NCBI GenBank assembly: GCA_003228125.1
Contig: QGNP01000001.1
Span: 1,261 to 65,260, forward strand
Direction: 5' to 3'
DNA length: 64,000 nt
Origin: Chloroflexota bacterium
Lineage (GTDB): Bacteria; Chloroflexota; Dehalococcoidia; UBA2979
Shown: positions 1 through 64,000 of the stretch, in pieces
How the letters are laid out: every line of letters begins with the position of its first letter
Numbering within the stretch: position 1 is the first letter of the stretch
The notes under the pieces: generated by a model
Seen by the model: the letters and a program-made list of their open reading frames with translations, nothing else
What the model was told of the DNA's origin: nothing
The model's database searches: none
Position numbers and translations under genes: made by a program

Positions 1-820
1 CATTGTCAAATAATTGTTCAGCAAATATTCTATCTTTTTCATCGGAATTCACTGCCCTCACTCTTGGCCCAGCAAAACCAATCAATGCTTTTTCTTCAGC
101 AATTAATATATCAGCTTGATTTGCAAAAGAAGCATATACCCCACCTGTTGTAGGATTCGCTAGTATTACTATTAAAGGCAATCCAGCTTTATGTAATTTA
201 TTTATTGCATTTGTAGTTTTTATCATTTGAGTTAAAGCTAATGTTCCTTCTTGCATTCTTGCGCCACCTGAGCAAGTTACTATGACAAGCGGTATTTTAT
301 TTCTGATTGCATTTTCTACTGTAGAATTAATTCTTTCACCAACAACATAACCCATGGATCCTCCCATGAATTTAAAATTAAAAATTACAGCTATAACTTT
401 TTTCCCTCTAACGCTAGTAATTCCTGTTGTAACAGCTGATTGTTCGCCAGTGTTCTGTTTGGCAGACTTGATTCTTTCTTTGTATGGTTTCGAGTCATTA
501 AAATGTAGTGGATCTGGTGATTCAAAATTGATAAATTTTTCATTAAAAGAATTTGGATCAAAAAGAATCTGTATCCACTGTTTTGCAGTTAGTACATCGT
601 GATGACCGCAGTTACTACAAATACCTAATGATAAATATCCACTATCTTCAATAAGTTCTAACTTGCAATCTGAACATTTTAACGAAAAATCTGCAGGTTT
701 TTTAATTTTAACAGTTTTAAATGAGTCAATAATTTTAACTGTTTTATTTTTAACAGTTTTAATTTTAACAGTTTTAAATGAGTCAATAATTTTTTTAATT
801 TTTTGTATATTTGAAACCAT
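1..820 (-). CDS. accD: Acetyl-CoA carboxylase carboxyltransferase beta subunit (partial, runs off the left window edge)
   Basis: Not in the ORF track. Hand translation from ATG at 820: MVSNIQK...LKCSDC...ICSNCGHH (C4 zinc finger)...DPLHF.D.KPYKERI...FKFMGGSMGYVVGERI...SGGARMQEG...NPTTGGVYASFA...IGFAGPRV. Confidence 0.95.
   Translation of the reverse strand, partial: MVSNIQKIKKIIDSFKTVKIKTVKNKTVKIIDSFKTVKIKKPADFSLKCSDCKLELIEDSGYLSLGICSNCGHHDVLTAKQWIQILFDPNSFNEKFINFESPDPLHFNDSKPYKERIKSAKQNTGEQSAVTTGITSVRGKKVIAVIFNFKFMGGSMGYVVGERINSTVENAIRNKIPLVIVTCSGGARMQEGTLALTQMIKTTNAINKLHKAGLPLIVILANPTTGGVYASFANQADILIAEEKALIGFAGPRVRAVNSDEKDRIFAEQLFDN
700..793. repeat. 37-bp direct repeat (700-736 and 757-793, 57-bp period) with 15-bp KTVK-coding subunits in the accD 5' end
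   Basis: ttttaattttaacagttttaaatgagtcaataatttt occurs twice; encodes KIIDSFKTVKIK twice, in frame. Confidence 0.9.
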
Positions 821-879
821 AACAAGTTTAGTCTATCATTAAATAATCGTTGATAAATCATCTTTAAGAAATTATTTAT

Positions 880-2508
880 ATGTATCCAGATTATGTCCAT
901 GCTCTGTTATCAAAAGATATTTACATAGAGAATGTTGACGATATTTTATTAGAACAAACTCATCTATCATATGTTTTTATTAATGATATTTATGTTTATA
1001 AAATTAAAAAAAGTGTAGATTTTGATTTTGTTAAACAATCTAAGCTTTCGCAGAGAAAAAAATTTTGTTTGCAAGAAATAGAGCAAAATAAGAGATTAGC
1101 ACCGAAAGTATACATTAAAGTTGTTAAAATTGTTCTCAACATAAAATCTCAGTATGCTATTCGTGAGGGAAAAATTTTTAAGGGAGATAAGATTGTTGAA
1201 TATGCTGTTAAAATGCATCGTTTAGATTTAAATAATAACTTAGAGACAATATTAAAGAATAACAACTTACCAGAAAATTTTTCCAAGATTTTTGTTGATA
1301 AAATCTTTTCATTTCATCAAAAGGCAGTAAAATTTTCTGGTTCTAAAAAAACAGGAGGGTATTTAGCAGAAAAAAATTGGTGCATTGATGAAATGAAACA
1401 ACAAAAAAACCACATTAATTTTACAATAAGTGAAAGTTTATTGAAAAAAATTACAGCATATTTAAATAATTTTTTATTAAAGAATCAGGCAGTATTTGAT
1501 TTGAGATTAAAAGAAAAAAATATTATTTTTGGCCATGGAGATCTACAGATTAAACATGTTTATTTGGAAAATTTTTTTAAGTCAAGTAAAATTACAGTCG
1601 ATGACTTATTGGTTATAGATTGTATTGAATTTTCAAACCTTTTTCATTTTAAATTCATAGATAAAGGTTACGATATAGCTTTTTTAACTATGGGAATGGA
1701 CTATTCTCACAATCCACAAATAGCTGATGAAATATGCGGGCATTATGTTGCTTTAACCGGAGATAAATATTTCGGTATACTTCATAATTATCACAAAATA
1801 TTGAGAGCTTTAATAAGAGCGAAAGTCGAAGGAATAGCCGCTAAATCTGATATTATAGATAAGTTAGCAAGAAAAAAATACAAACAACAATCTAAAATAT
1901 TTTTTCAACTTGTGAAAAAGTATATTGAAATTCCCAGCGATCCTTTAGTCATAGTCGTTGGTGGATTTTCAGCATCCGGTAAATCAACATTTGCAGGTGC
2001 TTTGGCTAGTCGACTTGGAGCAGCTTATGTTTCCTCTGATGTAATACGGAAAAAAATGTTTAATGTTGATATTCATCATAGGCCATCAAAGTCAATAACT
2101 CAAAAAATGTATAATTCAAATGTAACAGTGCAGGTATATTCTAAATTATTAAAAGAAGCCAGCATGCTTATGAAGCAAAATTTTTCAGTTGTTATTGATG
2201 CTGCTTATTTATTAAAATCAGAGAGAGATATTACTAATCAATTTATACAAGAGTCGTCTTTACCATCTTTTTTTCTTTGGCTTGATGCATCAGAAAATGT
2301 TATTAATAGTAGAGTTAAAGCAAGAACAAGTACCCAATTAAAAATTTCTGATGCAAATATCGGTATTATTAATAAACAATTTAAAAGTTTTGAAAAAATT
2401 AATGAGAATGAAAAAATCTATATTATTAATAATAACAAAACTATGCGTAACTCATTTTTACAAGTATCTAAAATTTCTAAACTACTGAGAGACAAAATTA
2501 TTTTTTAA
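880..2508 (+). CDS. Bifunctional aminoglycoside-phosphotransferase-like / P-loop kinase (AAA_33) protein, Rv2004c-like
   Basis: QTHLSYVF..VYKIKK N-terminus, HGDL and IDCIEF kinase-fold motifs, C-terminal Walker A GFSASGKST, SSDVIRK, SDA. Confidence 0.85.
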   Translation: MYPDYVHALLSKDIYIENVDDILLEQTHLSYVFINDIYVYKIKKSVDFDFVKQSKLSQRKKFCLQEIEQNKRLAPKVYIKVVKIVLNIKSQYAIREGKIFKGDKIVEYAVKMHRLDLNNNLETILKNNNLPENFSKIFVDKIFSFHQKAVKFSGSKKTGGYLAEKNWCIDEMKQQKNHINFTISESLLKKITAYLNNFLLKNQAVFDLRLKEKNIIFGHGDLQIKHVYLENFFKSSKITVDDLLVIDCIEFSNLFHFKFIDKGYDIAFLTMGMDYSHNPQIADEICGHYVALTGDKYFGILHNYHKILRALIRAKVEGIAAKSDIIDKLARKKYKQQSKIFFQLVKKYIEIPSDPLVIVVGGFSASGKSTFAGALASRLGAAYVSSDVIRKKMFNVDIHHRPSKSITQKMYNSNVTVQVYSKLLKEASMLMKQNFSVVIDAAYLLKSERDITNQFIQESSLPSFFLWLDASENVINSRVKARTSTQLKISDANIGIINKQFKSFEKINENEKIYIINNNKTMRNSFLQVSKISKLLRDKIIF

Positions 2509-2517
2509 TGGTATAAT
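2509..2517 (+). promoter_or_regulatory. Extended -10 promoter (TGgTATAAT) for the TPP riboswitch/thiBPQ transcript
   Basis: Perfect TGnTATAAT 10 bp upstream of the aptamer. Confidence 0.7.
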
Positions 2518-2527
2518 TTTTTTTGTT

Positions 2528-2609
2528 CCGCAAGGGGAGCATTATGCTGAGAGGTTTTTGTAACCAACCCTTCGAACCTGAACATGATAAATCATGCGTA
2601 GGAATGCGG
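2528..2609 (+). promoter_or_regulatory. TPP (thi-box) riboswitch
   Basis: P1 CCGCA/TGCGG; GGGG...GCTGAGA...ACCCTT-CGAACCTGA-CATGA TAAA TCATG-CGTAGGAA consensus; lies upstream of a thiamine ABC transporter. Confidence 0.95.
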
Positions 2610-2680
2610 TTTTTTTTATATAAGAATCACCCTTTTCGTTATTATGTTTAGAAAATATAAAATATAACATTTGTGTATAT

Positions 2681-3709
2681 GTGGTACTTTCTATGTGTAA
2701 ATTTATTCTAACTATTTTGTTTTGTTTTTCAGTAACACTAGTTGGGTGTCAAAATAATTCTAAATCTGTTCTTACAATGTTAACTCATGATTCATTTGAC
2801 ATAAAACAAGATATTCTTGATGATTTCAGTAAAAAAAATAATCTCAAGGTAGAAATTATAAAAGCCGGTGATGCTAATCAGGTATTAACAAGAGTACTGC
2901 TAAATGCAGGAAATCCAGAAGCCGATTTAATTTTTGGTATCGATAATATTGCTTACAAACGAATTGAGAAGATAGATGAATTATTTATACCACATGAATT
3001 AGAAATCACAGATATAATTTCAAGAAATATTTTGAATGAATTTAATGATCATTCATATTTAGTCCCAATTGATTATGGCTTTGTGAATATTAATTATGAT
3101 CAAGCACTTTATAATATTAACCCTCCCGCTTCTTATGATGATTTAATTTTAAATAAATGGAATGGTAAATTTATTGTTTTAGATCCAAGCATGTCATCGC
3201 CAGGTTTACAATTTCTTATTTCTACTATTTTACATTTTGGTGAAGATAGGTGGCAAGATTATTGGAAAGCATTAAAGAAAAATGATGTTTTAATAGTTGA
3301 TGGGTGGGAAACAGGTTATTATACTCACTTTTCACATAATGGAGGGAACAGACCATTAGTTGTGTCATATACAACAAGTCCAGCTGCCGAAGCTTTTTTT
3401 GGCAATTTAACAGATCCTCCAACAAAGAATATCATTCCTGGTAAATTATTTAGGCAGGTCGAATCAGTTGGAATTTTAAAAGGTTCTAGGAATATTGTGA
3501 ATGCAAAAAAGTTTATTAAATTTATGTTATCAGATAAATTTCAAAAACAAATTCCGGAAACTATGTTTGTATATCCAGTAAGAGAAAATTTGAAACTCCC
3601 GATTTGGTGGCAACATGCACCTCAAATTACAGATATATCAAAAATTGAATTTAACAATCAGGATTTACAAAGATGGATAGTGGAATGGTCAAAAATAATG
3701 CGCTATTAA
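2681..3709 (+). CDS. thiB: Thiamine ABC transporter substrate-binding lipoprotein (likely start ATG 2693)
   Basis: Lipobox LVGC; LTHDSF, ADLIFGIDN, PIDYG, VVSYTTSPA, FRQVE motifs; TPP riboswitch upstream. Confidence 0.92.
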   Translation: MVLSMCKFILTILFCFSVTLVGCQNNSKSVLTMLTHDSFDIKQDILDDFSKKNNLKVEIIKAGDANQVLTRVLLNAGNPEADLIFGIDNIAYKRIEKIDELFIPHELEITDIISRNILNEFNDHSYLVPIDYGFVNINYDQALYNINPPASYDDLILNKWNGKFIVLDPSMSSPGLQFLISTILHFGEDRWQDYWKALKKNDVLIVDGWETGYYTHFSHNGGNRPLVVSYTTSPAAEAFFGNLTDPPTKNIIPGKLFRQVESVGILKGSRNIVNAKKFIKFMLSDKFQKQIPETMFVYPVRENLKLPIWWQHAPQITDISKIEFNNQDLQRWIVEWSKIMRY

Positions 3710-3714
3710 GAGGA

Positions 3715-5382
3715 ATGCTAAATTTTTTTTTAGATTATCCTATTGATAAACATATTGCTATGTGTGGATCGCTATTACTTATTATATTCATTTTTGTTCC
3801 ATTTATTCAGTTAATTTATTTGGTTTTTTTCTCTTCATCTGCGTTAGAAGGAAATATTTATTTTTCTTCATTAATGAATAATTATTTCCTTTCAAGGCTA
3901 TGGTTTACTACATATCAAGCTATGATTTCAGTAGGTGCTTCATTACTAATCGGACTACCCGCTGCCTATATTTTTTACAGAATAGATTTTCCATTCAAAA
4001 ATATTCTTTTAACATTTGCAACTATCCCCTTTATCTTACCTGTGGTTGTTGTTGGATTAGCATTCAAAGAGCTATTTGGAACCAATGGTTTGATTAACTA
4101 TATTTTAAATTTTTTGCATTTTTCGTCAATTAATTTACAGGGAACTATTTGGCTCATTATATTAGCTCATGTATATTATAATATCCCAATCATTATTCGA
4201 ATTGTCGGTACCCATTTACAAAGAATACATCAGGACTATGATGATGCAAGTTCTCTATTAGGAGCTGGTAATTTTAGAAAATTGATTAGTATATACTTTC
4301 CATTGTTAATTTCTCCAATTCTTTCTAGCGCACTGTTAGTTTTTTTATTTTGCTTTACTTCCTTTGGTATTGTATTAATTTTAGGTAATTATCGATTTGA
4401 TACTATAGAAGTAGTAATATATAGATTTACTACAGGTCTTTTTAATCTTCAAGAAGCAATGTCCATTTCAATATTTCAGATCATTTTTTGTGTTTTAGTT
4501 TTTGCTTTGTATTCAAAAATGAATTCTTTTATAAAATCAAATAGTATTACAACAAAAACACATTTTACTAAAATTAACGAGTTGAAATTTATAAAAAAAA
4601 TGTTCGTAGTCGTATTTATTCTATTTATATGCATATTCACTTTTTTGCCAGTTGGAGTTTTATTTTTTCAAGCATTTACAATAAATAGTAGCAATTTCAT
4701 TACTTTCCAAAATTTTATTACACTATTTACTGACACTGGTAATTTTTCTTATATATCACCAATTAATGCTATTTGCTGGAGCATTGTCCTGGCAATATTT
4801 TCTTCATTATTTGCAGCTATAATAAGTTTTTTTTCTGCATCATATATAGATAGAAAATCACATAAACTTAAAAGTCTTTTTGGTACATTGTATGTCATGC
4901 CTTTAATGATTCCTGCTATAACTTTGTCCATTGGATTAATTATAACTTTCAATAAATCATTTATTGATTTACGTCATTCAGTTGTTCTCTTAATTATTGC
5001 CCATACACTATTAGCGATACCATTTTTGTATTATTTGTCAATACTCGCAATTAACTCCATTCCAAAAGATATTAAGGATGCATGTTTATTGCTAGGTTGT
5101 AATAGAAATAAAGTATCTTATAAAATTTATTTGCCCATAGCTAGAAATTATATTTTAACTGGTATAATTTTTTCATTTGGGATATCTTTAGGAGAGTTTG
5201 GTTCTGCCTCAATGTTGAGAGGTAGTAATTTTTATACAATTCCTTTGGCTATTTATCAATTTTTGAGTCATCCAGGAAGTATTAATTTGGGAAATGCTTT
5301 TGCTTTATCTGTTTTATTAGTTATGATTTCTTTTATAATTTTTTATGTTATAGAAAAATTTAAATTGTCCATTTTTAGTTAG
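3715..5382 (+). CDS. thiP: Thiamine/iron(III)-type ABC transporter permease (two permease repeats)
   Basis: Hydrophobic; FTTYQA, LAHVYYNIP, two EAA-like loops (DDASSLLGA, KDACLLLG), SLGEFG; start chosen at ATG 3715 (ORF open from 3673). Confidence 0.88.
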   Translation: MLNFFLDYPIDKHIAMCGSLLLIIFIFVPFIQLIYLVFFSSSALEGNIYFSSLMNNYFLSRLWFTTYQAMISVGASLLIGLPAAYIFYRIDFPFKNILLTFATIPFILPVVVVGLAFKELFGTNGLINYILNFLHFSSINLQGTIWLIILAHVYYNIPIIIRIVGTHLQRIHQDYDDASSLLGAGNFRKLISIYFPLLISPILSSALLVFLFCFTSFGIVLILGNYRFDTIEVVIYRFTTGLFNLQEAMSISIFQIIFCVLVFALYSKMNSFIKSNSITTKTHFTKINELKFIKKMFVVVFILFICIFTFLPVGVLFFQAFTINSSNFITFQNFITLFTDTGNFSYISPINAICWSIVLAIFSSLFAAIISFFSASYIDRKSHKLKSLFGTLYVMPLMIPAITLSIGLIITFNKSFIDLRHSVVLLIIAHTLLAIPFLYYLSILAINSIPKDIKDACLLLGCNRNKVSYKIYLPIARNYILTGIIFSFGISLGEFGSASMLRGSNFYTIPLAIYQFLSHPGSINLGNAFALSVLLVMISFIIFYVIEKFKLSIFS

Positions 5383-5398
5383 TTAGTTAGTTAGTTAG
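5375..5398. repeat. (TTAG)6 microsatellite spanning the thiP stop codon
   Basis: ttagttagttagttagttagttag read directly. Confidence 0.95.
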
Positions 5399-5412
5399 CT
5401 TTGGTTCATAAT

Positions 5413-6456
5413 ATGAATTTATTAAATTTGCAAAATGTTAATTTTAGTTATGATGATTTTAAATTGTCTAATATTGATTTTTCTTTAGAATCAGGTAATA
5501 CTCTCGGTTTATTTGGTCCTTCAGGTTCAGGTAAATCTACTATTCTGAAGTTGATTGCTGGGCTAGCACAACCTAGTTCTGGCGATATTTTATTAAATAA
5601 TAACTCAATCATTACTGTCTCTCCAGAATTGCGGAAAATTGGAATGATTTTTCAAACTCATGCTTTGTTTCCTCATTTAAATGTTTTTGAAAATATTGCT
5701 TTTGGATTAAAAATGAAAAAAATGGACAAAAATCAGATCTTTGATGAAGTTACTGAACTACTTGATTTATTAAATATAAGTCACTTAAAAAGCAGGCATG
5801 TGTCAGAATTATCTACTGGTGAATCACAGAGAGTGGCAATTGCTCGTTCTTTAGCACCAAGGCCAAAATTATTATTAATGGATGAACCTTTTAGCTCATT
5901 AGATAATTCTTTAAAAATAAGTTTGAGAGCGGAGATCTCAAATATTTTTCACAACCTTGGTATATCTGCAATTATCGTTTCACATGATATTTTAGATATA
6001 GTACCTTTTACTAGTAATATACTTTTTATTGACAATGGTATTATAGTGGACAAAAGAAATTTACAAGATATATATTCCAATCCTATTTCCACAGCATCAG
6101 CAAAAATGCTCGGCTTTATTTCCTTAAATACTATCTTTGCTATGCAGTATACTTTTAATAATTTTAAGGAAGTTTTTTTAAATAATAATCCTAAATTGCA
6201 TGATTTTAGTGAAATTAATATTTGTGCTCATCCAGAAATAATGACCGCTTCTGATGATAAAATAAAAAATTCTATAGCTTTAAAATGCGTAGTTGTTAAA
6301 TCTTTTTACCCAGGGCCTAATTTGTTTGTTACTTTAAAAATAATAGATAGTCAAGAAATTATTGCTACGAATGTTCGTTGGGTTTCTAAAAAAGTTCCTT
6401 ATAATGGGCAGCATGTTTTTTTATGTTTAGTAAAAGAAGATTTAAAAATTATATAA
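5413..6456 (+). CDS. ABC transporter ATP-binding subunit of the thiamine transporter (ThiQ role)
   Basis: Walker A GPSGSGKST, signature LSTGESQR, Walker B LLLMDEP; third gene of the operon. Confidence 0.88.
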   Translation: MNLLNLQNVNFSYDDFKLSNIDFSLESGNTLGLFGPSGSGKSTILKLIAGLAQPSSGDILLNNNSIITVSPELRKIGMIFQTHALFPHLNVFENIAFGLKMKKMDKNQIFDEVTELLDLLNISHLKSRHVSELSTGESQRVAIARSLAPRPKLLLMDEPFSSLDNSLKISLRAEISNIFHNLGISAIIVSHDILDIVPFTSNILFIDNGIIVDKRNLQDIYSNPISTASAKMLGFISLNTIFAMQYTFNNFKEVFLNNNPKLHDFSEINICAHPEIMTASDDKIKNSIALKCVVVKSFYPGPNLFVTLKIIDSQEIIATNVRWVSKKVPYNGQHVFLCLVKEDLKII

Positions 6457-6462
6457 AGTTAT

Positions 6463-6960
6463 TTAAGGTAATATTACTTTGTAGCCAATTTCTATCTTAT
6501 TTTTTGTAAACCAGTGTTTAGGAGCTTCAATCGCATATTTAAATGGCATATTTATTGTGTATATATTTTGATTTAATGCTGTCATCTCTTTTATAGAGAC
6601 GATTTTTTTTTCAGCATTAATGAATGCAATTGATAAATCAATATAAGTATTTTTCATAGAAAAACCTCGATGCTTATTAGAATTTTGGAATGTGAATAAC
6701 ATGCCTCTATTAGATAATTGTTTTCTGTTTGATAATCCAATGCCATAGTCAATTTCTAGAGGAACTTCAACTGGAAGTTTTACTATTCTTTCAGTAATTG
6801 GATTTAAAAATTGAGCTATTGGGAGAGTAGTTGATGGGAAATTGTTATTTAATTCATTTGTTGCATGATTTATTTTGAAGTTATTTTGAAAAATAATATA
6901 CGAAATTACAATGATTAGAATTACACATAAAATAATATTTTTGTTTTTTATTAATTTCAT
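6463..6960 (-). CDS. DUF192 family membrane-anchored protein
   Basis: N-terminal TM; GLSNR...GMLF...FSMKNT.IDLSIAFI...YAIE. Confidence 0.85.
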   Translation of the reverse strand: MKLIKNKNIILCVILIIVISYIIFQNNFKINHATNELNNNFPSTTLPIAQFLNPITERIVKLPVEVPLEIDYGIGLSNRKQLSNRGMLFTFQNSNKHRGFSMKNTYIDLSIAFINAEKKIVSIKEMTALNQNIYTINMPFKYAIEAPKHWFTKNKIEIGYKVILP

Positions 6961-7012
6961 CTCTTTGCCCTATTTCAATTGTATATAATGATACTTATCT
7001 AATAAATAGAAA

Positions 7013-7771
7013 TTGAGCTCAAAACTTGTGAATAATGAATTGCTTGCTAATATTCAAACTAACTGGAATCAACTCCGAGACACTGGTTCTTTAAATGATA
7101 CTTCAATTTTAGATATTTTATTAAGTCGAATTGGCATTGAAGGTGCTCCAGGATATGACTGTGGTATTCGTTCCACCTTTTCTGTATTTCCTCCTAATAT
7201 TAATGCTGAATTAATTCTTCCTACAGGTGAGAAATCGGAATCTGATGAAGACGCTAGATTCATTGCTCATATCTTAGCTCTAAGATTATTTTTGGGAGCA
7301 GGCTTAGGCTTTGAATCAAGGATTGTTGATGCGATTGCTAATACATATGGGTTATCTTGGACAAAAAAAATAGGTGGAAACTATGAATGTTCAACAGTTG
7401 CACTAGCTAATTCAATTTGGCTTATTGCCCTAGATCCAAAACCTGAATCAGATATGCCCTTAGATATTGATTGGTCCTTGCCATGTTTTCAAAATGAACA
7501 TTTGTGGGATAAAAATTATAATTTGTTTTCTAGATACGATATTAAAGAAAGAATGTTAGACTGGCTTATTTATATGAGTATTGATGAAAAGAAGTTAGTT
7601 GAAATTTCTATTTTTACTTTCTTAGAACCAATAATTCGCATGAAAAATGATTCACGAGTAAAAATGATTTTGAGTAAATTTAGTAAATATGAAGATTATC
7701 ATCATAGTGATAGTGCAGTTGTATTGATGGAAAAAAAGAGAATATTAAATTTGTTGATTCAAAAAGAGTAA
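7013..7771 (+). CDS. Hypothetical protein
   Basis: 252-aa ORF with coding-like composition; no family recognised. Confidence 0.7.
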   Translation: MSSKLVNNELLANIQTNWNQLRDTGSLNDTSILDILLSRIGIEGAPGYDCGIRSTFSVFPPNINAELILPTGEKSESDEDARFIAHILALRLFLGAGLGFESRIVDAIANTYGLSWTKKIGGNYECSTVALANSIWLIALDPKPESDMPLDIDWSLPCFQNEHLWDKNYNLFSRYDIKERMLDWLIYMSIDEKKLVEISIFTFLEPIIRMKNDSRVKMILSKFSKYEDYHHSDSAVVLMEKKRILNLLIQKE

Positions 7772-7782
7772 GAAGTCGAATT

Positions 7783-8172
7783 TTATTTTTTATTTTTCTC
7801 TCTAATGTCATTTAAAACTTTTATTAATTCATCATCATCTTCTTTAGCAATATCAGGAATATGATATCCACCAAAAACTTGAACTACTGATTCGTGATCA
7901 TCAATAACGTAGTCAATTTCTATATTAACACCTAATTTAGGAAGTCTAGCCCTATGATCGTACAATGGTTTAATAAAATAATTTGTAACATATTTATCAA
8001 GTTCAACTTTTTCGATTTCTTTTTTTCTTATACCAATTCCTGACCATATATAAATAGTATGACCATCTTCTAATATTTTTTGAAAAACTTCTTCTGAGTG
8101 GTTTCTAAGCTTTCCATCCCACATTATAAGAGTGTTATCAACATCGAAAAAAATATTCATAGGAAATTTCAT
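7783..8172 (-). CDS. Small cap-less HAD-superfamily phosphatase
   Basis: Motif I FFDVDNTL, motif II IWS, Lys (IKP), motif IV VIDD. Confidence 0.8.
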   Translation of the reverse strand: MKFPMNIFFDVDNTLIMWDGKLRNHSEEVFQKILEDGHTIYIWSGIGIRKKEIEKVELDKYVTNYFIKPLYDHRARLPKLGVNIEIDYVIDDHESVVQVFGGYHIPDIAKEDDDELIKVLNDIREKNKK

Positions 8173-8366
8173 TTCTAAATTTTGTATAATTTTAAGGACA
8201 TTATTGATTATAGATGAGAAATTTATATGAACAAACTATTAATTAATGTTTATATGTATATATTCAAAATCATTCAAAGTAAGTTATAAAAAAATATTTT
8301 TTTAATTTTGATTTTCAATAATTGATTTAATGAGATAATAAATTTAATGATTTATAGAAATTAATT

Positions 8367-9533
8367 ATGAATTTAAATAAAATGACTGCATCAATTTTAG
8401 ATGAAATGATTAGTCCATCAAAAATTCCAGGTGTCAAATTTGACCTAAGCGTAGGAGTTCCTGACGAAGAATCTTTGCCAAGTGCAGAATTATTAATTTC
8501 AGTTCAAAATGTTTTAAAAAAAGATTATAGAAGTGCACTTATTTATGCAGGAGTAAATGGCTTTGTTGGATTAAGATTATGGATTGCCAATAAGGCTAAT
8601 CAAATATCTGATAATAAATTTAATGAAGAGAATGTATCTTTAGTATCTGGCAGTGCGCATGGTTTAGATAATATTGCTAGAACATTTTTAGATTTTAACG
8701 ACGTTGTTATTATTAGTTCTCCAACTTATAACGGAGCTATTAGAACTTTTAAAGCTTGTAATGCAGAAATTATTGATATTAATTCCGATGATCAGGGCAT
8801 GGACATTGTTCAATTGCAATTAAAAATTGATCAATGTAAAAAAGAGAAAAAAAACATTAAATTATTATATCTTGTTTCAGATTATAATAATCCAACTGGT
8901 GAAAGTTATAGTTTGGAAAGGAAAAAAGAAATAGTCAAGCTTTGTTATGAAAATAATATTTTAATTATTGATGATAGGGCATATGCAGAGATTTCTTTTG
9001 AAGATCTTGTAAGCTTTCCTCTTATAGCTGATATCAATCACTCTTGCGTTATAGAATTGGGTACTTTTTCGAAAACGATAGCAACTGGATTAAGAGTAGC
9101 ATGGATCCTTGCAGATGAATCAATTATTAAAAAATTAAACATGATGAGGTTTGATAATGGTGGTTCAAATTTGATCCAGAGAACTATACATAATTTTGTA
9201 GATTCTCCAGTATATCCCGATCATCTTCTTAGATTGAAAAGTATATATAAAATTAAAAGAGATATTGTTTCTGATGCTTTGCAGAAATATTGTTTAAATA
9301 ATGTTGAGTTTAATTCTCCTCAGGGTGGGTTTTATCATTGGGTAAAAATTTCTTCTAATATTTCAAATGATGTTATTAAAGACAGAGCATTGAATAAAGG
9401 AGTAGCAATCAATTCAGGAAGTGTATATTATTCTAATAATGATAATAAAGAACATTTAAGAATTGTGTATTCAAAATTAGATCAGCAGCAATTAGAAAAA
9501 GCTATAAAGCTATTATCTGAATGTTTTTATTAG
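8367..9533 (+). CDS. PLP-dependent aminotransferase class I/II (LysN/MocR-domain-like)
   Basis: NNPTG, IIDDRAY, GTFSKTIATGLRVAW (PLP lysine), GGFYHW. Confidence 0.9.
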   Translation: MNLNKMTASILDEMISPSKIPGVKFDLSVGVPDEESLPSAELLISVQNVLKKDYRSALIYAGVNGFVGLRLWIANKANQISDNKFNEENVSLVSGSAHGLDNIARTFLDFNDVVIISSPTYNGAIRTFKACNAEIIDINSDDQGMDIVQLQLKIDQCKKEKKNIKLLYLVSDYNNPTGESYSLERKKEIVKLCYENNILIIDDRAYAEISFEDLVSFPLIADINHSCVIELGTFSKTIATGLRVAWILADESIIKKLNMMRFDNGGSNLIQRTIHNFVDSPVYPDHLLRLKSIYKIKRDIVSDALQKYCLNNVEFNSPQGGFYHWVKISSNISNDVIKDRALNKGVAINSGSVYYSNNDNKEHLRIVYSKLDQQQLEKAIKLLSECFY

Positions 9534-9552
9534 TAGTTGAAGGAAAATAAAA

Positions 9553-10329
9553 TTGTATAATTCTTTACAAAATCAAACAGCTTTAGTTATTGGTGGCACT
9601 AGAGGAATTGGGCGAAGTATTTCTACTAGATTGGCTTCTGAGGGAGTTAATCTAATTATTAATTATCATAAATCTGATGATTTGGCTAATCAAACTGTTA
9701 TTGAATGTGAAAAATATGGTGTAAATGTAAAATTAATTAAAGCAGATATTGGTATGCCTGATGATCTTAAAAATATTATTGATGAAATTATCTCTTTAGA
9801 AAAATTAGATATTTTAATTCTTAATGCAGCCAAAGGATTAGAGCGACCTAGGCAAGCTATTGAACAGAAAATTGGACATTTGCGCTCTACTTTAGACACT
9901 AATGTTTTAGGACCTTGGGAAATTATCAAATCTTCAAGTACGGTGATGAAAAAATCTGGAGGAGGTACAATTATAGGACTTTTAACACCAGGCTCACATT
10001 ATTATATTGATGGATATTCTGCAGTTGCTGTATCAAAGGCAGCATTTGAGACTTTAATTAAATACACAGCTGTGGAACTAGCATCAGAGAATATACAAGT
10101 TAATGGAGTTATGTCTGGTCTTGTTGAGGGAACAATTGGAAGTAAATCATTTGAAAACTTTCTTGATAAAATCGCAAAAATTACTCCGTCTGGTAGGAAT
10201 ATTAAAACCGAAGATGTATCGAACCTTGTCGCTTGGTTATGTTCAAATGAGTCTAAGATGATTGTGGGACAAACAATCAATATTGATGGTGGATTTACAT
10301 TGGCTTCTTGGAAAAATTTTCAAGACTAA
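9553..10329 (+). CDS. SDR oxidoreductase, FabL-type enoyl-ACP reductase-like
   Basis: GGTRGIG, LNAA, Y-x6-K ([10 protein letters not shown]), GQTINIDGG. Confidence 0.8.
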
Positions 10330-11999
10330 CTAGTTACAGCGCCAATAGCAGCACTAGAGACATTCTTAGCATACTTTGCAAAAACACCTCTTTTATATTT
10401 ATGATTAATTGGTTGCCAATCAGATTTTCTTTTTTCTAAAGTTTTTTTATCTATTAATACCTCAAGTTTTCTATTAGGTATATCAAATTTAATGGTGTCT
10501 CCTTCAATCACAAGAGCAATTGGTCCACCAACTGCAGCCTCAGGAGCTACATGACCAGCCATTAAGCCTCTAGTTGCACCACTGAATCTTCCGTCAGTTA
10601 GTAACGCTACTGAATCATCAAGGCCAGCACCAACAAGAGCAGCTGTTACACCAAGCATTTCTCTCATGCCAGGACCACCTTTCGGTCCTTCGTTTCTTAT
10701 AATTAAAACATCACCTTTATTTATTTGATTATCCAATACTGCTTTCATGGCATCCTCTTCTTGCTCAAATATCCTTGCTGGACCTTCATGGGTTAATCTT
10801 TCATGTCCAGCAACTTTAATGACCGATCCATCTGGAGAAAGATTGCCTTTAAGGATTACTAATCCCCCTGTAGGCTTAATAGCATCTTTAATATCGAGTA
10901 TGACTTTTTGATCTTTTGTTTCAACTGCATCTTCAATTTCCATAGCAAGAGTTCTTCCAGTAACTGTGAGAATATTTCCATCAATTTTTTTTGCTTCTAG
11001 CAATTTTTTTGCAAGTAATTTTGTACCGCCAGCAATATCCCAGTCTAAAGCAACATATTTACCACCTGGTCGAAGATCTCCTATGAGAGGTGTCTGAGAA
11101 CTAATTCTATCAAAGTCATCAATCTCTAATGGGACACCAGCCTCATGAGCTATAGCAAGCAAATGCAATACGACATTTGTTGAGCCGCCGGTTGCAGCTG
11201 CGCAAGCTATACCATTGATCAATGCTTGTTTTGTTATAATATTTTTTGGTAGGATTCCTTGTTCTAAAACCTTCATTATTAACTGCCCAGATTCATATCC
11301 AAGTACTTTTTTTCTTTTGTCAGTAGCTCCAACTGTTGAGCTACCCATTGGAGACATTCCAATAAATTCCAAAACAGTTGCCATAGTATTTGCAGTATAT
11401 TGTGCACCGCACGAACCTGCACCAGGACAAGCAGCATCTTCAAGCGATGTTAATTCTTTTTCATCAAGATTGCCTGCAGCGTGTTGTCCAACTGCTTCAA
11501 AAACATCTTGTATTGTCACATCATTTCCTTGAAATTTTCCCGGTGCTATTGAACCACTATAAAGAATTACTGTAGGAATATTTAATCTTGCTGCAACCAT
11601 TGCCCCTGCTGGAATCGTTTTGTCACATCCGACTATGATAACTGCTGCATCAAAAGAATATCCGACTGCTGCTAATTCAATTGAATCTGCTATTAATTCT
11701 CTGCTAACTAGAGAAGCTTTCATTCCTTCAGTTCCCATAGATATTCCATCGCTAATTGATATTGTATTTACTTCCATTGGAGTACCGCCACTATTTGCAA
11801 CGCCAGCCATAACATCTTGAGCTAACTCCCTGTGACTAAAATTACAAGGCATTGTACCAATCCAACTATGCGCAACCATAACTAACGGTTTTTTTAAATC
11901 TTCAGAGTTATAACCAACTGATTTAAAATAAGATCTTGCTGGGGCTCGATCAGGTCCATCAACTAATTTTTTACTTTTATGCCTTTGATCGAATGTCAT
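10326..11999 (-). CDS. ilvD: Dihydroxy-acid dehydratase
   Basis: [51 protein letters not shown]. Confidence 0.97.
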
Positions 12000-12009
12000 T
12001 TTTTTCCTA

Positions 12010-12537
12010 TTATATTAATTTTGGAAGATCTGCATCTTTTGAATGGCCATTTTTTTTAGGACAGAATAGGCAATTGCCATCTTCTTCAACAATTTTATGG
12101 CATAATGGGCATTTTGGTCTACCTGTCGAAGCAAGCAGTCTTGTTTTTTCAATAAATTCATTAGTCATTTTTCTAGATAGTTCAATTCTTAATTTTGGAC
12201 TTTCTCCATTTTCGATTGATTCTTGGTCGTCAAATAATATAATGATGTGGTCTTCGCTAGCAAGATAGTCAACTCCAATCCTTAATAAATTAATTTCTAG
12301 GCTCGGTGTCAATGGAAATTCTATTTCTTCTAATGCATTTATTATATTTTTTTCAATTGCTACTACGTTATCTGCTAATAATTGAGAGCATGCTCTACCG
12401 AGAGAAATAAGTTGATCTTTTTCTATCCATAATAAGCAAATATCAGTATTTTTTTCAATTAAAATATAAAATATTCTGTTTCCTGCTTGTCCTTGAAAAT
12501 GCGTATCTATTCTATTTACTAGTTGATAATTTTTCAT
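12010..12537 (-). CDS. DUF3090 family protein
   Basis: [17 protein letters not shown]-terminal GRPKCPLC...FCPKKNGH. Confidence 0.85.
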
Positions 12538-12663
12538 ATATTTATTCTCGCATTATTATTTATATAAAATTTATATAAAATTAATAATAATTTTATCATT
12601 CATTATTAACAAAGAATGTTTAGATAAACTATCATATCACTATGAATAAGTCAGCACATCATT

Positions 12664-13587
12664 ATGAATAACTCAATGTATCCTAATTTATCTGCACATT
12701 CACGGGTCTTTATTGACGAAAACTTGTCTAAGCATACTTATATACGCATTGGCGGTAAAGCTAAATACTTTATTAAAGTAGGTTCAATAATTGATCTAAA
12801 AAAATTATTAAGTTGGGTAAAATCAAAAAATATCCCATATATAATTCTTGGTGCTGGGTCTAATGTATTAGTAGATGATGATGGTTGGAATGGTTTAGTC
12901 ATTTCATTTAAAGATTCAATGAATAACTTGCAAGTAAAGCAAAATAAAATTGTTGCTGGCTCAGGCGTTATGTTGCCTAAATTATCCAAAGTTGCACAAA
13001 AACATTCACTCGCTGGACTTGAATTTGCAATTGGAATTCCCGGAACGTTAGGTGGAGCTTTATATAGCAATGCTGGAATCAGTAATGTTGATCAAATTAG
13101 TAAGATTATTAAGAATGTAACTGTTTTACGAGATAGTAAATTGTTAACTATTGACTTAGAAAACATCAAATTTGATTATAGATATTCAAGTTTGAAAGAA
13201 AATTGCGAAATAATTGTAGAAGCTGAATTAAGCTTAAGTTTAGAAAATCAAGAAATTATTGATAAAAAAATGCAATGTATTATGCAATATCGTAAGTTAA
13301 CTCAGCCAGCTTCAACAAAAAATGCCGGTTCAATTTTTAAAAATCCTGCGGATTTATCCGCAGGAAAATTGATTGAAGAAGCAAATCTTAAAGGGGTCCA
13401 GATAGGAGGAGCAATGGTTAGTTCTAAGCATTCAAATTTCATTGTTAATGAAAAAAATGCCACTGCAAAGGATGTTGCTGATTTGATGATGATTATTCAA
13501 AATAAGGTATATGAAAATACTGGGATTTTATTGCAACCTGAGGTAGAATGGTTAGGGAATAAAAAAATTCCAAATATTTTTCAATAA
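12664..13587 (+). CDS. murB: UDP-N-acetylmuramate dehydrogenase
   Basis: HTYIRIGG, LGAGSNVL, GIPGTLGGA..NAG, YRYS, AGSIFKNP, SKHSNFIVN, LQPEV. Confidence 0.96.
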   Translation: MNNSMYPNLSAHSRVFIDENLSKHTYIRIGGKAKYFIKVGSIIDLKKLLSWVKSKNIPYIILGAGSNVLVDDDGWNGLVISFKDSMNNLQVKQNKIVAGSGVMLPKLSKVAQKHSLAGLEFAIGIPGTLGGALYSNAGISNVDQISKIIKNVTVLRDSKLLTIDLENIKFDYRYSSLKENCEIIVEAELSLSLENQEIIDKKMQCIMQYRKLTQPASTKNAGSIFKNPADLSAGKLIEEANLKGVQIGGAMVSSKHSNFIVNEKNATAKDVADLMMIIQNKVYENTGILLQPEVEWLGNKKIPNIFQ

Positions 13588-13621
13588 TTTTGAGTTAATT
13601 TTTTAAATTACGTAGGTAAAA

Positions 13622-14206
13622 ATGGGAAAAACATATGATTCTGAAAAAGAGGTCTCCATTGAGGTTTCTGAAGATTTGAAGAATGAAATTTTTTTATTTA
13701 TTCGAGATTGGAAAAATACTCGCGCTTGGTTAATGACAAGAAGAAAAGATACTCGAGAAATAATGCGTCCAGTTGGTTCTTTTATAAATAAAGATTGGTC
13801 GGTTGGCACAATAACGCAAGATTTACATATCAAAACCACGCATGTTAAAAATGATCCAATCACAGGATATTTATGGGTAGAAATGGATAGTGAAAGATAC
13901 GGAAGAATGGATTATCCAAGAAATGTTTGGATGCAAGGCTCTGCTGATTTAATAGATGATGAAAAAGAAGTTAAAAATTTTTTTGATAAAAGATCTGCAG
14001 CAACTGGCAGAGGAGATGCTCATCCTACAGATGATACTTATAAAAGAATGTTGATTAATACTAAACCAGAGTATATTCGTGCCGAAGGTTTTTATAAGGA
14101 CAATCCTATGAGGGCAGTGATTATTCGCGACTTTTCATTACATATAAATTTAACCGATGATGAAATATTTAATACATTAAATAATGAAAGATCATTGGAG
14201 CAATAA
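13622..14206 (+). CDS. Pyridoxamine-5'-phosphate-oxidase-like split-barrel flavin/F420-binding protein, copy 1
   Basis: LMTRRKD...MRPV, K..HVKNDP, VWMQG.A pattern; paralog of the next gene. Confidence 0.65.
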   Translation: MGKTYDSEKEVSIEVSEDLKNEIFLFIRDWKNTRAWLMTRRKDTREIMRPVGSFINKDWSVGTITQDLHIKTTHVKNDPITGYLWVEMDSERYGRMDYPRNVWMQGSADLIDDEKEVKNFFDKRSAATGRGDAHPTDDTYKRMLINTKPEYIRAEGFYKDNPMRAVIIRDFSLHINLTDDEIFNTLNNERSLEQ

Positions 14207-14207
14207 A

Positions 14208-14717
14208 ATGGGAGAAGTCTGGAATAAAGAAAAAAAGATCGATGATAATGAATCTGAGCAATATAGAGATATTATTCGTGAATTTATTTCAAAGTATCAT
14301 TCTACAACATTATCTTATTTTTTAACGATTAGAAAAAATGGCCAACCAGTGATGAGACCTGTTTCAACTTTTGTAGAAGGATGGGATATATATACAATAA
14401 GCCAGCATCACCAAGTTAAAGTTCAACATGTTAAAAATAATGCCAATGTGGGTTATTTATTTACTGATAATGAAGGAGATGCCTACATGCCACTTGGTTA
14501 TACCAAAAATGTGTGGGTTTCAGGTATTTGTGAAATTATTACTGATCAATCAGAAATAGAAGAATTTTTTATCAGACGTGAAAAAGGGACTGGGCAAGGC
14601 GATGCACATCCGCATGATAATACTTACACCAGACTTTTATTTAAAACTAAATTGAACTATTTACGTGCAGAAGGATTTGCTGAGCATGCAAGACCTATTA
14701 TCTATAAACATTTCTAA
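14208..14717 (+). CDS. Pyridoxamine-5'-phosphate-oxidase-like split-barrel flavin/F420-binding protein, copy 2
   Basis: FLTIRKNGQPVMRPV, KVQHVKNNANV, VWVSG; ATG 14208 lies 1 bp after the upstream stop. Confidence 0.7.
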   Translation: MGEVWNKEKKIDDNESEQYRDIIREFISKYHSTTLSYFLTIRKNGQPVMRPVSTFVEGWDIYTISQHHQVKVQHVKNNANVGYLFTDNEGDAYMPLGYTKNVWVSGICEIITDQSEIEEFFIRREKGTGQGDAHPHDNTYTRLLFKTKLNYLRAEGFAEHARPIIYKHF

Positions 14718-14719
14718 TT

Positions 14720-15085
14720 ATGAATAAAATTAATAAGCTTGCTGGTGTGATTATCTGGACAGAAAATTTTGATGTGATGTATGATTTTTATACTCAAAAA
14801 TTAGGGTTAGTGCCTCATACATTAAAAAAAGAATCTGTCAATTTTCACTGGGACAACTTAAAATTTACTATAGCCTTTCATCAAAAAGTACGATCATTTT
14901 CTAAAGACAAATATCGTATTATGTTAAATTTTGAAGTAGATAATATTGATTCAATGTATAAATTATTTTTTTCAAAAGATGTTGAATTTATTAGAAAACC
15001 AAGTGATGAAAAATGGGGCAAAGTAGCTAGTTTTTTAGATCCTGATCAAAATATTATACAAATAATACAAAATTATAAAAAATAA
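14720..15085 (+). CDS. VOC/glyoxalase family protein
   Basis: FYTQKLGL, LNFEVDNID, WGKVASFLDPDQNIIQ. Confidence 0.88.
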   Translation: MNKINKLAGVIIWTENFDVMYDFYTQKLGLVPHTLKKESVNFHWDNLKFTIAFHQKVRSFSKDKYRIMLNFEVDNIDSMYKLFFSKDVEFIRKPSDEKWGKVASFLDPDQNIIQIIQNYKK

Positions 15086-15142
15086 TATTTTTTTGTCTAG
15101 CTTTTTAGTGTTTTCATATTAGAATTAATTTATTATTGGAGT

Positions 15143-15406
15143 TTGATAATGACTCAATTAGTTTTTTGGTTACTTTCTTTTGTATTAATTTTTTTAATGG
15201 GATTTATGGGATTTCGTTCATTTATTGGTAATGCAAATGCTGGAAAACACACAATATATACTCATTTAGAGAATAGAGAAAACATAATGAAAAAATTATT
15301 GCAGGATGATTTTTTAAATAAAATTGTTGTTTTTTCAGGCGCATTGACTCTCCTTTTATTAAATACCTTACTTGTATTAGCTTTATTGTTTTTTCCTTCT
15401 CACTAA
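15143..15406 (+). CDS. Small two-TM membrane protein
   Basis: Two hydrophobic stretches; GGAG just upstream; fills the gap in a co-directional gene run. Confidence 0.55.
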   Translation: MIMTQLVFWLLSFVLIFLMGFMGFRSFIGNANAGKHTIYTHLENRENIMKKLLQDDFLNKIVVFSGALTLLLLNTLLVLALLFFPSH

Positions 15407-15428
15407 ATATAAAATTTGGAATGAGTAA

Positions 15429-16157
15429 TTGTTGATTAATATTGCACATAGAGGCTTGTCTGCCATTGCTCCTGAGAACACACTTTATTCCTTTGATCGT
15501 GCACTTCAATCTGGGATGAATCATTTAGAATTTGATATACAATTGAGTTCAGATAAAATTCCTGTTGTTATTCATGATGACAGACTAGATAGAACTACAA
15601 ATTTAGTAGGAAAAGTAAATGAACGTACTATTGCAGAGCTTAGAAAAGCTCAAGCATTAAATAATTTTAATTCACTGCATAATGTAGATAAAAAATTATT
15701 AGGAATTCCAACTCTTGATGATTTATTAATTCGGTATACAGATAAAGCACATTTGTATATTGAGCTAAAATCTCCTGATCATGCTTTACCTGAAATTGTT
15801 GCAGAAAGTTTAATTAAAAATAATGCTCTGAAATACTCGTCTAGTCCACCTCAATCAGCCCCAGGATTAACTATTATTGGATTTTCTCTAGAACAAGTTT
15901 TACGTTCTAAGTATCTTTTACCGAAAGTTAAACATGGATGGCTAAGATACGATCTTCATGAAATCGATATTAATTTAGTGAGTAACTTAGAACTTGATGG
16001 TATCTATCCTTTTGTTAAAAATATTAAAAAAGATTTAGTTCATTTTGCAAAGAAAAAAAATATAGTGGTTGGTGTATGGGGAGTTGAAACAAAAAAAGAA
16101 TATAATAATTTATTATCGATGGAAGTCCACGGCGCTACAGTTAATTGGGTGCCTTAA
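15429..16157 (+). CDS. Glycerophosphodiester phosphodiesterase (UgpQ/GlpQ family)
   Basis: IAHRG...PENT, EFDIQLS.D, VIHD..LDRTT, IPTL, IELK. Confidence 0.93.
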   Translation: MLINIAHRGLSAIAPENTLYSFDRALQSGMNHLEFDIQLSSDKIPVVIHDDRLDRTTNLVGKVNERTIAELRKAQALNNFNSLHNVDKKLLGIPTLDDLLIRYTDKAHLYIELKSPDHALPEIVAESLIKNNALKYSSSPPQSAPGLTIIGFSLEQVLRSKYLLPKVKHGWLRYDLHEIDINLVSNLELDGIYPFVKNIKKDLVHFAKKKNIVVGVWGVETKKEYNNLLSMEVHGATVNWVP

Positions 16158-17821
16158 CTTTTCTTTTGCGCTTGCATTTTTCCTTTTTCAATGTTTACAA
16201 ACTTTAATAGTATCATGCCTGCTATCATCAAAATAAGTAAAGAAAGAATTGCAATTTTGCTGTCCCATTTAGAAGAAAAAATTGCATAACTTAATGGCCC
16301 TAGAATAGTGGCAGTTCTTCCAATTAATGCAAAAAAACCAAAAAATTCTGCGCTTTGATCTACTGGTACCATGTATGCATAAATACTTCTAGCTAATGCT
16401 TGGCTACCTCCCATAAAAATACCTAATAAACTGCCTAATATTAACCACTGTATATTAATGCCAATGTTTAAAGGTATCCATACATTATTTCTAACTAAAT
16501 TAGTCCACCAACTTAATTTATATCGTTCAATATTTGAAGGGTGCAAATTTCCTACTATTGTTTTTATTCCTGTATTTTCTTGAGTTGCGATACTTAACTT
16601 GTAGTTATTATTTTTAATTTCTGTAAATATGCTATCTATTTCTTGACGAGTTAATTCTTGTTTATTTTCAAATACTTTGTTGGTAGGTAAAATCTGATTA
16701 ATTTTTTTTAATTCACTATCACTAATTTTATTTATTTTTTCTATTATAAAAGTTTGATTAATTTCTACTATTTGAACATCGAATTCATCGAATTCATTTG
16801 GAATCATTGGTGCAAATGCCAGAGCAAATATAGTTAATCCAATCCAACCAAACAGAGCAATTATGAGAGCTTTTTTAGCAGTGAGTATCTCTGCTATTTT
16901 AGAAAATAATAATGCGCCAGGCGCAGCAATAAATTGAACTATCAAGATAGTAGACATATTAGAAATTAATGACACTCCTAGAACATCGGCTCCAAATGCT
17001 CCTGCTACTGACAATACTGTCGCAATACCATCAGTGAATAATAAGTATGCAATTAAATAAATTCCAAGTATTTTATAGCGCCTGATATTTTTGATAGTCT
17101 GGAATACTTTTTTAAAAGATTCATCTAAAGATTTTTTTGCAATGATTTTATTACTTTGCTCTTTTTTTGGTTCTGGGACTAACTTGAATGTTAATATTGA
17201 CCAACCAATCCACCATAATCCAACTGATGCAATACAAGCACGTGTTATTAAATCGAGGGAATCAGAATTTGTATATGATACAACAATTGCTAAATGTATC
17301 AACAAAAGTAGTCCTCCTCCAATGTATCCATAAGCAAAACCACGTGCACTTACTTTATCTAGAAATTTTGGAGCAACAACATGAGGTAGTAATGCATTAT
17401 AAAATGCTGTTCCACCGATAAATCCTATATTTGCAGTTACGAAGCATCCAAAAAACCAAGCCCATGGATTATTAAAGTAAGGTGAAAAAAACATAAGCAT
17501 GGTTGCTATAGAGCCTATTGCTGTATAGATAAGTAACATTTTTTTCTTCGTTCCAGTTTTATCTGCGAAAGCACCCAAAACTGGACCAGTAAACATGACA
17601 ATACTAGCTGATAAAGCAATAGCAAGACTCCACATAGCACTTCCAGATAAATTCATTCCCAAAAAATTGGCTGTGTCACCAAATTTATCTTGAAATAAAG
17701 CTATAAAATATATGGGAATTATGGCAACAATAGTCGTCGCAAAACCAGAATTTGCCCAGTCATACATGCACCAGCCATTGATTATTTTATGTTGTTCTTT
17801 TGACAAATCTTTAAATTGCAT
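16154..17821 (-). CDS. MFS transporter, UMF1/Atg22-like, with a large soluble insertion
   Basis: WCMYDWANS, FYNALLP, GFAYGYIGG, GGSQALARS, EFFGF. Confidence 0.88.
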   Translation of the reverse strand: MQFKDLSKEQHKIINGWCMYDWANSGFATTIVAIIPIYFIALFQDKFGDTANFLGMNLSGSAMWSLAIALSASIVMFTGPVLGAFADKTGTKKKMLLIYTAIGSIATMLMFFSPYFNNPWAWFFGCFVTANIGFIGGTAFYNALLPHVVAPKFLDKVSARGFAYGYIGGGLLLLIHLAIVVSYTNSDSLDLITRACIASVGLWWIGWSILTFKLVPEPKKEQSNKIIAKKSLDESFKKVFQTIKNIRRYKILGIYLIAYLLFTDGIATVLSVAGAFGADVLGVSLISNMSTILIVQFIAAPGALLFSKIAEILTAKKALIIALFGWIGLTIFALAFAPMIPNEFDEFDVQIVEINQTFIIEKINKISDSELKKINQILPTNKVFENKQELTRQEIDSIFTEIKNNNYKLSIATQENTGIKTIVGNLHPSNIERYKLSWWTNLVRNNVWIPLNIGINIQWLILGSLLGIFMGGSQALARSIYAYMVPVDQSAEFFGFFALIGRTATILGPLSYAIFSSKWDSKIAILSLLILMIAGMILLKFVNIEKGKMQAQKKS

Positions 17822-17893
17822 GTTATTAATTAGTTACTAGCATATTGTTTTTTTAATTTGATTAAAATTTGTTTATCCAATTAAGGATTTTTT

Positions 17894-18631
17894 ATGGAAA
17901 TAATAATCATCATAGGTATGATATGTTTTTTTGGAGCATTTGTACAATCATTAATTGGATTTGGTTATGCAGTTTTCGTAACACCATTAATTTCTCTTAT
18001 ACTTGGTCCAAAATTGGCAATAGTTTTTTCTATTATCACAAGTACATTTACTTCCTATATACTTTTTTTTCATCGTGGTGCTTATTCAGAATTAAAAAAT
18101 GTTAGGACACTGGCATTAATGGCAATTATTGGCACGCCGGTAGGTATATTTTTATTATTTTATTTTAATGAAAATATTATTCGTTTTTTAATTTCCATCG
18201 CTATTTTTGTGAGCGCTGGTGTTACATTAAGAAAGAAAAATAATGCCAAGCATAATGATAGAATCTCTCTGCAAATTATTTTTGGTCTAATGTCAGGTGT
18301 TATGAGAGGGACTGTTTCAATGGGAGGGCCACCTGTAGTTATTTATCAAAATTGGGTAGGTGGTACGCCAGATGTTATTCGTAATAAAATGTATGCTTTT
18401 TTTGCGTGGATCAGTCCAGTTGGAATTATTTTTCTTCTACCATCCGGACTAATTGATTTTGATTTAATTAAATTAATTCCAACCTCCATTGTATTTATTA
18501 GCTTGGGAATATTCGTAGGTGTGAAAAATAGAGCCAAGATTTCTAGTAGATTGTTTCATTATTTATCTGTATCATTATTATTCTTGGTAAGCGTGATTGG
18601 CATTACAAATACTCTATTGATATGGTTTTAA
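17894..18631 (+). CDS. TauE/SafE-family (sulfite exporter) membrane protein
   Basis: GAFVQSLIGFG, GTPVG, G.MSG....SMGGPP. Confidence 0.85.
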   Translation: MEIIIIIGMICFFGAFVQSLIGFGYAVFVTPLISLILGPKLAIVFSIITSTFTSYILFFHRGAYSELKNVRTLALMAIIGTPVGIFLLFYFNENIIRFLISIAIFVSAGVTLRKKNNAKHNDRISLQIIFGLMSGVMRGTVSMGGPPVVIYQNWVGGTPDVIRNKMYAFFAWISPVGIIFLLPSGLIDFDLIKLIPTSIVFISLGIFVGVKNRAKISSRLFHYLSVSLLFLVSVIGITNTLLIWF

Positions 18632-18939
18632 TAGATTTTATTAAGGAGGATATTATCAATCCATTAGATGAAAATCAAATAGAAATAAATTTAGCTGAAT
18701 TAAATGATTGGAAATATATTGACCATAGCATCGTTAAATCTTTCAAAACTAATAGTTTTACAGAAGCAATAGGCTTTATTGTAATGATTTCCATTGAAGC
18801 AGAAAAAATGAATCATCATCCTGTCATTATAAATACTTATAATGAAGTTAAAATTAAGCTATCAACGCATGATTCTTCTGGCATTACAAGTAAAGACTTT
18901 TTGCTAGCTAAAAAAATTGATTCTCTTTTCTCTTTTTGA
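18622..18939 (+). CDS. phhB: Pterin-4-alpha-carbinolamine dehydratase
   Basis: AEKMNHHP, LSTHD..GIT.KDF.LA. Confidence 0.9.
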   Translation: MVLIDFIKEDIINPLDENQIEINLAELNDWKYIDHSIVKSFKTNSFTEAIGFIVMISIEAEKMNHHPVIINTYNEVKIKLSTHDSSGITSKDFLLAKKIDSLFSF

Positions 18940-18967
18940 AAAAAATGATACAGACTAAGAAATTTCA

Positions 18968-20359
18968 ATGCGAAAATTAAAACTGAATTCAAATGTTATT
19001 ACTGATGGTCAATGTATTATTTATGTGATGAGTCGAGATCAACGATTAAAAGATAATCATGCAGTTATTTATGCTCAAAATTTATGTTTAGAATTAAAAT
19101 TACCATTAATAATTGTGTTTAATATTTTAGAAAAATCAGGAAACAGATCCAGGGAACATTATTTATTTATGCTAGAAGGTTTAAAGTTAATTGAACATGA
19201 ATGTCAAGAGAAAAATATTACTTTTGTATTAACAATTGGTGATGCAATTAAAGAAATCACTGCTTTAGCAAAAAAAATGAATCCTCAAGAAATTGTCTTT
19301 GATTTTAATCCATTAAAAAGAACTCGTAACATTCAAAAATCTATTACTTCAAAAATTATGTGCGCATCGGTCGTAATAGATACACACAATATTATTCCGA
19401 TTTGGACGCTGTCTGATAAGGAGGAGTATGCTGCTCATACTATTAGGCGTAAAGTTCATAAAAATTTAAAAGATTGGTTAGTTGAGCCAGCTAAAATTAT
19501 CATGCATCCTTATAAATTAAATATTCATATTGAAGATAATAATTGGATTAAAGCACGACGATCGATTAATTTTGTTAAATCAAGTGGAATTAAAATCATG
19601 TGCAAGCCAGGTTATCAGGAAGGATCATTGATGCTCAGAGATTTTATTTTTAATAAACTTGATAATTATGCTCAATTACGTAATTCTCCAATAGAAAATG
19701 GTCAAAGTAACTTAAGTCCATATATTCATTTTGGACATATTTCATCTTTGCGAATAGCATTAAATATTTTAAAAACATGTAATGAAGAATTATTATTATT
19801 TCAATTTGGAAAACTCGTTTCATATGAAGGTATCCCATCTAGGATGGACAGTATTAATGCTTATATTGAAGAACTGGTTGTCCGTAAAGAATTAGCAGAT
19901 AATTTTTGTTTTTATAATCATAAGTATGATTCATTAGAAGGTGCTAAGGAATGGGCGAAGTTAACATTAAAACTGCATGCTAATGACAGACGTATATTTC
20001 AATACAAACTTCAAGATTGGCAAAATGCAAAAACGCATGATTTAGCATGGAATGCAGCACAAAAAGAACTGTCGCATACTGGAAAAATGCATGGATATAT
20101 GCGAATGTATTGGGCAAAAAAAATACTAGAATGGTCAGAATCTCCAGAATCAGCAATTGAAACAGCAATATACTTGAATGATTTTTATTCATTAGATGGT
20201 GGAGATCCTAATGGTTATGCGGGAATTATGTGGTCAATTGCTGGAGTTCATGATCGTGCATGGTTTGAAAGAGATGTGTTTGGAAAGATTCGATATATGA
20301 ATTATAAAGGACTTAAGAGAAAATTTAATTTAGAAAAATATATTCAAATGTGGCAATAA
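18968..20359 (+). CDS. phrB: Deoxyribodipyrimidine photolyase, class II
   Basis: MSRDQR..DN, SNLSPYIHFG, EELVVRKELADNF, GKMHGYMRMYWAKKILEW, LDGGDPNGY, FGKIRYM. Confidence 0.95.
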   Translation: MRKLKLNSNVITDGQCIIYVMSRDQRLKDNHAVIYAQNLCLELKLPLIIVFNILEKSGNRSREHYLFMLEGLKLIEHECQEKNITFVLTIGDAIKEITALAKKMNPQEIVFDFNPLKRTRNIQKSITSKIMCASVVIDTHNIIPIWTLSDKEEYAAHTIRRKVHKNLKDWLVEPAKIIMHPYKLNIHIEDNNWIKARRSINFVKSSGIKIMCKPGYQEGSLMLRDFIFNKLDNYAQLRNSPIENGQSNLSPYIHFGHISSLRIALNILKTCNEELLLFQFGKLVSYEGIPSRMDSINAYIEELVVRKELADNFCFYNHKYDSLEGAKEWAKLTLKLHANDRRIFQYKLQDWQNAKTHDLAWNAAQKELSHTGKMHGYMRMYWAKKILEWSESPESAIETAIYLNDFYSLDGGDPNGYAGIMWSIAGVHDRAWFERDVFGKIRYMNYKGLKRKFNLEKYIQMWQ

Positions 20360-20402
20360 TAAAATATATTCAAATAATATGAAATTACTGATTTTCTTTG
20401 AT

Positions 20403-20477
20403 TGGTGAGCCCGGTGAGATTCGAACTCACGACCGAATGCTTAAAAGGCATCTACTCTACCGCTGAGTTACGGGCCC
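20403..20477 (-). tRNA. tRNA-Lys(UUU)
   Basis: GGGCCCGTAACTCAGCGGTAGAGTAGATGC-CTTTTAA-GCATTCGGTCGTGAGTTCGAATCTCACCGGGCTCACCA; CCA encoded. Confidence 0.97.
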
Positions 20478-20839
20478 AGATCTATGTTCCTGAAAAACAC
20501 CAATAGTGTCAATAGATATCTTTCTAATCTGTTAGCTTTACTTATTTTCTACCTTTATGTTTAATAACCAAAACTAAAAGAACTACCTATACAATTCTTT
20601 TTTCTGTTACATGGCGCAAAATATTGCAATTGATTATTTTTTTCTTGAGGTAATTTATTAGAAAAACCATCGCTAGTCATATTATTATCGAATATTTATA
20701 TTAAATGTTTTATATGGAAACAGTACGTGAGTAGTGCGTTAAGTATCTAGCATTCTGTTAGGAAATAATTAAAGTATGTAGGCTGGTTTACCTGTTTATT
20801 TTGATTATAAAATACTACAAAATACATAATGAACAACAC

Positions 20840-20876
20840 AAAAAGAAATGTCCTCAGAGTAGAAATCTGAGGACAT
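20840..20876 (-). terminator. Intrinsic terminator-like hairpin (11-bp perfect stem)
   Basis: ATGTCCTCAGA-7 nt-TCTGAGGACAT followed by TTCTTTTT on the minus strand. Confidence 0.7.
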
Positions 20877-21014
20877 CATTAACAATTTAAATAGTGTTAA
20901 AAGTATACCAGGTGTAAATGAAGAAATGGAAATAGAATCTGATTACTCAGAGACTATTTCCACCGGTTTGGCACCGAATTCAAGTATACCAGAAGGTTCT
21001 TAAAAATATGACAT

Positions 21015-21042
21015 AAAAAAACGCACTTCGTGGAAAAGTGCG
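21015..21042 (-). terminator. Intrinsic terminator downstream of the YdjM-like gene
   Basis: CGCACTT-7 nt-AAGTGCG followed by T7 on the minus strand. Confidence 0.7.
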
Positions 21043-21111
21043 ATTATATATTATAGCACTTTTTTAATAGAACGTTCAATGCTTTTACATGATAAAATTT
21101 GTATTAATTTA

Positions 21112-21684
21112 CTAAGTTCTGAATAGATAGCTAAAGATTTTATAAGTCATTTTTTTGAATTTGATAATTACAAATTTTATTATTACCAGCACAGTGACAG
21201 GGATAAGTATCCATATAAGTTCATTAAGTATTACCTGAAGTCCACGTTCTCCAAAGAATGCACCAAGATTTAATGGCGAAACCTCTATTGGAGTAAATGG
21301 AAAAAAATATCTACTATTATCAAATGGTGCAAAAAATGCCACGCCTTCACCTCCATTAGTAAGTCCATCTAGAATACCGTGGGACATTGTTATTAATGAG
21401 AAATAAATAATTAGAAATAAAGAGTTTTTTCTAGACATATTTTCCTTTCGGAAAAAAATAACCCAGACAATGATTCCTAATAATAAAGCAAAAAATATTG
21501 AATGAGTAATCCCACGATGTCCAAATAAATCTAAATAATTAACACCAAAATACCAACCTATGACATCTGCATCGGGTATTGCTGGGCAAATTAAAGATAA
21601 GATCCAAAATCTTTTCTTATTACTCTGTTGGAATATTTTTCCTGCGGCAAGTCCTACCATTGAGTGACTAAATATGGTTGGCAT
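21112..21684 (-). CDS. YdjM/YbcI-family membrane metal-dependent hydrolase
   Basis: MPTIFSH, IPDAD, GHRGITHS, SHGILDGLTNGG.GVAFFAPF...RYFFP. Confidence 0.9.
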   Translation of the reverse strand: MPTIFSHSMVGLAAGKIFQQSNKKRFWILSLICPAIPDADVIGWYFGVNYLDLFGHRGITHSIFFALLLGIIVWVIFFRKENMSRKNSLFLIIYFSLITMSHGILDGLTNGGEGVAFFAPFDNSRYFFPFTPIEVSPLNLGAFFGERGLQVILNELIWILIPVTVLVIIKFVIIKFKKMTYKIFSYLFRT

Positions 21685-21863
21685 TATAAAAATTGCATTT
21701 CATTTGTATTTATTAAATTTTATATCATATGTATATTATCTAATACATGTATTTTAATAATATAATTCGAAAATAAAACTTTTATAAATTCCACGTGGCA
21801 AGACATATAATGTCATTTGAAAACAAGATGGTGAAAATGATATAATTTTTTTAAGGATTAAAT

Positions 21864-22322
21864 ATGACGTTAATAACTTGTCCAGATTGCAAAACAAAAA
21901 TTTCTGATTCTGCAATTAGTTGTATTGAATGTTATCGTCCTATGGAATCAGAAAGTGTATCAGTCAATGCTCAAATGCATGCTCTTCCGCCATCCTTAGG
22001 TTTTAATGATGCAAGTGCAACTTGCTTGCGTAAATATTTTGACTTTACTGGAAGAGCAGGAAGATCAGAGTATTGGTATTTTTATCTCTTTATTGCTTTA
22101 TTGAGTAATGTGGTGGCATTTATAGGTTTTTGGCCATTAAATATAATCACACTTTTGGTGTGTTTTATTCCTATACTTTCAGCAGGAACAAGAAGATTAC
22201 ATGATACGAATAAATCTGGTTGGCGGCAGTTATGGATCTTAACGGGAATTGGATTTTTCTTTGTACTGTATTGGTTAATTATAAAAGGCGATACTGTTAA
22301 AAATTCATATGATTTAAATTAG
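21864..22322 (+). CDS. DUF805 membrane protein with an N-terminal zinc ribbon
   Basis: CPDC...CIEC, then KYFDFTGRAGRSEYW, RRLHDTNKSGW; extended -10 TGaTATAAT at 21838-21846. Confidence 0.9.
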   Translation: MTLITCPDCKTKISDSAISCIECYRPMESESVSVNAQMHALPPSLGFNDASATCLRKYFDFTGRAGRSEYWYFYLFIALLSNVVAFIGFWPLNIITLLVCFIPILSAGTRRLHDTNKSGWRQLWILTGIGFFFVLYWLIIKGDTVKNSYDLN

Positions 22323-22416
22323 CGGTGCAATTTATATGCTTTACTATTTTCTCTAGAGGAAGTTGCTCCAAATAATCTTGGTCATAAGGTCGCAAAAAAT
22401 ATTTGTTTATCCATAT

Positions 22417-22980
22417 TTAGGTTACTTTTAAAGGAACATTATCTTTACATAGCGGACATTCATTTTCTTCATAGTTTTCTAAAGTAATTTTTACTAATGA
22501 TATCGAGGGGACATTAAAGTGTATTGGTTGCATTGATCTATCTGCAATTATTGCTATGCCGATTACAGTTCCATTAGCATTTTTTACTGCATCCATTGTT
22601 TCAAAAATGGACTGGCCACTTGTCAGGATATCATCTACAACAAGTACTTTTTCACCTGGTTTTATTAAATAGTCTCTACCAATAGTTCTGCCCTTTTCTG
22701 CTTTTTCAGCAATGATGCTTCTGACACGATAGTTTCGTGCTACTTCATATGCAATGATCGCACCACCAGTAGTTGGTCCAACAATTAAATCTGGTTGTAA
22801 GTCCTTTGTTAGCTCGTAAATGTCTTTACAAATTATTTCTGTAAGATCCGGCCATTGTAATAAATTAAATTTTTCTAAGTATGTATTAGAATGAACGCCT
22901 GAATTGAGTTTGAAATGCCCACTTTGAATGACTTTTGCATCAATTAATAATGCTCTAATTTCTTCTTGATTTTTTACCAT
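22417..22980 (-). CDS. pyrE: Orotate phosphoribosyltransferase
   Basis: GHFKLNSGVHS.TY, PRPP loop VLVVDDILTSG, C-terminal CPLC. Confidence 0.93.
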   Translation of the reverse strand: MVKNQEEIRALLIDAKVIQSGHFKLNSGVHSNTYLEKFNLLQWPDLTEIICKDIYELTKDLQPDLIVGPTTGGAIIAYEVARNYRVRSIIAEKAEKGRTIGRDYLIKPGEKVLVVDDILTSGQSIFETMDAVKNANGTVIGIAIIADRSMQPIHFNVPSISLVKITLENYEENECPLCKDNVPLKVT

Positions 22981-22984
22981 TATT

Positions 22985-23830
22985 TTACTTTCCTAAATCG
23001 TATTGTACACTATGTTCTATTTTCCCCATTCTATCTTTAGGCCAATATATGAATTCTGTTTTTCCATAAACTTGGTAAGTTTTTATAAATCCCCAAAATC
23101 TAGAGTCAAATGAATTATATACATTGTCACCAAGTACAAAAATACTTCTTTCAGGCACAATCATTTTTTTAAATTCTGATGTTAGCTTAATATAATTATT
23201 ATTAGTATCTAATTTTTGGATGATCTTTCCATCGACTTTTACTATACCATTTTGATACTCAACTGTTTGGCCAGCTACTGCGACTACTCTTTTAACTAAA
23301 AATTTTTCAACATTTTTGGAACCATATTTAAAAACAACTGAATCACCAGCTTTAATGTTTTCCCGGATATACCATCTTTCAGATTCAAAAAATGGAATCC
23401 ATTTCATGGGAATAGATTTTTGAACTAATTTATTTACAAATATTAAATCATTGTTATAGAAAGTTGGCTCCATTGACATTCCAGAAACTTGATAATTTTG
23501 AAAAAATTGCCTACTAAACATAAATATAATTAATGCAACTAATACAACCTTACCTATCTCTTTATAAACAATCTTGATTGTATCAAAGAATGTTGAAATT
23601 CCCTCTTCGTTGATTTGGTCAAGCTCAATTGCATTTTCAAAATCTAAAATAATTTTTTGAATTTTTTTATTTAAAATATATTTTTTAATTGGCACTGAAT
23701 AATTATTGGAGTAAAAGTATATATTTCTAGAAGGAGGGAGGTTATGTATATTTAAATTAAAGAAATCAATCTTTTTTTTATTGATTTCTGGAAGAGATGT
23801 TGATACTTTACGAAAATTTAATTTATGCAT
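22985..23830 (-). CDS. lepB: Signal peptidase I
   Basis: TM helix, GMSMEPT (Ser), LVKRVVA (Lys), FVLGDN..NS.DSRFWG. Confidence 0.92.
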   Translation of the reverse strand: MHKLNFRKVSTSLPEINKKKIDFFNLNIHNLPPSRNIYFYSNNYSVPIKKYILNKKIQKIILDFENAIELDQINEEGISTFFDTIKIVYKEIGKVVLVALIIFMFSRQFFQNYQVSGMSMEPTFYNNDLIFVNKLVQKSIPMKWIPFFESERWYIRENIKAGDSVVFKYGSKNVEKFLVKRVVAVAGQTVEYQNGIVKVDGKIIQKLDTNNNYIKLTSEFKKMIVPERSIFVLGDNVYNSFDSRFWGFIKTYQVYGKTEFIYWPKDRMGKIEHSVQYDLGK

Positions 23831-23859
23831 TTAAATTTTATACTAATCGCTAAGTTGAT

Positions 23860-24687
23860 TTATTTATAGTCATTTCTATTTGAATTTAATTCATTACAGA
23901 TTTTAATTACAAATTTTTTAAGACTATTTATATTTGCTAAGTTTATCATTTTTTTAGACTGATTATTGTTATAAAATATCTTATGAAGCGCTGTACCAAA
24001 ATTAATTTTTTTTATTCCATGCTTATTTAGTAATAAAAAGTGCTCAGCATTTAATCCTGATCCTCCATGAACAACAAGTGGAATATTGACTTTATTATTA
24101 ATTTCCTTCAATATTACTTTATTTATTTTTCCTGCTATTCCATGCATTGAGCCAATTGAAATAGCTAATGAATTTACATTTGTTTTTTTAATGAAATAGG
24201 TCGCTTCTTCAGGGTCGGTGTATAAATTTTTTACTATTTCTCCTTTTTTGATAAGTTCTGATTGACCGCCAACAATACCAAGTTCTGCTTCAAATCCAAA
24301 CTTTGATAAAGTAAATTTATTTTTAACATTGATGGTTAATTTAATATTTTTTTCTAGTGTATATTCGGAATAATCTGCCATAAAAGATGAGTAGTTGTTC
24401 ATTAATGCTGATTTAAACATGATTAATTTTTTTGCGTGATCAAGATGTAATGCAACTGGGAGAGGATGCAAATTAACTAGTTCATTTAATTCTTTTATAT
24501 TGCCTCCATTTGCATTTATATTATTTATATTAATCGGATTTGTTTGTAAAAAAATAGGCGAATTGGCTTGCTTTGCTCCCTCTAAAACTACTTTTGCCAT
24601 TTGAATAGAAGATACATTAAATCCTGGAACTATATAGTTATGAGTTTGTGCTTCTCTTAGTAATGAAATTCCATTTACTTTTACCAC
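23860..24687 (-). CDS. Class II fructose/tagatose-bisphosphate aldolase family protein
   Basis: LHLDH, EAELG, YTDPEEA, IGSMHG, LVVHGGSG, KINFGT. Confidence 0.88.
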   Translation of the reverse strand: MVKVNGISLLREAQTHNYIVPGFNVSSIQMAKVVLEGAKQANSPIFLQTNPININNINANGGNIKELNELVNLHPLPVALHLDHAKKLIMFKSALMNNYSSFMADYSEYTLEKNIKLTINVKNKFTLSKFGFEAELGIVGGQSELIKKGEIVKNLYTDPEEATYFIKKTNVNSLAISIGSMHGIAGKINKVILKEINNKVNIPLVVHGGSGLNAEHFLLLNKHGIKKINFGTALHKIFYNNNQSKKMINLANINSLKKFVIKICNELNSNRNDYK

Positions 24688-24756
24688 TGCTTTTCCCCTT
24701 TGTTGATTGATTGAAAGATGTATAATTATTTAAACATATAAGGATGGTGAAATAGA

Positions 24757-25527
24757 TTGAATATTTTTAATTATCGGTCATTTATTTTAGTTATGGTCAT
24801 TGCAATTTTTTTTGGAAATATCTCTTTAATTATTGATAATAGAAATCAGAATGATAGTACAAGTAATCAACAAAAAATTCAATCACCTACTGATACTAGA
24901 ACAATTAAAGTGAACGGGTCGGGAATAGTAAACGTTGTTCCTGATATTGCATCTATCAATATTAATGTATTTTCACAGAAAAAAACTGCAAGTTCTGCTA
25001 GAGAGAGTGCTGCTCAATCAATGCAATCTTTGATGGGCGTGTTTAAAAAATTTGGCATTGAAGATAATGATCTGCAAACAAAAAATTACTCATTATACCC
25101 AGAGTATGTGTATGAGAAAAATGAAATAAGGCGGATTGAAGCCTTTAATGTCTCAAATAATCTTTATATAATTATTCGTGATTTAGATGACCTAGGTGCG
25201 GTTTTAGATGCTTCTATTGAATTGGAGAGTGATAATATTCGAATAGATAATATTGCTTTTAATATAGACAATGATAAATTGTATAAAATAAATGCTAGAA
25301 AGAAAGCCATTGATGATGCTTTAATGAAAGCAAAAGAAATCGCTAATGGCATTAATCAAGAAATTGGATTACCTATCAGTATCATAGAATTAGTTGATAT
25401 GCCATATAGTAGCCCTATTGGTATATCAAGAGTTATGATGGCAGAAAAATCTTCTACCCCTACTTCTATTTCGCCTGGACAAATTGTGATAGAAGTAAGA
25501 GTCGATGTAACTTATCAATTAAAATAA
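24757..25527 (+). CDS. SIMPL (DUF541) family exported protein
   Basis: N-terminal TM; TIKVNGSG.V...PD.A, AR..A..DA..KA..IA, ISPGQ. Confidence 0.88.
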   Translation: MNIFNYRSFILVMVIAIFFGNISLIIDNRNQNDSTSNQQKIQSPTDTRTIKVNGSGIVNVVPDIASININVFSQKKTASSARESAAQSMQSLMGVFKKFGIEDNDLQTKNYSLYPEYVYEKNEIRRIEAFNVSNNLYIIIRDLDDLGAVLDASIELESDNIRIDNIAFNIDNDKLYKINARKKAIDDALMKAKEIANGINQEIGLPISIIELVDMPYSSPIGISRVMMAEKSSTPTSISPGQIVIEVRVDVTYQLK

Positions 25528-25578
25528 TTATGCTAATATTGAGTATATTATAATTACAATATAAATAAGGAATGACCA

Positions 25579-26142
25579 TTGGTTTTAAGCGATCGTTCAA
25601 TTAAGGCAGCATTAGCATCTGGTAAAATAGTTGTTAGTCCACTAGGTGAAAATGCTATCCAACCAGCATCTTTAGATATTAGATTGGACAGAGAATTTCG
25701 TGTTTTTAGAAATCATAGAGATTCGTTTATTGATATCAGGACCCCAATGGAGACATTAACAGAATTAGAAACAATTAGTGACGATCAATCCTTTGTTCTG
25801 CATCCTACTGAGTTTGTATTAGGATCAACTATAGAGCTCGTTGAGCTTCCTAATGATATTGTCGCTCGAGTCGAGGGTAAATCTTCTTTAGGGCGCTTAG
25901 GCCTCTTGGTTCATGCAACTGCTGGATATGTGGATCCTGGATGGAAAGGAAAATTGACAATGGAACTATCAAATGTTTCAAATCTTCCTATTAAATTATA
26001 TTATAATATGAAAATTGGACAACTTTCATTTTTTGAATTATCCACTCCATCTGACAACCCTTATGGTTCTAGTAATATCAAATCTAAATACCAAAATCAG
26101 GAAGGACCTACTGCTAGTAAGGGCTATTCTGACTATGAGTAG
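25579..26142 (+). CDS. dcd: dCTP deaminase
   Basis: LSDRSI, IQPASLDIRL, EGKSSLGRLGL.VH.TAG.VDPGW.G..TMEL, KYQNQ. Confidence 0.96.
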   Translation: MVLSDRSIKAALASGKIVVSPLGENAIQPASLDIRLDREFRVFRNHRDSFIDIRTPMETLTELETISDDQSFVLHPTEFVLGSTIELVELPNDIVARVEGKSSLGRLGLLVHATAGYVDPGWKGKLTMELSNVSNLPIKLYYNMKIGQLSFFELSTPSDNPYGSSNIKSKYQNQEGPTASKGYSDYE

Positions 26143-26159
26143 TTTGCAATCTTAATTTT

Positions 26160-27263
26160 ATGAGTAATCAAAAAGTTTCACAATTCATGCTTGAAGCAAT
26201 TACGCTTACAAAAAAACCTAAAATTAATGTATCCCCTAACCCTTTTGTTGGAGCAGTGATTGTTAGAAATAATAAAATTATTGGTAAAGGCAGTACTCGT
26301 TTATACGGGGGAAATCATGCAGAAATTATTGCTATAAATAGCGTAAAAGATAAAAAAAAATTAGATGATGCAACATTATATTCAACTCTTGAGCCATGTG
26401 TACATTTTGGTAAAACACCTCCTTGCGTCGATGCTATTATCAAATCAGGCATTCTTCGAGTTGTGATTGCCATCATTGATCCAGATAAAAAAGTAAACGG
26501 TAAAGGTGTAAAAAAATTACGATCTAATTTAATAGATGTAAAAATTGGTGATGGAGCTAGTATCGTTAGAGATGAGTTAAAAGAATATATTTTTAATAGA
26601 AAAAATAGCAGGCCATATTTTAGTGTTAAATTAGCTACATCTATTGATGGTAAAATTGCTACGAAAAATGGAGATTCAAAATGGCTTTCAAATAAAAAAA
26701 GTAGATCAGAAGTTCATCAATTTCGAAAAAATGTTGATGCAATATTGATTGGTTCAAAAACGGTTATGCAAGATAACCCTTTTTTAACTGCTAGAAATAA
26801 TGATAAATTGTATAAGAGGCAGCCAGTAAGAATAGTGATTGACTCCAAAGGTGCAGTACCTTTACATTCAAATATTTTTAATCATCAATCTAAAACACTT
26901 GTTATAACCACAAAATTTTCTTCTGCAAATTGGAAGAAAAAAATAATAGAAATGAATCATGATTATATAGAGATTGAAGCAATTGATAAGCAAATTAATT
27001 TAATAAAATTTGTTGAAAAAATGCATGACTTAGGGTTTATCCATATCTTAGTTGAAGGTGGAGGGAAGTTAGTTGGTGCCTTATTAAGATATCAATTGAT
27101 TAATAAAGTGTATTTTTTTATAACGCCTCAAATTATTGGCAGTGGTGGTTCAGTAAATGCAGTTGATGGTTTGAGTATAAATTCAATGGCAGATACATTA
27201 AAGTTAAGAAACACTTCTTATAAATTATTGAAAAATGATATTCTTGTATCAGGTGAAATTTAG
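26160..27263 (+). CDS. ribD: Bifunctional riboflavin deaminase/reductase
   Basis: PNP.VGAV, HAE, TLEPCVHFGKTPPC, SIDGKIA, VEGG. Confidence 0.96.
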   Translation: MSNQKVSQFMLEAITLTKKPKINVSPNPFVGAVIVRNNKIIGKGSTRLYGGNHAEIIAINSVKDKKKLDDATLYSTLEPCVHFGKTPPCVDAIIKSGILRVVIAIIDPDKKVNGKGVKKLRSNLIDVKIGDGASIVRDELKEYIFNRKNSRPYFSVKLATSIDGKIATKNGDSKWLSNKKSRSEVHQFRKNVDAILIGSKTVMQDNPFLTARNNDKLYKRQPVRIVIDSKGAVPLHSNIFNHQSKTLVITTKFSSANWKKKIIEMNHDYIEIEAIDKQINLIKFVEKMHDLGFIHILVEGGGKLVGALLRYQLINKVYFFITPQIIGSGGSVNAVDGLSINSMADTLKLRNTSYKLLKNDILVSGEI

Positions 27264-27288
27264 TATAGTTATTTTTTGGGAGAGCATA

Positions 27289-27867
27289 ATGTTTACTGGC
27301 ATTATTGAAGAAATTGGTATTGTTGAAAAAAATAAATCAGGACAATTGATAATTCAATGTTCAAAAATATTGAGCGATGCCCAATTAGGTGACTCTATTG
27401 CTATAAATGGAGTTGATTTGACCATTTCTAAAATATTTCCTAATTCTTTAGGATTTGATATAATGCCAGAAACTTTTCGAAAATCAAATCTTGTAAATTC
27501 AATTGAAAAATCTAAGGTAAATTTAGAACGATCTTTAACATTGCAGACAAAATTATCAGGTCATATTGTAAGAGGGGTCATTGAAACTACTTGCAATTTG
27601 TTTTCTATGGATAAAGAAGACAATGCAATTATTGCTACTTATCAAGTTAGCCCTCAATATTTAAATTATATTCTTAAAAAAGGTCCAGTTGCCATAGATG
27701 GAGTTTCTTTAACTGTTATTTCTAAGAACAAAGATTCTTTTTCAGTTTCTTTAGTTGAATGGACTCAAAAAAATACAAATCTTTTAGAAAGAAAAATAGG
27801 CGCATTAATTAATTTAGAAACTGATATTTTAGCTCGTTATGTTGAGCAACTAATTGATCGTGATTAA
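27289..27867 (+). CDS. ribE: Riboflavin synthase (alpha-chain type)
   Basis: Starts MFTGIIEE at ATG 27289; GDSIAING, VNLERSL, DGVSLT, INLETD; lies between ribD and ribBA. Confidence 0.92.
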   Translation: MFTGIIEEIGIVEKNKSGQLIIQCSKILSDAQLGDSIAINGVDLTISKIFPNSLGFDIMPETFRKSNLVNSIEKSKVNLERSLTLQTKLSGHIVRGVIETTCNLFSMDKEDNAIIATYQVSPQYLNYILKKGPVAIDGVSLTVISKNKDSFSVSLVEWTQKNTNLLERKIGALINLETDILARYVEQLIDRD

Positions 27868-27898
27868 TTATCTAGTATTATCTTAAAAAGGAGATAAA

Positions 27899-29146
27899 AT
27901 GATTCCAACAAAAGAACAAGACAAATATAAATATTTGCATATTGATGCCGAGCAGGCAATCTCTATGTTTAAAGAAGGTAGCCCATTAATAATTGTAGAT
28001 GATGAAGATAGGGAGAACGAAGGTGACGTAGCAATCCCTGCACAATTTTGTACTGCAAGTATGGTGAATTTTATGGCTAAAGAAGCAAGAGGTTTAATAT
28101 GTACACCATTAGATGCATCAATTGCTAACAAATTAAATTTAAGTTTAATGACTGGCTCAGAAGGTGACACAGTTGAAAGCACAGCTTTTACAGTTACTGT
28201 TGAAGCGGCTGTTGGAATTACTACCGGTATATCTGCTCAAGATAGAGCGACAACAATCAGCGTTTTGGCGAACAAAGATAGTATTGCAAGTGACTTAGTT
28301 AAGCCCGGACATGTATTTCCACTTAAAGCACGAGAAGGAGGAACTCTAGTAAGGGCTGGCCAAACAGAAGCATCAGTTGATCTTTGTAAGATGGCAGGAA
28401 TTTATCCTGTTGCAGTTATTTGTGAAATTATGAAAGACGATGGCGAAATGGCAAGAATGAATGATCTTGAGAAATTTGCTGAAAAACATAAGTTAAAAAT
28501 AGTAACCGTAGAAGAGTTAATTAGTTATAGAATGTCTCAAGAAAGACTAATTAAACGAGTTACTGAGACAGTTTTACCTACTAAATATGGAGAATTCAAA
28601 GTAATTGCATATCATACAACAATTGATTCCAAAGAACACATTGCATTAGTAATGGGTGATGTAGCAAATGAAGAATCTTGCCTAGTCAGAGTGCATGATC
28701 AGTGTGTAACCGGAGATGTGTTTGGTTCACAAAGGTGTGATTGCGGAGAACAATTAGATGCAGCTATGGACATAGTCTCTAAAAATGGAACAGGAATTAT
28801 TGTCTATATGGATCAAGAAGGCAGAGGCATAGGGTTGCACAATAAATTAAAAGCATATAGTTTGCAAGATCAAGGTTTAGACACGGTCGAAGCGAATGAA
28901 GCATTAGGTTTTGCAGCTGATAAAAGAGACTATGGAGTGGGATGTCAAATATTGGTTGATTTAGGAATTCAAAAAATGAGACTGATTACAAATAACCCAA
29001 AGAAAAGATCTGGCCTAGAGGGTTTTGGGTTAAGAGTTGTAGAAAGAGTACCTATTGAAATTAATCCTAATGAGCATAATTTAAAATATTTAAAAACTAA
29101 GAGAGATAAAATGGGTCATTTACTAAATTTAGATGATCAAAGATGA
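27899..29146 (+). CDS. ribBA: Bifunctional DHBP synthase / GTP cyclohydrolase II
   Basis: DDEDRENEGD, PGHVFPL, GQTEA, RVH..C.TGD...S.RCDC, QEGRGIGL, TNNP.K. Confidence 0.97.
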   Translation: MIPTKEQDKYKYLHIDAEQAISMFKEGSPLIIVDDEDRENEGDVAIPAQFCTASMVNFMAKEARGLICTPLDASIANKLNLSLMTGSEGDTVESTAFTVTVEAAVGITTGISAQDRATTISVLANKDSIASDLVKPGHVFPLKAREGGTLVRAGQTEASVDLCKMAGIYPVAVICEIMKDDGEMARMNDLEKFAEKHKLKIVTVEELISYRMSQERLIKRVTETVLPTKYGEFKVIAYHTTIDSKEHIALVMGDVANEESCLVRVHDQCVTGDVFGSQRCDCGEQLDAAMDIVSKNGTGIIVYMDQEGRGIGLHNKLKAYSLQDQGLDTVEANEALGFAADKRDYGVGCQILVDLGIQKMRLITNNPKKRSGLEGFGLRVVERVPIEINPNEHNLKYLKTKRDKMGHLLNLDDQR

Positions 29147-29577
29147 ATCAAGAAAAAATAAAAATTGCTATCGTCATGTCTAATTTTAATCAAGAAATTT
29201 CTTCAAATTTATTAGAAAATTTTTATGATCATGCAAGAAATATAAATTTTCCAGAAAAGAATATAACTCTATACAATGTTCCTGGAGCTTTTGAAATTCC
29301 ATATATGGTCAAACGAGTCGCTTTAACAGAGAAATTCAATGCGATTGTATGTCTTGGATCTTTAATTAAGGGCGAAACAATACATTTTGAAATTATTGCT
29401 AGTGAACTTGCTCATGGCATTAGTCAAATTAGTCAACAGCACTTATTGCCAGTAATTTTTGGTGTTTTGACAGTGAATAATTTAAAGCAAGCTAATGATA
29501 GAATTTTTAAAGCAGCTGAATTTTTAGATACAGCGTTATCAATGATCAATGTTAGTGAAGAATTTTTAAGGCCATAG
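29143..29577 (+). CDS. ribH: 6,7-dimethyl-8-ribityllumazine synthase
   Basis: VPGAFEIP, LGSLIKGETIHF, PVIFGVLT. Confidence 0.95.
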   Translation: MNQEKIKIAIVMSNFNQEISSNLLENFYDHARNINFPEKNITLYNVPGAFEIPYMVKRVALTEKFNAIVCLGSLIKGETIHFEIIASELAHGISQISQQHLLPVIFGVLTVNNLKQANDRIFKAAEFLDTALSMINVSEEFLRP

Positions 29578-29578
29578 C

Positions 29579-29869
29579 ATGAAGTCATGGTTAGATAATA
29601 AAAATGCATCAGGCGGTGATGAACTTGATGTAAATACAATATATTCAATTAATTTAGCATATAAATTAATCAAGAGATTTCCAAAATTAGAAAAAAGACA
29701 CAGAGTTGTTGCTGGAGGATTGGCCGTTTCTTCTGCATTGATAATTCTTGCAAGTATTGCAATTTCTAAAAGAATAAAAAAAGGTGAAAATATTAAGACT
29801 GCATTAAATTCTATTTCTGAACCAGAAATAGAAGAAATGAAATTGAAAAAAAAGAATAAAAAGACGTAA
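29579..29869 (+). CDS. Hypothetical single-TM protein at the end of the rib operon
   Basis: Starts 1 bp after the ribH stop; one hydrophobic segment. Confidence 0.6.
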   Translation: MKSWLDNKNASGGDELDVNTIYSINLAYKLIKRFPKLEKRHRVVAGGLAVSSALIILASIAISKRIKKGENIKTALNSISEPEIEEMKLKKKNKKT

Positions 29870-29875
29870 TTTTAA

Positions 29876-29924
29876 TTTAGAATTATTTTAGAAATATTTT
29901 AGAATTATTTTAGAAATATTTTAG
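29876..29924. repeat. Tandem 11-bp repeat TTTAGAA(T/A)TAT x4.5 upstream of dnaN
   Basis: Alternating units tttagaattat/tttagaaatat read directly. Confidence 0.9.
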
Positions 29925-30013
29925 CTAAGTTGCTCGATAAGGCTACAGCCCTTATACTCTTGATGCTAATGTGTTAACTCACTTTAACAAATATTATTAT
30001 TTTTTGGTTATTT

Positions 30014-31138
30014 ATGAAGTTTACTTGCGATCAAGACAAACTACAAAAAGCATTGAGTGCTGTTTCAAGAGCAATACCAAATCGCTCTTCTTTGCCAATA
30101 ACTAATCATATATTAATTGATGCTGGAAACAATGAAATTGTTATTTCTGCAACTGACGCAGAAACTATGGCTATAACATATTCTTTGCCAGCAAATGTAG
30201 GTGAAATGGGAGCATTGGCACTTCCTTCACGATTGCTTACAGACTTTATTAGCTCTTTACCACCTGATATAATAAATTTTGGTAAAAATGCTGATTCTTA
30301 TCAAGCACTACTTACTTGTGCAAAAAATAAATCTTCAATTGAAGGAATTAATCCATCAGAATTTCCACCAATACCAAAAAATACTGGTTCTACCCAATTT
30401 AAATTGTCCGCAAGTAAATTCAAAAATGCAATTGCAAAGGTTGTTTTTTCTGCTGCTACTGATGATTCACGACCTATATTAATGGGAGTCCAATTCTTAA
30501 TTCAAGATAGCAAGCTTACTCTTGCAGCTGCTGATGGATTTAGATTGTCTGTCTGTAAAATTAAATTGGACACCGATCAAACTGCTACCTCTTTTGTAGT
30601 ACCTGCAAGAGCATTAAGTGAGCTTGGTAAATTATTAGTTGAATTAGGTGACAATCAATTTACTATGACTGTTAATGAACAAAATACACAAGTTGAATTT
30701 GATCTAGGTTTTTCTAGAATGGTTTCTCAGTTGTTACAAGGGACTTTTCCTAAATATGATCAATTAATTCCAGATGATTGGAAGACAAAAATTACTATTT
30801 CTGCTAAAGAATTTATTCGCGAAACAAAAATTGCATCAATATTTGCAAGAGACGGGAGTGGGATTATTCGATTACATGCAGAGGCATCTTCTGGTAAATT
30901 ACAAATAATGGCTAAGGCTGAAGAATTAGGCAATAATGAAAGTGAACTAATAACAGAAATACAGGGTGATGATTTAAAAATAGCATTTAACAGCAGGTAT
31001 TTAATGGATATTTTACAAATTTTAGAAAATGGAATGTTAATAATTGAAGGTTCATCGCCTCAAAGTCCAGGTGTCATTAAATCTGCTGATCATGAAGATT
31101 TTATTCATGTAGTGATGCCTATGTTTGTGCAGTGGTAG
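30014..31138 (+). CDS. dnaN: DNA polymerase III beta sliding clamp
   Basis: ATD, EFPPIP, SRPILMGV, AADGFRL, G.FP.Y..LIP, IAFNSRYL, VVMPM. Confidence 0.97.
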   Translation: MKFTCDQDKLQKALSAVSRAIPNRSSLPITNHILIDAGNNEIVISATDAETMAITYSLPANVGEMGALALPSRLLTDFISSLPPDIINFGKNADSYQALLTCAKNKSSIEGINPSEFPPIPKNTGSTQFKLSASKFKNAIAKVVFSAATDDSRPILMGVQFLIQDSKLTLAAADGFRLSVCKIKLDTDQTATSFVVPARALSELGKLLVELGDNQFTMTVNEQNTQVEFDLGFSRMVSQLLQGTFPKYDQLIPDDWKTKITISAKEFIRETKIASIFARDGSGIIRLHAEASSGKLQIMAKAEELGNNESELITEIQGDDLKIAFNSRYLMDILQILENGMLIIEGSSPQSPGVIKSADHEDFIHVVMPMFVQW

Positions 31139-31190
31139 TTTGTATTTGCGGGGGTTAATTGATTAATTAATAAAGATTAGTTGGTTGCCT

Positions 31191-32648
31191 ATGAACAGAA
31201 GAAATTTTTTAAAATCAGCATCGCTTTCAAGCTTTGGTTTATTCCTTGACCCTAATAGTATATTTAGGAAACCATCTAATAAAAACTTGCAGAATTCTTT
31301 TCAATCTTTAATAAAGCATGAAGGTCCGCATGATCGTTTATCTATGACGAATCAAAAACACTTACTTTGGGTATGGCAATTTAGTGAAGATGGTACAAAA
31401 TATGAAATTAGAGATAATTTAGTAAAGTATAATTTAGGAATTGTACTCAAAACTCATGATGGAACGGATTGGATGTCAGAATTTGATCCATCTCCTGATG
31501 GCATTGATGGGCCAGATAAAATACATGAAATGTCTCAATTTTTTGAATCAGCTGGTGTTCCGTTTCATACATGGTCAGTTCCTCATGGAATTGAACCACT
31601 TAAAGAAGCTGAAATGACATTATTGGCACATGCAGCAGGTTCAAGGAGTATTTATTTAGACGTTGAAGATGCTGGTGGGTTTTGGAGAGGCACTTCTAAA
31701 GCAGCACAAATCTATGGTAATAAATTAAGAAATGTTTCTCCTGATATGAGAATTATCACAAGTATTGATGGCAGACCTTGGAATATTGATTCAATTCCTA
31801 TTGATGAATTTGCTTCTTTTAGTGATGTTTTAGCTCCTCAACTATATTGGAAAACTTTTGGAACTTGGGATAATATTTACACATATAACTATCATGGCTA
31901 TCAAGTTCCAGAAATTGGAGTTACGCCTAGTTTTATTGTACAAAGTGCATATAAAAAGTTAGAAAAATATAACATGCCAATTCAACCAGTTGGTGAAGGA
32001 AGTGCAAATAATGCAATGGAATGGAGTGAATTTATTCAATCCTCATTAGCAAGAAATGCTGAAAGTGTTTCTGCATGGAGATATGGAACAATGAGTACAA
32101 ATATTATGAATTTAATGTCTAATAATGATCCCTTACCTAAATTTTATTCAATAACTAGTGGTGATTCTTTGTTTGACTTAAGTCAACAATGGGGAGTTAA
32201 TGTAGATACAATTGTTGATTGGAATCAACATATTTTTAATCCTAATATTTTATCAATTGGACAAGTTATCAGAATACCTGACGGTAATCATCCGATGCAA
32301 AAAGAGGTGAAGCACACTGTTCAATTTGGAGAAAATTTATCTATTATTGCTGAAAATTGGGGAACAGATTTAAAGAATATCATTGATTACAATCAAATTA
32401 TTAATCCGAATCAGATTTATGTTGGTGATGTGATTAAGATTCCACTAGATAATTACTCTAAAGATATAGATAATTCAACAGTTATCATAAATAAAAAAAA
32501 TCAAACACATAAAATTAGTGATGGTGATAATTTATGGGATATATCAAATAAATGGAATGTAAGCATAGAAAAAATTATCAATCATAATAATATTTTTGAT
32601 CCTAACTTAATTCAAATTGGTTCAATATTAAAAAATCCAAATTATTAA
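31191..32648 (+). CDS. Tat-exported glycoside-hydrolase-like protein with three C-terminal LysM domains
   Basis: NRRNFLK twin-arginine motif; YLDVE motif; LysM repeats (GDSLFDLS...GQVIRIP; GENLSIIA...GDVIKIP; GDNLWDIS...GSILK). Confidence 0.85.
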   Translation: MNRRNFLKSASLSSFGLFLDPNSIFRKPSNKNLQNSFQSLIKHEGPHDRLSMTNQKHLLWVWQFSEDGTKYEIRDNLVKYNLGIVLKTHDGTDWMSEFDPSPDGIDGPDKIHEMSQFFESAGVPFHTWSVPHGIEPLKEAEMTLLAHAAGSRSIYLDVEDAGGFWRGTSKAAQIYGNKLRNVSPDMRIITSIDGRPWNIDSIPIDEFASFSDVLAPQLYWKTFGTWDNIYTYNYHGYQVPEIGVTPSFIVQSAYKKLEKYNMPIQPVGEGSANNAMEWSEFIQSSLARNAESVSAWRYGTMSTNIMNLMSNNDPLPKFYSITSGDSLFDLSQQWGVNVDTIVDWNQHIFNPNILSIGQVIRIPDGNHPMQKEVKHTVQFGENLSIIAENWGTDLKNIIDYNQIINPNQIYVGDVIKIPLDNYSKDIDNSTVIINKKNQTHKISDGDNLWDISNKWNVSIEKIINHNNIFDPNLIQIGSILKNPNY

Positions 32649-32678
32649 TTTTATACATAATTTTCTATCAATAATGAT

Positions 32679-32708
32679 TTAGTATTAGTATTAGTATTAG
32701 TTTTAGTA
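32679..32708. repeat. (TTAGTA)5 tandem repeat with one variant unit
   Basis: ttagta ttagta ttagta ttagtt ttagta, 13 bp before the next ATG. Confidence 0.9.
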
Positions 32709-32721
32709 GATTGTATTAATT

Positions 32722-33486
32722 ATGTGCTTTGATATTGATTCGTATCCGCCTATAAAGAAAATTTCTGGTGCCTCTGTTTTACACCAAGATTTAGTGCTGA
32801 GCTCTAAAGATGGGACAGAATTTGCTGCTTTTTATGCAGAAAGCAGTGAGCCTAAAGGTCCTGCTGTAATTATTTTACCAGATGTAAGAGGCTTGTATAG
32901 TTTTTATGAAGAATTAGCATTAAGATTTTCTGAAAATGGATATGATGCAATTGCTATTGATTATTTTGGAAGAACAGCTGGCATTAATAAGCGTGATGAT
33001 AATTTTGAATTTATGCCGCATGTTGCTCAGACTAAAGTCCAACAAGTTACTGAAGATGTTACTGCGGCAATTAATTCAGTTATGAAGAGGCCTAATTATG
33101 AAAATCGTAATATATTTACTGTAGGGTTTTGTTTTGGAGGTAGTTCATCATGGCTACAAGCTGCTGGTCAAAAAAGAATTAGCGGTGCTATAGGTTTTTA
33201 TGGGCATCCCAGTAGAGACAATCGAGATGGGACCCGAGGACCAATTTATCGAGTTGAAGAATTTAATGCTCCTATTTTAGCTTTGATGGGTGGAGCAGAT
33301 AAGGGAATACCCATCGAGGAAGTCAATAATTTTAGAATTGCTTTGGATAAAGCAACTATTGATAATGAAGTAATTATTTATGACAATGCTCCGCATTCTT
33401 TTTTTGACAGAAAGTTCGATGATTTTCAATCAGAATCTGAAGATGCCTGGAAGAAAATTTTAAACTTTATTATGAAAAATTCTTAG
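32722..33486 (+). CDS. Dienelactone hydrolase family protein
   Basis: GFCFGG nucleophile elbow, GGAD, APHSFF. Confidence 0.92.
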   Translation: MCFDIDSYPPIKKISGASVLHQDLVLSSKDGTEFAAFYAESSEPKGPAVIILPDVRGLYSFYEELALRFSENGYDAIAIDYFGRTAGINKRDDNFEFMPHVAQTKVQQVTEDVTAAINSVMKRPNYENRNIFTVGFCFGGSSSWLQAAGQKRISGAIGFYGHPSRDNRDGTRGPIYRVEEFNAPILALMGGADKGIPIEEVNNFRIALDKATIDNEVIIYDNAPHSFFDRKFDDFQSESEDAWKKILNFIMKNS

Positions 33487-33507
33487 TAATATTGAATAGG
33501 TGAATAA

Positions 33508-34404
33508 ATGTTATTTAGTGCTTGGCCAGCTCCTAGTAAATGGGAATATATGCTAAATGATTGGCAATATTTAGCGTCTAAAAATTGGGATGGTTTATGG
33601 ATGATGGATCATTTTATGGCTCCAAATAATCCACAAGACAATCCAGTTTCTGAATCATTCACCTCTATTGCTGCATTGGGTTCATTAATAGACAATGTAC
33701 GCATCGGAACTATGGTTGCAGGCAATACTTATCGTCATCCTGCTGTCTTGGCTAAGATGGCAGTAAATTTAGACCATATTACTAAAGGCCGTTTTATTTT
33801 AGGTATTGGATGTGGCTGGCAAGAATTAGAACACTCTGTTTTTGGTATTGATTTTCCTCCTATTAGCCAACGTGTCAAAATGTTAAATGAATCTGCTGAT
33901 ATACTAAGCAATCTATTAAGTGGGAATGAAGTTAATTTTTCTGGTGATTATTATAACTTATCTCAAGCGAAATTATCACCAGCCCCGTTGACTGATAAAA
34001 TTCCTTTATTAATTGGCGGAGGTGGAGAAAAAGTTACTTTAAAGACCGTTGCAAAATTTGCTGATGCATGGAATATATGGGCCTCTCCTTCTTTATTTGA
34101 AAGGAAATTAGCAGTACTAACTAAGCATTGTGAATTAATTAATAGAGACGTATCAGAAATTCACAAAACAGTTGCTATTAATATTTTATTTTCAGATGAT
34201 CGACAAAAAATTCAACAACTTAAAACGAACTCATGGTCATTGATAGGTGGAAATATTGACGAAATTACTCAAAGAATTGGCGAGTTTATAAATATGGGCG
34301 TTAATGAAATTATTGTAGCAGCTTATAATAAAGATTCTTATCAAAGAGTTAGCTTAGAGCAATTAGATATTTTTTCAGAAAATATTATTCCATTATTTAA
34401 TTAG
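33508..34404 (+). CDS. LLM-class, probably F420-dependent, oxidoreductase
   Basis: MDHF, GNTYRHPAVLAKMA..LDHI..GR..LGIG.GW, IGGGGEK.TL..VAKFADAWN. Confidence 0.9.
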   Translation: MLFSAWPAPSKWEYMLNDWQYLASKNWDGLWMMDHFMAPNNPQDNPVSESFTSIAALGSLIDNVRIGTMVAGNTYRHPAVLAKMAVNLDHITKGRFILGIGCGWQELEHSVFGIDFPPISQRVKMLNESADILSNLLSGNEVNFSGDYYNLSQAKLSPAPLTDKIPLLIGGGGEKVTLKTVAKFADAWNIWASPSLFERKLAVLTKHCELINRDVSEIHKTVAINILFSDDRQKIQQLKTNSWSLIGGNIDEITQRIGEFINMGVNEIIVAAYNKDSYQRVSLEQLDIFSENIIPLFN

Positions 34405-35677
34405 CTATTTTTATACATAATTGGGAAATTATAGAATATGTCATTTCGCATCCCAAATAAAAATTATCTATAGTAATGTATTCATCATGATTATGAAATC
34501 CGTTTCTTTCTTCAGCAGAAAATAATGATGGGATAAACCCATAGGCATTGATACCAATATTTCTTAAAAATCTATTATCAGTTGCATATGCAGATGTGAG
34601 TGGAAAAATTTTACTTTCTGGAAATTTTTTATTAATTGTTGATTGTATTATTTTGATTAATTCTGTATCCCATTCACAATTAATTTTCATATTTTTTTCA
34701 TCTGTTGAAATACTTTCTACTAATATTTCAGGATTATTTAATAATTTTTTAATCATTGTAATAAATCCTTCACGATTAATTGTACCAGGGAGCCTGCAAT
34801 CAAGAATTGCCTCTGCTTTTGATGGAATTACATTGTGTTTATTACCAGTATGGAGTTGTGTTATATTTATTGTTATTTGATTCATAGCAATGAGCTCTAC
34901 ATCATTAATTTTTTTATTTTCTTCAGCATTAAAAAACTGTTTATTTCCAGAAAATACGTGCTGATAGTTTGAATTGTGCCACTTATGTATTTTAGCTAAT
35001 GCATTAGTCAGTTTTAGAGGCGCATTGTTGAAATTTGGCTGACTGCCATGGCCAGTTTCTCCAAAAGTAGTTATTTTTAATTGACATATTTCTTTTTCAT
35101 TATTTGCAATTCCAAAGATAGGTTTATTATTGATTTCTATATCACTAAATCCGTAACCTCCTTCATTAAGAGAATATTCGATATTTAGTAATTCTGGCTT
35201 ATTTTTTATTAGCCACGACATACCATACATCGAACCTATTTCTTCATCTGGCACAAGACAAAAAATGACATCTCTATTTAGTACTTGATTATTTTTTTTG
35301 AGAAGAAGAAATGCAATGAATTGCATTATCGTGCAACTCTTCATATCTATAGCACCTCTACCATAGATTTTATTATTTCTTATTTTTCCTCCAAATGGCT
35401 CTATGCTCCATTTATCTTTTTCTACTGGCACAACATCAGAATGACTGCATAGCATTAATCCTTTTTTTGAATTATTTCCTTTAATTTTTGCATATAAGAT
35501 TTTACGTTTGTTTGCAGTTGTAAAAGTTTGAAATTCTATTTGATTGATCTTTAAGTGATATTCAAAAAAATCTGTTGCTAAAATTTCATTACCAGGTGGA
35601 TTTGAGGTATTAATTTTAAGATATTCTTGAAGCATTAATAATGCTTGTTTGTTTATTTTATTCCAATCCATTTTCAT
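34397..35677 (-). CDS. M20-family metallopeptidase/deacylase
   Basis: NPPGNE, SHSDVVP, GRGAIDMK, DEE, NEGG, TDNRF, FHNHDE. Confidence 0.92.
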   Translation of the reverse strand: MKMDWNKINKQALLMLQEYLKINTSNPPGNEILATDFFEYHLKINQIEFQTFTTANKRKILYAKIKGNNSKKGLMLCSHSDVVPVEKDKWSIEPFGGKIRNNKIYGRGAIDMKSCTIMQFIAFLLLKKNNQVLNRDVIFCLVPDEEIGSMYGMSWLIKNKPELLNIEYSLNEGGYGFSDIEINNKPIFGIANNEKEICQLKITTFGETGHGSQPNFNNAPLKLTNALAKIHKWHNSNYQHVFSGNKQFFNAEENKKINDVELIAMNQITINITQLHTGNKHNVIPSKAEAILDCRLPGTINREGFITMIKKLLNNPEILVESISTDEKNMKINCEWDTELIKIIQSTINKKFPESKIFPLTSAYATDNRFLRNIGINAYGFIPSLFSAEERNGFHNHDEYITIDNFYLGCEMTYSIISQLCIKIAN

Positions 35678-35762
35678 TTCTTAATTATAAAGGTAGTTTA
35701 TTAATTACAGCTATGGCGTAGTGTTATTGATCGCTATATTTATATTATTCATTGGAGTTAGC

Positions 35763-36146
35763 ATGTCAGAAATTAAAAGAATTTGTTGGGTAGGACTAGG
35801 TGTGCTGTGTGTCATTATTGGTGCTATTGGAGTTATTGTTCCAGGCTTGCCTACAACAGTTTTTGTTTTAATCGCTCTTTGGGCATTTGCTAAGTCTTCT
35901 CCACGATTGTATAGATGGTTACTTAATAATAAAATTTTAGCCGGTAGTGCAAAGAAGTTCATGGAAACAGGCACTATGACAACGAAATTAAAAACTATAA
36001 TTATTAGTTGCATTTTAATTTTTTGTTCTATCTCAATTCTTTTTATACTACCCCAAGGCTTAGTGACAATTAAGTCTATGATTTTTATTGTAGGAATCAT
36101 TGGAATTTTATATATCTTGCATATTCCAGTAGCTAAAGAAAAATGA
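35763..36146 (+). CDS. YbaN/DUF454 family membrane protein
   Basis: GAIGVIVPGLPTTVF.L.A...F.KSSPR...WL; GGAG precedes ATG 35763. Confidence 0.9.
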   Translation: MSEIKRICWVGLGVLCVIIGAIGVIVPGLPTTVFVLIALWAFAKSSPRLYRWLLNNKILAGSAKKFMETGTMTTKLKTIIISCILIFCSISILFILPQGLVTIKSMIFIVGIIGILYILHIPVAKEK

Positions 36147-36194
36147 TTTGAATTCCTATGTTATTTGTTGAATAATATATTTATAAAGTATAAA

Positions 36195-36270
36195 TGGTGC
36201 GCTCGGTAGGATTCGAACCTACGACCTGCGGATTAGAAGTCCGCTGCTCTATCCACTGAGCTACGAGCGC
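36195..36270 (-). tRNA. tRNA-Arg(UCU)
   Basis: GCGCTCGTAGCTCAGTGGATAGAGCAGCGGA-CTTCTAA-TCCGCAGGTCGTAGGTTCGAATCCTACCGAGCGCACCA. Confidence 0.97.
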
Positions 36271-36301
36271 ATAATAATTATCCATAGATAGAATATATTA
36301 T

Positions 36302-37252
36302 ATGAATATACATAATAATTTAACTGGTTCCAAGGTTCTAGTCACTGGTGGGCAAGGTTTTGTTGCTCAACATTTAAATTTAAGCCTATCTTCTATAGGA
36401 GCAAAAGTTTATACATTAGACATAATACCTCCTAAGCATTCATCCAATAATCCTAATGTTATTCAAATTACATCTGATATTCTTGATTTTGAAAGCATGG
36501 AATTAATTTTTAAAAAAATAAAACCTGATTTTGTTTTTCATTTAGCAGCTAAAGTTTCAGTTCTTGATTCAGAGAAATTTCCTGATGAATATATATTGAT
36601 TAATGAGGATGGGAGTGAAAATATTGCCACACTTTGTGCTCAGTATAATGTAAAGAAAGTTATTTTTTTCTCTACGGGCGGCGCTATGTATAATTATCAT
36701 TTTACTATTAATGAAAAAACAAAACCAAATCCTATATCTGTATATGGCAGGAATAAGCTTAATGCTGAAATAATAATGAATAAAATTCTATTAAAAAGCC
36801 ATAGTAATTTTTCGATTATTAGGCCTGCTAACATTTATGGCCCAAGTATTAATTATAATCATTGGAAACCTCATGGAGTTATAGATATTTTTATAAAAAA
36901 TATGATGGAAAAAAATGATGTTATAATATTTGGTGATTGTTCAAGAGATTATATATATGTTGAAGATGTTATTAAGATAGCTATAGCTACATTATTTTTA
37001 GACATTCCAATTGTTCTTGCTGGTTCTGGTAAAAGTATTAATACGAAAGATTTATTTCATAAAATATCTAAATATCTTCATTATGATTTAGATCCTATAA
37101 TAAAAAATATTCGTCATAATGAAGTTAAAAGTATAAGCTTTAATGTTGACAAAGTGATTGAAAGTTTATCAATAATGGACTTAGTATTACTTGATGAGGG
37201 TTTATTAAGAACCATTAATCAATTGAAAAAAAATTACAAGGATATTTTATAA
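36302..37252 (+). CDS. NAD-dependent epimerase/dehydratase (GalE-like)
   Basis: TGGQGFVA, FHLAA, STGGAMY, YGRNK, RPANIYGP, RDYIYVED. Confidence 0.9.
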   Translation: MNIHNNLTGSKVLVTGGQGFVAQHLNLSLSSIGAKVYTLDIIPPKHSSNNPNVIQITSDILDFESMELIFKKIKPDFVFHLAAKVSVLDSEKFPDEYILINEDGSENIATLCAQYNVKKVIFFSTGGAMYNYHFTINEKTKPNPISVYGRNKLNAEIIMNKILLKSHSNFSIIRPANIYGPSINYNHWKPHGVIDIFIKNMMEKNDVIIFGDCSRDYIYVEDVIKIAIATLFLDIPIVLAGSGKSINTKDLFHKISKYLHYDLDPIIKNIRHNEVKSISFNVDKVIESLSIMDLVLLDEGLLRTINQLKKNYKDIL

Positions 37253-38781
37253 TGAACAAAACTTTACGTGTTGCAGTAAAAACTACGCCTACAATTTTTG
37301 ATGTTGAACAACCTGCTGGCTTTGGTGACGATCTAGGGTCAGATTTATTTGGCAGTTTTTATGATCAATTAGTTTCTCCATCGACTTATTTTGACCCTAA
37401 GGGTTTTTCCCGATTAGATTGGCATAATTTGAAAAATGTCTTAGCAGAGAAATGGTGGTTTGCTGATGATAAATTGGCATGTTATTTTCAAATTAGAAAA
37501 AATATCATGAGTAAAGATGGCAATGAATTAACAGCTGATTCTGTGCTCTGGGGGTGGGAAAGAGCTTTTGCATTACGTGATGTTGGTAAATGGGTTGCAC
37601 GTCTTGGGTCAGTACAAGAATTTGAGAATATAGAAGTTGTTGATAAATATGTAATTAAATTTAACTTAACTTCACCTAATCCAGCTTTACCACGATTAAT
37701 GTGCCAGAATGCTCCTTCAGTTTATGACATTGAAATTTTGAAAAATAAATTAACCAAAGATGATCCATGGGGTAAAAATATAATATCATCGGAATCTTTT
37801 GGCTTTGGTCCATATATCTTTAGTTCTGTTACCAATGATACAGTGTCAATAAAGTCACATGAAAATTATTGGCAAGGAGCGCCATCTATAAAAAATATCG
37901 ATATGATACGTTATGACGATCATCAAAAATCAATAGATGCTCTTATGTCAGGTGAGATTGATCTTATGCCCGGAGTTTTAGATAAAGATCTTAGTACAAT
38001 TGCTAAAAATAATAATCTTACAGTTAATATGAATGCGATGCATGCAGGAATGTTTTTACATCTTGATCCTGAATTTCCCCCATTAAATGACATTAAAGTT
38101 AGGCAAGCTTTTGCCCATGCTATTCCAATTGATGATGTTATTGGACAGATTTATCAAGGCAATGTAGATCGATGGAATAGTTTTGTTAAAATTGAAAGTC
38201 CTGGCTACGATCACTCTACATGGCCATATGAATATAATATTAAAAAAGCAGTGCAATTGCTTCACTCATCATCTGCTCCAGATGGCTTTGAAGCAGATTT
38301 TTATGTATTTCCTGGTGATGGTTTTTTTGAATCTGCAAAATTTATTGCTAATTCTTTATCAGAAATAGGTATTAAATTAAATATTTTATCAGGTGATGAT
38401 GTTACTGATAGAAACAAACAAATGAGAGAAGAAGGACATGTTGCTCCAATTATGATGCGAGGAAGCACAGATGGTAGGGGGATGCGAGTTGCTGATCCAA
38501 TGTACGCTTTTTATCATGATTTTGGACCTGGGCGCATGCGGTTATTTCCATTTAGATATCACAATGAAGAATTTTTTAATGAATTGGCAAAATTGCCTCA
38601 AGTTGGACATGGACAACAATGGGTGCAGCAAGTAAAAAAATTACAAATACTATTGAATCAAGATGCTGTCATGATTCCTATATGTAATCAAATTTATAAG
38701 ATTGCCCATACAGTAAACATTGATGGTTGCAGACAACTACCTGACAATCGTTTGCCTTTTGGTGATATGCATTGGAAATAA
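37252..38781 (+). CDS. Family 5 (Opp/Dpp-like) ABC substrate-binding protein with no evident signal peptide
   Basis: LAEKW, G.ELTADSV..GWER, GFGPY, YWQGAP, L.SGEID, D.KVRQA..HAI, YN..KA..LL. Confidence 0.82.
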   Translation: MNKTLRVAVKTTPTIFDVEQPAGFGDDLGSDLFGSFYDQLVSPSTYFDPKGFSRLDWHNLKNVLAEKWWFADDKLACYFQIRKNIMSKDGNELTADSVLWGWERAFALRDVGKWVARLGSVQEFENIEVVDKYVIKFNLTSPNPALPRLMCQNAPSVYDIEILKNKLTKDDPWGKNIISSESFGFGPYIFSSVTNDTVSIKSHENYWQGAPSIKNIDMIRYDDHQKSIDALMSGEIDLMPGVLDKDLSTIAKNNNLTVNMNAMHAGMFLHLDPEFPPLNDIKVRQAFAHAIPIDDVIGQIYQGNVDRWNSFVKIESPGYDHSTWPYEYNIKKAVQLLHSSSAPDGFEADFYVFPGDGFFESAKFIANSLSEIGIKLNILSGDDVTDRNKQMREEGHVAPIMMRGSTDGRGMRVADPMYAFYHDFGPGRMRLFPFRYHNEEFFNELAKLPQVGHGQQWVQQVKKLQILLNQDAVMIPICNQIYKIAHTVNIDGCRQLPDNRLPFGDMHWK

Positions 38782-38790
38782 TTGATTCAT

Positions 38791-39585
38791 TTATCCAAAA
38801 GTAATTTTTAATTCATGACGATATATTTTGTTCCAGTAAGGAATAACGAATTTATTAACAAATTCTTTGTGCTCTTTGCTATTTCTGTAATTGTCTAGAT
38901 CTTCTTGGTTTTTAAATTCAGCGATGAAACCAAAATTTGGTGCTTCGTTAATTTTTTCATAAGGCAATGGCCCTGTACCTCTTGGAACTAATCTATCTTC
39001 ATGTACTAAGCACTCACTGCCATTAGTACCTAAAAATTTTCTTCCAAAAGATAGGTAGCCTATATTTGGTATTGTATCTTTAAATTTTTTCATTTCTTGA
39101 AACATTTTAGTCACAATTTTTTCAGGAACATCTTCATTCATTTCCCATAAAACCATATGCAATATTGATGCTTCTCCAAAAATACTAGAGTTTTGAAAAG
39201 TAAAGGCTGATTCATGTAAAAAATCTGTTGCTAAGTATTTTGACCACATTGTGGCACATACATCCCATGCAAAACCTGATTTTCCATGGGATGCTTGAGG
39301 ATTATCATGTGCTTCAGAAGAGATATATCGTTTATATGATTCTTCATCTTGAAAATCCATTATAAAAAAAGAATTGTAAGCTGGGGCAATTTTCTTAAAG
39401 CCATCAGAATCTTTAATAAAAACCCCACTTTGCGACTCTTCTTTTTTTTCATTAGGCAGTAAATAGCCATATATCATCTTTTTCATATCATTGGCATTTT
39501 CATTCTGCATTCTTTGCATGCCTGATTCTATCAAATCTCTTTTTGCTTGATTATTTTCATCCCATAGCAATATGTGAAAAAACAT
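38791..39585 (-). CDS. Tandem Dabb (stress-responsive alpha/beta barrel) domain protein
   Basis: Two repeats: HILLW...F.DEESY..Y..S.AH and HMVLW...IP.I...EF...EDL..Y..S.EH..FV. Confidence 0.7.
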   Translation of the reverse strand: MFFHILLWDENNQAKRDLIESGMQRMQNENANDMKKMIYGYLLPNEKKEESQSGVFIKDSDGFKKIAPAYNSFFIMDFQDEESYKRYISSEAHDNPQASHGKSGFAWDVCATMWSKYLATDFLHESAFTFQNSSIFGEASILHMVLWEMNEDVPEKIVTKMFQEMKKFKDTIPNIGYLSFGRKFLGTNGSECLVHEDRLVPRGTGPLPYEKINEAPNFGFIAEFKNQEDLDNYRNSKEHKEFVNKFVIPYWNKIYRHELKITFG

Positions 39586-39597
39586 TATTTTCCTTAA

Positions 39598-39963
39598 TTA
39601 AACTTTTCTTCCAGGGGGAACGTACTCATTTAACAATTTACCTGATATTTGCTCAACATTCAAATTGTTAGTAAAATTATTTAATTCAAATAATTGCACA
39701 TTAATTGAATTAATCATGCTGTATGCTTCATCTTTTAACTCATTGTTCCATCGATCGCTTTCAAAAAATGCTTTGTATTGTATCGCTTGTTCTTTTGTAT
39801 CTTGAAATGTTCTTATCCAAATAAAATTATCTTTTTCAAATTTATAATCTATAATATGCATATTTAATGATTTCATCATTGGCAGTGATTTTTTTTCAAA
39901 CCAATATAAAAAATTATCTTTCTCAATTGGTTTAATAGCGTATGTTCTAAATTCAATTAACAT
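39598..39963 (-). CDS. NIPSNAP family protein
   Basis: EFRTY.IKP, FIWIR.F, F.ES.RW. Confidence 0.8.
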   Translation of the reverse strand: MLIEFRTYAIKPIEKDNFLYWFEKKSLPMMKSLNMHIIDYKFEKDNFIWIRTFQDTKEQAIQYKAFFESDRWNNELKDEAYSMINSINVQLFELNNFTNNLNVEQISGKLLNEYVPPGRKV

Positions 39964-39982
39964 AATTAATTCCTAATTTTTT

Positions 39983-40822
39983 TTATTTAGAGACGAATTC
40001 CATAATAGCTTGCATCCATTTATTTGGATCTTGATTATGCGTGAACATCCCCTGAGATATATTTTTATTTGTATTTAGTTGCACTAATAAACTAGTTTTT
40101 AACGCATCAGATATTTTTTTACCCACGTTCAGTAATTTACTTTCAGTCCCATATATTAATAAAGTAGGAACTTTTATTTTTGCTCCATTTTCTACTGAAT
40201 CATAAGAGCAAAGTGCATAAGGCCCCGCACCTTCCCATCCCATATTCCCATAAATTTCACACCCATCTGCAGAATTGACTATAAGAGTATCAATGAATTT
40301 TTGAGTTATCATTTTGATATCTGCATGTTCATGATTGCCTCCTGATTTTTCCCAGAGTTTAATGAGATGTCCTCCATTTTCTTCTGCTGGATAATAGCTA
40401 TGAATTTTTGATTGTAATTCAATTCCTTCTGGATTAGCGTAATTACCTACTTCATCGAGAATCAGATGATCAATTCTTTCTTGATTATTAATTGCAACTT
40501 CAATAGCTATAATTCCACCAGTATGTGTTCCAAATAAATCAAAGTTATCAATTGCTAAGCCATCTAGAAACCATTGCACTGATTGGGCATATTCTTGTAT
40601 GGTTGTATAAGGTTTATGAGGCTTAGATGATTCTCCATAACCGATTGTAGTCATTGCTATTAATCTACGATTTTTAGGGAAAAGAGAAAAATAGTTTGCA
40701 AAATAAGCAGATGAAACTGGAGTAGCATGCATAAAGATAATTGGCTTTCCTTCACCGATTTCTCTGTATTCAATTTGTCCATCAGGAGTATTAACAAATC
40801 CTCTTTTAATATTCATTAGCAT
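39983..40822 (-). CDS. Alpha/beta-fold hydrolase family protein
   Basis: GQIEYRE.GEGKP..FMH, GYGES, elbow GTHTGG, KIKVPTLLIYG. Confidence 0.85.
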   Translation of the reverse strand: MLMNIKRGFVNTPDGQIEYREIGEGKPIIFMHATPVSSAYFANYFSLFPKNRRLIAMTTIGYGESSKPHKPYTTIQEYAQSVQWFLDGLAIDNFDLFGTHTGGIIAIEVAINNQERIDHLILDEVGNYANPEGIELQSKIHSYYPAEENGGHLIKLWEKSGGNHEHADIKMITQKFIDTLIVNSADGCEIYGNMGWEGAGPYALCSYDSVENGAKIKVPTLLIYGTESKLLNVGKKISDALKTSLLVQLNTNKNISQGMFTHNQDPNKWMQAIMEFVSK

Positions 40823-40849
40823 CCTTAATATAAAAAATTGTTATTTATA

Positions 40850-42031
40850 TTATAACCTAAAATCTTTTTTATTATTTATTAAACTGAAATCAGCGATAGT
40901 CTCTAGTGCTCTAGATTCAATAGGAGGGTTGATTAGACCTGAACGAGCATCTCTAAATAATCTTTCAAATTCATGATTTTTTTCTAAAGCTATTCCACCA
41001 ACAAGGCGCATCACTTTATCTGTAACAAATACAGCTGTTTCAGTAGCTTCTCTTTTTGCTGCTACTATATAGGGGTATATTTCTTTTCGTGGTATTTTTT
41101 TATCTTCCCATGATTGTGTAATATTGATTAAAAAACTTTTTGCAATCATAATTCTTGATTCTATTTCCCCAAGTTGATATTTAATAAAAGGTATTTCAGA
41201 AATTGATTTTTCATATCCAGACGGCCTCCTATTTTGTAAAAATACTATAAGTTTATTCCTGGCTTCAATTGCTATTCCCATACTTGTTGCAGCGATAATC
41301 AAAGGAAACCAAGCATTAATTGGGATTTTTTCATATTTTTTTGATTTTCCATGTTCATAGAGTATGTCTGTTTTTTTAATTAATACATTTTTAAAAATTA
41401 CTTCATGAGATTCTGTCGAACGCATGCCTAATCCATTCCAATTTTTGTTTATTGAAATACCCGGACTATTTGTTCGTATGAGCACTCTGCATAGTCTATT
41501 AGTTTCTTTGTTTATTGCATAAACAACCATAAATGTTAAACCTGTCGATAGTGTTGCCCAATTTTTTTTACCATTTAGTCTCAATTTATTTAAACTATCA
41601 ATGGAAATTTCTGTAGTAGGCAGACCTCCATTTTTTGGAGAACCTAACTCAGCTTCTGATGCAATATTATTTATTAACAGACCATTTTGAACAATACTTG
41701 TAAATATTGATTCTCTTTGTTTTTTTGACCAAAGAAAATTTTCTGATTCATAACCACATACTATAGTATGCATTCCAATGCCCAGTGCAGTCGATGCGTC
41801 GCCTTTTGCAAGTTCTAATTGAGCCAATATAATTGTAGGCATGCTAATGTTTAGCCCACCTAATGATTTAGGAATTGCCAAAGTTAAATATTTTTTCTTA
41901 ATTAATAAAGTAAAGTTTTGTTCTTGAAATTGTGGATTTTCGTCGTAATACAATGCCTTTTTTTTTATTGTTTTAGAGATTATTCTAGCGATGTTAAGTA
42001 TTTTTTCTTCTTCAAGTTCTTGTTTATTCAT
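40850..42031 (-). CDS. Acyl-CoA dehydrogenase-fold flavoprotein (YdbM-like)
   Basis: IPKSLGG, LAKGDASTAL...MH, ASE..LGSP..GG.P.T, LNGKK.W, WNGLGMRST.SH, ERLFRDAR.G. Confidence 0.88.
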   Translation of the reverse strand: MNKQELEEEKILNIARIISKTIKKKALYYDENPQFQEQNFTLLIKKKYLTLAIPKSLGGLNISMPTIILAQLELAKGDASTALGIGMHTIVCGYESENFLWSKKQRESIFTSIVQNGLLINNIASEAELGSPKNGGLPTTEISIDSLNKLRLNGKKNWATLSTGLTFMVVYAINKETNRLCRVLIRTNSPGISINKNWNGLGMRSTESHEVIFKNVLIKKTDILYEHGKSKKYEKIPINAWFPLIIAATSMGIAIEARNKLIVFLQNRRPSGYEKSISEIPFIKYQLGEIESRIMIAKSFLINITQSWEDKKIPRKEIYPYIVAAKREATETAVFVTDKVMRLVGGIALEKNHEFERLFRDARSGLINPPIESRALETIADFSLINNKKDFRL

Positions 42032-42142
42032 TTAATCCTTATTGAATAATAAATCGTATAATTTATTATAGTTAATAAATAGCTTCTTGTATATTTTAGG
42101 GTATGCTGAAAGCAAACCTGTTTTTTTTTGGATGCATACAAC

Positions 42143-43966
42143 ATGGAAAATTCAATATTTGTTTTAATTACTATAGTAGGGATATCTATAGCAATAGTTG
42201 ACGTATATTTAAAAAAAACAGGTTTGCCAGTCATTATTTTTTATTTAATCATAGGATTACTTGTAGGTGTTTCAGGATTAAATATTTTAAATTCTCATGG
42301 ACTAAATGAAATATATTTCTTAGCAATTGAAATTATGGTAGCTTTAATTGTTTTTGAAGGTGCTTTTGCAATTAATATAGAATCTCTAAAGAGGGTGAGT
42401 AGTGTTGTCAGAAAACTAATCTCTATTGGTTTTCTAGTTACATTTTTTGCCTCGTCTTTTGTTGTGTATTTATCTGGTTTATTAGATCTTCAAACATCTT
42501 TCATTGTAGGCTCACTAGTGACTGTATCTGGCCCAACTGTAATAAGCCCTTTGGTTAAAAGAGCATCATTAAATGAAAAAGTTAAAGCAGTTTTGATTGG
42601 TGAATCAATACTAATCGATCCTATTGGTGCAATTTTTGCTATTTTTGTATTGGACATTGTACTTTCAGGCATACATGCGGATCCTATTTTTTGGATATTT
42701 TCTAGAGTAATTATTGGTATTTTGTTTGGACTTATTGCTAGTTTAATAATGTGGTTGTGCTTAAGAATTAGCAAAAAATTTGAAAAAGATGAAATATTAT
42801 TATTGTTAGTTGGCTCAGCAGTTGCAACGTTTTCTTTTTCAGAAATTATTGCTGATGGATCAGGCCTTTTAAGCGTAGTTACACTGGGAGTAATGCTTTC
42901 AGGAATGGACATACCATCTAAAAAAGAAGTTCAAAAAACTCAAGACATCTTTGTTCGAATATCTATTGCTGGAGTTTTTATATTAGCAAGTGCTGTCGTT
43001 GATCTTAATGTTGTTATTGCTCTATGGCCAAAGGGGTTTATTGTTATAGGATTAATTGTATTATTGATTCGACCATTATGTGTATTGATTTCATCATATC
43101 AATCAAGTTTATCTATTAAAGAAAAGGCATATATTTCTTTAGTTTCACCAAGGGGCGTTGTGGCTGCAGCGCTAGCAGCATTTGCTGGTGAAAAAATATC
43201 TTCCGATGATGGGGCTATCGTAGTTGCATTAGTTTTTTTAATTATTGTTATAACTGTAGTTTCACAATTTTCATATGCAGGGTTATTATCTAGATTGTTA
43301 GGAGTTGAATCGATGAAAGCATTAATTTCTGGAAATGGAGAAATATCTAAAAGGATTGCCGATGAGCTATCATCTAATGGTTATCAAGTTTTAGTTATTT
43401 TATCTAATGAAGAAGATGGTTATTTTGATAATAGTGATGAAAAAATAAAAATTTATAAAGGCTCAGCTGCAGATGAAAAGTTTATTCATTCACTCAACTT
43501 ACGTGAAGTAAATATTGTAGCTGGTGTTTCTGATAGTGATGAAAATAATTTATTATTTATACAAATTGTTAAGACTATTAAACCTGACGTAAAATCGTAT
43601 GCTCTTGTTAATACATTAGATTCTATTACAGCCTTTGAATCTTTAGGCATTAAGGCAATTAAGAAAGCAGATGCTGCAGCTAGTTCATTACTTGAATTAA
43701 TGGGTAATCCTTCAATTCATAATGTTATTGGAGGCGAGGGTGAGCCTAGATTAGTTTTAGAAGTAGAAGTAGCAAGAGGGATTAAAGGTAAAAAAGTTAA
43801 ATCTCTTTCTTTGCCAAATGGCGTACTAGTAATTTTGATACATAGAAAAGATGATGAGGTTGTACCAAGAGGAGAAACTGTTCTTCAAAATGGTGACAAA
43901 CTTTTATTGTTTGGCAGATCTACTAATGTTAATTTAGCTAGAGACATGTTGTTGCAATTTAATTAA
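42143..43966 (+). CDS. NhaP-type cation:proton antiporter with C-terminal TrkA-N/TrkA-C (RCK) domains
   Basis: VSGPTVI.PL, GESILIDPIG, RP, PRGVVAA; C-terminal VPRGETVLQNGD.L. Confidence 0.9.
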   Translation: MENSIFVLITIVGISIAIVDVYLKKTGLPVIIFYLIIGLLVGVSGLNILNSHGLNEIYFLAIEIMVALIVFEGAFAINIESLKRVSSVVRKLISIGFLVTFFASSFVVYLSGLLDLQTSFIVGSLVTVSGPTVISPLVKRASLNEKVKAVLIGESILIDPIGAIFAIFVLDIVLSGIHADPIFWIFSRVIIGILFGLIASLIMWLCLRISKKFEKDEILLLLVGSAVATFSFSEIIADGSGLLSVVTLGVMLSGMDIPSKKEVQKTQDIFVRISIAGVFILASAVVDLNVVIALWPKGFIVIGLIVLLIRPLCVLISSYQSSLSIKEKAYISLVSPRGVVAAALAAFAGEKISSDDGAIVVALVFLIIVITVVSQFSYAGLLSRLLGVESMKALISGNGEISKRIADELSSNGYQVLVILSNEEDGYFDNSDEKIKIYKGSAADEKFIHSLNLREVNIVAGVSDSDENNLLFIQIVKTIKPDVKSYALVNTLDSITAFESLGIKAIKKADAAASSLLELMGNPSIHNVIGGEGEPRLVLEVEVARGIKGKKVKSLSLPNGVLVILIHRKDDEVVPRGETVLQNGDKLLLFGRSTNVNLARDMLLQFN

Positions 43967-43975
43967 GGTTTCTAA

Positions 43976-44728
43976 ATGTTAAATCCAAGCTATAAAGAAA
44001 TTAATTTTTTTTATTCTAATTTTTCTCGACCTTATTTAATTTCTAATATGATTATTTCTTCAGATGGTAATGCCTTGTTTACAGATGAAGATAATAATGG
44101 CCTAGGATCTGATGTTGATAGAAGATTGATGAGTGAATTACGTTTTCATGCAGATGTTGTAATTAATGGAGCTGAAACACTAAGAGTTTGTGGTTCATCG
44201 TCATTGATTAAAGAAAAAGAACTGGTGAAACAAAGAGTTTCTAATGGAAAATCTGCTCACCCTATTGCTTCTGTTGTAACAAATAGTGGTAATTTGCCTC
44301 TAAATAATCGTTTTTTTACTTCTGATGCGTTTGATTCTATAATTTTTCTTGGTGATGAAGCAGATCAAAGTGTGCTTAATTTTTTATCAAATTATTGTGA
44401 GGAAATTGTTAGTGTACCGAAAGATAATAGAGCAAGATTTATTCTTAATTATTTGTATGAAAATTACTCATCAAAAATTATTTTATTAGAAGGAGGCCCA
44501 AGTATTAATGGATTATTTTTTGAAAATAATTTAATTGATGAATATTTTATTACAATTAGTCCTGAAATTTTTATTCCTCAAAACTCTTTTACAACAATTA
44601 ATCCTAGTAAATATTTAGGCATATACAAGCAAGATTTAATCTTAGTTTCGGTACAACACTCTGATGAATCAGGAGAGGTTTTTTTAAGATATAAAAGAAA
44701 AAATAAATTTAAAGTTATTAAATCATAA
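43976..44728 (+). CDS. RibD C-terminal reductase / DHFR-like protein
   Basis: RPY..SNM..S.DG, D...M..LR..AD.V..GA.T.R, LLEGGP.IN, DEYF.TISP. Confidence 0.87.
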   Translation: MLNPSYKEINFFYSNFSRPYLISNMIISSDGNALFTDEDNNGLGSDVDRRLMSELRFHADVVINGAETLRVCGSSSLIKEKELVKQRVSNGKSAHPIASVVTNSGNLPLNNRFFTSDAFDSIIFLGDEADQSVLNFLSNYCEEIVSVPKDNRARFILNYLYENYSSKIILLEGGPSINGLFFENNLIDEYFITISPEIFIPQNSFTTINPSKYLGIYKQDLILVSVQHSDESGEVFLRYKRKNKFKVIKS

Positions 44729-44740
44729 GGAGTCTTTATA

Positions 44741-46144
44741 ATGAACAATAATACGAATCTTACTAATGATGCTATTGATTTTTTTGAACGTGCGGAATTT
44801 AATGATTTTACTCCTGACATGATTCATATGGCAAAAAGATGTTTTATGGATGGACTTGCAGTAATTATTGCCGGTACTGAACAGCCAGCTTTAGTAATTA
44901 TGGAAAAAATGTATGCAAGATTACCATATCCTGATGAATCACGAATACTTGGTAAAAGTTCAATTAGCATGCCAGTTGAAATGGCAGCTAGATGGAATGG
45001 TTTAGCTGGGCATGCTATGGATTGGGATGATACTCAATTATCAAAGGGAGCAGATAGATTGTATGGACTGCTCACTCATCCCACTATTCCTCCTTTAGCA
45101 TCAGGCATTGCTGTATCTGATAAATTGGGAAATATTTCTGGTAAAAAATTTATTGAAGCATTTATAATAGGCTTTGAAGTTGAATGTAAATTAAATGAAG
45201 TAATTAATCCCGATCATTATGTCAAAGGTTTTCATAGCAGTGGAACTTTTGGAACTTTTGGCGCTGTTACGACTACTGCAAAATTAATTGGATTAAGTAG
45301 TATTCAATATGCTAATGCTCTAGGTATTGCATCATCAATGGCAGCAGGCATTAGAGTAAATTTTGGTACTATGACTAAGCCTTTGCATGTAGGAAGGGCT
45401 GCAGAAAATGGTGTAACTGCTGCTTTATTAGCTCAAGCAGGATTTACAGCAAATGAAGAATCTATGGATGGCCCGTGGGGCTTTATAAATGTTGCTGGGC
45501 AGACAGGAGAACCTGATTTTTCTTTAGCTACATTTGGAGAACCATACAGCATCATTGATCCTGGAGTAAGTATTAAGCCCTATCCATCAGGAGTTTTGAC
45601 ACATCCAAGCATGGATGCAATGAAAAAAATTATGGAAGAAAATGAATTAACTCCAAATGATATTAAATCAGTACAATTATTTGCAGGTCAAAATATTTTA
45701 GCACCAATTAGATATGAAGTTGCTAATACTGAGCTCGAAGGAAAATTTTCAATGGCTTTTCTTTTATCAGCGATTATTATTTCAGGCCAGGCTGGCAAAA
45801 AAGAGTTCACAGATGAATATGTTAAATCTCAAGATGTTCAGGAAATGCAACGAAAGATATCTACTGTCTATGACCCAGAAATTGAAAAATTAGGAGTTGA
45901 TAAAATAAGATCTAGGATTGAACTAGAAACTCGTAGTGGTGAAAAATTTAGCATTATTGCTAATGAGAATTATCGTGGAGGTCCTGATAACCCATTGTCT
46001 GATAATGAATTGGAAAATAAATTTGAAATTTGTTCTGAAGGACTATTGGATAATGAGCAAATTATAAAAGCAAAAGCTTTTATATGGAATTTAGAAAAAG
46101 AACAAAAGGTTAATAAAATTATAGATCTAGTGAGTTATCAATAA
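44741..46144 (+). CDS. MmgE/PrpD family protein
   Basis: GHAMDWDD, THP, KGFHSSG, NFGTMTKPLHVG, KPYPS...HP, KFS, RGGP.NP. Confidence 0.93.
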   Translation: MNNNTNLTNDAIDFFERAEFNDFTPDMIHMAKRCFMDGLAVIIAGTEQPALVIMEKMYARLPYPDESRILGKSSISMPVEMAARWNGLAGHAMDWDDTQLSKGADRLYGLLTHPTIPPLASGIAVSDKLGNISGKKFIEAFIIGFEVECKLNEVINPDHYVKGFHSSGTFGTFGAVTTTAKLIGLSSIQYANALGIASSMAAGIRVNFGTMTKPLHVGRAAENGVTAALLAQAGFTANEESMDGPWGFINVAGQTGEPDFSLATFGEPYSIIDPGVSIKPYPSGVLTHPSMDAMKKIMEENELTPNDIKSVQLFAGQNILAPIRYEVANTELEGKFSMAFLLSAIIISGQAGKKEFTDEYVKSQDVQEMQRKISTVYDPEIEKLGVDKIRSRIELETRSGEKFSIIANENYRGGPDNPLSDNELENKFEICSEGLLDNEQIIKAKAFIWNLEKEQKVNKIIDLVSYQ

Positions 46145-46146
46145 AT

Positions 46147-46944
46147 CTATAATTTTAATTTTTTCTTTATAATATCTTTTAATTTTATTGGTGGAGTTGT
46201 AGTCCAAAAATCATTGTTATTATTATCGATTATTTTTTGTTCATTTATTTTTGATTGCAAAGATTCAATTGTAGTTTTCATAGCATCAACTACTGTCGCT
46301 TTTTTATATTTAAATATTTTATTTTTCCAAAGTATTTCTGCAAAAACCATTTGTCCTGGAATAATTATCTCTGCTCCTTGAAGTATTGCTTTTTCACTTG
46401 CTTTATTGAATGCATTAATTAGTTGCTCGGGATCCTGAAATGCTTTTATAACATTATTGTAGTCAATATCAATTGCAATTGATGGGATAGCATTATCTGA
46501 GAAATTATTAATTTTAATTTGATGATTAATTAGATCAAGTAAATTTGGATTAAATGCAAGAACAGCAAATTTTTTTTCAACTTTTTGAGCATATTCCATG
46601 GATGCTTGACCATATCCTACAACTGGCATGTCTAATAAACTATTAATTTCATTGAGTGCTAAATTTTGAATCATTCCAATTGCAAATCCATCAAATTTTT
46701 CTTCTTCTGCTCTTAAAGCATTTTTCAATAGCTGATTACTGAAAACCATACTACTAGATGCATATCTAGTAACTTCTGCCGGACTAGTGTCTTTAAAAAA
46801 ATTCGGAGGCATACCATTAATAGTAATAGTTGTATGATCATCCTCAATAGTTTTTACATGTTCTTGTAGTAATTTTTGATATTCAGGAATTGAACTAATT
46901 TCTAAATATCCTTGATACCAAATGTTTATTATTTTTCTTTTCAT
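46147..46944 (-). CDS. Asp/Glu/hydantoin racemase superfamily protein lacking both catalytic cysteines
   Basis: AEEEKFDGFAIG, DMPVVG, QGAEIIIPG, VVDA layout. Confidence 0.75.
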   Translation of the reverse strand: MKRKIINIWYQGYLEISSIPEYQKLLQEHVKTIEDDHTTITINGMPPNFFKDTSPAEVTRYASSSMVFSNQLLKNALRAEEEKFDGFAIGMIQNLALNEINSLLDMPVVGYGQASMEYAQKVEKKFAVLAFNPNLLDLINHQIKINNFSDNAIPSIAIDIDYNNVIKAFQDPEQLINAFNKASEKAILQGAEIIIPGQMVFAEILWKNKIFKYKKATVVDAMKTTIESLQSKINEQKIIDNNNNDFWTTTPPIKLKDIIKKKLKL

Positions 46945-49362
46945 CTATTTTGCGCTGACAACTTTTTCTTTTATTAGATTATTGACGTCTTTTTTTTCAT
47001 ATCCAAGTTCTTTTAGTATAGCTTTGGTATGTTCTCCGCATTGCATTGGTGAAGTAATTATATTCTTGGATTTAGAAAAATTTATTACTGGTGAGTGTCT
47101 TGACAAAGTTCCCCATTTTGTGGTTATTGGAGATACTAATTGATTTAATTTTGCATGTTGATTGTCTATAATAAAGTCACCAAATTTTTCCCCGTCTGCT
47201 TTTACGCATGCAATACTCTTGTCAATAAATATTTTTTCAAGCTTGTTCGCTTCGTATTTTTTAAAAAATATTTCTAGATTAATTCTAGCTTTTGCATTAT
47301 TGCCGTAATCTTTGTATGAAATTTTACTATGTGAATAAATATTTTTTATTATATCACAGCATTTTTTCCATTCATTCAAGTTTGTAATTTTTAATAAAAC
47401 CCAAGTATTGTTTTTAGTTTTATAAAGCATATTAAATGGTGATGTTCCTAATAACTCATCATCTAATTTTATAGCCTTCTGCCTGCCTTTATAATTGTAA
47501 AATTCGTGTATTTGAGCATATGAATTCGCCCCTAGCATATTTACTTCAATATTTTGTCCTTGCTTATTAACCTCCTTGTTGTAAAGACCTAAAATCATAG
47601 CAGTTGCTGCAACGACAGAAGTGTTTGGATCAGGACTTGGTTCATTTGCAGCATGGATCTGTCTAGCAATATCTGACACCTGATCAATGTTTAATTTATT
47701 ATAATCAATTTTTTTATCATGGATACTTTGACCAGCTTGTTTTAATGCTCCTCCAAGTACAGCTCCTGCAATCGGATGTGCTCCTGGCCTATTGGCACTA
47801 TCTCCTTTTGATCCATAAGCATTAACCCAAGTAAATATAATATTTTTATTAATTTTTTTTATTGATTTATAATCAAATCCTAATCGTTCAGCAACACCAG
47901 GTCTATTATTATGGATTAAAATATCAGCATTCTTGAGAAGTTGGTGCATAATTTTTTTCCCATTCTTTGTTTTTAAATCTATAGCTATGCTTTCTTTTCC
48001 AACATTGACTTTAGTGATAGGTATTTCATCTCTATACGATCGGAATGGATCTCCATTGGGAGGTTCAATTTTTATGACTCTGGCTCCTAGGTCAGCTAAC
48101 ATTGAACTTGCTAATGGAGCAGCTATAACAGATGCTATTTCTATGATTGTATAACTTTCCAAAGGAGCTTTATTGTTCGATAGAGGTGTTTTTGATCTTG
48201 ATTTTGATGCTTTAAAGTTAGCTAGAGTTGATTCATGATGCTCATTTATTTGTGGAGCAGGATTTTTTATAGATGGCTTTAAATTAGAAAAATTTGCAAA
48301 AAAACCTACTTGTTTAATTTTTCCTAAAATTGGATCAGGATAACTAATGATATTTTTATTTTTAACAATGTCCTTTTGCTTCATTGATTCTTTTGTATTT
48401 AAATAAATTTCTGCAGCAATATTGCCATTCTTTATAAATTTTTTTAACCAATAATTTGCTGTTTTCTTTCTTCCTTCTATTAAAATAATTTTTCTTAATT
48501 TTTCTTTAATAATTAAAAAATCTTTATGAAAAAATGCTTGATTACTCTGTTCAATTAATTCTTCATCTAAATTCATTTCTTTAGCGAATGCTTTAAATAA
48601 ACGATCAACTAAATTTCCTGTTTGAATCCATTGATTATCTTTAGTTAGGAATGGTTGATATGATAATGCTGGCATTTTATCAATTGTTCCAAATTCACCA
48701 TTGGGTCCATATAAATGTTTGTTTTTTTTAGACAATTGATTTAAAAATAATTCATGAAAATCGTACAACATTAATGATTTAAGTAAATTAATTTGAACCA
48801 ATTGTCCAATATGTGTCTTTTCTCTAACTATTAATGCCGAGACAATACCGCTTACTGAATTAAAAGCAGCAGCATGACTTGCTACTGGGACAATACTGTA
48901 GGAAGGACCTTTTCTTTTCGTTATAGATGATAAAGTTTGCATTCTTCCAGCTATTGCAGATACTATTGATTCATATCCGGGATAATTTGCATATTTTCCT
49001 TTTTCTCCAAAAGCAGAGATAGTGCAATAAATTATATTCGGATTTATTTTTTGTAAAGCATGAAAACCAATACCTAATTTTTGTTGTTGCTTTGGATTTC
49101 TTGCAGAAATTACAACATCTGTATTTTTCAAAAGTAAAGCAAGCTCTTGCTTACCTTTTTTAGAACTTAAATTTAATGCTATGCTTTCTTTGCCCCTCAT
49201 CCACACAGGCGACGAGCCCATTTTTCTAAATGGATCTCCTCCGGGTTTTTCTATACATAAAACTGATGCTCCAAAATCCGCTAAAATCATTGAAGCTAAG
49301 CCAGCCACTGGTCCAATTCCTAGATCCAGCACATTTATTTTTTTAAATAATTCAGTTTTCAT
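46945..49362 (-). CDS. Fused double-domain CaiB/BaiF (family III) CoA-transferase
   Basis: Two copies of LAD.GA.V..IE.P.GDPFR and GKESIA.(N/D)L; HNNRPG...RLG; GEHT..IL.ELG. Confidence 0.93.
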   Translation of the reverse strand: MKTELFKKINVLDLGIGPVAGLASMILADFGASVLCIEKPGGDPFRKMGSSPVWMRGKESIALNLSSKKGKQELALLLKNTDVVISARNPKQQQKLGIGFHALQKINPNIIYCTISAFGEKGKYANYPGYESIVSAIAGRMQTLSSITKRKGPSYSIVPVASHAAAFNSVSGIVSALIVREKTHIGQLVQINLLKSLMLYDFHELFLNQLSKKNKHLYGPNGEFGTIDKMPALSYQPFLTKDNQWIQTGNLVDRLFKAFAKEMNLDEELIEQSNQAFFHKDFLIIKEKLRKIILIEGRKKTANYWLKKFIKNGNIAAEIYLNTKESMKQKDIVKNKNIISYPDPILGKIKQVGFFANFSNLKPSIKNPAPQINEHHESTLANFKASKSRSKTPLSNNKAPLESYTIIEIASVIAAPLASSMLADLGARVIKIEPPNGDPFRSYRDEIPITKVNVGKESIAIDLKTKNGKKIMHQLLKNADILIHNNRPGVAERLGFDYKSIKKINKNIIFTWVNAYGSKGDSANRPGAHPIAGAVLGGALKQAGQSIHDKKIDYNKLNIDQVSDIARQIHAANEPSPDPNTSVVAATAMILGLYNKEVNKQGQNIEVNMLGANSYAQIHEFYNYKGRQKAIKLDDELLGTSPFNMLYKTKNNTWVLLKITNLNEWKKCCDIIKNIYSHSKISYKDYGNNAKARINLEIFFKKYEANKLEKIFIDKSIACVKADGEKFGDFIIDNQHAKLNQLVSPITTKWGTLSRHSPVINFSKSKNIITSPMQCGEHTKAILKELGYEKKDVNNLIKEKVVSAK

Positions 49363-49490
49363 GAGTCCTTAATATAAAATTATAAATCTCTATTAACATT
49401 TCCTTTGATAAAATTGTTAATATTATCATACTGTTTTGAAAAGTAATTATCAGTAATAAAAAACAAGAAACATTGAAAGGAATATTTGCT

Positions 49491-50300
49491 ATGACTCTTA
49501 AATGGGCTCACGATAAAATTATTTACACTAAAGAAGATCATGTTGCATTAATCACAAAGAATAGGCCAGATAAATTAAATGCGATGGACAAAGAAATGAT
49601 GGATGCTTATTATGAGTCTCTTGCAGATGCTGAAAGTGATGATGATATAAGGGTTATAGTGATAACTGGTAATGGAAAAGGATGGCATCCTGGTGCTGAT
49701 CCTGAAATGTTTGTGAAAGGTACGGCAGCAATGAAAAAAGGTAATCTTCCTTCTTGGAAGAGACCTCCAGCAACTACTCCTCAAATAGCTGCTTTGCGAA
49801 ATTCATCTAAAATTATTATTGGAGCAATAAATGGATATGCTTATGGAGCTGGTTTTGGTGATGCTCTATGGTGTGATATCAGAATTATTGCTGAATCAGC
49901 AAAACTAGGACCGGTATGGGCAAAGTTTGCTGCTCCTATGGAAAATGTCACAAGTGCTAATCTAACAAGTATTGTTGGTCCATCAAAAGCTTTAGAGCTT
50001 TATTTGCTACGTGAGCCAATTGAATCTGATTATGCTTTAAAGCTTGGATTAGCTAATTGGGTTGTTCCAGACAATGAATTAATGGACTTTACAATGAAAA
50101 TGGCAAAAAAAATGGCAACTAACTCACCTTATGGTACTGCTTTATCTAAATGGATGGTATATAAGTTTGCTGCACCTGATATTGGCCAGCATGTTGAATT
50201 GTTTCGACTAGCTGAAAATATTACTGGATTAACTGAAGATTCAAAAGAAGGTGGTGTAGCATTCCGTGAGCGAAGAGACCCAGATTTTAAGGGGATTTAA
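49491..50300 (+). CDS. Enoyl-CoA hydratase/isomerase (crotonase) superfamily protein
   Basis: NRPDKLNA, ITGNG...GAD, AINGYAYGAG, CDIRI, EG..AF.ERR.P.FKG; AAGGA precedes ATG 49491. Confidence 0.92.
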   Translation: MTLKWAHDKIIYTKEDHVALITKNRPDKLNAMDKEMMDAYYESLADAESDDDIRVIVITGNGKGWHPGADPEMFVKGTAAMKKGNLPSWKRPPATTPQIAALRNSSKIIIGAINGYAYGAGFGDALWCDIRIIAESAKLGPVWAKFAAPMENVTSANLTSIVGPSKALELYLLREPIESDYALKLGLANWVVPDNELMDFTMKMAKKMATNSPYGTALSKWMVYKFAAPDIGQHVELFRLAENITGLTEDSKEGGVAFRERRDPDFKGI

Positions 50301-50418
50301 ATTAAATAGGCACTATTAATAATCGGATATGTTAATGATATTGATGATATAGGGACATCCACTCAAATTAGATAAAAAATGTTTTTACAGTAATTATGAA
50401 TAAATATAGGAGTAATAA

Positions 50419-51477
50419 ATGGCAAAAAAAAATAAGCGCGGCATATCTTTAGCTTATTCTGATTTAGAAGTGAAGCCACAATTAGCAAAAGATGCAGAAG
50501 ATGCCGGCTTTGATATTATTTGGAATTCAGGTGAGAGTATTCCATTATTTGGTTCGATTTCTAAAACAACTCAAGAAATTCCATTTGGATCAGGAGTTAT
50601 TAGGGCTTTTGCTCATGACATTAGAGAATTAGCACAATCATCAGTAGATTTACAAAGATTATCAAATAATCGATTTATTCTTGGGCTTGGCGGTGGGACA
50701 AAAAGAATGAATATTAATCAACTTGGACAAGAGTTTGATCATCCTGCTACTAGATTAAGAGAAATGATACGAGGATTAAAACATGCATGGAAAACTCCTT
50801 ATAACAAGGATATGAATTTTGATGGTAAATACTATTCAATGCAAGGAAAAGGCTTAAGAGGTGTAGTATCTGATTCTGGATTAGCTGGTTTTGGTGGATT
50901 AGACACAAAAACACCTCCTAAACCAGCCGCAATTTATCTTGCAGCAGTTAATAAAGCAATGTTTCGTTTAGCTGGGGATCTTTGTGATGGATTGTGCGGA
51001 CATCCAATTGCATCTGTGAGGTTTATTAATGAAGTAGCCTGGCCTTCTATTGATGAAGGTTTGAAAAGAAGCAATAGAAGTCGAGACGATTTTGATCACA
51101 ATGCCTGGATTGTCACTGCTATTTCTAGTGATCAAAAACAAGCAGAAAAAGAAGCTAAATATCACATTGCTCGATTTATGGCTACGAGAAGCTATGGTAT
51201 TATACTTGATTCACAAGGACACACAGATCTTAAAGAAAAAATACAAAATGAATTTTTTAATAATCCTGACGATGTTGAATCTTTAATTAATGCTATTCCT
51301 GATGAAATAGCTCGAGAACATTCTATTTATGGAACCATTGATCAAGTTCGAGAACAGGCAGAAAAATATGAGGGAGTTGTTAACACATCAACTTTCTATT
51401 GTGCTTCTGCCCTAATGTCACATGATCGTATTCATGAGAACATACAATTAATGATTGAAGCATTTGGAAATAATTAG
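50419..51477 (+). CDS. LLM-class flavin/F420-dependent oxidoreductase
   Basis: AEDAGFD..W, LQRLS..RFILGLG, F.GKYY, IYLAAVN..M.RLAG..CDG..GHP. Confidence 0.9.
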   Translation: MAKKNKRGISLAYSDLEVKPQLAKDAEDAGFDIIWNSGESIPLFGSISKTTQEIPFGSGVIRAFAHDIRELAQSSVDLQRLSNNRFILGLGGGTKRMNINQLGQEFDHPATRLREMIRGLKHAWKTPYNKDMNFDGKYYSMQGKGLRGVVSDSGLAGFGGLDTKTPPKPAAIYLAAVNKAMFRLAGDLCDGLCGHPIASVRFINEVAWPSIDEGLKRSNRSRDDFDHNAWIVTAISSDQKQAEKEAKYHIARFMATRSYGIILDSQGHTDLKEKIQNEFFNNPDDVESLINAIPDEIAREHSIYGTIDQVREQAEKYEGVVNTSTFYCASALMSHDRIHENIQLMIEAFGNN

Positions 51478-51480
51478 AAA

Positions 51481-52752
51481 TTATTCAGTATATTTATTAC
51501 TAATAACTTGTTTTTTATAAAAAATATCAATTTCTTTTTTTGAAAAACCTAAATTATCTAAAATAATTTCATTGTGTTCTCCTAATAAACCAGCTGGCAA
51601 ATACCATTTTTGTGCATCAGGCTTTATGTCCCATAAAAAACCAGACATTAATCTGTTGCCTAAAAAATCATGATCTATGCTTTGCCACCAATTTCTAAAT
51701 GTCAATTGTTCATTTGTTAATAAATTTGGGGCATTAACAACTGGAGCTGCTATAACATTGCTACTTGTTAAAATATTAATAATTTCTGTACGATCTCTTT
51801 TTACAACTTCTTGCTGTATCCAAGCATGTATTTTTTCTCTATTTTTAATTCTTCCTTGGATAGTAGACCAGTCATGTTTTATGTTTGCAAATTCATCTTT
51901 TAGAAATACATGACAAAGATTTGCCCACTGTTCATCATTTTCTGCAGCTATTACAATCCATTCTTGATTATTGTTAGTAACAAAGCATCCATGAGGAACA
52001 AAGCTTTCATCTAAATTTCCTAACTGCTTTGGAAGTCTTTTGTTCCATTTCCATTCAGAAAGCATGCCAGGCAAATACCAGGCGAATGATTCTAAGTGAG
52101 AAAGGTCAATGAAAGAACCAATACCAGTCTGTTGTTTTCTGTACATTGATGAAATGGTTGCAAACATTACTTCTAAAGGAGCACTAGCATCCGTTTGAAT
52201 TGTTCCTAATATATCTTCTGTAGATTTTTGTGAATTTCCTCTAGTAATAACATGGCCTGATGAAGCTTCTACCAAAGATCCAAGAGCTGTATACCCGGAA
52301 TATGGCCCATCTACTCCCCATGCAGGCATAGAAAGCATACTTATTTTATTATTAATATTATGTATTTTTTCCCAATCAAATCCTAATTTTTCAATTACTC
52401 CTGCTGCATAACCATCAATAATAATATCAGCCCATTGTATTAACCTGGTGAATATTTCTTTACCTTCTTTTTTATTTAGATTGAGAGATAGAAATAGTTT
52501 ATTTCTGTTTCCTTGAGTTTGCGGAGCTGTTTTTTCATATGCTGGGCCAGGTCCGTCTGCTACTCTTGCATCAATAGAAATTGGCCTAGTCAGTGACCTA
52601 CGTGGATAGGATTCTACTTTTATCACTTCGGCACCCATGTCTGCCATTAATGATATGCCAAATGGAGCAGCAAAAACTTCTGCAAAATCGATGATTTTGA
52701 TATCTTGCAGTGCCAAGCAACGATTTTCGTTTGATACAACGTTATTCAGCAT
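51481..52752 (-). CDS. CaiB/BaiF family III CoA-transferase (catalytic Asp present)
   Basis: DMGAEVIKVE, NRNK, IEKLG, QTDAS, PHG.F, GEHN. Confidence 0.92.
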   Translation of the reverse strand: MLNNVVSNENRCLALQDIKIIDFAEVFAAPFGISLMADMGAEVIKVESYPRRSLTRPISIDARVADGPGPAYEKTAPQTQGNRNKLFLSLNLNKKEGKEIFTRLIQWADIIIDGYAAGVIEKLGFDWEKIHNINNKISMLSMPAWGVDGPYSGYTALGSLVEASSGHVITRGNSQKSTEDILGTIQTDASAPLEVMFATISSMYRKQQTGIGSFIDLSHLESFAWYLPGMLSEWKWNKRLPKQLGNLDESFVPHGCFVTNNNQEWIVIAAENDEQWANLCHVFLKDEFANIKHDWSTIQGRIKNREKIHAWIQQEVVKRDRTEIINILTSSNVIAAPVVNAPNLLTNEQLTFRNWWQSIDHDFLGNRLMSGFLWDIKPDAQKWYLPAGLLGEHNEIILDNLGFSKKEIDIFYKKQVISNKYTE

Positions 52753-54001
52753 AAGAATTTCCGATGACAGATTTATTATAAAGTTTTACTATTTCTTTTT
52801 TTGCATAACCTAACTCTTGCAATATTTCTTCGTTATGCTCTCCGACTTGTTCGGTTCTATATTCATAATTTGGTGAATCAGGTTGCATGTTCCATAGAAA
52901 ACCTGGCATAAGTCGTTCGCCTAAATAAGGCAAATTGATTGCTTTGAACCAATTTCTATGATGCATTTGTAAATTATTAAACATGCCAGGTGCATCTACG
53001 ATAGGACTGGCAATAGCACCGCATTGTTGAATAAGGCTAATTATTTGTTCGCTATCTTGTTTTAAGCAAATTTTTTTTATTTCATTATCAATTTTATTTC
53101 TATGTTTTAGTCTGCCTGTTATTGTGCTCCATTTATGTTCTATTGAACTCCACTCTGATTTATCTAATGCGAGGCATAATTTTTGCCACTGTTCATCATT
53201 TTCTGCAGATATAACTATCCATTTATTATCCAATGTAGGGTAGATATTATGAGGAACAATATATTTATCAGAATTACCAAGTTGTTCCGTTTCTCTATTA
53301 TTAAGTATCCATTCACCTAATGGACCAACTAAATGCCAAGCAAATGCTTCTGCTTGAGAAAGATCAATAAAAGATCCTTTGTTTGTTATCTTTCTTTTAT
53401 TTAATGATATCAAGGATGCCAAAACTACTTGAATAGGCGCTGTGGCATCTGTAATAAAATTGCCTGGTATATGAATGATATCTTTAGAATTGTTACCTCT
53501 AGTTAATGCATGGCCTACGCTTGCTTCTATTCCGGAACCTAATGCAACATACCCTGCATATGGTCCATGTACTCCCCAAGCAGGCATAGATATGACATTG
53601 ATTTTATTATTAATATTATGTATTTTTTCCCAACCAAAACCTAATTTTTCAATTACTCCTGCAGCAAATCCTTCAATTAAAATGTCAGAATTCTCTATTA
53701 ACTTTCTTAGAATGATATTACCTTCTTCATGTTTAACATTTAATGCGATGTTTCTTTTATTTCTATTTCCTTGTATTTGAGAAGTAGTTCGTTCATATGC
53801 TGGACCAGGTCCATCTGCTACTCTTGCATCTTCAATTATTGGCCTTGTTAACGACCTTCTTGGAAAAGATTCAATTTTAATTACTTCTGCACCAAGATCT
53901 CCGAGCATGGATGCTCCGAATGGACCTGCCCAAACTTCAGCAAAATCCAGCACTCTAATTCCTTTAAGAGATTGCGATTTATTAAACTGTTGTCTAACCA
54001 T
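52742..54001 (-). CDS. CaiB/BaiF family III CoA-transferase (catalytic Asp present)
   Basis: WAGP, DLGAEVIKIE, NRNKR, ITDAT, PHNIYP, GEHN. Confidence 0.93.
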   Translation of the reverse strand: MVRQQFNKSQSLKGIRVLDFAEVWAGPFGASMLGDLGAEVIKIESFPRRSLTRPIIEDARVADGPGPAYERTTSQIQGNRNKRNIALNVKHEEGNIILRKLIENSDILIEGFAAGVIEKLGFGWEKIHNINNKINVISMPAWGVHGPYAGYVALGSGIEASVGHALTRGNNSKDIIHIPGNFITDATAPIQVVLASLISLNKRKITNKGSFIDLSQAEAFAWHLVGPLGEWILNNRETEQLGNSDKYIVPHNIYPTLDNKWIVISAENDEQWQKLCLALDKSEWSSIEHKWSTITGRLKHRNKIDNEIKKICLKQDSEQIISLIQQCGAIASPIVDAPGMFNNLQMHHRNWFKAINLPYLGERLMPGFLWNMQPDSPNYEYRTEQVGEHNEEILQELGYAKKEIVKLYNKSVIGNSYAE

Positions 54002-54003
54002 TA

Positions 54004-55185
54004 TTATCTAATTGCTCCAATCTTAAATAAGGCAATTTGTTCTTCTTTTGAATATTTTAATTTTGTTAATATTTCTATAGTGCTTGAACCAAAATCTGGA
54101 GGAGGCAGTGCTTCCCAAGAGTCCTCTATTTTGAATGGTGGTCCATGAATAATTGTTTTGCCAATTTGACTGTGTTCAATTTCTACAAAAGAATTACGAG
54201 CAATTGCTTGTTCGTCATCGGTGACTTCTGACATATTCACAACTGGAGCTACCATAACTCTGTATTGTTGCATTTCTTTAAATACTTCTTTTTTTGTTCT
54301 ATTGGAAAGCCATGGATCAAGGTATTCCATAAAATCTTCGAAATGTTTTGATTTTTCTATTGGATCATTGAATCTTGAATCATTGATTAATTCTGGATGT
54401 CCTATAGCTTCGCATAATCTTGCGAATTGAGGTCCAAGCGTTGCAGCAAACATCACATATCCATCCTTGCACTTGTAGTTGCCTATAGGATAATTATCTG
54501 TATTTCTTCCCATACCACTTTTTCGTTGAGTTCCTAGTAGTACCCAATCAACGTAACCTGTATCAACATTTCCTGCTAATGCTTCTACGCTTGATAAGTC
54601 TACGTCTCTTCTAATACCATCATGTTCGTGACCCCAAACTATTGAAAGTCCAACAGCCGCTGCCGTGGCTCCAATCTGAATAGTGGCAACATGCGGACCA
54701 TATCTAAGTGGTTCAGATCCATCATGACCGTGTCTTTCCATTCTTGTGGTCCAAGCAAATATGGACATTTCATTTTCAATTCTGTTACTGTATGGTCCCT
54801 CAAGTCCATGAGGACTTATTGCAACTGTACTTGGTCCTGATTCTTTGTTAAGTAAGTTAAGAATTTTTTTTGATTCTGTGACTGGTAAATCAATAATAAC
54901 TAACTGGGCATCATTGCAAATTCTAGTAATTATTTCTTTACCAGAATTTGATAAGTGATCAATTACTATTGATTTTTTTCCAGTATCTAATGCAATATGA
55001 AATGCTCCAGTTTCTAAATTTGGAATATCTTGAAAAAATGGAGGAGTTCTTCGAATTTCACCTCCATTTAATAATTCAATTTTTATAACTTCTGCTCCAA
55101 AATCTGTGAATTGTTTAGACGCAGAAGCTGCCGCAATAGTGCTACCTATTTCAATAATTTTTATACCATTTAGAGGTTTTTGCAT
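54004..55185 (-). CDS. CaiB/BaiF family III CoA-transferase-like subunit (catalytic Asp apparently absent)
   Basis: DFGAEVIKIE, GKKS, GLEGPY, YKCKDGYV; HVATIQIG at the position where Asp is expected. Confidence 0.9.
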   Translation of the reverse strand: MQKPLNGIKIIEIGSTIAAASASKQFTDFGAEVIKIELLNGGEIRRTPPFFQDIPNLETGAFHIALDTGKKSIVIDHLSNSGKEIITRICNDAQLVIIDLPVTESKKILNLLNKESGPSTVAISPHGLEGPYSNRIENEMSIFAWTTRMERHGHDGSEPLRYGPHVATIQIGATAAAVGLSIVWGHEHDGIRRDVDLSSVEALAGNVDTGYVDWVLLGTQRKSGMGRNTDNYPIGNYKCKDGYVMFAATLGPQFARLCEAIGHPELINDSRFNDPIEKSKHFEDFMEYLDPWLSNRTKKEVFKEMQQYRVMVAPVVNMSEVTDDEQAIARNSFVEIEHSQIGKTIIHGPPFKIEDSWEALPPPDFGSSTIEILTKLKYSKEEQIALFKIGAIR

Positions 55186-55208
55186 ATTTATTCCAAAACA
55201 TCGTGAGA

Positions 55209-55223
55209 CATGTATTATACATG
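55209..55223 (-). promoter_or_regulatory. Palindrome CATGTA-3 nt-TACATG overlapping a minus-strand TATAAT; candidate promoter/operator
   Basis: Minus strand reads CATG-TATAAT-ACATG, 24 bp upstream of the CoA-transferase operon start. Confidence 0.5.
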
Positions 55224-55227
55224 AAAC

Positions 55228-55247
55228 AAAAAAAACCTTATGGTTTT
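55228..55247 (-). terminator. Weak intrinsic terminator after the MFS gene
   Basis: AAAACC-ATAA-GGTTTT running into a T tract on the minus strand, 12 bp past the stop. Confidence 0.45.
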
Positions 55248-55259
55248 AATTAATAAATA

Positions 55260-56549
55260 TTAGTCAGGCCTATTAGCTACATGATTGCCAGGTGTTATTT
55301 TTGTAGAATTAGAAGATACTTTTTTCATAAATACAATCATGATAGATGCAAAAAATGAGAGCATGCTAAAAACTATCCATATCCCTGTGTAGTTTCCTAC
55401 TGAATCGTAATATGCTGACACTAATAAAGGGCTTGTTGATGAAAGAATAATCATAAATGGCATTACTGCTCCACGTATGCTACCAATATGCTTTCTGCCA
55501 AATAATAAAGGCCAAACAATTTCTTGAAGAGGCACAACTCCAGAGATACTAATCCCTAAAGTTAAATAACCAATGATTACTAAATTATAGTTTAATGATT
55601 GAGTTCCAATTAATACTATTCCAATTCCAATGGGACAAGCAATGAATGCAAAACAAGAAAGATATCTAATATCGATTTTTTCAGCAATAATACCCCAAAT
55701 GGGTCTAGTTAATAAACCTGGAAAAGCAAATAAGGACAACATTGCAGCTGCTCTTGTCCTTTCAAAGCCAGCATCAGTTAAAAAAGGAATTGTATGTGCT
55801 CCAACTGCTGGAAAAGTTAAACTTGCCAGAGAATATGCAACTAACACTATCCAAAAATTTGAGGTTCTCATTGCTTGTTTTCTTGTGATTGATTTTTCTT
55901 CAATATTTTGAACATTATTTTTATCATCAGTAGTATTTTTTTGAATTCCATCTGGGAGCATGCCATAATCTTCCGGCTCCCTCCTCATAGTTAGGGCAGC
56001 TGGGTATAACAAACATGCTGTCAACAATGCCATTATTTGCCAGCCTGCCCGCCATCCAAATTCGTCTACAAAAGGAGTTAGTAAAGAGGGAGTCATAATT
56101 CCTGTAATTGATAATCCTACAAGGGATATCCCGATGGCTCTTCCTCGATATCTTACAAACCATTTTGCTATAGCTGCTTGTACAACTAAGAACGTAGCAA
56201 GCGCAACTCCAATAGATAGGAACACTCCTCTAATTAAGTACCATTGCCATAAATTTTCAATTTCTGCGAGCAACAATAAGCATATAATCATTATTGTTGT
56301 TCCAATAAACATCAGTTTTCTGCCTCCATGACGATCGAGATATCCACCAATAAAAACTGCTATTATCGCTGTTACGATGTACGAAACTGTTATTGAGCCT
56401 ATAAACTCTGTTCTTGTCCAATTAAATTCTTCGCTCATAGGTATAAAAAAAACACCAGTAGCATAACCTTGGACGGAACCACCGATAAACATTGTTGCCA
56501 TGGCTGCAAGTACGATGTACCAGCCAAAAAAAATATTAATTTTTTTCAT
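55260..56549 (-). CDS. MFS transporter (OFA/MCT-like)
   Basis: FFGWYIV, G..LDRHGGR, KWF.RYRGRAIG, GWR, PEDYG..PDG, LFGRKH.GSI.G. Confidence 0.92.
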   Translation of the reverse strand: MKKINIFFGWYIVLAAMATMFIGGSVQGYATGVFFIPMSEEFNWTRTEFIGSITVSYIVTAIIAVFIGGYLDRHGGRKLMFIGTTIMIICLLLLAEIENLWQWYLIRGVFLSIGVALATFLVVQAAIAKWFVRYRGRAIGISLVGLSITGIMTPSLLTPFVDEFGWRAGWQIMALLTACLLYPAALTMRREPEDYGMLPDGIQKNTTDDKNNVQNIEEKSITRKQAMRTSNFWIVLVAYSLASLTFPAVGAHTIPFLTDAGFERTRAAAMLSLFAFPGLLTRPIWGIIAEKIDIRYLSCFAFIACPIGIGIVLIGTQSLNYNLVIIGYLTLGISISGVVPLQEIVWPLLFGRKHIGSIRGAVMPFMIILSSTSPLLVSAYYDSVGNYTGIWIVFSMLSFFASIMIVFMKKVSSNSTKITPGNHVANRPD

Positions 56550-56636
56550 AAGTTATAATTTCTATTTTAAAAATTTGTTATCTTATTATTATCTAAAAAA
56601 CTATATGGTGATATGCTTATTTAGAAAAGAGATAAT

Positions 56637-57245
56637 ATGAATAACAATCAATCAGATAATGTAGAAGTATTTTTAGCAAAAGCCGTTGCAGATAAATTAA
56701 TTAGTGCAGCTAATAATTTTCCAGAACCTGTAGCAGGAGTTCAGCTGTCTATTAATGGTAGAAAAGATGGAGCATTTGATCATAAATTATCATTGATTGA
56801 TAAAGGCACTGAAAATCCATTGGATATTGTTCAAGAAATTAATGAAACACTTAATTTATATATTGAGATTAAAAATGCGGAATATTTACATGGACTAAAG
56901 ATTGATTTTGATGAAACCAATAACAGTTCTAATGGTTTTATTTTTAATAATCCTAACCCAATTTGGAAAGAGCCCATTGCAATAAAATTACAAAAATTTT
57001 TTGATGAGCAAGTTAATCCATCAATTGCTTCTCATGGAGGAATGATTAACTTGATTGACATAAAAGGTTCTTCTGCATATGTAGAAATGAGCGGTGGATG
57101 TCAAGGATGCGGAATGGCAAGTGTGACTCTGAAGCAAGGAGTGGAAGTTATGGTCCAAGAAGCAATACCTGAAATTACCGAACTTATTGACAGCACAGAT
57201 CATTCTAGTGGCGAGAATCCTTATTTTGCTTCTGAAAAAAAATAA
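56637..57245 (+). CDS. nfuA: Fe-S cluster carrier NfuA
   Basis: Degenerate A-type N-domain ending F.FNNPN; NifU domain VNPSIASHGG, MSGGCQGCGMASVTLKQGVE, TDH..GENPYF. Confidence 0.92.
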   Translation: MNNNQSDNVEVFLAKAVADKLISAANNFPEPVAGVQLSINGRKDGAFDHKLSLIDKGTENPLDIVQEINETLNLYIEIKNAEYLHGLKIDFDETNNSSNGFIFNNPNPIWKEPIAIKLQKFFDEQVNPSIASHGGMINLIDIKGSSAYVEMSGGCQGCGMASVTLKQGVEVMVQEAIPEITELIDSTDHSSGENPYFASEKK

Positions 57246-57249
57246 CGAA

Positions 57250-58692
57250 ATGATTAGTTCAAAATCACCATCTCAAATTTTAAACGTAGTACTTATTTCT
57301 TTATATGATCTTGGCCATCAGCCACTTTCAATTGCTTCAGCAGCTGCCTTGCTTAAAGAGTATAATTGCAATATAGAAATTATCGAATTATCTAATTTAA
57401 AAATAGCGAAAGAATCTATTAAGAATGCAGAATTAATTTTACTTTCTGTTCCAATGCATACTGCCGCACGTATGGCAGTTAAACTGGTACCTGAATTGAG
57501 AAAAATTAATTCTGATGCACATATATCTATATTTGGACTTTATGCATTGCATTTGCAAGATGCTTTAGATGAAAGAATAATTGATTCTGCAATTTCTGGA
57601 GAGTTTGAATCATCTCTTAAAGTTTTAGTTGAAGAATTACTCACTAATCAAAAAGAAGATGATCGGTCTATTAATAGTTGGATAAGTCCAAAAATAAGTT
57701 TTGAAAGACAAATTTTCTTAACTCCTTCTAGAGAAAATTTGCCACCATTAGAACAGTATGCAAAAATGTCGATTAACAATAGTGAAAAACTTACTGGCTA
57801 TATTGAAACGAGTCATGGCTGTGCCCATTCTTGTCCTCATTGTCCAGTTACGGCAGTTTATCAAGGAAAATTTAGAATAGTAGATAAGAAATCAATATTG
57901 AAAGATGTAGATAATTTGATAAAAATAGGAGCGGAACATTTTACTTTTGGTGATCCTGATTTTTTTAATGCTCCTAAGCATTCTCTTGATATAGCATCAT
58001 CAATAAAGAAAAAATATCCTCATATAACTTTTGATGCAACTATAAAAGTTGAACATATTTTGGAACATAAAGATTTAATTAAAAAATTAAAAGACATGGG
58101 ATTTTTGTTTATTATATCTGCATTTGAATCAACAAATAATCATGTATTAAATAAGCTTGAAAAAGGACATTTATTTAATGACATGCAACTTGCTATTGAT
58201 ATTTGCAAGAGCAGTAATTTGATTATTAAGCCAACATGGATTCCATTTACGCCATGGATGCAATTTTCTGATTATCCTGTTCTGATTAATTTTATAATTA
58301 AGAATGATTTAATGAATTTAATTTCTCCAGTACAATATGGCATTAGACTTTTAATACCTAAGCTATCCACTTTAGTTTCTCAATTGAATGAAGATGGCAT
58401 CAGCATAACTTATTCTAAAGAAAAATTGACATATGAGTGGGATCATTTAGATCCTAACGTTGATATTTTATTTGAAGAAATTACAAATTTAATTAATAAA
58501 GATATAAATACGGAAGAATTAAGCACTAATTTTTTTGATGACATTTACAATTTAGTACAATCAAAGACAAACAATTCAATGCTGCCTTATCAAATTATTA
58601 ATCATGAGACAGTTGGTTCTACAGAAGATTGGTATTGTTGTGCTGAACCAACAAATAGACAAATTTTATCTGTAGATTCTATTTTAAATTAG
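57250..58692 (+). CDS. CUAEP/CCAEP-tail radical SAM protein with an N-terminal B12-binding-like domain
   Basis: YDLGHQP, VPMHTA, CxxxCxxC (GCAHSCPHCP), HFTFGDPDFFN, DATIKVEH, PFTPW, C-terminal EDWYCCAEPT; ATG 57250. Confidence 0.9.
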   Translation: MISSKSPSQILNVVLISLYDLGHQPLSIASAAALLKEYNCNIEIIELSNLKIAKESIKNAELILLSVPMHTAARMAVKLVPELRKINSDAHISIFGLYALHLQDALDERIIDSAISGEFESSLKVLVEELLTNQKEDDRSINSWISPKISFERQIFLTPSRENLPPLEQYAKMSINNSEKLTGYIETSHGCAHSCPHCPVTAVYQGKFRIVDKKSILKDVDNLIKIGAEHFTFGDPDFFNAPKHSLDIASSIKKKYPHITFDATIKVEHILEHKDLIKKLKDMGFLFIISAFESTNNHVLNKLEKGHLFNDMQLAIDICKSSNLIIKPTWIPFTPWMQFSDYPVLINFIIKNDLMNLISPVQYGIRLLIPKLSTLVSQLNEDGISITYSKEKLTYEWDHLDPNVDILFEEITNLINKDINTEELSTNFFDDIYNLVQSKTNNSMLPYQIINHETVGSTEDWYCCAEPTNRQILSVDSILN

Positions 58693-59912
58693 GATAGCGT
58701 TATTTTAATTTGAGCATTAGCTTTTTGCAATGATTTTATTATGCCTTTTTTAGATTTTCCCTCCGCAAAAATAAAACCAATATATATATTTGCTTTAGGA
58801 AGTTTTTGTATTTTTTGATTTTTGTGTACTGTGATTTGAATATCTGTTATATTTTTTATTTTTTTTGCTTCATCTATCCCAGATATTGATTCAATAGTTC
58901 CTTCGTGAATAGTTGGTATCATCATTACTGCAGTCAATGTTTGTTTATTTTTAGCACTAAATTTATTTCCTAATGCATTATTAAGTATTATTTCTTCAAG
59001 AGTAATGTTGTTTTCAAATTGTATAATCCTTGCACATAAGCCACCAATTGATCTTGCGCCGACATCTATTGGATAGATGCCTGTTTTATTAACTCTATAT
59101 TCGATATGAACAGGGCCTTCATTAATTCCAATAGCTTCGATTGTTTTCTGTGAAGTTTGAATTATTTGATTAATAAAATGACTAGTACAAAGCGGCATTG
59201 ATAAATATATTGTTTCTTCAAAATAAGGACCTGTTAATGGTTTTGGTTTTTGAAATACTGCGAGCAACTTAAACCTTTTTTGTTCAACAATTCCTTCTAC
59301 TGCATATTCTTTTCCTGGCATGTAATTTTGAATAAGAATGTTTTCTTTTTCAAAGGCGTTATTGCATTCATTCTTGAGTTCATTTTGTAATAAATTAAAT
59401 AAAAAATTTTTGTTTTTTATGAATTCAATTTTATTATTAACCCTTATAACTCCTCTACTTGATGACAAGCCAAGAGGTTTAATAACTGATGGGTATTTAA
59501 TCTTATTTTTTTGATTTTTATTATTATTTATTAGAAAAAAATTAGAATCTATTAAATTATTTCTAAATAAAAGGATATTTAATATATATTTATTTTTTGT
59601 CGCGCTAACAGATTCAAATGAACTGTGATTTATGTTTAATTTTTTTGAAGCTAAGCTTGCTAACAATACTCCTTGATCGTCTACGGCTAAAATTTTGTCA
59701 ATTTTTTTTTGTATTGAAAAATTATATATTTTTGTAGTTGATAATTTTAGTTTATGAAAATCAAGCATGAGATAACGATCTGGTAACTTTTGACTAAGTG
59801 CCTGCGTTTGATCAGTACCTATAACTATATTAATTTTTATTTTTAGAGCAGCAACAATAAAGTCATTTGCCCTATAAGTGTTACCTGGTAATAGCAGAAG
59901 TATTCTTTTCAT
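58689..59912 (-). CDS. ATP-grasp domain ligase
   Basis: TYRANDF, YP.VIKP..LSSSRGVIRV, YMPG.EYAVEG, KP.PL.GPYFEETIY, GPVHIEYR, ARSIGGLC, YIGFIFA. Confidence 0.9.
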   Translation of the reverse strand: MKRILLLLPGNTYRANDFIVAALKIKINIVIGTDQTQALSQKLPDRYLMLDFHKLKLSTTKIYNFSIQKKIDKILAVDDQGVLLASLASKKLNINHSSFESVSATKNKYILNILLFRNNLIDSNFFLINNNKNQKNKIKYPSVIKPLGLSSSRGVIRVNNKIEFIKNKNFLFNLLQNELKNECNNAFEKENILIQNYMPGKEYAVEGIVEQKRFKLLAVFQKPKPLTGPYFEETIYLSMPLCTSHFINQIIQTSQKTIEAIGINEGPVHIEYRVNKTGIYPIDVGARSIGGLCARIIQFENNITLEEIILNNALGNKFSAKNKQTLTAVMMIPTIHEGTIESISGIDEAKKIKNITDIQITVHKNQKIQKLPKANIYIGFIFAEGKSKKGIIKSLQKANAQIKITLS

Positions 59913-59996
59913 TATTCTTCACATTTTCCTGCATCTTGTTTATAATTCATATATAGTTTATTAAAAATTTATATTTAATATAATAGAAAGTGAATC

Positions 59997-60929
59997 ATGA
60001 CAAATTTTAATTCCTTAGTTTTACCTTCAACTTTAAAACTTGAGTCAGGCAATAATGCGAATGCATTTTATGATATCCATCCTGGTCCGCTAGGAAACTA
60101 TCAAGTTATATTTACTAATGATGATGTTAATAGATGGGCAAGAATTTATGAAGATAGATTTCCATGGGCACCTAATGAAAATTCTATTTTATCAAATGTT
60201 GCTCCTGCATCTATTTTTTATTATCCTAGCATGAATGCTTTGAAGCCAATTAGATATTTTGGTGAAAAACCCAATGATCCAAATCCACAAGTATCCGGTC
60301 CTGGTGGCTTAGCAAGAATGTGGATGGAATTACATGGGCCTATTCCAATAGGAAAAAAAATCGATATTGATGCAAAAGTTACTGATAAATATCAAAGGCG
60401 GGGCATTGGGTATACTGAGTGGGGACTTGACGCTTATATTGATGGTGAATTAATACATAAGCATCGTAAATCTTGGGCGACTACAGTATCTAAAGAAGAA
60501 CTTGTAAAATGGCCAGAAAAAGCTAGTTCACCTAGGCCGCCAGAAATGAATGAAAATAGTAAAATTTTGGGGACATTAGAATATGTTACTTCTCAAGAAC
60601 ATGTTGACGACCTTGAAGGACCAGGTGAAATTAATAATCACACTGATGTACAGGCTGCGCTCGCAAATGGAGATCCTGCTCCTAGAGCTCAAGGCGCGCT
60701 TGCTTTTGGCTTGCTTTCGAGATTAATGTGTGAAGAAATTGGAGATAAATTTTATCTTTCAGGAACTTTAGACATTAAATTTGTTAATAATGTTTTTGCC
60801 GGTGACACCCAAAAAGCTAAAGGTGCATTTATAGAAAAAAATGAAGACAATATAAATATTTATAGAGTTTGGACAGAAAATCAATCAGGTGCATTGACAG
60901 CTATTGGTACTGCTACAGTTAAAGATTAG
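59997..60929 (+). CDS. Double hot-dog (MaoC-like) dehydratase family protein
   Basis: N-domain V.DKY.RRG; C-domain NNHTD..AA...G....AQG, LDIKF...VFAGD, W.ENQ.G....GTA. Confidence 0.75.
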   Translation: MTNFNSLVLPSTLKLESGNNANAFYDIHPGPLGNYQVIFTNDDVNRWARIYEDRFPWAPNENSILSNVAPASIFYYPSMNALKPIRYFGEKPNDPNPQVSGPGGLARMWMELHGPIPIGKKIDIDAKVTDKYQRRGIGYTEWGLDAYIDGELIHKHRKSWATTVSKEELVKWPEKASSPRPPEMNENSKILGTLEYVTSQEHVDDLEGPGEINNHTDVQAALANGDPAPRAQGALAFGLLSRLMCEEIGDKFYLSGTLDIKFVNNVFAGDTQKAKGAFIEKNEDNINIYRVWTENQSGALTAIGTATVKD

Positions 60930-60944
60930 TTATATTAAGAGATT

Positions 60945-60978
60945 AAGAGGATAGTTATATTAATATAACTATCCTCTT
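60945..60978. repeat. Perfect 34-bp palindrome between convergent genes; probable bidirectional terminator
   Basis: AAGAGGATAGTTATATT|AATATAACTATCCTCTT. Confidence 0.9.
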
Positions 60979-62225
60979 GGCAAACCTAAGCCACGAGTAG
61001 CAATAATATTTCTCTGTATTTCATTTGTTCCGCCAGCAATAGTTCGTGAGATGCTATGTACGGAATTTTGAGTAAATCTAGCATTCATCGGTGCCCATTT
61101 AGATAAAGAATCCCATATTTGTGCGTACAAGCCAAACGTTTTCATTCCTGTTTGTTGAAGTTGCTGTTGTACGCTAGCTCCGAAAACTTTTGATGTTGAA
61201 GCTTCATAATTAGGTATTTGATCTGCTGCTTGCATAGAAATAATTCTCATAGCAAAGTTGTTAAGTACTTCTGCTTCTATAAAATGATCTACTATTTTAT
61301 TTTTTACAGACGCCCTATCTTTTACTGTAGATTTTTTTACACCTTCTTCAGTTTTTAAAAATTTTATAAGTGATTGAATATCTTTTTTAAGCTCAACTGC
61401 ACCTGTAATATTAGAACGTTCATAATCTAATAAAGTCATTCCAACATACCAACCTCTATTTTCTTCACCTACTCTTCTTGAAATTGGAATTTTAACATCA
61501 GTATAAAATGATTCGTTAGTGGCATGTTCCCATCCACCACTAATAAGAGGCCTTACTTCTACTCCATTTTCTCTAGTATCAGCTAACACGAAGGTAATAC
61601 CACGATGCTTAGGTGCTTCAGGATCTGTTCTTACAAGCATAAAAAACCATGTTGCTTTATGTCCCTGTGATGTCCATATTTTTTGACCATTTACTATATA
61701 GTTATCACCATCTTTTACTGCTCTTGTTTGCAAAGATGCAAGATCTGAACCTGCGCCAGGTTCAGAATAACCTTGAGCCCATAATATATCTCCATTAAGA
61801 GTTTTTGGTAAAAATTCTTTTTTTTGCTCTTCTGTACCATGATGAATAAGTGTTGGTCCTAACATTGCTACGCCAGAACCTCCTACTAATGGAGCACCAT
61901 TTAAAGCTAATTCTTGCTTAAATATAAATTGTTCCATTGAAGAAAGCCCGCCGCCTCCATATTCCTTTGGCCAATGAGGAGCAGACCAACCATTTTCTGC
62001 CAAAGCTTCAGCCCATTCTTTAGCACCTTTTTTAGCTTCATCTGAACCAAGCGCTAGATCATGTTGCCAGTCTTCATGATATTGAATACCATTTTCATCA
62101 GCTTGAAGTGCTGTTCCTGCTGGTTTTTTAGATTTTTCTCTATAATATTGAGGCAATCTATCTTTAATAAAATTTTGCACTGCTGCACGAAAATTATTTT
62201 GTTCTTTTGTGTCTTCCCAGTTCAT
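60969..62225 (-). CDS. Acyl-CoA dehydrogenase (actinobacterial FadE-like)
   Basis: WPKEYGG, QGYSEPGAGSDLASL.TRA, NGQKIWTS, GEENRGW...M..LDYER, IAGGTNEIQRNIIA. Confidence 0.95.
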   Translation of the reverse strand: MNWEDTKEQNNFRAAVQNFIKDRLPQYYREKSKKPAGTALQADENGIQYHEDWQHDLALGSDEAKKGAKEWAEALAENGWSAPHWPKEYGGGGLSSMEQFIFKQELALNGAPLVGGSGVAMLGPTLIHHGTEEQKKEFLPKTLNGDILWAQGYSEPGAGSDLASLQTRAVKDGDNYIVNGQKIWTSQGHKATWFFMLVRTDPEAPKHRGITFVLADTRENGVEVRPLISGGWEHATNESFYTDVKIPISRRVGEENRGWYVGMTLLDYERSNITGAVELKKDIQSLIKFLKTEEGVKKSTVKDRASVKNKIVDHFIEAEVLNNFAMRIISMQAADQIPNYEASTSKVFGASVQQQLQQTGMKTFGLYAQIWDSLSKWAPMNARFTQNSVHSISRTIAGGTNEIQRNIIATRGLGLPRG

Positions 62226-62360
62226 TTTTGTACCAATCTATTGTTTTTTTTCAGATAAATTTTTCAATATTTTAAAAATTAATTATTATTAAAATAGAAT
62301 TCTATTATACTAGATAAGTTGCAAATTTTAAAATAGTAGACACATTTATAAAGGTTAATT

Positions 62361-63293
62361 ATGAACATTGTTATATTCTCTGGAGGAGTTGGTGGAGCAA
62401 GATTTTTATATGGATTAAAGGATTACAAAGGTATTGCTCAAATTAATTGTACTGTTATTTCTAATGTAGGGGATGATTTTTTTTGGAATGGATTGAAGAT
62501 TTGCCCTGACATAGATACTGTGATTTATCACTTAACTGATCAATCTGGAAAATTTGGATGGGGAATTAAGGATGATTCCTTCGAAGTCCTTTCAAATATA
62601 AAGTTTTTAGGATTAGATAGTTGGTTTAAAATTGGCGACAAAGATATGTCTACGCATTTATATAGAACTAAATTATTAGCTGAGGGAAAAACATTATCTG
62701 ATGTTACTCAGAGTATTAGTGATCTTTATGGGTGTTCTTTTAAAATCATTCCTATTACAAATGAGGAGTGCCCTACTACTATAATTAATATAAATGATGA
62801 GCAGATAACGTTCCAGGAATACTTTGCCAAACGACAATTTCAAGATCAGATAAAAGAAATTCAATATTTAAATAATTCAAATGCTTTGCCATCACCTGGA
62901 GTTATAGAAGCAATTAATAGTGCTGATTTGATTATTTTTCCTCCTAGCAATCCTTTTTTATCTGTAGAACCAATGCTTCAAATTCAATTTGTAAAAGAAG
63001 CTATTGTAGAATCAATAGCTAAGAAAATTGCTATTTCTCCAATAATCCAAGGACAAGCAATAAAGGGACCATTAGCAAAGATTATTTCTGATTTCGGAAT
63101 GGAACCAAATATTTTGTCTATTGCAAAATATTATAAAGAAATTATTGATACGATATTTATTGATGAAGCAGACATGAGTTTTAGTGAGTCAATTACTCTC
63201 TTAGGCATAAAGTCATTACCTGCAAATATTATTTTAACTGACAAAAACCTAAGTTCAAAACACACATCAGCAATATTGGATCAAGTAATATAG
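62361..63293 (+). CDS. cofD: 2-phospho-L-lactate transferase (F420 biosynthesis, CofD/FbiA)
   Basis: SGGVGGARF, NVGDD...GL.ICPDID, WF.IGDKD..THL.RT, FQEYF, PSNP.LS, SPII.G.AIKGP. Confidence 0.95.
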   Translation: MNIVIFSGGVGGARFLYGLKDYKGIAQINCTVISNVGDDFFWNGLKICPDIDTVIYHLTDQSGKFGWGIKDDSFEVLSNIKFLGLDSWFKIGDKDMSTHLYRTKLLAEGKTLSDVTQSISDLYGCSFKIIPITNEECPTTIININDEQITFQEYFAKRQFQDQIKEIQYLNNSNALPSPGVIEAINSADLIIFPPSNPFLSVEPMLQIQFVKEAIVESIAKKIAISPIIQGQAIKGPLAKIISDFGMEPNILSIAKYYKEIIDTIFIDEADMSFSESITLLGIKSLPANIILTDKNLSSKHTSAILDQVI

Positions 63294-63297
63294 GAGA

Positions 63298-63963
63298 ATG
63301 AAATTAAATATCAAAGCATCTAATAAGCAGTGTATTCTTTTAATACCTATTAAATCGCCTGATCGTGCTAAATCACGAATGACAGAATCATTAAGTTCAG
63401 AATCAATACAAAAATTGGTTAAAGCAATGCTTGTCGATGTTTTAACTGTAGTTACTAGCATTAAAGAATTTTATCCAGTTGTTATCGCTCCAAATGATTC
63501 ATATAGAAGCATTGTACAAGATTTTTCTGTTGATTATTTTCAAGATTCTGGCTTAGGATACAATGAATGTATAAAAGAATTTATGCATAACTATGCACTT
63601 AATAAATCAACAAAATTACTGATCGTTCCAGCAGATCAACCAAGAATCAAGCCTGATATATTGAATAATATAATGCAATTTATGAATAGTAATCAAATTG
63701 TTCAAGTACGTGCCCAAGATGGAGGAACAGGTGCATTGGGACTTAATCCTTTTGATATTATGCCTACTTTATTTGGTATCGAATCTAGTACTCTTCATCA
63801 TGATTATGCAATAAAAAATAATTTAAGAATTCATGAAATTTATGATAGTTGCCTGTCTTATGATGTAGATAAATTTTCTGACCTAACTCTGTCCGTAGAA
63901 CATTCTTTTGGAAATAAAACTCAATTGATAATTGATGAAATTATAGAGTATAATAATAAATAA
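63298..63963 (+). CDS. cofC: 2-phospho-L-lactate/PEP guanylyltransferase (CofC/FbiD)
   Basis: IPIK....AKSR, AML.DV, PAD.P, DGGT, FG..S...H, DVD...DL; follows cofD. Confidence 0.9.
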   Translation: MKLNIKASNKQCILLIPIKSPDRAKSRMTESLSSESIQKLVKAMLVDVLTVVTSIKEFYPVVIAPNDSYRSIVQDFSVDYFQDSGLGYNECIKEFMHNYALNKSTKLLIVPADQPRIKPDILNNIMQFMNSNQIVQVRAQDGGTGALGLNPFDIMPTLFGIESSTLHHDYAIKNNLRIHEIYDSCLSYDVDKFSDLTLSVEHSFGNKTQLIIDEIIEYNNK

Positions 63964-63974
63964 AGTAGGCAGTA

Positions 63975-64000
63975 ATGATTATTGATATGCATATACATGT
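63975..64000 (+). CDS. Start of a probable amidohydrolase-family protein (truncated by the window edge)
   Basis: ATG ATT ATT GAT ATG CAT ATA CAT = MIIDMHIH, the IDxHxH metal-binding start. Confidence 0.55.

Follow-up and report, generated by a model that had tools for sequence, protein, structure and literature searches.

Three neighboring genes, encoding an NfuA-type Fe-S carrier, a radical SAM protein with a Cys-Cys tail and an ATP-grasp ligase, are functionally tied, and the three-gene system is present in many bacterial phyla. The dependence within it is one-way, as the radical SAM protein needs the pair of ligase and NfuA and not vice versa. Our main reading, to which we assign a probability of roughly 40%, is that the ligase acts on a lysine tail of the carrier and that the radical SAM protein is a dependent client. 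No description of the module or its product was found in the literature searched. The window (the whole stretch of 64,000 nucleotides that was analyzed) derives from a marine Chloroflexota genome of 1.1 Mb and 30% GC, 84% complete, and contains the following features:

56637..57245, + strand: nfuA, NfuA-type Fe-S carrier of 202 aa, with a Cys-free A-type N-domain and an Nfu domain
57099..57110, + strand: Nfu CxxC cluster-binding motif, C155 and C158, invariant in 25 aligned NfuA relatives
57228..57242, + strand: C-terminal extension ASEKK of NfuA after NPYF, the lysine tail, read from the DNA
57250..58692, + strand: CCAEP-tail radical SAM protein of 480 aa, 490.9 bits against NF040546 and 309.9 bits against ArsL NF040542
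57820..57843, + strand: radical SAM cluster motif CxxxCxxC, C191/C195/C198, invariant in 27 aligned relatives
58624..58653, + strand: radical SAM tail EDWYCCAEPT, codons gaa gat tgg tat TGT TGT gct gaa cca aca
58689..59912, - strand: L-amino-acid-ligase-type ATP-grasp enzyme of 407 aa, Pfam ATP-grasp_4 and LAL_C2, convergent

The open reading frames and the DNA agree with the original prediction on the layout of the locus. The nfuA stop codon (TAA, 57243-57245) is separated by the 4-bp spacer CGAA from the ATG of the radical SAM gene at 57250, and the radical SAM gene is translationally coupled to nfuA in the window. A longer radical SAM frame from 57187 (TTL start) overlaps nfuA and is less likely. 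At the 3' end, the radical SAM stop (TAG, 58690-58692) and the ATP-grasp stop (TAA, complement of 58689-58691) give the predicted overlap, the 4 bp at 58689-58692 being common to both frames. The ATP-grasp gene is convergent here and thus not co-transcribed with the other two, and aconitase, G6PD, MoaA and YggX are among the neighbors in other genomes, as would be expected if the genes shared no pathway and were merely adjacent in an iron or oxidative-stress region. This explanation, already disfavored, is highly improbable: the arrangement recurs in other genomes and is therefore not due to chance, three differing gene orders are conserved across phyla, the tail of NfuA covaries with the ligase, and the co-occurrence persists when the genes are unlinked (26/27 vs 0/34 genomes, see below).

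Co-occurrence of the ATP-grasp gene with this radical SAM family, as originally proposed, was evident in all three phyletic samples. The ligase was found in 26 of 27 genomes with the radical SAM gene versus 0 of 34 without it in the Dehalococcoidia-centered sample, in 23/24 versus 6/127 in the Acidobacteriota and in 8/8 versus 11/93 in the Gemmatimonadota; over the three samples, 57 of 59 radical SAM genomes also carried the ligase. Related genomes are not independent, so these counts, and likewise those for the lysine tail below, overstate the case. Six genomes (G011, G103, G064, G066, G068 and G070) have the radical SAM gene without the ligase. The three genes were together in one locus at 14 of 27 loci in related genomes, and one family had kept the system in 24 of its 36 genomes. 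Members of the CUAEP/CCAEP radical SAM family are numerous, with at least 563 confirmed relatives from many phyla, and a survey of the best 80 of these loci, called for in the original prediction, found the ATP-grasp gene (≥150 bits) in 53, and in 33 of the 45 loci having at least 4 kb on both flanks. Its position varied among the 53 loci (24 downstream on the same strand, 15 upstream, 14 convergent).

The one-way character of the dependence emerged from the remaining genomes. The radical SAM gene was missing from 17 of the 74 ligase-positive genomes, and the five of these that were tested contained no close radical SAM paralogue (best score 61.7 bits). Where the radical SAM gene was located elsewhere, the ligase and NfuA genes were still adjacent in nine Dehalococcoidia genomes (by coordinates), 4/6 genomes of other phyla, 13/16 Acidobacteriota loci and 19/19 Gemmatimonadota genomes, with gaps of 5-90 bp in the latter. 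No extra gene recurred at eight loci with unlinked ligase and NfuA pairs. The one-way dependence argues against an order in which the radical SAM protein acts first and the ligase second, and the earlier idea of a ligase acting only on the radical SAM product was not supported, since the 17 genomes with the ligase and NfuA alone make such a role unlikely. NfuA had likewise been viewed as the partner of the radical SAM protein; the two genes do adjoin here, but adjacency, tail covariation and weak predicted binding connect NfuA with the ligase directly, and not just with the radical SAM protein.

Assignment of the radical SAM protein to the CUAEP/CCAEP-tail family is supported by its tail and by its best NCBIfam match. 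This match, to NF040546 (rSAM_CUAEP), spanned positions 1-466 of the 468 in the profile; it fell 9 bits short of the curated cut-off of 500 and exceeded the score of the next family by 181 bits. Two orthologues from the same genus were also under the cut-off (475 and 465 bits), and orthologues in the same gene order from other genera of the same family scored 508-603 bits. The protein thus shares with the family the full-length profile match, the CxxxCxxC motif and the W[FY]C[CU]AEPT tail, and differs in the slightly low score and the Cys-Cys form of its tail; that form had been predicted, and is plain from the codons TGT TGT of Cys463-Cys464 (58636-58641). Many family members are selenoproteins, and the 27 readable relatives comprised 16 of the Cys-Sec type (in-frame TGA) and 11 of the Cys-Cys type, with W, C, C/U, A, E, P and T of the tail invariant throughout. 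Invariant Cys/Sec positions in this alignment were limited to the three motif cysteines (C191, C195 and C198) and the pair in the tail, and the 27 relatives had no further conserved cysteines that could bind an auxiliary cluster. The gene is present in a single copy in the genome, and its product matched Pfam PF04055 with 47.1 bits. The suggested B12-binding-like N-domain was supported by the AF2 model (pLDDT 87), whose best PDB fold matches were AprD4, OxsB, TsrM, MgmA, CysS and MiaB, but much less by Pfam, where PF02310 scored only 20.7 bits (cut-off 32.1). The C-terminal tail was of low confidence in the model (pLDDT about 62). When PDB sequences were searched with this protein's profile, all matches were weak (9ccb, MiaB, RimO, AprD4 and OxsB), and no ArsL structure was among the fold-search matches.

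The likeness to ArsL noted earlier was confirmed, with ArsL as the second-best family (profile positions 2-407 of 423, below the cut-off of 450) and the closest characterized relative. Both proteins are built from the same two domains and carry a C-terminal arm rich in cysteine. According to the ArsL papers, ArsL cleaves SAM into MTA and a 3-amino-3-carboxypropyl group, and its three C-terminal cysteines bind As(III); the preprint naming the CUAEP family ties Cys-Sec motifs to heavy-metal handling and describes the family's reaction as not known. These parallels, the joint occurrence of radical SAM gene and ligase in 57/59 genomes and the L-amino acid ligases as closest solved ligase relatives speak for an arsenic or selenium pathway. 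NfuA would then only load the radical SAM cluster, the Cys-Cys or Cys-Sec tail would hold As(III), methylarsenite or selenium, the 3-amino-3-carboxypropyl group would be moved from SAM to that atom as in ArsL, and the ATP-grasp enzyme would couple the free product to an amino acid, yielding a dipeptide. We regard this pathway as unlikely given the 17 ligase-positive genomes devoid of the radical SAM gene, and given that the lysine tail and adjacency point to the ligase, and not the radical SAM protein, as the partner of NfuA. The tails also differ, with three cysteines in ArsL (RCCLKC) versus two chalcogen residues here (CCAEPT), and so do the partners, which are the ligase and NfuA, unlike those of ArsL. 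Retention in a genome of 1.1 Mb, as well as in two thirds of one family (24/36), is unlike an antibiotic cluster. No arsenic gene was recognized among the ten annotated clusters of recurrent neighbors, a scan of five window genes, both directly flanking genes among them, gave no match to ArsM or ArsQ, and a flanking MFS gene matched ArsK weakly, with 71.7 bits against a cut-off of 400.

The ATP-grasp enzyme scored above the Pfam cut-offs for both ATP-grasp_4 (91.6 bits) and LAL_C2 (45.9 bits), and is the sole LAL_C2 protein in the genome. Its best PDB relative was the L-amino acid ligase BL00235 (3vot, E 2.2e-27), and it scored 51.9 bits against a DdaF model. More than 3,000 database relatives were found, all generically named, and by sequence comparison the ligase is a distinct, unnamed subfamily of the ATP-grasp L-amino acid ligases. 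It has the same two domains as BL00235 (3vot), RizA (4wd3) and DdaF, and is paired with a lysine-tailed Fe-S carrier, whereas the L-amino acid ligases rather go with an antibiotic cluster. An alignment of relatives contained just one invariant cysteine, and the ligase is thus not itself an Fe-S client of NfuA, a role that we considered and ruled out. Although its closest solved relatives join free amino acids and not protein tails, the comparative data point to a protein tail, in preference to two free L-amino acids, as the probable ligase partner.

The tail in question is found on NfuA. The window protein matched the Pfam NifU domain (72.7 bits) and fell slightly short for Fe-S_biosyn (24.2 bits, cut-off 26.3). 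The equivalog HMMs TIGR03341 (94 versus a cut-off of 269) and NF008392 (69.9 versus 268) were missed, and the protein is therefore best called NfuA-type, as a separate subfamily. Like E. coli NfuA, with which it shares 29% identity over 167 aa (K-12), it has a Cys-free A-type N-domain and an Nfu domain with the CxxC motif, whose C155 and C158 are its sole cysteines. The alignment with the E. coli protein extends to the final residue of the latter, after which the window protein continues for five more residues, ending NPYFASEKK. This type of NfuA is almost confined to genomes with the ligase, and the tail NP[YF][YF]-x-x-x-K was present on 14/14, 19/19 and 16/16 NfuA/Nfu proteins from ligase-positive genomes versus 0/3, 1/17 and 0/13 from ligase-negative ones, i.e. 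49/49 versus 1/33 (48/48 versus 1/31 if the unpublished genomes G093, G118 and G315 are excluded). The NfuA of G070, which has the radical SAM gene and no ligase, does not carry the lysine tail. The tail lysine is sometimes followed by 1-8 further residues, and the reacting group in the tail is hence not pinned down. The tail may also be a mere marker of an NfuA subfamily that is co-inherited with the ligase gene.

Ligase-positive Acidobacteriota without NfuA appear to use another carrier. All ten such genomes encoded a strong YggX, directly adjoining the ligase in seven, and all ten proteins ended P-x-x-[AST]-K. The YggX proteins adjoining the ligase in the best-80 locus set similarly ended K[GK] in 10/10 cases. 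The YggX comparison includes the unpublished genome G216. YggX of the same type in ligase-negative Acidobacteriota had a lysine within the last three residues in 3 of 13 cases, and E. coli K-12 YggX ends EDKK, with no LAL_C2-type protein found in E. coli; a lysine tail thus does not require the ligase. Neither YggX nor DUF169 was found in the 84% complete genome of the window, and they are therefore not part of the system here.

Complex prediction for the ligase with NfuA gave a score of 0.57, versus 0.00 for the best of three controls. The runs agreed in at least 69% of contacts, although the prediction named no individual contacts, and partner pLDDT was at least 77. Among 80 solved complexes, 58 attained the mark for this score, as did 2 among 110 mismatched pairs, and scores over the mark of at most 0.60 came from 7 of the 80 solved complexes and both of the passing mismatches, so that 0.57 lies in a band more often wrong than right unless the pairing is likely beforehand. 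The prediction lends weak support to binding of NfuA by the ligase.

The recurrent neighbors included NfuA, an IscA-type carrier, YggX, DUF59, aconitase, G6PD, MoaA, a DsrE-like protein and DUF169, and the ten annotated clusters were iron, Fe-S, sulfur or housekeeping proteins. The iron and Fe-S proteins among them, together with the LAL-type fold and LAL_C2 domain of the ligase and the lysine-tailed YggX of E. coli, which occurs without a ligase, would fit a ligase making a free small molecule (a dipeptide or low-molecular-weight thiol) for iron or Fe-S trafficking. In that case NfuA or YggX would have its lysine tail for docking or regulation only, and the radical SAM protein would make or modify one substrate. 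We consider this improbable, as it leaves the near-perfect tracking of tail and ligase in NfuA unexplained and no transporter or second biosynthetic enzyme was recurrent with the pair.

Four kinds of Fe-S carrier recur beside the pair, and the DsrE-like sulfur-relay protein adjoins the radical SAM gene in 12 loci. NfuA re-loads sacrificial clusters in LipA and MiaB, and MiaB and RimO were among the sequence and fold matches of the radical SAM protein. The latter could accordingly insert sulfur or selenium, consuming an Fe-S cluster or a persulfide/perselenide on its Cys-Cys or Cys-Sec arm, with re-loading by NfuA and a substrate prepared by the ligase. We deem this quite unlikely, given the lack of conserved auxiliary-cluster cysteines in the alignment and the 17/74 genomes in which the ligase and NfuA pair stands alone; the nearest characterized relative, ArsL, moreover catalyzes alkyl transfer and not the insertion of sulfur.

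Our main reading, with the ligase acting on the carrier tail, suggests a model in which the three genes would form one functional system with the ATP-grasp ligase as its hub. The ligase would be partnered by a protein dedicated to Fe or Fe-S trafficking, which is NfuA in the window and YggX where this NfuA is missing. The lysine-ended tail of the carrier would enter the ligase and there, at the expense of ATP, be coupled through the lysine side chain or in some other way to a carboxylate (probably an amino acid), producing a modified carrier. This carrier would provide the radical SAM protein with its [4Fe-4S] cluster and might also pass on a soft atom or the tethered group. By analogy to ArsL, the radical SAM protein would cleave SAM, with the flexible Cys-Cys (elsewhere Cys-Sec) arm holding the atom being alkylated. 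A bolder version, which we put forward only tentatively, is a previously unrecognized post-translational system in which the LAL-type ligase would attach an amino acid or another carboxylate covalently to the conserved C-terminal lysine of NfuA or YggX as a swinging arm, and the CC/CU-tail radical SAM protein, where present, would elaborate the tethered group or be supplied through it with sulfur, selenium or a cluster.

ATP-dependent ligases with a protein tail or a specific lysine as acceptor are found in LysX with the amino-group carrier LysW, in RimK with ribosomal protein S6 and in EpmA-EpmB with EF-P (lysine beta-lysylation), and the EpmAB system includes a radical SAM enzyme. These resemble the window system in logic only, with no homology beyond the ATP-grasp fold of LysX and RimK, and the acceptor here, unlike theirs, would be an Fe-S carrier.

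Contigs from seawater metatranscriptomes (4 runs, 4 studies) that are 100% identical to the window span nfuA into the 5' end of the radical SAM gene. RNA libraries can hold DNA, and such cover thus hints only weakly at expression. In the four sets the ATP-grasp gene was largely uncovered, as were parts of the radical SAM gene, which is uninformative either way. A contig joint from 57592 to 58462 in one run had a 20-letter side and was disregarded as unreliable. The system is retained in this small marine genome, and the seawater RNA-library signal argues, weakly, that it is in use.

The results connect the CUAEP/CCAEP family to a ligase and carrier pair on which it depends, and which has its own sequence signature in the lysine tail. 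Should NfuA or YggX prove to be a substrate of the ligase, the machinery of Fe-S delivery would be subject to a novel type of modification, and this in bacteria that are abundant in soil and ocean but lack model organisms. If true, the swinging-arm version would bring lysine-based carrier-protein logic to Fe-S biogenesis in the Chloroflexota, Acidobacteriota, Gemmatimonadota, Actinomycetota and other phyla.

The locus consists of three genes, arranged as in the original prediction: nfuA, a 4-bp gap, the radical SAM gene with its Cys-Cys tail, and a convergent ATP-grasp gene whose stop codon overlaps that of the radical SAM gene.

56637-57245, + strand: NfuA-type gene (ORF; Pfam NifU and a weak A-type domain)
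ATG at 57250, + strand: radical SAM gene, following the nfuA stop codon after a spacer of four bases (CGAA)
58636-58641, + strand: TGT TGT, the Cys-Cys codons of the radical SAM tail EDWYCCAEPT (DNA)
58689-59912, - strand: ATP-grasp gene, convergent, its TAA overlapping the radical SAM TAG (Pfam ATP-grasp_4 and LAL_C2)

The proposed membership of the radical SAM protein in the CUAEP/CCAEP-tail family, and its resemblance to the arsinothricin enzyme ArsL, were borne out by a search of NCBIfam, where NF040546 ranked first (490.9 bits, covering positions 1-466 of the 468-position profile; the curated cut-off lies nine bits higher) and ArsL (NF040542) second (309.9 bits). The shortfall probably reflects the history of the window's genus, which is a case of extreme streamlining and AT drift inside one family: its genomes are about 1.1-1.2 Mb with 30-35% GC, whereas in the family's other genera they measure 2-4 Mb with 66-75% GC (compared across the window's genome, G000, and relatives G001-G036). 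The window's genome itself is 1.1 Mb, roughly 30% GC and 84% complete. The second tail residue is selenocysteine (in-frame TGA) in 16 of 27 readable relatives and cysteine in 11, among them the three genomes from the genus of the window. Pfam detected the Radical_SAM domain and, below threshold, a B12-binding domain, and the AF2 model (pLDDT 87, with low confidence in the tail) matched the two-domain cobalamin-type folds of AprD4, OxsB, TsrM, MgmA and CysS, as well as MiaB. The only paper located that names the CUAEP/CCAEP family describes it as uncharacterised and the Cys-Sec motif as rare. For ArsL, the literature describes cleavage of SAM into methylthioadenosine and a 3-amino-3-carboxypropyl group, with formation of an Fe-C intermediate, and binding of As(III) by three C-terminal cysteines.

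The three genes are linked well beyond the window. Among 61 related genomes, the radical SAM gene was present in 27, the ATP-grasp gene in 26 (26/27 radical-SAM-positive versus 0/34 radical-SAM-negative genomes) and a full-length NfuA-type gene in 29 (26/27 versus 3/34), and all three shared a single locus in 14 of 27 cases. A scan with one genome per species confirmed at least 563 radical SAM relatives, the best 80 of which came from Chloroflexota, Actinomycetota, Acidobacteriota, Gemmatimonadota, Nitrospirota, Proteobacteria and others. Thermogemmatispora carboxidivorans PM5 (locus L084) is one bearer of the system that is in culture. In this set of 80 loci, which is biased towards the closest relatives of the window's radical SAM and includes five duplicates of earlier loci, 53 carried the ATP-grasp gene and 36 an Nfu gene; the former lies downstream on the same strand in 24, upstream in 15 and convergent in 14. 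When ORFs of 108 loci were picked by codon-position GC and clustered, these two were the only widespread neighbours.

The original prediction, that the ATP-grasp gene accompanies the radical SAM family, held in three genome samples, with the ligase in 57 of 59 radical-SAM genomes, although kinship among the genomes inflates these co-occurrence counts, as it does the tail counts below.

Radical SAM and ligase genes in three genome samples
Dehalococcoidia-centred, 61 genomes: radical SAM 27, ligase 26; ligase in 26/27 radical-SAM genomes; ligase without radical SAM 0/26
Acidobacteriota, 151 genomes: radical SAM 24, ligase 29; ligase in 23/24; ligase without radical SAM 6/29
Gemmatimonadota, 101 genomes: radical SAM 8, ligase 19; ligase in 8/8; ligase without radical SAM 11/19
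Pooled: radical SAM 59, ligase 74; ligase in 57/59; ligase without radical SAM 17/74

The radical SAM thus nearly always requires the ligase, while the ligase does not require the radical SAM. In five of the 17 ligase-only genomes, which were searched for a close radical SAM paralogue, none was found (top match 61.7 bits). Ten further genomes lacked the ligase at the radical SAM locus; it was encoded elsewhere in six and absent from four. The original prediction had the radical SAM act first on a metalloid and the ligase then join an amino acid to the product. As the ligase occurs without the radical SAM in 17 of 74 genomes, a role as mere finisher of the radical SAM product is disfavoured.

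NfuA is linked to the ligase itself. Away from the radical SAM gene, the two genes are still adjacent in nine Dehalococcoidia genomes (by coordinates), 4/6 cases from other phyla, 13/16 Acidobacteriota loci and 19/19 Gemmatimonadota genomes (gaps of 5-90 bp). Ligase-associated NfuA extends past the conserved NP[YF][YF] and has a lysine as the fourth or fifth residue after it; the window copy ends NPYFASEKK, and E. coli K-12 NfuA ends precisely where the extension starts.

NfuA lysine tail in genomes with and without the ligase
Dehalococcoidia: ligase-positive 14/14; ligase-negative 0/3 (His-rich tails)
Acidobacteriota: ligase-positive 19/19; ligase-negative 1/17 (lysine shifted by one)
Gemmatimonadota: ligase-positive 16/16; ligase-negative 0/13 readable
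Pooled: ligase-positive 49/49; ligase-negative 1/33 (including unpublished G093, G118 and G315; 48/48 and 1/31 without them)

Two ligase-negative genomes (G130 and G267) have the extension with arginine at the lysine position, and NfuA lacks such a lysine in G070, which has the radical SAM without the ligase. The Longimicrobiales genome G061 encodes three NfuA-type proteins (C6:223072-223677, C5:146271-146843 and C10:433209-433790); only for the copy adjacent to the ATP-grasp gene does the profile match take in the lysine-tail positions (to 199 of 200), while for the remaining two it ends at 196. Complex prediction with alignments as input gave ligase and NfuA a score of 0.57, against 0.00 for the best of three controls, which is weak support: the mark is reached by 58/80 solved complexes and 2/110 mismatches, and scores of 0.60 or less comprise only seven of the 80 solved complexes plus both passing mismatches. 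Contact agreement between runs was at least 69% and partner pLDDT at least 77. The ligase itself was ruled out as an Fe-S client because its alignment holds a single invariant cysteine.

Possibly the lysine tail only marks a subfamily of NfuA that was inherited jointly with the ligase gene. A second, unrelated carrier, YggX, repeats the pattern, less cleanly. All ten ligase-positive Acidobacteriota genomes without NfuA encode a high-scoring YggX, directly adjoining the ligase in seven, and all ten proteins end P-x-x-[AST]-K, versus a lysine among the last three residues in 3/13 same-type YggX from ligase-negative genomes (the comparison includes, among other types, unpublished G216). The ten ligase-adjacent YggX in the best 80 of at least 563 loci likewise have K[GK] as their C-terminus. 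This convergence speaks for a function of the tail. The EDKK terminus of E. coli YggX, in a species without an LAL_C2 protein, speaks against the tail being exclusive to ligase systems. A divergent ATP-grasp gene in Acidobacteriota (G152:C352:3144-4461; 146 bits to the ligase profile) adjoins a YggX gene without the terminal lysine, an edge case that could help define the purpose of the tail.

Lesser recurrent neighbours, by Pfam, were DsrE-like proteins (12 loci), YggX (10), DUF169 (9), aconitase (9), an IscA-type carrier (8), MoaA, DUF59, G6PD and TenA; the annotated neighbour clusters of the 108 loci, a minority of the smaller ones among them, contained no arsenic genes. The small DsrE/DsrF-like protein adjoins the radical SAM, mostly convergently, in Actinomycetota-type loci (L049, L052, L055, L057, L058, L061-L063, L100, L107, L114 and L115), a possible sulfur-relay link. 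The cysteine-rich DUF169 protein (PF02596) adjoins it in L051, L065, L095, L099, L108, L111, L117 and L125; DUF169-bearing loci come from Chloroflexota, Nitrospirota, Dormibacterota and Actinomycetes, and none was found in the 84% of the window's genome that is covered. Within the window, 49200-56549 (- strand) holds three paralogous ORFs in tandem, each about 390-420 aa long, and then an MFS transporter (55260-56549; best NCBIfam match L-lactate MFS transporter, 128.5 bits, ArsK only 71.7), an order kept in the genus, G018 and G036 and not outside the family. Contigs from four seawater RNA libraries (four studies) match the window at 100%, cover nfuA and cross the 4-bp junction into the radical SAM gene, a weak hint of expression from libraries that may contain DNA and contigs that show neither strand nor level. 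Contigs with 100% identity from all four libraries also span the whole 310-aa ORF at 59997-60929 (+ strand), whose MaoC-like match is weak (18.5 bits, below cut-off).

Literature searches returned no paper combining radical SAM, ATP-grasp and NfuA, or NfuA and ATP-grasp. Parallels to a ligase/carrier pair exist in LysX/LysW, RimK/S6 and EpmAB/EF-P, and NfuA re-loads LipA and MiaB. A two-part mechanism is most likely; the facts shown are comparative, and its chemical steps are inferred throughout: the ligase would act on, or at least dock, the lysine tail of the carrier, and the CC/CU-tail radical SAM would be a client of the ligase-carrier pair, carrying out SAM chemistry of the ArsL kind on an atom that its own arm holds.
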